Shown: one piece after another, positions 1 to 32,000 of the stretch
Layout: each line of letters opens with the position of its first letter
Position numbering within the stretch: the stretch's first letter is position 1
Made by a program: the position numbers and the translations under genes
Notes under the pieces: model-generated
Told to the model about the DNA's origin: nothing
What the model saw: only the letters and a program-made list of their open reading frames with translations
Database searches by the model: none
Origin: Candidatus Profftella armatura
GTDB lineage: Bacteria; Pseudomonadota; Gammaproteobacteria; Burkholderiales; Burkholderiaceae
Length of the DNA stretch: 32,000 bases
Assembly (NCBI RefSeq): GCF_000441555.1
Contig: NC_021885.1
Span: 420,001-452,000, forward strand
Direction: 5' to 3'

Positions 1-447
1 TGTAAAAATGAATTATCTAAATTTGCTCCACGTTTAATTACAATTAAAATTGATCCATCAAAAATTCGTGATGTTATTGGGAAAGGTGGATCTACAATTC
101 GAACATTAACTGAAGAAACTGGAACTCAAATTGATATTAATGATGAAGGTATAATTACTATTGCTTCATTTAATTCAGTTTCTGGTCAAGAAGCTAAGAG
201 ACGAATTGAAAAACTTACTGAATCTGTTCAAATTGGAAAAGTGTATACTGGAATAGTTTTAAGATTATTTGATTTTGGTGCTATTATTCGAATTTTATCT
301 GGAAAAGACGGTTTATTGCATATTAGCCAAATTTCTAGTAAACGTGTAAATATAATTACTGATTTTCTAAAAGAAAATCAAAAAGTTCGAGTAAAAGTAT
401 TAGGAATAGATGATCGTGGACGTATTAAATTATCAATGATTTATTAG
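1..447 (+). CDS. pnp: Polynucleotide phosphorylase, C-terminal part (KH + S1 domains); 5' end lies outside the window
   Basis: Frame 1 is open from the window edge. The translation [41 protein letters not shown] contains the KH-domain GKGG loop. It is followed by an S1-like segment, [34 protein letters not shown]...[17 protein letters not shown]. Stop TAG is at 445-447. Confidence 0.9.
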
Positions 448-523
448 AAATAAAATGTTACTTTAAAAAATTAAAATCAAATTCACTTAATAAAATAAAA
501 TTAATAAAATAAAATTTTTAAAA

Positions 524-600
524 TGGGGTGGACGACGGGGCTCGAACCCGCGACAACAGGAATCACAATCCTGGACTCTACCAACTGAGCTACATCCACC
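524..600 (-). tRNA. tRNA-His (anticodon GTG), with encoded G-1 and 3' CCA
   Basis: The reverse complement GGTGGATGTAGCTCAGTTGGTAGAGTCCAGGATTGTGATTCCTGTTGTCGCGGGTTCGAGCCCCGTCGTCCACCCCA folds into a 77-nt cloverleaf. Anticodon loop is TTGTGAT. The extra 5' G pairs with discriminator C, which is the His hallmark. Confidence 0.95.
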
Positions 601-690
601 ATAAATTAATTAAAAAAATATTTCTTGTATTCTACATTAATATAATATTTTTTCAAAATTCATATTTTATTAATGAAATACCATAAAAAA

Positions 691-2214
691 TTATGTTAAA
701 TTAGAATTTTCTATAGAAATATATTTTTTCCATTTTTTTGGGCCATCAATATGTATTGACTTTCCAAGTGAATCTATTGCTACTGTAACAGGCATATTTT
801 CTACATTAAATTCGTAAATTGCTTCCATTCCTAAATCTTCGAAACATATTATTTTTGCAGACTTTATCGCTTTTGATATTAAATAAGCGGCCCCTCCTAC
901 TGCAACTAAATAAGCTATTTTTTGTTTTTTAATTAATTTTATTATTTTATCACTTCGCTCAGCTTTTCCTATCATAGCAATTAAACCAATTTTTTCTAAA
1001 ATTAAATTAGTAAAATGATCCATTCTACTAGCAGTAGTTGGTCCAGCTGGTCCAATCACTTCATTTCGAACTGGATTTATTGGTCCTACATAATAAATTA
1101 CACGATTATTAAAATTTACTGGTATTTTTTCTCCTTTAGATAACATATATTGAATACGATTATGCGCGGCATCTCTTCCTGTTAATATTTTTCCATTTAA
1201 TAATAAAATTTCTCCAGATCTCCAAGAAGAAACTTCTTTTTTAGTTAAAGTATTAAGATTAACATAATGAAATTTTTTATTATTTGTGGTAAATTTTATT
1301 TTAGGCCAATTTGATAACGATGGTGGTTTCATAAAAACCGGTCCAGAACCATTCAAGATAATATGACCATGTCTAGTTGCTGCACAATTAGGGATTATTG
1401 CAACTGGTTTGGATGCAGCATGAGTGGGATACATCATAATTTTAACATCTAATACTGTACTTAATCCTCCCATACCTTGGGCACCAATACCTAATGAATT
1501 TATTTTATTAAATAATTCAAGGCGTAATTCTTCTATTTTATTTTTTGGACCATTTTTAATTATGCTATTCATATTAATATCTTGCATTAATACTTTTTTA
1601 GCCATTAACATTGCTTTTTCTGGAGTTCCTCCGATACCAATACCTAATATACCCGGAGGACACCAACCTGCTCCCATAGTTGGAACAGTTTTCATGATCC
1701 AATCCACTAATGAATCAGAAGGATTTAGCATAGCAAATTTTGTTTTATTTTCCGATCCTCCTCCCTTAGATGCAATTTTTATATCCAAAAAATTTCCTGG
1801 CACTAATTCCATATTAATTACAGCTGGGGTATTATCTTGAGTATTTTTACGTATAAAATGCGGATCAGACACGATTGAGGCTCGTAATATATTATTTGGA
1901 TTAGTATATCCACGACGAACACCTTCATTGATAACATCATGTATTGATCCATTAAATCCTTTAAATCGTACATTCATTCCTATTTTTAGAAAAACATTCA
2001 CAATTCCAGTATCTTGGCAAATTGGACGTTTTTCTTTTGCGCACATACGAGAATTTATTAATATTTGTGCTATAGCATCTTTAGCAGCTATTCCCTTTTC
2101 CATTTTATATGCGCGAGTTAAATGTTGAATATAATCAATCGGATGATAATAACTAATATATTGTATTGCTGACGCAATAGATTCAATAATATCGAATTCT
2201 TTTATAATGGTCAT
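691..2214 (-). CDS. fumA: Class I (Fe-S dependent) fumarate hydratase, fused alpha/beta type
   Basis: 507-aa ORF. The N-terminal region ...CQDTGIVNVFLKIGMNV... is typical of Fe-S hydro-lyase alpha domains, and the C-terminal part GPTTASRMD...AVGGAAYL matches the beta domain. The length fits the ~500-aa fused class I fumarases. Confidence 0.85.
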   Translation of the reverse strand: MTIIKEFDIIESIASAIQYISYYHPIDYIQHLTRAYKMEKGIAAKDAIAQILINSRMCAKEKRPICQDTGIVNVFLKIGMNVRFKGFNGSIHDVINEGVRRGYTNPNNILRASIVSDPHFIRKNTQDNTPAVINMELVPGNFLDIKIASKGGGSENKTKFAMLNPSDSLVDWIMKTVPTMGAGWCPPGILGIGIGGTPEKAMLMAKKVLMQDINMNSIIKNGPKNKIEELRLELFNKINSLGIGAQGMGGLSTVLDVKIMMYPTHAASKPVAIIPNCAATRHGHIILNGSGPVFMKPPSLSNWPKIKFTTNNKKFHYVNLNTLTKKEVSSWRSGEILLLNGKILTGRDAAHNRIQYMLSKGEKIPVNFNNRVIYYVGPINPVRNEVIGPAGPTTASRMDHFTNLILEKIGLIAMIGKAERSDKIIKLIKKQKIAYLVAVGGAAYLISKAIKSAKIICFEDLGMEAIYEFNVENMPVTVAIDSLGKSIHIDGPKKWKKYISIENSNLT

Positions 2215-2251
2215 TTAATAAAATTTTTTAATATAAAATTATTAACATAAT

Positions 2252-2719
2252 TTAACTTCCAACCCATGGTAAATTTTCAGAACACCAACCGGTTAATTCT
2301 TTGCGATGACCTTTAATATTTTTAATACCCTCAAATCCATGTAAAATATTAAAACAATTAATATATCCATTTTTTGCAACAAATTCTGCTGCTTCTTTTG
2401 ATCGTTCGCCAGATCTACATAAAAATAATAGAATTTGTTTTTTATTTTTAAATAAATTTTTAAATTTATAAATAAAAAAAGGATTTAATGTATTTTCTGG
2501 ATAAATTTTCCATTCTATTTCCGTGTATTGACTAGGATTAATTTTTACTTTTCCTATCCAATTTAGTTCAGATTTAGTACGAACATCTATTAATTTGATA
2601 TTGATATCATTACATAGTAGTATATAACCTTGAGAAGGTGTTATTGATCCAGCATATGAAAAAAAATTTTCATTATGTAATCGGGCTTCTTGCAATAATA
2701 TGTTTTTTATATTATTCAT
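2252..2719 (-). CDS. Rhodanese-domain sulfurtransferase-like protein
   Basis: 155-aa ORF with the rhodanese pattern (LIDVRTKSE...W) and an active-site loop CRSGERS. Confidence 0.7.
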   Translation of the reverse strand: MNNIKNILLQEARLHNENFFSYAGSITPSQGYILLCNDINIKLIDVRTKSELNWIGKVKINPSQYTEIEWKIYPENTLNPFFIYKFKNLFKNKKQILLFLCRSGERSKEAAEFVAKNGYINCFNILHGFEGIKNIKGHRKELTGWCSENLPWVGS

Positions 2720-2902
2720 TATTTATATAATATTTTATAGTTAAAATATATTTTTTATTTTTTAAATTTATAATTTAATGAAAATTTTTTATTAAATTAT
2801 ATCATGCAAAATAGTTTATGTAAAAAATAAAAACATAAATTATAAAAAAATAAATTTAATTATTATTAATTTTGAATAACGCTTACTAGATAAAAATAAA
2901 AT

Positions 2903-3226
2903 ATGACTCATGTTGTCACTGAATCTTGTATTCTTTGCAGATATACAGATTGTGTTAATGTTTGCCCGGTTGATTGCTTTCGAATGGGTTCAAATTTCCT
3001 GGTTATTGATCCAGAAGAATGCATTGATTGCGCTGTATGTGTAGCAGAATGCCCTGTTAGCGCTATTTATGCAGAAGAAGATGTTCCATCTGAACAAAAA
3101 CATTTTATTAAAATTAATTCTGAATTAACAAAAAAATGGCCATCAATAACAAAATCAATAGATCCATTACCTGAAGCTGATAAATGGAAAAATGTTACTA
3201 AAAAATTAGTATATTTAAAAAAATAA
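2903..3226 (+). CDS. fdxA: 7Fe (Azotobacter-type) ferredoxin
   Basis: 107 aa. The cysteine pattern is CxxCxxxxCxxxCP ... CxxCxxCxxxCP (CILCRYTDCVNVCP / CIDCAVCVAECP), with the usual C-terminal extension. Confidence 0.9.
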   Translation: MTHVVTESCILCRYTDCVNVCPVDCFRMGSNFLVIDPEECIDCAVCVAECPVSAIYAEEDVPSEQKHFIKINSELTKKWPSITKSIDPLPEADKWKNVTKKLVYLKK

Positions 3227-3259
3227 AATAAATTAATAATATAGGAAATTTTATTATTT

Positions 3260-4309
3260 ATGAAAATTAATACAGTAAAAACAGATGCCGTAATTATTGG
3301 AGCTGGTCCAGTTGGATTATTTCAAATTTTTGAATTAGGTTTGCTTGAAATTAAAACGCACGTAATTGATTCTTTGAATAAAGTTGGTGGTCAATGTATT
3401 GAATTATATCCAGATAAACCAATTTATGATATACCAGCTGTACCAATTTATACTGGACGAGAATTAATTGATAATCTTTTAAAACAAGTAGAACCATTTT
3501 CTCCTGTTTTTCATTTAGGAGAAGAAGTAATATCAATTAAAAAACGTGAAAACGGTTATTTTGATCTTATTACCTCTATTGGAAAACATTTTATAACTAA
3601 AACTATTTTCATTGCAGCGGGAGTAGGTTCTTTTCAACCACGTACCTTAAAAGTTGAAGGAATAAAACAATTTACAAATTCACAATTATTTTATCAAATA
3701 AAAAATCCTAGTATTTTTTATGATAAAAATATAATAATTTGTGGGGGAGGAGATTCAGCATTGGATTGGGCATTAAATATGGTAGGAAAAGCTGAATCAG
3801 TGATTTTATTACATCGTAGTAATAATTTCAGGGCAGCACCATCTTCAGTGTCAAAAATGAAAATATTATGTGATAATTATGAAATGCAATTTATTGTTGG
3901 ACAAATTACTGGAATAGAAATAAATAATAATAAATTAAATAAAATTAAAGTTACTAGTAAAGATGGGGTTACTAGAAGAATACCATTAGATATGTTATTA
4001 GTATTTTTTGGACTTTCTCCTAAATTAGGTCCTATCACTAAATGGGGCGTTGATATAATTAATAAACAAATAAAAGTCTGTAATACAGAAAAGTTTGAAA
4101 CTAATATTCCTGGTATTTTTGCGGTAGGAGATATTAATACATATCCAGGAAAAAAGAAATTAATTTTATCTGGTTTTCACGAAGCCGCTTTAGCAGCTTT
4201 TGGTGCTATTCCATATATTTTTCCAGATAAAAAAATAAATATGCAATACACTACTACATCTACAAAATTACATAAAATACTCAAAGTTAATTCATCAGTA
4301 TTTCATTAA
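3260..4309 (+). CDS. Ferredoxin-NADP+ reductase, thioredoxin-reductase-like type
   Basis: 349 aa. It has an FAD fold ([10 protein letters not shown]) and [17 protein letters not shown], a second dinucleotide fold ([12 protein letters not shown]), and a C-terminal [10 protein letters not shown]. The TrxR redox CxxC is absent. The gene sits directly downstream of fdxA. Confidence 0.8.
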
Positions 4310-4332
4310 TATTTAAATTTAAATTATATAAG

Positions 4333-4361
4333 CGTTCCGCTTAATTATTGACGGCGGAACG
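4333..4361. terminator. Candidate bidirectional intrinsic terminator hairpin between convergent FNR and rplS
   Basis: A perfect 8-bp GC-rich stem, CGTTCCGC (4333-4340) / GCGGAACG (4354-4361), with a 13-nt loop. It stands out against the AT-rich background. AT/T-rich sequence flanks both sides. Confidence 0.45.
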
Positions 4362-4367
4362 ACTTAA

Positions 4368-4727
4368 TTATTTTTTTAATAATTTTTCTTTGATACGAGC
4401 CGATTTTCCTGAACATTTACGTAAATAATATAATTTAGCTCGACGTACATCACCTCTACGTTTAACTATAATAGATGAAATAATCGGGGAATATAATTGA
4501 AATGTTCTTTCAATTCCTTCATTATAAGAAATTTTGCGAACAATAAAATTTGAATTTAACCCCTTATTACGTCTAGAAATAACTATTCCTTCATAGGCCT
4601 GTATTCGTTTTCTTGTTCCTTCAATTACATTCAAATTCACAATAATAGTATCTCCAGTAACAAAATCAGGAATATTTTTTTTTAATCGAATTATTTCTTC
4701 TTGTTCGATTTTTTGAATTAAATTCAT
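4368..4727 (-). CDS. rplS: 50S ribosomal protein L19
   Basis: 119 aa. [11 protein letters not shown]...[46 protein letters not shown] matches the L19 pattern. It is the last gene of the conserved rpsP-rimM-trmD-rplS order. Confidence 0.95.
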
Positions 4728-4752
4728 GTTTAAAATTCCAATAATTTTTATA

Positions 4753-5493
4753 TTATTTTTTGTTAATTTTTTTTAAAAATTCTTCATCAGTGCATGTTAA
4801 AAACTTATTTTTACGTGCTTTTATAATTAAATCTGGTCTTTTTTTATTAGTTATTTTAAGTGAATTTTTACGTTTCCATTTTTTTATTTTTTTATGATTA
4901 CCGCTAAGTAAAACTATTGGAACTTCCATATTAAGATATATTCTAGGTTTTGTATAATATGAACAATCCAATAAACCATTTATAAAACTATCTTGCATAT
5001 TTAATTTATTATTCAATACTTTAGGTAACAACCTAACAATAGCATCTATAAGCATCATAGCAGGTAATTCACCGCCAGATAAGATAAAATCTCCAACACT
5101 AATTTCTTCATCTATAAAATTATCTAAAAAACGTTGATCAATTGCTTGATATCGCCCGCATAATAGTATTAAATTAGATTCTTTTAATAATTTTATAATA
5201 ATATTATGTGTAAGCTTTTTACCTTGAGGTGACATATAAATAATTTTTGGTATTTTTTTTATATTCTTTTTTATTGCTGTTATTGTATCTTCTATAGGTT
5301 TACCTAACATTATCATTCCTACACCGCCCCCGTATGGATAATCATCAATTTTACGATAATTATTAGAAGAAAAATTACGAGGATTCCATAAATTTAAAGA
5401 ATATTGTTTTTTTTCAAATGCGCGTCTTGTAATACCTGATTGAGTAATAGCGGAAAACATTTCAGGAAATAATGTAATAACATCAAATTGCAT
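4753..5493 (-). CDS. trmD: tRNA (guanine37-N1)-methyltransferase
   Basis: 246 aa. Motifs: [62 protein letters not shown]. Confidence 0.95.
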
Positions 5494-5524
5494 TTTTATT
5501 ATTTCTTGTAAAAATTATAATAAT

Positions 5525-6103
5525 TTAATCCCAGTCAACTATAATTTTCTTTTTAATTATATCAACATTTTTAATAAATATTTTAATAAAAGGAATTAAT
5601 ATCCCATATTTTTTTTTATATTTTTTTGTACAAATTATTTCAGTTGATGATTGTATTATTCTTAAAATTGAATGTACTTTATTTTGTATAATTTCAGTAA
5701 CAGTTCCTAATAATTTTCCATGAATATTCTCAACTATACAATCAATCAAATTAAACCAATAAAATGTATCAGATGATAATAATTTTGGAAAATCATTAAT
5801 AGATATTTTAAGATAATATCCCTGTAATTTTGTTGCTAAATTACGATCTGTTATTCCGTATAAATTAGCTAATACATAATTTCCATGATTTTTTTTATTT
5901 AATATTTTAATAGAAAATAATTTTAAAGAATTTGGATCAAAGAACCAAATTTTTCGTGCATAAAAAAAAATATTTTTATCATCTAAAAATAATTTAATAA
6001 GTATCCATCCAAAAATACCATATGCTCTTAAAACAACCCCAATTGTTATTAAATCTTTTGTAAAAATTTTAGATTGATTATTTATATAATTAATTTTTTT
6101 CAA
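5525..6103 (-). CDS. rimM: 16S rRNA processing protein RimM
   Basis: 192 aa, placed between rpsP and trmD. It has LITIGVVLRAYGIFGWILIK (RimM N-domain) and a PRC-barrel-like C-terminus (FYWFNLIDCIVENIHGKLLGTVTEI). Confidence 0.8.
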   Translation of the reverse strand: MKKINYINNQSKIFTKDLITIGVVLRAYGIFGWILIKLFLDDKNIFFYARKIWFFDPNSLKLFSIKILNKKNHGNYVLANLYGITDRNLATKLQGYYLKISINDFPKLLSSDTFYWFNLIDCIVENIHGKLLGTVTEIIQNKVHSILRIIQSSTEIICTKKYKKKYGILIPFIKIFIKNVDIIKKKIIVDWD

Positions 6104-6115
6104 TTACTTCATAAT

Positions 6116-6373
6116 TTATAAATTAAAATAATTTTTATTATTATAACGAATCAAACGATCGACCGTTAATGATGTTTTAGCTCCAACTTGTTTCCAATAA
6201 GTAAATCTATTTAATAAAATTTTAAATTTTTTTTCTTTTTTAGAGGCCAATGGATTATAAAAACCTATTCGCTCAATAAAACGACCATCTCTACTATTTC
6301 TAGAATCAGTTGCTATAATATTAAAAAAAGGACGATTTTTTGCGCCTTTACGTGTTAATCGAATAATAACCAT
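6116..6373 (-). CDS. rpsP: 30S ribosomal protein S16
   Basis: The conserved S16 N-terminus [41 protein letters not shown] begins at the ATG at 6373-6371. The 36 extra codons in the ORF track are low-complexity and overlap the upstream gene, so I trimmed them. Confidence 0.9.
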
Positions 6374-6416
6374 TTTATAATAATTTCCAAAATATTTATA
6401 AAATTTAATTTTAATT

Positions 6417-7151
6417 TCATTTAAAATTATTTTTATTGATATATTTATTTTTTGATAAATAAATACTCGAACAAACAACAATAATTGACATTATAATACC
6501 AGGTAAACTAATATGCAATTCCATGTTGAATATAAAAATATTTTTTATCAATAATTTATTTATTTGTAATTGCGTAAGAGATTGATCAGAAAAAATCATA
6601 TTACCAGATAAATAACCCAATAATATTGAACATAATATAATAATACTTGAAAATTTTTCTATTAAAATTAGAACTAATTTACTGCCAAAAATAATAATTG
6701 GTATACTAAATAGTATACCAATTATTACTAATAACATTTGATATTTGTTTGATATTTGAGATGCTGTTCCAGCGATAGCTAATACATTATCTATACTCAT
6801 AATTAAATCCGCAAAAATAATAGTTTTAATCGCGTGAATTAAATTTTTACCACTAGCAATAGTGGTATAATTATGATCATTAGATAGTAATTTTATACTA
6901 ATCCAAAAAAGAAGAAAACCTCCAATTATTTTTATATATTTTAAATTTAATAAATTTATTGAAAATATAACTAATATTATTCGAATAGCAATAGCCCCAA
7001 ATGTACCAAAAATAATTCCTTTTGTTCGTATATTAGGTTGTAAATTTCGACAAGCAAGGGCAATAATAATGGCATTATCACCTCCCAGTAAAATATCTAT
7101 TAAAATAATTTGTATAATAGAAATTCCGTTTGATGCTGTTAAGAATGTCAT
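6417..7151 (-). CDS. TerC/YjbE-family integral membrane protein
   Basis: 244 aa, with multiple hydrophobic helices. It carries the paired family motifs [11 protein letters not shown] and [11 protein letters not shown]. Confidence 0.8.
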
Positions 7152-7308
7152 TTTTTTAATTTCTTTCTATTTATAAAAATTTTAATAAAATTTTTTTTAT
7201 CTAGCCTTTGAAAGATTAGGTAACAAAACAAATAAGTAAATATTTAAATGAATTTAAATATTTAAAAAGGATAACTTTATTAAGTCTCTCCTTTTTATTC
7301 TATATTAT

Positions 7309-8190
7309 TTACAATATTTTTTTCAATAAATATCCTATTTCTGAATGATTTTTTGTTATAAAAATTCCACAGGATTCCATAATATCTAATTTAGATTGAG
7401 CGGTATCAAAATCACCTGTAATTAAGGCTCCAGCATGACCCATGCGTTTTCCTGGGGGAGCGGTAATTCCAGCTATAAATCCAATAACTGGTTTTTTCAT
7501 ATTTTTTTTAATCCAATTTGCTGCATATATTTCATCTAATCCACCAATTTCTCCAATCATAATAACTGCATCAGTATTTTGATCTTCATTAAATAATTTT
7601 AATATATCAATATATTTTAATCCATTAATTGGATCCCCGCCAATTCCAACTGCTGAAGATTGACCAAAACCTAATTCAGTTAATTGACAAACCACTTCAT
7701 AAGTTAATGTTCCTGAACGAGAAACAACACCAATTCTACCTTTTTTATGAATATTTCCGGGCATAATTCCAATTTTTATCTCCTCAGGTACAATTAAACC
7801 TGGGCAATTTGGACCCAATAATAGTGTTTTACTATTATTTTTTTTCATTTTATTTTTTAAAATTAACATATCACGAACAGGAATACCTTCTGTAATACAA
7901 ATCACTAATTCTAACTCAGATTCTATAGCCTCCCAAATTGCAGAAGTAGCAAAAATTGCTGGAACATAAATAACAGAAACCGTTGCCCCTGTTTCATTTT
8001 TAGCATTTTTTACTGTATCAAAAATTGGAATTTCTTCAAATTTTTGGCCATTTTTTTTTGGGTTAACCCCCGCTACAAATGCTTTTTTACCATTTCCGTA
8101 ATTAAGACACAAATTAGTATGAAATCGACCAGTTTTTCCTGTAATTCCTTGAGTAATAACTTTTGTATTTTTTGTAATTAAGATTGACAT
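7309..8190 (-). CDS. sucD: Succinyl-CoA synthetase alpha subunit
   Basis: 293 aa. Motifs: VITQGITGKTG, SRSGTLTYE, GIGGDP, MGHAGA (phosphohistidine loop). Confidence 0.95.
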   Translation of the reverse strand: MSILITKNTKVITQGITGKTGRFHTNLCLNYGNGKKAFVAGVNPKKNGQKFEEIPIFDTVKNAKNETGATVSVIYVPAIFATSAIWEAIESELELVICITEGIPVRDMLILKNKMKKNNSKTLLLGPNCPGLIVPEEIKIGIMPGNIHKKGRIGVVSRSGTLTYEVVCQLTELGFGQSSAVGIGGDPINGLKYIDILKLFNEDQNTDAVIMIGEIGGLDEIYAANWIKKNMKKPVIGFIAGITAPPGKRMGHAGALITGDFDTAQSKLDIMESCGIFITKNHSEIGYLLKKIL

Positions 8191-8199
8191 AAATATTTT

Positions 8200-9390
8200 T
8201 TATTTAAAATTATTATTTTTAGATATAAAAATAGCTTTTTTTGCTGCTTCTTCTAAATTATTTACATTAATTATTGGTAAATTTGATTTAGTTAATATTT
8301 TTTTTCCAATATCTTCATTCGTGCCCTTCATTCGAACAATTAAAGGAATATCTAATAAAAGAGATTTAAATGCTGATATAATTCCATAAGCAACTATATC
8401 ACAACGAACAATTCCACCAAAAATATTTACTAAAATAGTTTTTAAATTATTTTGTTGCATCATTATTTTAAATGCTTCTGTTATTGTTTTTATTGTTGCA
8501 CCACCCCCAATATCAAGAAAATTAGCCGGTTCTCCTCCAAATAGTTTAATAGTATCCATTGTGGCCATAGCTAAACCAGCTCCATTAACTAAACAACCAA
8601 TATTACCATTTAAAGGTATATATGTTAAATCAAATTTTGACGCTTCAATCTCCATTAAATCTATTTTATTTATATATTTTTTATGAGCATATTGATAAGA
8701 AATTATTTCTGGATGACGAAATAATGCGTTTGTATCAAAGTTAAATTTAATATCTAAAGAAATTATTTTATTTTTAGAATTTATTACTAATGGATTAATT
8801 TCCAATAATAAAGAATCAGTTTCCCAATAAGATTTATAAATATTTTGTATTTCTTCATAAAAATTTATTAAAGAATTTTTAGGAATAGAAATTTTTTTAC
8901 TTATATTATCAATATTATTTTTTGTTAAACCAATCAATGGATCAATTATAGTTTTATATAATAATTCTGGAGAATTTTTAGAAATTATTTCAATATCCAT
9001 TCCTCCTTTATTTGACCCCATAAATATTATATTTTGTTGAACCCTATCTGTCATAAAACTAATATATAATTCTTTTTTAATATCTATATATTCTTCAATT
9101 AATACACAAAAAACATTTTCACCTTTTTGATTGGTTTGAGACGTAATTAATTGCATTCCAAGAATTTTTTTTGTATATTTTTCAACTTGTTCTAATGATT
9201 GCGCTAATTTAATTCCCCCGCATTTTCCTCGACCTCCTGCATGAATTTGTGCTTTTATGACCCAAGAATTTCCGCCTATTTTTTTTGCAGCCTTAATTGC
9301 TTCATCTACATTCATGCATAGAATACCTTTTGGAATAGTAACATTAAATTTACGAAGAATTTCTTTACCTTGATATTCATAAATATTCAT
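8200..9390 (-). CDS. sucC: Succinyl-CoA synthetase beta subunit
   Basis: 396 aa. MNIYEYQGKEILRKFNV, an ATP-grasp region (VIKAQIHAGGRGK), and a C-terminal CLVNGAGLAMATMD...GGEPANFLDIGGGA. The gene is directly upstream of sucD. Confidence 0.95.
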   Translation of the reverse strand: MNIYEYQGKEILRKFNVTIPKGILCMNVDEAIKAAKKIGGNSWVIKAQIHAGGRGKCGGIKLAQSLEQVEKYTKKILGMQLITSQTNQKGENVFCVLIEEYIDIKKELYISFMTDRVQQNIIFMGSNKGGMDIEIISKNSPELLYKTIIDPLIGLTKNNIDNISKKISIPKNSLINFYEEIQNIYKSYWETDSLLLEINPLVINSKNKIISLDIKFNFDTNALFRHPEIISYQYAHKKYINKIDLMEIEASKFDLTYIPLNGNIGCLVNGAGLAMATMDTIKLFGGEPANFLDIGGGATIKTITEAFKIMMQQNNLKTILVNIFGGIVRCDIVAYGIISAFKSLLLDIPLIVRMKGTNEDIGKKILTKSNLPIINVNNLEEAAKKAIFISKNNNFK

Positions 9391-9753
9391 ATGAATCCTT
9401 TTATTTTAATAAAATTAAATTTACGAAAAAATATACAAATAACGATCCCTTCTTTTATATATATCACATATATTGAAAACAATAATAGAATTTTTCATTT
9501 TTTGATATTTATCACACCACGCATGCTCCTTCTAAAAAATATTACAAAAATCTATATTTCTAATTTTATTACTAAATACTCAAAATCTTTTTGATTAACA
9601 AATTCAACATGATCCACTCTTTGTTTTTCATAAATTTTTGTAATATAAAATACAAACCATTTTCTAATACCAAGAATTTCTGAATTTTTTTCTGATTGTA
9701 CTATCAATTATTTTAATATTAAGATTCATTTTTTAAAAATATCAAATAGTACT

Positions 9754-9797
9754 AATTATAACCAGTACTAAATATAATTATAACCAGTACTAAATAT
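9754..9797. repeat. Perfect 22-bp tandem duplication (2 copies of AATTATAACCAGTACTAAATAT)
   Basis: Positions 9754-9775 and 9776-9797 are identical base for base. A partial third AGTACTA lies just upstream at ~9748. Confidence 0.95.
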
Positions 9798-10417
9798 TAA
9801 TATCTCTCTAAATTTTAAATATAGTTGATTCATAATGTATCATAGGATAGAAAATTTATATAAAATAATACACTTAAGTTTCCATTTTTTTATTGATTAC
9901 AAACATACTCTACTCCTATCTTAAACCATAGATTTTCATATTTTAAATCGTTCTTTACTTAAATTTTTGACATAAATAAAATTAATTTATATACTCGTAT
10001 CATAATATATTTTGATTTTATTCTTTCTTTTTTCTAATTTTAAATCATAGATAATTAAAGTCTATAAATTATCTGTATTATTTATTTCTATTTTTACAAA
10101 AAATATATTATTACAATCTTAAATATTTTTCTTCCAATATCTTTTAATTGAATTAATGAAGTATTTCCAATGGTAAATAAGAAATATTTAAATTTTTTAT
10201 TTATTATTTTATTATTACTTGAAAAGTAATATTAAATTTTTTATTTAAAATAAGAATATTATATTTTTTGAAATATTTTTAAAATTTTTATTAATAAAGA
10301 AAAAATTTTTTAATAAAAATTAAATATGTTTTTAAAAAAACAATATAAAATTTTTAATTTTTCAGGTACTTTATAAATATTTAATAATAGTATTTAATTC
10401 AATATTATTTATAAACA

Positions 10418-10490
10418 TGGCCTAGGGCGGAATTGAACCGCCGACACAAGGATTTTCAGTCCTTTGCTCTACCAACTGAGCTACCAGGCC
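10418..10490 (-). tRNA. tRNA-Phe (anticodon GAA)
   Basis: The reverse complement GGCCTGGTAGCTCAGTTGGTAGAGCAAAGGACTGAAAATCCTTGTGTCGGCGGTTCAATTCCGCCCTAGGCCA gives a 73-nt cloverleaf. CCA is not encoded. Confidence 0.95.
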
Positions 10491-10912
10491 AAAAAACAAT
10501 TTTTATATAATATAGTATAACTAATTTTTTTTAAAGTATAAATAGTTTATTAAATATTTTTTCAATAAATAAAAAAATGATTTTTATTATTAAATAAAAT
10601 TAAATTAGAATTTAATTCTAAACTGCCATTTTTTTTATTTATAGTTATTAAATAACCATAATATAAATTTAGATTACACTTATCTTGAACCTGTTTCAAA
10701 ACATATTCCAATGTTTAATTTGTTTGTTTTTAATTAGTTACTTTAGTTTAAATAACTTTTACAGATGATTATAAAAAATCCATTGAATATTTATTTATTT
10801 TACAGTATGATTAAAAATTACTATATTGAAAATATTTCAAATTTAAATTATTTAAAAAATATAAATAAATTAATTATATTTACTAATTTACTTAAAATTT
10901 AAATTTTTAAAG

Positions 10913-10985
10913 GGGGTGTTAGCTCAGTTGGTAGAGCAGCGGACTCTTAATCCGTAGGTCGAGTGTTCGAATCACTCACGCCTCA
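10913..10985 (+). tRNA. tRNA-Lys (anticodon CTT)
   Basis: GGGGTGTTAGCTCAGTTGGTAGAGCAGCGGACTCTTAATCCGTAGGTCGAGTGTTCGAATCACTCACGCCTCA gives a 73-nt cloverleaf with T-loop TTCGAAT. CCA is not encoded. Confidence 0.95.
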
Positions 10986-11017
10986 AATATTTTACAAAAA
11001 ATAAAAATTACAAAATA

Positions 11018-11899
11018 CTATTCTTTTAATAAATTTTTCATTTTTTTAAAAGCAACTGTTTCAATTTGACGAATACGTTCAGCAGATACACTAAATTCTT
11101 TAGCCAACTCATGTAATGTAGCGACTGAATTATTTTCAACTAACCAACGTGCTTCTACAATTCTACGTGAGCGTATATCCAACTTATTTAATGCACTTTT
11201 TAATTTTTTTAATTGAAATCTATTATATTGTAATGATTCTATTATTTTTATAGGTTCAGTAATTTCTGTAGATAAATAAAAAATTAAAGGCAGTTTATCA
11301 TAATTATTATATAAATAATCCATTTCTATATCTTTTCCAGATAATCTTGTTTCCATTTCAATTATATCTTTTCGTTTGACGTCTAATGTTTTAGCTAATA
11401 AATCTATTTTTTTTAAATTCATTGAATTTAAATTTTCTTTATAATTACGTAGATTAAAAAATAATTTACGTTGTGATTTAGTTGTTGCTATTTTAACTAA
11501 ACGAGAATTTTTTAAAATATATTCATGTATTTCGGCTCTAATCCAATGTATAGCATAAGACGCCAATCGAACACCTTGATCAGGGTTAAAACGCTTAACC
11601 GCTTTCATTAAACCAATATTTCCCTCTTGAATTAAATCAGAATGTAAAAAACTATAACCTAAATATCTTTTTGAAATTGAAACCACTAATCTTAAGTGAG
11701 ATAATATCATTTTTTGTGCAGCATTTAAATTATTTGTTTTTTGTAAATCATAAGCTAAAGATATTTCTTCGTTATAAGATAAAATTGGTAGATTATTTAC
11801 TGTTTTAATATATTTATCAATATTACCTAAAGTACCAAAAAATTTACAAGCTAAATAACTATTATTAATAATAAGAGAATTATTAGTTATATATTTCAT
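11018..11899 (-). CDS. rpoH: RNA polymerase sigma-32 (heat-shock sigma factor)
   Basis: 293 aa. Region 2 is [40 protein letters not shown]. The RpoH box is QRKLFFNLR. Region 4.2 is TLHELAKEFSVSAERIRQIE. Confidence 0.9.
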   Translation of the reverse strand: MKYITNNSLIINNSYLACKFFGTLGNIDKYIKTVNNLPILSYNEEISLAYDLQKTNNLNAAQKMILSHLRLVVSISKRYLGYSFLHSDLIQEGNIGLMKAVKRFNPDQGVRLASYAIHWIRAEIHEYILKNSRLVKIATTKSQRKLFFNLRNYKENLNSMNLKKIDLLAKTLDVKRKDIIEMETRLSGKDIEMDYLYNNYDKLPLIFYLSTEITEPIKIIESLQYNRFQLKKLKSALNKLDIRSRRIVEARWLVENNSVATLHELAKEFSVSAERIRQIETVAFKKMKNLLKE

Positions 11900-12018
11900 T
11901 AAAATTCCTTATTTTATAAAAAAATATTAATTTTTAGCTTTTTAAAAAAGAATTTAATTATAAGATTATAATTAAATAAGTAGTTTATTTTTTATAAATA
12001 AAAAATTTATATTTTAAT

Positions 12019-12603
12019 TTAATATTTAGGGTTTAAATTTTTAGATTCACTCCATAATCTATCAAATTCTAGTAGAAATTTTTCAGAAACATTTGGTTTA
12101 TTTCGAAAATAAATTACATTTTCCGCATTACGATTCATTGCATTTTGTGTATAATTTAAAGATCCAGTTTCAACAGATTTATGGTCAATAATTATAAATT
12201 TATTATGCATGATTGCATAATTATTATTTAATCTTATTGGTATATTATTATTCGCCAAATAAGTTACAGCAGTATATTTGCCACTATTAGCTTTTTTATC
12301 AGCAATTATTCGTATATTAATTCCCTTTTTATAAGACTTAACAAGAATTTTTGCGATATCTTTATTTGTAAAAGAATATGCCGCAATTTCAATTGATTTT
12401 TTTGCTTCTTGAATTGCATTTAAAACGATTTTTTTTGCATTTCCTGGTGAAAAACCAACTTCTATATTATTATTATGATTAAAAAAATTAGAATTACTAA
12501 AAATAGGTAATGTTAAAAAAAAAATTAAAAGAATAATTGTTATTTTTTTAATTATTTTATTTGAAGATGTTAAATTTTTAATTTTTTTTTTTAAAATAGA
12601 CAT
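12019..12603 (-). CDS. Single-HKD phospholipase D superfamily protein, Nuc-like (putative exported nuclease or phosphodiesterase)
   Basis: 194 aa. The N-terminal hydrophobic segment (ITIILLIFFLTLPIFS) is signal-peptide-like. There is one complete HKD motif, HNKFIIIDHKSVETGSLN (HxKxxxxDx6GSxN). Confidence 0.75.
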   Translation of the reverse strand: MSILKKKIKNLTSSNKIIKKITIILLIFFLTLPIFSNSNFFNHNNNIEVGFSPGNAKKIVLNAIQEAKKSIEIAAYSFTNKDIAKILVKSYKKGINIRIIADKKANSGKYTAVTYLANNNIPIRLNNNYAIMHNKFIIIDHKSVETGSLNYTQNAMNRNAENVIYFRNKPNVSEKFLLEFDRLWSESKNLNPKY

Positions 12604-12669
12604 TTTTAAAATTTATAAATTAATTTATTAAAAGAATAATTTTTGAATTTTTTAAAAAATTTATAAAAA

Positions 12670-12930
12670 CTATTTTGTAGTTCTTGATCCTATAGCCCCA
12701 TATTTTCTTCTAAATTTTTCTACACGCCCAGTTGAATCAACTATTTTATGTTTTCCCGTATAAAATGGATGTGATTCTGATGATATTTCAATTTTTACAA
12801 GAGGATATATTTTTCCTTGAAATTCAATAGTATTAGATGTTTTAATAGTTGATCGAATAATAAATTTAGCATCATTTGAAATATCATGAAAAAGTGTTTC
12901 TATGTATTTTGGATGAATATTTTTTTTCAT
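12670..12930 (-). CDS. rpmE2: 50S ribosomal protein L31, type B (no zinc-binding cysteines)
   Basis: 86 aa. MKKNIHPKY...SHPFYTGK...[11 protein letters not shown] matches L31. The sequence contains no Cys at all, hence type B. Confidence 0.9.
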
Positions 12931-12940
12931 ATTTTTATAA

Positions 12941-13132
12941 AGTATAATTTTGTAAAGTTTTAAATTAAGGATATAATTTGTAAAGTTTTAAAGGATATAA
13001 TTTTGTAAAGTTTTAAATTAAGGATATAATTTGTAAAGTTTTAAAGGATATAATTTTGTAAAGTTTTAAATTAAGGATATAATTTTGTAAAGTTTTAAAT
13101 TAAGGATATAATTTTGTAGAATTTTAAATTAA
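12941..13132. repeat. Tandem repeat array, ~7 units of 24 or 29 bp (GGATATAATT(T)TGTAAAGTTTTAAA(TTAA))
   Basis: Units start at 12941, 12969, 12993, 13022, 13046, 13075 and 13104. The first four form two copies of a 53-bp (29+24) higher-order unit. The last unit is degenerate (GTAGAA instead of GTAAAG). There are no unique spacers between units. Confidence 0.9.
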
Positions 13133-13162
13133 AACAATTATTTAATAATATTTATGATTTAT

Positions 13163-14320
13163 TTAGCCTTGTTTCATCATATTAAAAAATTCAAAGTTAT
13201 TTTTTGTTGATTTCATTTTATCCAAAAAAAATTCCATTGCCTCAATTTCATCCATACTATATAACAATTTTCGTAATACCCAAATTTTTTGTAATTTATC
13301 ATCCTGAATTAATAATTCTTCACGACGAGTACCGGATTTATTTAAATTTATAGCAGGATAGACTCTTTTTTCTGCTAAACGACGTTCTAAATGAACTTCC
13401 ATATTACCTGTTCCTTTAAATTCCTCATATATAACATCATCCATTCGACTACCAGTTTCAATTAATGCGGTTGCAATAATAGTTAATGAACCGCCTTCTT
13501 CAATATTTCGTGCTGCCCCAAAAAAACGTTTTGGTCTTTGTAATGCATTAGAATCTACTCCTCCTGTAAGTACTTTTCCAGATGCTGGAATAACTGTATT
13601 ATAAGCTCGCGCTAATCTAGTAATTGAATCTAATAAAATTATTACATCTTTTTTCATCTCAACTAAACGTTTCGCTTTTTCTAAAACCATTTCAGCTACT
13701 TGCACATGACGATAAGCAGGCTCATCAAAAGTTGATGCAATAACTTCTCCTCTTACAGAACGTTGCATTTCTGTTACTTCCTCGGGTCTTTCGTCAATTA
13801 ACATTACAATCATTATAGCTTCTGAATGATTAGTAGTAATTGCATGAGCAATATGTTGCAATATTATAGATTTTCCGGATTTTGGTGACGCAACTAGTAA
13901 ACCACGTTGACCTTTTCCAATAGGCGCTATTAAATCAATAATTCTTCCAGTAATATTTTCTTTACTTTCTATATTTCGCTCTAATAATAATAATTTTTTC
14001 GGATGTAATGGAGTTAAATTATCAAATAAAGTTCTATTTTTTGATAATTCAGGTTTTTCACCATTAACTTTCTTAATTTTTAATAAAGCAAAATAACGCT
14101 CTCCATTCTTTGGAACTCTTATTTCACCTTCCACAAAATCCCCGGTATGTAAATTGAATCGACGTATTTGAGATGGTGATAAATATATATCATCTGAAGA
14201 TGCCATATAATTACTACCTTGTGAACGTAAAAATCCAAAACCATCTGGCAAAACTTCCAATGAACCATCACCAAATATTCTTTCTCCAATTTTTGTTTTT
14301 TTTTTAAAAATTGCAAACAT
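13163..14320 (-). CDS. rho: Transcription termination factor Rho (as called from the first ATG; N-terminal ~34 residues missing relative to canonical Rho, see findings)
   Basis: 385 aa. Motifs: [32 protein letters not shown], Walker [50 protein letters not shown]. The gene lies downstream of trxA, as in many proteobacteria. Confidence 0.9.
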
Positions 14321-14647
14321 TAATTCCTGCTTACGTAAACGTTTAACACTATTAACTTCTAAATCAATTGCTATTTTTAAACCATAAAATGTAATATTTT
14401 AAATTTAGATATTTTTTAATTTTTTACTTTTAATAATATAAAATAACTTTTAAATAAAAAATAATGGGTATAATAAAATATGTATTAAATTAAATAATAT
14501 AATTGAGTAATATTTTATGATGTATTGCATTATAAATATAGATTAAATGAAATGATATATTATCAGTAATGTGTTATAAATATGTTATAAGTGATATACT
14601 AATATATTAAAATGAATAAATTTTAAATTTTATATCAATAAAAGAAT

Positions 14648-14974
14648 TTAGATATTATTATCAATAAAAGAAATTAATTCATTCTTTGTTAAAGATCCTA
14701 CTTTTTGTGCAATATTTTTTCCATTTTTAAATAAAATTAATGTTGGAATTCCTCTAATATTAAATTTTTCTGGGACAATTTTATTTAAATCAACATTTAT
14801 TTTAACAATTTTTATTTTATTTATGTATTTTTTGCTAATCTCATCAAGAATTATTGAAACTGTTTTGCAAGGGACACACCATCCCGCCCAGAAATCCACT
14901 AATACAGGTAATTTTGATTTTAATACATCCTTATCGAAAGATGTATCATTAATATCTTTGATATATTTAGTCAT
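14648..14974 (-). CDS. trxA: Thioredoxin (active site WCVPC instead of WCGPC)
   Basis: 108 aa. Motifs: VLVDFWAGWCVPCK...IRGIPTLILFKNG. The fold pattern is that of Trx1. Confidence 0.9.
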   Translation of the reverse strand: MTKYIKDINDTSFDKDVLKSKLPVLVDFWAGWCVPCKTVSIILDEISKKYINKIKIVKINVDLNKIVPEKFNIRGIPTLILFKNGKNIAQKVGSLTKNELISFIDNNI

Positions 14975-15267
14975 TATTCTTTCTAATATTGTATTTATTT
15001 TTGATTTATTTAATATATAATTTTTAAAATTTAAATTATATTATTCATTAATTTAAATATTATTTTATAATTTAGAAATTATATTTAAGAATTTCATATA
15101 TACAATACACAATACCATTACATATTTTTTATGTATACATGGTCATTTCGTACATATGCATTACTAATGTAATGTACAACTATTATAAAATATAAATTTA
15201 AATTTTTTAAAATATTATTTTCATTTACATTTTTTCTAAAAACTTAAATTTTATCATATTTATATTT

Positions 15268-18009
15268 ATGTTACATCCAGCATTAAGAATTACTCCATCA
15301 GCTTTATTTTGGTTCGATTCTGTTAAACAAATAATAAAACATTGTGAAAATTTAAAAATAATTTCACCTAAAAAATATGATTTTTCATCTCTTCGTATCA
15401 TAGTTCCAAATACTCTTCATATTCAATATTTTAAAAAAGCATTTAATAAATTTTTTTCCTTTAAAAATTATATATCTCCATTTATTGGAACATTTGATAA
15501 TTGGTTAAAATTACATATATCTAATTTTGATATTTTTTTTCCAATTCAAAACCATGAAAAATTACTATATTTATATTTAAAATTACAAAAAAATTATTTA
15601 TTTAAAAAAAATAATATGATCAATAAAATTGATTTATTAATATTTTCTAAAGAATTAATTAAATTATTTCATGAATTAAATCAAATGTTATTACCATCAA
15701 TTTATAAACTAGATAAAATTAAAATTCGTTGGAAATCAGCTTTAAATTTTTTATCACCATTTGTTTATACTATATTAAAAGATGAAATTGAATTAATATG
15801 GTCAATTTGGTGTTATCAAATTAAAAATGATGAATCAGTATGGCGATTTATGAATATAAAAAAATTAATAGTTGAAGTAGAAATGCCATTAATTTGGTTT
15901 ACCTCTATTCAACCATCTCCAATTGAAATAAATTTTTTAAATAATTATGGCAAAAATTGCTCTGTATTACCAATAATAATAGATTGGTCTAAAATACCAT
16001 ATTTATATTTTAAAGCCTGGCCGGAAATTCAATTATCAAAAACTGAATTTACCATAACTAAAAAATTTATATCTCCTTTATATATTAATGATAAAAATAT
16101 TGATGTGCCATCAAATTTATCAATTTGTCCTTGTAACAATTTAGAAGATATTGCTACACAAGTATCCCAAAATATTATCAATTTATTAATTTTAGGTTAT
16201 AAAAAAATTGCTATTATTGAATTAGATAGTCTAGTAATTAGCAGAATCTGTTCTTTATTGAAGCGATCAAAAATTTTTGTTTTTAATACGGTAGGATGCA
16301 AATTATCGAGAACTAGTGCAGCAGCTTTTTTGACTAATTTTTTTAATGTAATAGATGAACCTCGAAAAGCCAATAAATTTTTAATTTTTTTAAAATCACC
16401 ATATATATTAAATGATATTTTAGATAAAAATAATTATATATCAATAATTGAATCAATTTGTCGTGATACTATTATTTTTAATAACTTATATTTTGCCCTT
16501 AAAAAATTAAAAAATATTAATTTAGATTTATATAAATTAATACAAAAAATAGTAAATAAATATAAAAAATTACATATTAAATCTTATTCTATCTCAAAAT
16601 GGAATTCTATAATTTTAAAATTTTTTTTAGAATTAGGTATTAATGAAGCACTAGACACAAATGAATCTGGAAAACTTGTATTAAAAATTTTATCAAATAT
16701 ATATAAAAATACAGATTTATTATTTACATTTTCTGAATATAGAAAATTTATTGAATTACAAATGGATATGACAAAATTTATATCAAAATCAGATGATAAT
16801 CGTGTTACTATATTATCGATAAATGATATATATTTGTTGCGTTTTGATGCTGTATTCATAGTTGGAATTGATATTGATAATTTTCCTTCATTAGTAAAGG
16901 AAACTTTATTTTTTTCAAATATATTTAGAAAAAAATTAAAATTAAATACAAATTATTCTTTACGTCAAAAACAATTACGTGAATTAACAGAACTATTATG
17001 TTGTTGTAAAAAAGTTATATTATTTTGGCAAATATATAAAAATTCAGAATTAAATTTCATTAGCCCTTTAATTGAACGCTTACAATTAATATTAAATATA
17101 TATAAAAAAAAATTAAAAAAACATCGTTCCAAAATAAATTTGTATGATATAAAATCAATTCCTATACTTCCTCCTCTTCCAAATTGTGGTGAATTACTTC
17201 CTTATAAAATATCTATTACTAGTTATAATAATTTCATAGAATGCCCTTATAAATTTTTTGCGCAACATATGCTTAATTTAAATTCCATTAATAACTTTTA
17301 TAATATTCCTCAAAAATACCATTACGGAAATTGGGTGCATAAAATTCTTTTTTTATATCATAGTCATTTAAATAATGTAAAAAAATTAATTTCTTTAGAT
17401 AAACGTTTTGAATTATTAAATTTAATTTCTAAAAAAATATTTAAAGAAGTTTTAAAAATTTGTCCAGTTTCTTTAAATTACTACATTTCTTGGAAAAAAT
17501 CAATTCCATACTATTTAAAATGGTCTAATTCTCATGAATATTCTGGTTGGAATTTTGTGTCCGGAGAAAAGAAATATAAAAAAACTTTATTTTTATTTAA
17601 TAACAAAAAAATAGTATTATATGGTCGTATTGATCGTATTGATAAAAATATAGATGATCAATATTTAATATTAGATTACAAAACTAGCGACTATAATTCT
17701 TTAAGAAAAAAAATACATAATAATAAGGATTATCAATTAATACTTTATAAATTTTTATTAGAAAAAAATATAAAGATCCCTAAATACAATGCTCAATATA
17801 TTGTATTAAACAATAAGCAAATAAAAATAATAGATATCCCTAAAAATATATTAAATTCCGTCACAACAGAAAAACTAATATCAAAAATAAAAAAACAAAT
17901 ATATTCAATTGCAACCGGAGCATCATTACCTGCTTTAGGTATTGAATCAATTTGTCGTTTTTGTAATATGAAAGGTTTATGTAGAAAAAAAGAATGGTTA
18001 ATAAATTAG
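15268..18009 (+). CDS. addB: AddB-type helicase-nuclease subunit (PD-(D/E)XK nuclease with Fe-S cysteine cluster; no Walker A seen)
   Basis: 913 aa. The C-terminal nuclease domain has a first Cys in FIECPYKFFAQHML, the motif GRIDRIDKN...LILDYKTS, and a terminal CRFCNMKGLC (CxxCx5C). Together these give the 4-Cys AddB arrangement. The gene is directly upstream of the UvrD-like addA. Confidence 0.8.
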   Translation: MLHPALRITPSALFWFDSVKQIIKHCENLKIISPKKYDFSSLRIIVPNTLHIQYFKKAFNKFFSFKNYISPFIGTFDNWLKLHISNFDIFFPIQNHEKLLYLYLKLQKNYLFKKNNMINKIDLLIFSKELIKLFHELNQMLLPSIYKLDKIKIRWKSALNFLSPFVYTILKDEIELIWSIWCYQIKNDESVWRFMNIKKLIVEVEMPLIWFTSIQPSPIEINFLNNYGKNCSVLPIIIDWSKIPYLYFKAWPEIQLSKTEFTITKKFISPLYINDKNIDVPSNLSICPCNNLEDIATQVSQNIINLLILGYKKIAIIELDSLVISRICSLLKRSKIFVFNTVGCKLSRTSAAAFLTNFFNVIDEPRKANKFLIFLKSPYILNDILDKNNYISIIESICRDTIIFNNLYFALKKLKNINLDLYKLIQKIVNKYKKLHIKSYSISKWNSIILKFFLELGINEALDTNESGKLVLKILSNIYKNTDLLFTFSEYRKFIELQMDMTKFISKSDDNRVTILSINDIYLLRFDAVFIVGIDIDNFPSLVKETLFFSNIFRKKLKLNTNYSLRQKQLRELTELLCCCKKVILFWQIYKNSELNFISPLIERLQLILNIYKKKLKKHRSKINLYDIKSIPILPPLPNCGELLPYKISITSYNNFIECPYKFFAQHMLNLNSINNFYNIPQKYHYGNWVHKILFLYHSHLNNVKKLISLDKRFELLNLISKKIFKEVLKICPVSLNYYISWKKSIPYYLKWSNSHEYSGWNFVSGEKKYKKTLFLFNNKKIVLYGRIDRIDKNIDDQYLILDYKTSDYNSLRKKIHNNKDYQLILYKFLLEKNIKIPKYNAQYIVLNNKQIKIIDIPKNILNSVTTEKLISKIKKQIYSIATGASLPALGIESICRFCNMKGLCRKKEWLIN

Positions 18010-18034
18010 TAATTAAAATAATAAAAATAAAATA

Positions 18035-21000
18035 ATGAATCAAAAAATACAAAAATCTTCAGAAATATCTTATGATATTAATGGTATTTCATCAAATATT
18101 CAATCTTTTATTAATATATCTTGTAATCCAAAATATTCAGTAATAGTGGAAGCTTGTGCTGGTAGCGGTAAAACCTGGTTACTTATTAGTCGTATATTGC
18201 ATATTTTATTAAATGGCGCTAAAGCATCTGAAATATTAGCAATTACATTTACAAATAAAGCAGCCAAAGAAATTCTTAAACGTCTAATGAATTTACTAAA
18301 AGAACTTTCTTTAAGTTCTGATAAAAAAATTGAAATATTATTATATGAACGAGGTATATCTAAAAAAAAAATATTAAATTTTATTCCATTAGCTCGTAAT
18401 TTATATCAAAAATTAATAATAGAAAATCAAAATTTATCAATTTATACATTTCATAGTTGGTTTGCTTATTTAATGCAAATAACACCTTTATTTTCTAAAT
18501 CAATTCGCGGATATAAATTAATCGAATTTACTGGAAAAATAATAGAAAATGCATATAATCAATTAATAACATTTGTTAATAAATCTAAAGACAAATCTAT
18601 TATTAAAAAATCTTTAATAACACTATATGATTTTTTTGGAACTAGTAATGAAAATATTCGTAAATTACTTAATGCATTTATTGATAAACGTGTTGAATGG
18701 TGGATATTATCACGAAATAATAATAACAATGCTATAGAAATTTTACGAAAATTAATGGGAAAAGACATCATATCAGATGCCCGTTTTTCTTTATGGAAAA
18801 ATTCCTCTAAAATTAATGAAATTAATATAATAGTTAATTTATTAAAAAAAGGTTCCTTAATTAATAAAAAACGCGCTTTAATTATTGAAAAAATATTATC
18901 ATCTAATCCTAGTATTAATAATTTTTCTATTTTATCAAATCAATTTTTTGATAAAAATGGTAAATTACGTTCTAATTTAAAAACTAAGGATTTAAAAAAT
19001 GAATTAATAAAATACTTTAAAAATGATGAATTATTATCAATTAATAAATTCGATATAAAATTCAAAAAAATAGCAGAATATTTGAAAAAATTACTCAAAA
19101 GAAGCAAAGAATCTTCAATTTTATCAATAAACAAAGCGCTTTTTAAGTTAGGAAATATGTATCTTAATATTTATCAAAAAATAAAATTTAAAAAACGTGT
19201 AATAGATTTTTATGATATTGAATGGAAAATTTATTGTTTATTTACTAATGATAATCATGTGATCTATTTGCAAAATAGATTAAATATTTTATATAAATAT
19301 ATTTTATTAGATGAATTTCAGGATACTAGTCCATTACAATGGATTATTATTAAATCTTGGATAAAAAAATACAGTGTAAAAAAAATAAAACCATCAATAT
19401 TTATCGTTGGAGATCCAAAACAATCAATTTATCGATTCCGTCATGCTGATCCACGTATATTCACTGCAGCTTGTAAATTATTAAAAAAACGCAATGGTTT
19501 TATTTTACGTTCTAATCGAACTTGGCGTAATTCTATAAATTTAATTAATGTATTAAATCTTAGTTTTAAAAAAAACCCAATTTATACTAAACAAACTACT
19601 GCTTGTAAAAATATAGGAAATGTATGGAGACTTCCATTAGCAACAAATACATTTTTTTTTGAAAAAAATTTTCATACAAATATCTTAAAAGATAATATTA
19701 ATTCAAATAATTTTCATGAAGAAGAAGATATTTTTTATAAAAATGAAGGAAAAATGATAGCTCAAATATTATTATATTTAAAAAAAAATTTTTTAATTAA
19801 TAATACTAAATCTAATAATATCAAAAATAATAGAAATTTAATATGGTCAGATGTAATGATTTTAATAAAAAAACGTACACATTTATTATCATATGAAAAT
19901 GCATTACGTCATTATGGAATCCCATTTATATCAGATAAAAGAAGTGGTCTACTTGAATCCTTAGAAATAACTGATTTAATTGCATTATTAAAATTTCTAA
20001 ATATGCCAAGTGATTCTTTATCATTAGCACATGTATTAAAGAGTCCTATTTCAGGTTCTTCTGATGAAGATTTAATTATATTAGCAAAACGCTCAGAAAA
20101 AACTTGGTGGAAACGTTTAAAAGCTATATGCAAAGAAAACGTACAATCATTGTCTCTAAAAAGAATTTATAATTTATTAAAAAAATGGTTAGCAATTTCT
20201 TTAAATTTACCAGTATGTGATTTACTTGATATTATTTTATATGAAGGAAAAATAATTAAACGTTATACTCAATATACAGTAGCATTTAAAATAAATCAAG
20301 TAATTGGTAATATTCATAAATTTGTAGAATTATCTTTTAAATTAAACCTTAAAAATTATATTACTTTATCAAAATTTATAGATATATTATCCAATCTAGA
20401 TAATAAAATAGAAAATAATTCCATAGATGAGGAAAAAATTAATGTATCTACAAATTCGATACGTATTTTAACTGTGCATAGTGCAAAAGGATTAGAAGCA
20501 CCAATAGTGATTATTTTAGATTCAAATCATAGTAAACATAACTCTGATAAAATTGGTATCTTATGTAATTGGCCCCAAAATAAATTAAAACCAAAACATT
20601 TTTCTGTATATTCTAGTGAAAAAGGAATGGCTCGAGATATTTTATTTAAAATAGAAGAGAAATTTAAAGAACAAGAAGATTGGAATTTATATTATGTTGC
20701 ATTAACTCGAGCTAAACAATTACTCATTCTTAGTGGAATAAGAAATAAAAATAAAACAAATGGATTAATATTAGATAGCTGGTATAATCGCCTAAAAGGC
20801 GCAACAGATTTATCTATTGATTTTTTAAAAAATATAATAAATAATTCTTCAGAAATAATTAATTGTAACTCAAATTATAAGAAAAGTAACAAAATTACTC
20901 TTTCATTATTTAAATCACCTTGTTTGGAAATTAAAAATAACTTAAAAACTAATGCTAATATTATTCACGATAAAATTAACATAGACAAGGGTATTATTTT

Positions 21001-21415
21001 TCATGATTTATTAGAACGACTTTGTTCGCAAAAAAAATGGCCAATTATTGTTCCAACAACAAATTTTATTTCTAAATGGTTAAAATGTTCATTATCATTA
21101 GCAAAAATAGGTAGAAAATATGTAATAAAAATATTATCAAAATCACATTTAAGACGTTTTTTCGATTCTTCAAAATATTTAAAATCATATAATGAGATGG
21201 AAATTATAATAAATAATATTACTTTTAGATTAGATCGTGTTGTTGAATTTAATGATGAAATTTGGATTCTTGAATATAAATTAAATCTATTTAAAAGTGA
21301 AGAAAAAATCTATAGAATACAATTAAAAAATTATTGTAATTCTCTTAAAACCATATGGACTAAAAAAAAAATTCGTGCCGCATTTATTACTTCTGATGGT
21401 AATTTATTAGAATAG
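18035..21415 (+). CDS. addA: AddA-type UvrD/Rep-family helicase with C-terminal RecB-like nuclease
   Basis: 1126 aa. Helicase motifs: EACAGSGKTWLL (I), ILAITFTNKAAKE (Ia), ILLDEFQDTSPLQW (II), VGDPKQSIYRFRHAD (III), TVHSAKGLEAPIVI (V), YYVALTRAKQLLILSG (VI). The C-terminal nuclease is RLDRVVEF...IWILEYKLN. Confidence 0.85.
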   Translation: MNQKIQKSSEISYDINGISSNIQSFINISCNPKYSVIVEACAGSGKTWLLISRILHILLNGAKASEILAITFTNKAAKEILKRLMNLLKELSLSSDKKIEILLYERGISKKKILNFIPLARNLYQKLIIENQNLSIYTFHSWFAYLMQITPLFSKSIRGYKLIEFTGKIIENAYNQLITFVNKSKDKSIIKKSLITLYDFFGTSNENIRKLLNAFIDKRVEWWILSRNNNNNAIEILRKLMGKDIISDARFSLWKNSSKINEINIIVNLLKKGSLINKKRALIIEKILSSNPSINNFSILSNQFFDKNGKLRSNLKTKDLKNELIKYFKNDELLSINKFDIKFKKIAEYLKKLLKRSKESSILSINKALFKLGNMYLNIYQKIKFKKRVIDFYDIEWKIYCLFTNDNHVIYLQNRLNILYKYILLDEFQDTSPLQWIIIKSWIKKYSVKKIKPSIFIVGDPKQSIYRFRHADPRIFTAACKLLKKRNGFILRSNRTWRNSINLINVLNLSFKKNPIYTKQTTACKNIGNVWRLPLATNTFFFEKNFHTNILKDNINSNNFHEEEDIFYKNEGKMIAQILLYLKKNFLINNTKSNNIKNNRNLIWSDVMILIKKRTHLLSYENALRHYGIPFISDKRSGLLESLEITDLIALLKFLNMPSDSLSLAHVLKSPISGSSDEDLIILAKRSEKTWWKRLKAICKENVQSLSLKRIYNLLKKWLAISLNLPVCDLLDIILYEGKIIKRYTQYTVAFKINQVIGNIHKFVELSFKLNLKNYITLSKFIDILSNLDNKIENNSIDEEKINVSTNSIRILTVHSAKGLEAPIVIILDSNHSKHNSDKIGILCNWPQNKLKPKHFSVYSSEKGMARDILFKIEEKFKEQEDWNLYYVALTRAKQLLILSGIRNKNKTNGLILDSWYNRLKGATDLSIDFLKNIINNSSEIINCNSNYKKSNKITLSLFKSPCLEIKNNLKTNANIIHDKINIDKGIIFHDLLERLCSQKKWPIIVPTTNFISKWLKCSLSLAKIGRKYVIKILSKSHLRRFFDSSKYLKSYNEMEIIINNITFRLDRVVEFNDEIWILEYKLNLFKSEEKIYRIQLKNYCNSLKTIWTKKKIRAAFITSDGNLLE

Positions 21416-21623
21416 TATATGAAGTACATTTTTTGAAAAATCAATATAAATAAATTATAAAATTTTATATAAAATTTGTGTTTATTTTTTAAAATTTATA
21501 ATATTATTATAAATAAATCTTATTTATTATTAAATGATGAAAATTATTTATTTAATTAATATCATTATTTATTTTAAAAATTAAAATTAAATATTATTGA
21601 ACATAATTTATTATTAAAATCGT

Positions 21624-21836
21624 ATGACTATAATTCGTGTTAAAGAAAATGAACCTTTTGAAGTTGCTATACGAAGATTTAAACGAACTATTGAAAAGAC
21701 AGGTCTATTAACCGATTTACGTGCTCGTGAATTTTATGAAAAACCAACTACAGTGAGAAAACGTAAATTAGCTGCAGCAATAAAACGTCATTATAAACGT
21801 ATACGTAGTCAACAGTTACCTAAAAAAATGTATTAA
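21624..21836 (+). CDS. rpsU: 30S ribosomal protein S21
   Basis: 70 aa. Matches on [46 protein letters not shown]. Confidence 0.95.
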
Positions 21837-21880
21837 ATGCATAAAATAATAATTTAACTAATTTTATTATTTTAAATACC

Positions 21881-23725
21881 GTGTTTTCACAATTATTTAT
21901 CAATAATTTAATTAACCGCATAGATATTGTACATATAATAAGCGATTATATTTCATTAAAAAAAAGCGGTTCTAATTTTGTTGGATTGTGCCCATTTCAT
22001 GATGAAAAAACTCCTAGTTTTACTGTTTATCCAATTAAAAAATTTTATTATTGTTTTGGATGCGGTATATACGGTGATGCAATCCAATTTTTAATTAATT
22101 ATTTAGGATTTCATTTTATAGAATCCGTTAACTATCTAAAAAAAAATATCAGTATTTATGAAAAAGATGAAAAAAATTATTATTTTAATAAAAAAATATT
22201 ACCTGAGAAATCATCCAAATATTTTAATATAAATTCAACTAATGTAGATTTATCTTTATTAAAAAAAATAATGATATGTGCTTCTGATTTTTATAAAATA
22301 CAATTAAAAAATTCAAAAGAAGCTATAAATTTTCTAAAAAAACGAGGATTAAATGAAGAAATAATTTTAAGATTTAATTTAGGTTATGCACCAAATGAAT
22401 GGAATGCATTAAATAAAGTTTTTTTAGATTATAATAATATTAATACATTAGCTTCTTCTGGTCTTGTTGTAGATAAAATAATAAATAAAGTAAATCAATC
22501 ACCTGTTATTGAAAAATACAAGCGATATGATCGGTTTCGTGGAAGAATTATGTTTCCAATTAAAAATACTGATGGACAAATAATTGGTTTTGGTGGTCGC
22601 TTAATAAAAGATTCCAATGAAGCAAAATATATAAATTCTCCAGAAACTCCTTTATTTCATAAAAGCAATGAATTATATGGCTTATTTGAAGCTAAAAATG
22701 CCATTGAAAAATCTGGTTATGTATTGATTACTGAAGGATATATGGATGTAATTGGATTATCACAATTTGGTTTTTTGCAAACAGTAGCTATACTTGGTAC
22801 GGCATGCACTTCCACTCATATTAAAAAAATACTATTTTATACTAATTCTATAATTTTTAGCTTTGATGGAGATCAAGCTGGACGCCGCGCTGCCCGTAGA
22901 GCTTTAGAGGTATGTTTACTTTATGCTACAGATGATAAAATTATTAAATTTTTATTTTTGCCGGATAAATATGATCCAGATAGTTATATTAGAAAATTTG
23001 GATATAAAATATTTAGCAAAAAAGTATTAGAAGCAATGTCATTATTGCAATTTTTTTTAGAAGAAATTATTTTAAATTATAATTTAAAAACAATAAAAGA
23101 TATTGAAAAATCAAAATATAATATTGAATATTTATTTAAAATAATTCCATTATCATCATCATTAAGATTTAAAATTATAAGTAGTTTATCTAAAATAATT
23201 AAAGTATCATTTAATGAAATTAATAATTTATTTAAAATAAATACATCAAGTATCAAACATAAAACTATAGAAAAAAAAAATATACAACCAATATGTATTG
23301 AGTATCAAATTATGAAATTATTAATTTCTTATCCATCATTAATAAACGAGATAAATTCAGAAGATATGATTATATTTTCTAAATGTTCACAAAATTATGT
23401 TAAAATGTTTTTTCAATTAATTGATACTATTCATATTTTTAAAAATGATATTGATCACTCTAAATTTATAAAATATTTAAAAAAAATTAATAAAAATTTC
23501 GAATCAATTATTGTTAAAATTCAAGACAATTTTGAATACAGTATTGAAATTGCTAAAAAAACATTATTAGATGCTATTTATAAAATAAAAATACAAATAT
23601 TAAATAATAAATTAAATGATTTAATAAAAAAAGGATCATTAAATGATCAAGAAAAAAAAATTTATCGTAAAATAACATTACATAAAAAAAAATTAGAATC
23701 TAAAAAATTAAATAAAATAAATTGA
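21881..23725 (+). CDS. dnaG: DNA primase
   Basis: 614 aa with a GTG start. Zinc ribbon CPFHDEKTPSFTV...YYCFGCG, the RNAP-like region RFRGRIMFPI...GFGGR, and TOPRIM motifs EGYMDV and FDGDQAGRRAA. Confidence 0.9.
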   Translation: MFSQLFINNLINRIDIVHIISDYISLKKSGSNFVGLCPFHDEKTPSFTVYPIKKFYYCFGCGIYGDAIQFLINYLGFHFIESVNYLKKNISIYEKDEKNYYFNKKILPEKSSKYFNINSTNVDLSLLKKIMICASDFYKIQLKNSKEAINFLKKRGLNEEIILRFNLGYAPNEWNALNKVFLDYNNINTLASSGLVVDKIINKVNQSPVIEKYKRYDRFRGRIMFPIKNTDGQIIGFGGRLIKDSNEAKYINSPETPLFHKSNELYGLFEAKNAIEKSGYVLITEGYMDVIGLSQFGFLQTVAILGTACTSTHIKKILFYTNSIIFSFDGDQAGRRAARRALEVCLLYATDDKIIKFLFLPDKYDPDSYIRKFGYKIFSKKVLEAMSLLQFFLEEIILNYNLKTIKDIEKSKYNIEYLFKIIPLSSSLRFKIISSLSKIIKVSFNEINNLFKINTSSIKHKTIEKKNIQPICIEYQIMKLLISYPSLINEINSEDMIIFSKCSQNYVKMFFQLIDTIHIFKNDIDHSKFIKYLKKINKNFESIIVKIQDNFEYSIEIAKKTLLDAIYKIKIQILNNKLNDLIKKGSLNDQEKKIYRKITLHKKKLESKKLNKIN

Positions 23726-23807
23726 TAAAAAATATATTTTATATTAAAATGAAACATTTGGTAATTTTTTCAATTTGAAAATATTAAAATAAAATGTCAC
23801 TTTCAAA

Positions 23808-25736
23808 ATGAAATTTATTAATAAAAAAACAAAAATCAAGAATAAAAAAACAAAAGAAACCTTATTAAAGAATGCATTTTCTTTTGATATAAAATCTAAT
23901 AGTAGAGAAGAAATCGAAAATTTAAGAAAAAAGTTTAAAATATTAATTAAACTCGGTAAAGAACGCGGTTATTTAACTTTTTCAGAAATTAATGATTTTC
24001 TTCCAGAAGATATTATCGATCACGAAATAATTGAAAGTATTATTAAAACCTTTCGATATATGGATATTTCTGTATCAGAACACGTATTAGACACAGAGAC
24101 ATTAATGCTTTCTAATATTACTAGTGATGATGATGTTGAAGAAGCAACAGAGGCAGCATTATCTACAGTTGATTCTGATTTTGGTAGAACAAAAGATCCA
24201 ATAAAAATGTATATGAGAGAAATGGGCTCAGTTGAATTATTAACTAGAGACGGAGAAATTGAAATAGCTAAACGTATTGAGGAAGGTTTAAAAGATATGA
24301 TTCATGCTATTTCTTCGTGTCCCACTACTATTATGGAAATATTAATAGCAGCAGATAAAATTTCAAAAAATGAAATTAAGATAGATGAAATAGTTGACGG
24401 TTTAATTGATAAAAATTTTTCTAGTAATAATCGTGTTATTAAAGGTAATAAAAATAATAATGAAGAAAAAATATTGATTGAATCTAGTTCAGCTGATTTA
24501 TCAACAGAACAATTGGAGAAATTAAAATATGAATCTTTAATAAAATTTTCTAATATATCTTTTCATTTTGATAAAATGAGAAAAGCATTTGAAAAAGAAG
24601 GATATAATTCAGAATCATATATAAAAGCACATAATAATATTTCTAATGAAATGCTAGGTATTCGATTTACAGCAAAAAGTATTGAAAAATTGTGCGATAC
24701 CTTACGAAATCAAATTAATCAAGTTACTCAAATAGAGAAACAAATTTTAGAAATTGTTGTCAATAAATGCGGAATGCCACGTTTACATTTTATTAAAGTT
24801 TTTCCAGAAAATGAAATTAATTTAAATTGGGTAGACAATGAAACTAAAATTCAACATGATTATAATTTGATTTTATGTCGAAATATTCCTTCCATAAAAG
24901 AATTACAGCAAAAATTAATTAATTTACAAACAGATATTGTTTTACCATTAAATGATTTGCGTGACATAAATAGAAAAATGATTGCTGGAGAAATGAAAGC
25001 TCGTAAAGCAAAAAGAGAAATGACCGAGGCTAATTTAAGATTAGTAATTTCAATTGCAAAGAAATATACTGATAGAGGTCTTCAATTTCTTGATTTAATT
25101 CAAGAGGGAAATATTGGTTTAATGAAAGCGGTTGATAAATTTGAATATCGTCGTGGTTATAAATTTTCTACTTATGCAACATGGTGGATAAGACAAGCAA
25201 TTACTCGATCAATTGCAGATCAAGCTAGAACTATTCGAATTCCAGTTCATATGATTGAGACAATTAATAAAATAAGTAGAATATCTCGTCAAATTTTACA
25301 AGAAACCGGTTCAGAACCAGATCCTTCAGTAATTGCAATTAAAATGGAAATGCCAGAAGAAAAAATTAGAAAAATTATGAAAATTGCAAAAGAACCAGTT
25401 TCCATGGAATCCCCTGTAGGGGATGATGAGGATTCTCATTTAGGTGATTTCATTGAAGATGAAAATATGTTAGCACCTTCAGATGCCGCATTAAATGCAT
25501 CAATGCGTTCTGTAGTTAAAGATATTCTTAATTCATTAACACCAAGAGAATCTAAGGTTCTTCGTATGCGTTTTGGTATTGAAATGTCAAGTGATCATAC
25601 ACTAGAGGAAGTCGGTAAACAATTTGATGTAACAAGAGAAAGAATTCGACAAATAGAAGCAAAAGCATTACGGAAATTACGTCATCCTTCTCGATATTAT
25701 AAATTAAAAATTTTTTTAGAAGGAAAAAAAAATTAA
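23808..25736 (+). CDS. rpoD: RNA polymerase primary sigma factor sigma-70
   Basis: 642 aa. Region 1.2 is [11 protein letters not shown]. Region 2 is [38 protein letters not shown]. Region 4.2 is [30 protein letters not shown]. It completes the classic rpsU-dnaG-rpoD operon order. Confidence 0.95.
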
Positions 25737-25801
25737 AAAAATAATTTTAAAAATTAATAATTTTTAAAATTAATATAATAGTTATATACTATGTAATATT
25801 A

Positions 25802-26148
25802 GGGCCTCTAGCTCATGATTGGTTAGAGCAGCGGACTCATCAAAATGGTGACTTTTTTCAGAAATGAAAATTGAAAAAAAATCTAATATTAAAGATTTTA
25901 AAAATTGGGTTAATTCAGGGAAGCCTAAGTTTATAATACAAATATGGTAATCCTGAGCCAAGTCAAAAATACATTTTTGAAAGGTGCAGAGACTAGCGGA
26001 GAGGTAAAGTCCTCTTAATTACCGATAAAAACGCCCAACACCTGAACAATAATTTATACTATTGAAGGTGATGAGATAGTCCAGTAAATAGTGAAAACTA
26101 TAAAAAAACTGAATCCGTTGGTACCGTGTTCGACTCACGGGAGGCCCA
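25802..26148 (+). tRNA. Intron-containing tRNA with anticodon CAT (tRNA-Ile2/lysidine type or elongator tRNA-Met); exons 25802-25840 and 26112-26148
   Basis: The joined exons GGGCCTCTAGCTCATGATTGGTTAGAGCAGCGGACTCAT|AATCCGTTGGTACCGTGTTCGACTCACGGGAGGCCCA give a clean 76-nt cloverleaf: 7-bp acceptor, GCTC/GAGC D stem, GCGGA/TCCGT anticodon stem, CCGTG/CACGG T stem, T-loop TTCGACT. The G1-C72 pair argues against an initiator tRNA. Confidence 0.85.
25841..26111 (+). ncRNA. Group I self-splicing intron (IC3-like, tRNA anticodon-loop type), no internal ORF
   Basis: The intron is inserted right after anticodon base 36. The exon end TCAT can pair with intron GTGA (25848-25851), giving the U.G pair at the 5' splice site. 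The core strings AATTCAGGGAAGCCTAAGT, TATGGTAATCCTGAGCCAAG and AAGGTGCAGAGACTAGCGG closely resemble, from memory, the Azoarcus tRNA-Ile and cyanobacterial tRNA intron cores. P7-like pairing is AGGTG (25982-86) / CACCT (26039-43). Two hairpins are capped by GAAA tetraloops (25855-70 and 26088-26101). The intron ends in G (26111). Confidence 0.8.
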
Positions 26149-26154
26149 TAAAAT

Positions 26155-27558
26155 TTATTCTTTCCTTTTTTGAAATAAAGAATAAAAAAAACCGTCATAA
26201 TCTTGTTTTTTATTTACAGTTGGTAACAATTGACCTGGTGAATTTAATCTAATAGAATCCTTATGATTTTTAGAAAAAATAATTGCCTGCTCTTCTGATT
26301 CCTCAAACCATAATGAACACGTTACAAATAATAATTTTCCACCAGGTTTTAACATTTTCCATAAATTATTAAGAATTTTACAGGAGTATTTAGAAAGTTT
26401 TTTAATATCATTTTTCCTTCGTAACCATGGTATATCTGGATTTCTTCTAACAACACCAGATCCAGTACATGGTAAATCAGCTAAAATTCTATCAAAATAT
26501 TTATTTTTATAAAATCTAAAACGATTATTGGTTTTTTTATTTATATCTATATATAATTTTTTTAAATTAATTTTACTTATATCTGAAAGAATTAATGTTG
26601 CTTTTAAATTTAATCGTTTTAGATTTTCTGAAATCATATTTAATCTACTTAAGTTATTATCAACCGAAATTAGTTTAATATCTGCAATTTCTAATAAATG
26701 ACAAGTTTTACCCCCCGGCGCAGAACAAGCATCCAATACATACATTCCAGAACGGATATCTAGTAATGGTGCAGCTAATTGAGCGGCTGCATCTTGAATT
26801 GAGCAAAATCCATTAAAAAATTTAGGAATTTTAGAAATAGAAATCGGGGTATGTAATTTTATAGCTAATGGTCCAATAATAGTTGTTTCCAATCCTGATT
26901 TTTTTAAAAGTTTATTATAAGAAATAAGAGTAGTTTTACGTTGATTAATTCGTAATGTTAGGGGTGGTTTTTTATGACCAACATCAAGAATATTCTTCCA
27001 TTGAAAGAAATTAGGATAAGTAATTTTAACCTGATTTATCCACCATATCGGATAATTCCAATAACTTTCATGAATATTATACATTTTTGATTTAAATATT
27101 TCCCCTTTTTTTCGAAGAAATTCTCGTAAAATTGCATTAATCATATTTTTTGCATAAGCTATTTTAGAATCAAATTGAACGACATTAACAGATTGATAAA
27201 CTATAGTATATATTTTATAATAATTTTTTAATTTATTTTCATTTTTTATATTCCTATTTTCTGTTTTAATTAATAAAGCCAAAGAACAAAATAATAATCC
27301 TTTTAATATTGAAATTTTTATCGGTTTTTTAATTAATTTGTTTAATAATATTTCAACTAACCTAAGATGTCGTATAGTATAATAAGTAATATCTTTTATT
27401 GCTCCTTTTGCTTTTTCAGAAATATTATTTTTATCTAATATTTTTGAAAAAACTTTCTTTAAAGATATTCCGTTTTTTACATATATTATCAATTTTGCGG
27501 CATTATATAAATAAAAAGATAAAGAATCGTTATTTTTTTTATTATTATTTTGCGACAT
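26155..27558 (-). CDS. rsmB: 16S rRNA (cytosine967-C5)-methyltransferase (RsmB/Sun family)
   Basis: 467 aa with an N-terminal NusB-like region. SAM motif DACSAPGGKT, catalytic DLPCTGSGVVRRNPD, and the second catalytic Cys in LLFVTCSL. Confidence 0.85.
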   Translation of the reverse strand: MSQNNNKKNNDSLSFYLYNAAKLIIYVKNGISLKKVFSKILDKNNISEKAKGAIKDITYYTIRHLRLVEILLNKLIKKPIKISILKGLLFCSLALLIKTENRNIKNENKLKNYYKIYTIVYQSVNVVQFDSKIAYAKNMINAILREFLRKKGEIFKSKMYNIHESYWNYPIWWINQVKITYPNFFQWKNILDVGHKKPPLTLRINQRKTTLISYNKLLKKSGLETTIIGPLAIKLHTPISISKIPKFFNGFCSIQDAAAQLAAPLLDIRSGMYVLDACSAPGGKTCHLLEIADIKLISVDNNLSRLNMISENLKRLNLKATLILSDISKINLKKLYIDINKKTNNRFRFYKNKYFDRILADLPCTGSGVVRRNPDIPWLRRKNDIKKLSKYSCKILNNLWKMLKPGGKLLFVTCSLWFEESEEQAIIFSKNHKDSIRLNSPGQLLPTVNKKQDYDGFFYSLFQKRKE

Positions 27559-27564
27559 TTATTT

Positions 27565-28998
27565 TTAATAACGATAATTATCTAATTTATATGGCCCATT
27601 TTTAGAAACTCCAATATATTTAGCTTGCTGATCTGTTAATTTTGATAATTGTACATTTAATTTTTTTAATTGCAAACGAGCTACTTTTTCATCAAGAATT
27701 TTAGGTAAGGTATATATTCCAATAGGATAATTAGATGTATTATTAAATAATTCAATTTGAGCGAGTGTTTGATTAGCAAATGAAGAACTCATAACATAAG
27801 ATGGATGACCAGTTCCACATCCCAAATTAACTAAACGACCTTCTGCTAAAAGAATGATTTTTTTTCCATCTGGAAAAATAATATGATCTACTTGTGGTTT
27901 TATATTTTCCCATTTATATTTTTTTAATTTTTCTACTTCAATTTCATTATCAAAATGTCCTATATTACAAACAATAGCTTGATCCTTCATATCTCTCATA
28001 TGATCATGTGTAATTACATGATAATTACCTGTGCATGTAACAAAAATATCACCATATTTTTTCGCATATTCCATTGTTACAACTAAAAATCCTTCCATAG
28101 CAGCTTGTAACGCACAAATTGGATCAATTTCAATTATCCATACTTGAGCTGATAACGCTCTCATTGCTTGAGCAGATCCTTTTCCAACATCACCATAACC
28201 AATTATTACAGCAATTTTTCCTGCAATCATAACATCTGTTGCTCGCTTAATACCATCAATTAAAGATTCACGACAACCATATAAATTATCAAATTTTGAC
28301 TTAGTTACAGAATCATTTACATTAATTGCGGGAAAGGATAATTTACCTTCTTTAAACATTCGACGTAATCGATAAACACCTGTAGTAGTTTCTTCAGTTA
28401 CTCCTTTTATTTGTTTTAATCTAGAAGAATACCATTTTGAATCAATTTTTAATTTATTTTTAATAGATTTAAATAAACATACTTCTTCCTCTGAACATGG
28501 ATTAGATAATATAGATATGTTATTTTCAGCTTGAGCCCCTAAATGTAATAAAAATGTAGCATCACCTCCATCATCTAAAATCATATTAGCTTGTTCTGTA
28601 TTAGAGTTTCCTGGCCAATCAAAAATTCTATGATTAAATTCCCAATAATCACTTATAGATTCACCCTTAAATGCAAAAACAGGAATACCCTTACTAGCAA
28701 TTGCTGCAGCAGCATGATCTTGCGTTGAATAAATATTACAAGAAGACCATCTTACTTCAGCTCCTAAACATTTTAATGTTTCAATTAATACAGCAGTTTG
28801 AATCGTCATATGAATTGAACCACTAATTCGCGCGCCTTTCAAAGGTTTACTCTTTACAAATTCTTCTCTAATAGAAATTAAACTAAACATTTCTGTTTCA
28901 GCGATTTCTATTTCTTTTCTACCCCATTGGGATAAATTTATATCAGCAATAACAAAATCTTTTGATATAAAATTATTTTTTTGTGTTAAATTTTTCAT
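27565..28998 (-). CDS. ahcY: S-adenosyl-L-homocysteine hydrolase
   Basis: 477 aa. Motifs: [78 protein letters not shown]. Confidence 0.95.
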
Positions 28999-29048
28999 AA
29001 TTATTTATATTTATATTTTACAAAAATGTATTTTAAATTTTTAAAAAA

Positions 29049-30212
29049 TTACAAACCTGCAGAATTTTTTAATACTTCAGCTTTATCAGTTAATTCCCAT
29101 GTAAATTCTGGTTCTTTACGACCAAAATGACCATAAACTGAAGTTTTTTTATAAATCGGACGTAATAAATTAAGCATTTTTATAATATTTTTTGGTCGTA
29201 AATCAAAATGTTTTTTAACTAACATAGTTAATTTTTCGTCGCTTATTTTACCGCTACCAAAAGAAGTAACCATGATTGAAGTTGGTTTTGCTACTCCAAT
29301 TGCATAAGATATTTGTATTTGACAACGTTTTGCTAAATTAGCAGCAACAATATTTTTTGCTATATAACGTCCAACGTATGCAGCAGAACGATCAATTTTA
29401 GAAGGATCTTTCCCTGAAAAAGCTCCCCCACCATGAGGTGCCGCACCCCCATAAGTATCAACAATTATTTTACGACCAGTTAAACCACAGTCTCCTTTCG
29501 GTCCTCCAATTACAAATCTTCCTGTTGGATTAATTAAATAACGAGTATTTTTTAATAAATTTTTAGGAATTATTGGTCGAATAATTTCTTCTATTGCTGC
29601 TTCCTTAATAGATCTATATGGTATTTCTGGATCATGTTGAGTAGATAAGACAATCGTATCAATAGCTACCGGTTTTCCATTATCATATCTTAAAGTGACT
29701 TGAGATTTAGCGTCTGGACGTAACCAAGGTAAATTACCATTCTTTCGTAATTCTGATTGTCTTTTTACAATAAGATGAGAATAATAAATAGCAGAAGGCA
29801 TCAATTCTGGTGTTTCATCACAAGCATATCCAAACATTAAACCTTGATCTCCAGCTCCTTGATCAAAATTAAGTCCTTCTCCCTCATTAACTCCTTGAGC
29901 AATATCTAAAGACTGTTTATTATAAATTAATAATACCGCGCAACTTTTGTAATCAATACCATAATCAATATTATTATATCCAATATCCTTAATAGTTTTG
30001 CGTACTATATTGACATAATCAATATTAGCATCTGTCGTTATTTCTCCAGCTAAAACAATTAAATTATTATTACATAGTGTTTCAGCTGCAACTCGAGCTT
30101 TTAAATCTTTTAAAAAAATTTCATCTAATATAGCATCAGAAATTTGATCAGCAATTTTATCAGGATGACCTTCAGATACAGATTCTGAAGTAAAAAGATA
30201 ATCATTAGGCAT
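29049..30212 (-). CDS. metK: S-adenosylmethionine synthetase
   Basis: 387 aa. Motifs: [55 protein letters not shown]. Confidence 0.97.
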
Positions 30213-30333
30213 ACGTTAACTCCAATAAAAAATTTTTTGTGAACATATTCCTGTACCATTTTATCTTTTAAAAAATTTTATCATTTTTTTATTAATAAGT
30301 AAAATTATAAAATTTTTGTAAAAAAATATTAAC

Positions 30334-30969
30334 TTAATAACTATATAACATCTGTGTTATTATATTTTTAATATGATGTAATTTTTTATGGAAAAAATGT
30401 CCTCCACCTGGTATTACTACAACAGGAATATCTAATGGATTAGCCCATAAAAAAACATCTTTTAATGGGATAATTTCATCAAGTTCACCGTGAATTATAA
30501 TTGTATTTTTTGGAACTTCTGGTATTAACCATTTTTTAACAGCAACACTAATTAATATTAATATTTTAATTGATATTTCCTTATCTAAACGTTTTTGTAA
30601 TTTTGCTTGAACAAATGTACCAAATGAAAACCCGGCTAATATAATAGGGAGATATGGGTATTTTTTTTGAATATATCGTAATAAAATTTCCATATCATCA
30701 GTTTCTCCATTTCCTGAGTCATACGTACCACTTGATGCCCCAACTCCTCTAAAATTCATTCGAATTGATATATAACCTAAACTTAACATAACTCTAACTA
30801 GAGTTTGTACAACCTTATTGTCCATTGTTCCACCAAATAATGGATGAGGATGCGCTATCAATACAACACCTTTTAGTTTTAATAATTTTATTGAACTTGG
30901 AAAGTTAATAGCGCAATGAAGTATTCCAACAGAACCATTTATATTAAAAAATTTAGTATTAGAGATCAT
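30334..30969 (-). CDS. Alpha/beta-fold hydrolase (small, ~210-aa family)
   Basis: 211 aa. It has AHPHPLFGGTMDNKVV, a nucleophile elbow GFSFG, and late GELDEI and GGGHFF segments consistent with a Ser-Asp-His triad. Confidence 0.7.
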   Translation of the reverse strand: MISNTKFFNINGSVGILHCAINFPSSIKLLKLKGVVLIAHPHPLFGGTMDNKVVQTLVRVMLSLGYISIRMNFRGVGASSGTYDSGNGETDDMEILLRYIQKKYPYLPIILAGFSFGTFVQAKLQKRLDKEISIKILILISVAVKKWLIPEVPKNTIIIHGELDEIIPLKDVFLWANPLDIPVVVIPGGGHFFHKKLHHIKNIITQMLYSY

Positions 30970-31091
30970 AATATTGTAATATTGAAATAAGAATAAAAAT
31001 AATTTAAATTTTTAAAATATAAATTATATGATAAATTTATTTAATTATATTTACTATATAAAAAAATTTTCAATTTTAATTTTAAAATATT

Positions 31092-31889
31092 ATGAATATT
31101 TATTCACATTCTTTAAATACTTCACGTATTAAAAATTTATATTATAATTATAACACTGATACTAAAATTGATATTCGTACAATTCTTTCGACTAATTCCA
31201 CTAATTCAAATTTATTATCTATAGCAAATACTGGTCTATTGTTTCATCCAACATTTTTAGCAACGAAAATTCAAACTGCTGGACGAGGAAGGGCTGGTCG
31301 TATTTGGTATTCAGAACCAGAAATAACATTAACTTTTTCTCTCGCATGGAAATTTAAAATTTCTCTTAAATACTTAACTAGTTTACCTTTAGTAATTAGT
31401 ATCGCTTTATCTATCGCATTAAAAAAATTTGGACAAAAAGTACAATTAAAATGGCCAAATGATTTATTATTAAATGGTAATAAATTTTGTGGAATATTAA
31501 TTGATACATGTATTGAAAAAAAAAATAATAATTGGGCTATTATTGGAATAGGATTAAATCTCGGATTGCCACGTATATTAAGTAAAAAAATAAATATTGG
31601 TAATATTTCAGAATTATTAAATATGGAACATGAAAAATTATTAGCGGTATTTATTTGTTATTTAATTGATTCTTTAAAATTATTTGAACATTATGGTTTT
31701 TCTATATTTATGAAATATTGGAATTTTAATCACGCTTATACTAATAAAACTGTTGATATTTTAAAATTAAATAAAATTCAAAAAGGTATTGTTATTGGAA
31801 TTAATAAAAATGGTTGTTTACTATTAAATACTAAATTTGGTAAAATAACAATCTCCTCAGGAGATGTCTCGTTACGTTTGCAAAAATAA
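31092..31889 (+). CDS. birA: Biotin-[acetyl-CoA-carboxylase] ligase (no N-terminal HTH repressor domain evident)
   Basis: 265 aa. It has the biotin-binding loop QTAGRGRAGRIW, then KWPNDLLLNGNKFCGILID and a C-terminal SH3-like tail. Confidence 0.85.
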   Translation: MNIYSHSLNTSRIKNLYYNYNTDTKIDIRTILSTNSTNSNLLSIANTGLLFHPTFLATKIQTAGRGRAGRIWYSEPEITLTFSLAWKFKISLKYLTSLPLVISIALSIALKKFGQKVQLKWPNDLLLNGNKFCGILIDTCIEKKNNNWAIIGIGLNLGLPRILSKKINIGNISELLNMEHEKLLAVFICYLIDSLKLFEHYGFSIFMKYWNFNHAYTNKTVDILKLNKIQKGIVIGINKNGCLLLNTKFGKITISSGDVSLRLQK

Positions 31890-32000
31890 TATTCTTAAAT
31901 GAAGGACATATATTAATAAAATTTAAAATTTTCATAAAATTATTAAAATTTTTCCTATAATTGGCTTATAACAAATTATAATTTAAAATATTTTATATTT

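Follow-up and report, generated by a model that had tools for sequence, protein, structure and literature searches.

The window analysed here, a stretch of 32,000 nucleotides from the 457-kb genome of Candidatus Profftella armatura, a symbiont of the psyllid Diaphorina citri, contains a tRNA gene split into two segments on the forward strand. It is located between rpoD (23808..25736, forward strand) and the convergent rsmB (26155..27558, reverse strand), the stop codon of which (26155) is separated from the 3' end of the tRNA gene by 6 nt. The 5' exon (25802..25840, 39 nt, ending with CTCAT) comprises the 5' strand of the acceptor stem, the D arm, the 5' strand of the anticodon stem and loop nucleotides 32-36 (CUCAU), and the 3' exon (26112..26148, 37 nt, starting with AATCCG) contributes loop nucleotides 37-38 (AA), the 3' strand of the anticodon stem, the variable loop, the T arm, the 3' strand of the acceptor stem and the discriminator A. 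Between them lies a group I intron of 271 nt (25841..26111, forward strand, ending with CTG), which is inserted between tRNA nucleotides 36 and 37 (CUCAU-intron-AA). As judged by ARAGORN, the joined exons form a perfect cloverleaf of 76 nt with the anticodon CAT; the split gene is detected neither by ARAGORN in its default mode nor by the Rfam tRNA model. A previous sequence-only reading of the same DNA had proposed the two segments 271 nt apart, the insertion directly behind anticodon position 36 and the 6-nt distance to rsmB, all of which proved to be exact.

The spliced tRNA is identical in 74 of 76 positions to the tRNA(CAU) that Noviherbaspirillum denitrificans, a free-living member of the Oxalobacteraceae, encodes next to rpoD without an intron, with one D-loop base as the single difference between the 5' exon and the 5' half of this orthologue, and this match of the ligated exons to an intron-free gene fixes the splice sites. 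Uninterrupted orthologues read CUCAUAA in the anticodon loop, and the bases expected from the splice rule, a U before the 5' site and a G as last intron base, are present. The gene occupies its ancestral site directly downstream of rpsU-dnaG-rpoD (synteny rpsU-dnaG-rpoD-tRNA-Ile2). Split tRNA(CAU) genes with Azoarcus-type introns likewise follow rpoD in six of nine free-living betaproteobacterial genomes, as does ileX directly downstream of rpoD in E. coli. The published Profftella annotation shows no gene between rpoD and rsmB, and the tRNA-Ile2 gene has thus been missed there. A promoter-like sequence (TTTAAA-16-TATACT, 25763..25790, forward strand) found 11 nt upstream of the tRNA provides weak evidence for a promoter: it is part of a 38-nt stretch that does not differ between the two Profftella lineages, and the scan returned five such sites versus 3.3 expected, i.e., not above chance. 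No terminator was found in the promoter/terminator scan.

Structure and class of the intron

The Rfam model Intron_gpI (RF00028, gathering score 50 bits) matches positions 25848-26103 with 82.2 bits (E=1.2e-19), covering model positions 1-253 of 253, which bears out the earlier suggestion of a group I ribozyme. The intron of the sister lineage from D. cf. continua scores 75.7 bits with the same model, and 81.1 bits were obtained for L075, a 244-nt tRNA(CAU) intron from a MAG of an uncultured betaproteobacterium (CAIJKV010000205.1, L075:1001-1244, minus strand). The covariance model R1, built solely from nine free-living betaproteobacterial tRNA-Ile introns, matches 25889-26111 (51.7 bits, E about 1e-15). 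When the 347-nt precursor is folded by minimum free energy, the arms of the tRNA and the majority of the intron helices are reproduced, and the stability of this fold (z=-4.3) is reached by 0/100 shuffled sequences. The GC content of the intron is 30%.

All helices of the group I core were located, including the P3-P4-P6 and P7-P3-P8 pseudoknot, and P3, P4, P6, P7 and P8 are 100% paired in an alignment of five sequences of the subtype. All elements lie on the forward strand. P1 is formed by the guide GUGA (25848..25851) and the exon sequence UCAU (25837-25840) with a U36.G25848 wobble at the splice site, exactly as proposed before (TCAT/GTGA), and is invariant in 5/5 subtype members. The P2 hairpin (25852..25873) carries a GAAA tetraloop (25861-25864) and shows compensatory changes in four of six inner pairs. 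It is followed by P2.1 (25878..25899), an AT-only hairpin of 22 nt (27 nt with its 5' linker) seen only in Profftella, which is missing from L075, L006 and L080 and retains its stem with a different loop in the D. cf. continua lineage. P3 pairs UUGGGU (25905..25910) with GCCCAA (26033-26038) in 100% of the cells of the five sequences, two pairs being compensatory and two substitutions in P3' between the Profftella lineages preserving the pairing. In the P4-P5 domain (25915..25956), P4 (UCAGGG 25915-20 with UCCUGA 25951-56), which contains the previously recognized helix CAGGG 25916-20 / TCCTG 25951-55, encloses J4/5, P5, P5a and J5/4. P5 harbors an 11-nt GAAA receptor (CCUAAG 25924-29 / UAUGG 25943-47), P5a consists of three A-U pairs only, and J4/5 is unlike in the two Profftella lineages (AAG vs. 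GAA). P6 (GCC/GGU) and P6a (UCAAAAA/UUUUUGA, loop UACA) follow at 25957..25985, with four of the five outer P6a pairs showing compensatory changes; P6a and P2.1 are almost wholly A-U.

P7, the putative guanosine-binding helix, is composed of G[A]GACUA with a bulged A (25989..25995) and UAGUCC (26077-26082); it is invariant across 16/16 aligned introns and matches the Rfam consensus in its layout. The previous assignment of P7 to AGGTG/CACCT had to be abandoned, because the respective AGGTG (25982-86) represents J6a/6, the 3' strand of P6 and the first base of J6/7, while CACCT (26039-43) is the 5' strand of P8, paired with AGGTG at 26066-70. Inserted between P7 and P3' is the G+C-rich P7.1 (25997..26024, 28 nt), made up of a CGG/CCG outer stem, an AGAGG/CCUCU inner hairpin and an A-rich 3' strand (UAAUUA); its stems are identical in the D. 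cf. continua lineage and L075, and comparison with Bacteroidota members reveals covariation in the outer stem (CGG/CCG, AGA/UCU, AGU/ACU). P8 (CACCU/AGGUG) with P8a (CAAUA/UAUUG) extends over 26039..26070 and is followed by J8/7 (AUGAGA, 26071..26076), again identical in the D. cf. continua lineage and L075. The last region (26084..26111) contains P9.0 (GU 26084-85 / AC 26108-09), the P9 hairpin (AUAGU-GAAA-ACUAU, 26088-26101), which is the second of the two GAAA-capped hairpins noticed beforehand (loop 26093-26096), and the omega-G (26111), i.e., the terminal G of the earlier description. The ORFs overlapping the locus reach 59 aa at most, and no loop contains an entire one, so the previously noted lack of a homing-endonuclease ORF stands.

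As in other IC3 introns, a P5abc extension is lacking, a short P5 with a tetraloop receptor is present, and P2 and P9 end in GNRA loops. The intron is a new member of the classical bacterial Ile2.5Ug class, predicted to be self-splicing. Ile2.5Ug is among the four settings of classical tRNA introns in bacteria, each of them occupied by IC3 introns, and the features reported for it in a survey are those of Profftella as well: a tRNA-Ile2 host, insertion at position 5 of the anticodon loop, a U at -1 and a G at omega; insect endosymbionts and the Profftella genome are unmentioned in the text of this survey (Williams, 2020; bioRxiv 10.1101/2020.01.27.920355). Literature searches on introns in Profftella and on insect endosymbionts with group I introns returned no earlier description.

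Relationship to other tRNA introns

The Azoarcus-subtype tRNA-Ile introns share with the Profftella intron the host gene, the 36/37 site (common to nine Azoarcus-type and three P7.1-type genes), the CAU/GUG P1, the P3-P9 core order, P7 (G[A]GACUA/UAGUCC), the 11-nt GAAA receptor in P5 and the GAAA loops on both P2 and P9. However, they are about 205 nt long, contain neither P7.1 nor P2.1, and have a J7/3 of 3 nt, J8/7 reading AAGGCA instead of AUGAGA and J6/7 reading GUA instead of GCA. Another 11-nt receptor (CCUAAG..UAUGG) is located in their P8, whereas the P8 of Profftella reads CACCUGAAC..UUGAAGGUG, and the P3 and P4 sequences differ via compensatory changes. In the Profftella intron, the Azoarcus-type model R1 can place P4-P7 and P9 but not P2, P3 or P8.

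The closest relative found is L075, which is collinear with the Profftella intron over its full length (alignment A4) and identical to it in the guide GGUGAC, P4, the P5 receptor, P6, P7, the P7.1 stems, the P8 outer stem and J8/7. It differs by a GC content of 52% (30% in Profftella), the absence of P2.1, G-C rich helices P2, P5a, P6a, P8a and P9, which are A-U in Profftella, and a non-adjacent tRNA gene about 3.2 kb from rpoD that encodes CCA. The sequence-only reading had regarded the extra length as AT-rich peripheral hairpins added to the Azoarcus intron. This applies to P2.1 but not to the G+C-rich P7.1, which belongs to another subtype, and a derivation from the Azoarcus intron by insertions was rejected on the basis of a survey of P7-to-P7' spacing, which showed P7.1 to be present in L075 as well as in numerous further tRNA introns, and of the collinearity with L075. 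The Profftella intron rather belongs to a sister subtype of the Azoarcus introns, marked by P7.1, its own J8/7 and the lack of a P8 receptor, P7.1 being ancestral to this subtype. Within the Oxalobacteraceae, members differ in the tRNA gene at the rpoD locus, which has no intron, one of the Azoarcus type or one of the P7.1 type, with Pseudoduganella and Duganella carrying an Azoarcus-type intron of 204-205 nt.

A parallel case is the trnL(UAA) intron of plastids and cyanobacteria, an IC3 intron in the anticodon loop of a single-copy essential tRNA gene, which has persisted while the genome of an endosymbiont underwent extreme reduction. It resembles the Profftella intron in class, in its anticodon-loop location and in its retention in a reduced endosymbiont genome, but resides in another tRNA, at insertion site 34/35, and in another lineage. 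The plastid versions often need protein factors.

Selection on the intron under AT pressure

In the subtype alignment, 92.3% of the cells are paired, compared with 34-45% if the partners are slid, and changes on both sides occur in 24 pairs, a number reached in 0/500 shuffles; the compensatory changes fall in P2, P3, P6a, P7.1, P8 and P9. The MAFFT alignment (A1), in which P3 was one column off and P2 scrambled, was excluded for those helices, and the model-R1 alignment (A3), which could not bridge P2, P3 and P8, was excluded from the pair counts. Between the Profftella lineages Profftella_DC and Profftella_Dco (from D. cf. continua), which show a mean dS of 0.605 (PMC7643613), the intron is 93.7% identical, compared with 80.7% at four-fold sites (Fisher p=3.5e-7) and 82-87% in other spacers; it therefore evolves about three times slower than four-fold sites. 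The 17 substitutions and 9 gap columns all fall in loops, junctions or P2.1 or preserve the P3 pairing, and no core helix is broken by any substitution. The locus is identical in four other D. citri strains. The intron is under purifying selection, as had been suggested before. The previous impression that the core has resisted the AT drift is also confirmed by comparison with L075: the core is 93% identical at 47% GC, whereas the periphery is 53% identical at 20% GC (52% in L075). Under strong AT pressure, the peripheral helices have been rewritten from G-C to A-U pairs by compensatory changes.

Since the peripheral helices are weak and the 11-nt receptor in P8 is lacking, there is no guarantee that the intron splices without help at physiological Mg2+, and AT drift may have eroded the ribozyme to a point at which splicing needs a protein helper, an RNA chaperone or a specific cofactor of bacterial origin or one provided by the host bacteriocyte, while the gene remains functional. 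The low GC content of the periphery compared with the closest relative, the reduction of P5a to three A-U pairs, the departure of the P8 motif from the canonical 11-nt receptor and the unlike J4/5 sequences of the two lineages would fit such a dependence. However, erosion has spared all core helices as well as P7.1, the two GAAA loops, the P5 receptor and the joining segments J8/7 and J6/7, all of them conserved; pairing is maintained via compensatory changes, and no candidate cofactor has been identified. A need for protein help appears unlikely. The stronger version, that the eroded ribozyme is no longer autonomous and that splicing of the only AUA-decoding tRNA depends on a symbiont or host protein, is considered quite doubtful. 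If it were true, the host or guanosine-nucleotide levels would gain a handle on about 5% of the symbiont codons, and P2.1 would be a lineage-specific adaptor or stabiliser rather than junk.

Decoding of AUA by the spliced tRNA

Several features indicate that the split tRNA(CAU) is probably of the Ile2 (lysidine) type. The spliced tRNA contains C4-G69 and C5-G68, which are TilS determinants in E. coli, and among E. coli tRNAs it is matched best over the full length by tRNA-Ile(CAU). The published Profftella table lists 34 tRNAs with one tRNA-Ile (GAT) and two tRNA-Met (initiator and elongator), as well as tilS, which is annotated there without any other substrate tRNA. The earlier reading had left Ile2 or Met open for a tRNA that might be the only one of its species; by the published gene table, it is the sole tRNA-Ile2 of the genome, although the tools behind this table overlook split tRNA genes. 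An elongator tRNA-Met or a tRNA-Gln(CUG) as mature product is very improbable. The former is suggested only by whole-tRNA identities that do not separate Ile2 from elongator Met (57/76 to E. coli ileX, 56/77 to metT), and it conflicts with the two annotated tRNA-Met genes, the C4-G69 and C5-G68 pairs and the position shared with ileX. The latter stems from the intron-aware mode of ARAGORN (-i), which reports Gln(ctg) and places the intron 2 nt upstream. This boundary would put a C before the 5' site and another as last intron base, which breaks the U(-1)/omega-G rule, and it disagrees with the anticodon loops of the uninterrupted orthologues; the call was rejected on these grounds. Moreover, only 48/76 positions agree with E. 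coli tRNA-Gln, and an error of this kind is documented in the survey cited above (Williams, 2020; bioRxiv 10.1101/2020.01.27.920355).

In the window, ATA accounts for 49 per 1000 codons (4.9%) and occurs in 22/22 ORFs checked. AUA being the fifth commonest codon with no other annotated decoder, translation would depend on the intron ribozyme, the splicing of which is predicted. It is hardly credible that the locus represents only the degenerating remains of a tRNA gene, a pseudogene with a defunct intron, and that AUA is decoded otherwise: the absence from published annotations and the missing CCA could be taken in its favor, but CCA is likewise not encoded in other tRNA genes of the window (and no CCA-adding enzyme is listed in the published gene table), the slow evolution of the intron with its unbroken core helices and the conservation of the exons (97% identity between the two lineages, 74/76 to free-living orthologues) point to function, and both the retention of tilS without another annotated substrate and the frequency of AUA speak against it.

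The observations made here are the anatomy of gene and intron, the exact splice junction, the covariation, the purifying selection and the lack of another annotated tRNA-Ile2. Together with the splicing we infer, it is very probable that Profftella carries a single-copy tRNA-Ile2 gene for the decoding of AUA via lysidine, at its ancestral place and split by an Ile2.5Ug IC3 intron. Transcription of the precursor would start at a promoter located about 11-40 nt upstream, or polymerase would read through from rpoD, and the intron would fold into P1-P9 plus the two extra hairpins P2.1 and P7.1. The guide GUGA would then pair with the exon UCAU, allowing a free guanosine bound in P7 to attack after U36; G26111 would subsequently take the place of this guanosine, and exon ligation would yield the anticodon loop CUCAUAA. 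TilS would convert C34 to lysidine, and the tRNA, with CCA presumably added, would be charged with isoleucine and read AUA.

While the understanding of how group I introns work is unchanged by this locus, it represents a catalytic-type intron retained in a single-copy essential gene of an obligate insect symbiont, for which no earlier report was found in the searchable literature. The rewriting of its periphery under AT pressure around a conserved core amounts to a natural experiment in ribozyme robustness, and the Oxalobacteraceae locus is well suited to clean studies of how introns are gained, lost and replaced. For Profftella, the finding supplies the tRNA-Ile2 gene and TilS substrate missing from the published annotations, and a gap of this kind may also be concealed in further reduced genomes for which tRNAscan or ARAGORN was used.

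A tRNA(CAU) gene interrupted by a group I intron

The plus strand of the window carries a tRNA(CAU) gene in two pieces, a 5' exon at 25802-25840 (GGGCCTCTAGCTCATGATTGGTTAGAGCAGCGGACTCAT) and a 3' exon at 26112-26148 (AATCCGTTGGTACCGTGTTCGACTCACGGGAGGCCCA), which lie 271 nt apart and join into 76 nt forming a perfect cloverleaf with anticodon CAT (ARAGORN). The Rfam group I intron model RF00028 matches 25848-26103 over its full length with 82.2 bits (E=1.2e-19; gathering score 50), and the homology-free MFE fold of the 347-nt precursor shows the acceptor stem, the anticodon stem, the T stem and most intron helices (z=-4.3 vs shuffles). The split gene proposed in the sequence-only reading is real and its coordinates are exact. 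The GC content is 57% in the exons, 30% in the intron and 23.5% in the window. The split tRNA escapes both ARAGORN in default mode and the tRNA model of Rfam, which report only the His, Phe and Lys tRNAs of the window.

The intron mode of ARAGORN detects the split gene, with the boundary 2 nt upstream and the product called tRNA-Gln(CTG); this boundary, which would have the 5' splice site preceded by C and the intron ending in C, is rejected. Group I introns have a U before the 5' splice site and a G as last base, and the placement originally proposed, with U36 before the site and G26111 at the end, follows this rule and yields a junction matching the uninterrupted orthologue. Uninterrupted tRNA(CAU) genes are found 33-100 nt after rpoD in Noviherbaspirillum denitrificans, a Herbaspirillum hiltneri-type contig and a JGI contig. 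The decisive check, which settles the splice sites, is that the in-silico spliced Profftella tRNA is identical to the free-living Noviherbaspirillum gene at 74 of 76 positions, loop CUCAUAA included. ARAGORN boundary errors of this kind are described in Williams 2020 (bioRxiv 10.1101/2020.01.27.920355). Many split tRNA(CAU) genes of other organisms are mislabelled by the intron mode as Gln(ctg), Arg(ccg), Pro(cgg), Leu(caa), Ser(tga) and others (loci L075, L006, L022, L027, L047, L078, L080, L007, L014, L015, L031, L035, L037, L040, L041, L068, L070, L076, L085, L087, L091, L094 and others). Applied to the mislabelled loci, the U(-1)/omega-G rule resolves about 20 of them as ...GGACT-intron-CATAA..., i.e., a tRNA(CAU) split between nucleotides 33 and 34, and genes split in this way occur in Acidobacteriota, Chloroflexota and Bacillota.

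Intron architecture and subtype

All elements of the intron lie on the plus strand. P1 pairs exon UCAU (25837-40) with GUGA (25848-51) and includes the U36.G wobble; it is followed by P2 (25852-73, GAAA loop), P2.1 (25878-99), P3 (UUGGGU 25905-10 / GCCCAA 26033-38), P4 (UCAGGG 25915-20 / UCCUGA 25951-56) and P5 (CCUAAG 25924-29 / UAUGG 25943-47), which holds a canonical 11-nt GAAA receptor and a three-pair P5a. P6 and P6a occupy 25957-85, P7.1 spans 25997-26024, P8 and P8a span 26039-70, and J8/7 is AUGAGA (26071-76); P9.0 (GU / AC), P9 (26088-101, GAAA loop) and omega-G (26111) complete the structure. P7 itself is G[A]GACUA 25989-95 / UAGUCC 26077-82 with a bulged A, and the AGGTG/CACCT pairing initially taken for it is a mis-assignment: the upstream AGGTG (25982-86) runs from the last part of J6a/6 through the P6 3' strand into J6/7, of which it includes just the first base, and CACCT (26039-43) is the P8 5' strand, pairing with a downstream AGGTG (26066-70). 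ORFs overlapping the locus reach at most 59 aa.

When 185,579 species genomes were scanned once for a P4-P5-P6 core pattern, 96 loci were retrieved, and nearly all the resolvable ones turned out to be tRNA genes interrupted within the anticodon loop. Among them, nine free-living betaproteobacteria (three Pseudoduganella, Duganella, a Neisseriaceae isolate, and Sterolibacterium, Rhodocyclaceae, Dechloromonas and Burkholderiaceae MAGs) have a nearly identical tRNA(CAU) that is interrupted at the same position by an Azoarcus-type intron of 203-208 nt; in six of the nine genomes the gene is located directly downstream of rpoD. The structure of these nine introns has good support, being paired in 99% of cells with 15 compensatory pairs, and a covariance model built from them alone scores the Profftella intron at 51.7 bits. 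The sequence-only reading had regarded the latter as Azoarcus-like with added AT-rich hairpins, a view that is ruled out by the closest relative found, L075, an uncultured betaproteobacterium MAG (CAIJKV010000205.1). Its 244-nt tRNA(CAU) intron is collinear with that of Profftella throughout and, as seen in a survey of P7-to-P7' spacing, shares the G+C-rich P7.1 hairpin between P7 and P3'. Compared with L075, Profftella has gained just one large element of its own, namely P2.1 and the linker on its 5' side, together 27 nt.

Split tRNA-Ile2, -Phe, -Asn and -Thr genes from several phyla contain related forms of P7.1 (L003, L006, L008, L021, L026, L042, L045, L051, L073, L075, L080, L084). The stem of this hairpin covaries and its A-rich 3' strand (YAAUAA or UAAUUA) is conserved; the hairpin is probably a tertiary-contact element. 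Pairing holds in 92.3% of the cells of a five-sequence subtype alignment (both Profftella lineages, L075 and two Bacteroidota) vs 34-45% in slid controls, and 24 pairs are changed on both sides, a number reached by none of 500 shuffles; compensatory changes fall in P2, P3, P6a, P7.1, P8, P8a and P9. The intron is real and conserved, and belongs to the P7.1-bearing subtype of the classical bacterial tRNA-Ile2 class (Ile2.5Ug, IC3) of group I introns.

Conservation under AT drift

The sister lineage of Profftella in Diaphorina cf. continua (AP023215.1) carries the same split gene with an intron of 274 nt. This intron (L098:5465-5723, minus strand) was missed by the Rfam default speed filters when five sources were searched together, and scored 75.7 bits against RF00028 with permissive filters; such AT-rich introns can be lost by routine annotation runs. 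Between the two lineages, whose mean dS is 0.605 (PMC7643613), the intron is 93.7% identical (17 substitutions, 9 gap columns) and the exons 97.4%, compared with 80.7% at four-fold sites of rpoD, rsmB, ahcY and metK (Fisher p=3.5e-7 for intron vs four-fold sites) and 82-87% in three other spacers. Four further D. citri strains are identical over the entire spacer.

The differences between the lineages are confined to L2.1 or P2.1, J4/5, L5a, J5/4, L7.1, the P7.1 tail, L8 and P3', and the two P3' changes swap U.G for U-A and U-A for U.G, so that P3 pairing is kept. J4/5 (25921-25923) is AAG in the D. citri lineage vs GAA in the other, and J5/4 (25948) is UAA vs CAA. In other group I introns the splice-site wobble pair is contacted by bases of these joining segments, which makes their variation unexpected in an otherwise frozen core. 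Against L075, core elements are 93% identical at 47% GC, whereas peripheral elements are 53% identical and have 20% GC vs 52% in L075. The earlier suggestion that the core resisted AT drift is borne out by these values: the drift has replaced G-C by A-U in peripheral stems through compensatory change and has spared the core. The intron is almost certainly functional, and the weak peripheral helices and altered P8 leave room for protein-assisted splicing.

A promoter-like TTTAAA-16-TATACT (25763-90, plus strand) is alone no better than chance. It is contained in a 38-nt block just upstream of the tRNA (25753-25792) that is identical in both lineages, whereas neighbouring spacers are only 82-87% identical.

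tRNA identity and history of the locus

Exclusion, position and sequence features point to tRNA-Ile2, in which TilS converts C34 to lysidine, and which hence reads AUA. The published gene table of the D. cf. continua symbiont lists 34 tRNAs, including one tRNA-Ile (GAT) and two tRNA-Met, as well as tilS; the D. citri symbiont also has 34 tRNAs (Table 1), and the former annotation passes from rpoD (PADco_3520) directly to rsmB (PADco_3530) with no tRNA between (PMC7643613). One of the two tRNA-Met is an obvious initiator (C1:A72 mismatch, GGG/CCC in the anticodon stem), and the anticodon stem of the second resembles E. coli elongator Met. TilS hence lacks any annotated substrate other than the split gene. 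The order rpsU-dnaG-rpoD-split tRNA(CAU) of Profftella parallels rpsU-dnaG-rpoD-mug-ileX of E. coli K-12, ileX being tRNA-Ile(CAU). The acceptor stem carries C4-G69 and C5-G68, which serve as TilS determinants in E. coli and are not known from tRNA-Met. Among E. coli sequences, those that match the spliced tRNA best over its full length are annotated as tRNA-Ile and carry CAU; overall identity is near-equal for ileX (57/76) and metT (56/77) and does not distinguish the two. ATA is the fifth commonest codon in 22 window ORFs (49 per 1000 codons, 38% of Ile codons) and present in all 22. An encoded CCA is absent from the Ile2, Phe and Lys tRNA genes (26148-26151, 10416, 10986), the His gene having one, and neither a CCA-adding enzyme nor a tRNA nucleotidyltransferase is listed in the published table of the D. 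cf. continua symbiont, which does list pnp (PMC7643613 supplementary file 6).

RpoD and RsmB of the window show 100% identity to proteins assigned by NCBI to Candidatus Profftella armatura. The nearest other RpoD homologues, with about 74% identity across 97% of the query, are those of Herbaspirillum, Herminiimonas and Noviherbaspirillum. Profftella RpoD (23808-25736) has 642 aa vs 700-880 aa in these free-living homologues, a loss of roughly 100-200 residues. Profftella, a member of the Oxalobacteraceae, lives in the bacteriome of the Asian citrus psyllid as a defensive symbiont, and its split gene would be the orthologue of the rpoD-adjacent tRNA-Ile2 of this family. There, the gene is intron-free in Herbaspirillum and Noviherbaspirillum (L105:4757-4835, L106:4827-4905, L107:5153-5231), of Azoarcus-type in Pseudoduganella and Duganella (L011, L061, L069, L090) and of P7.1-type in Profftella, a sporadic occurrence suggesting several events of intron gain, loss or replacement. 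The two sequenced Profftella lineages presumably inherited a P7.1-type intron with P2.1 from their common ancestor.

A prior description of this intron was not found in the searchable literature. The intron lies in the sole AUA-decoding tRNA gene, as judged from the published gene table, of an insect symbiont with complete chromosomes of 457 kb (e.g., CP146399.1), and was overlooked by the published annotations. Its retention may need no special benefit as explanation; to keep the single essential tRNA intact, any deletion of the intron would have to be exact.
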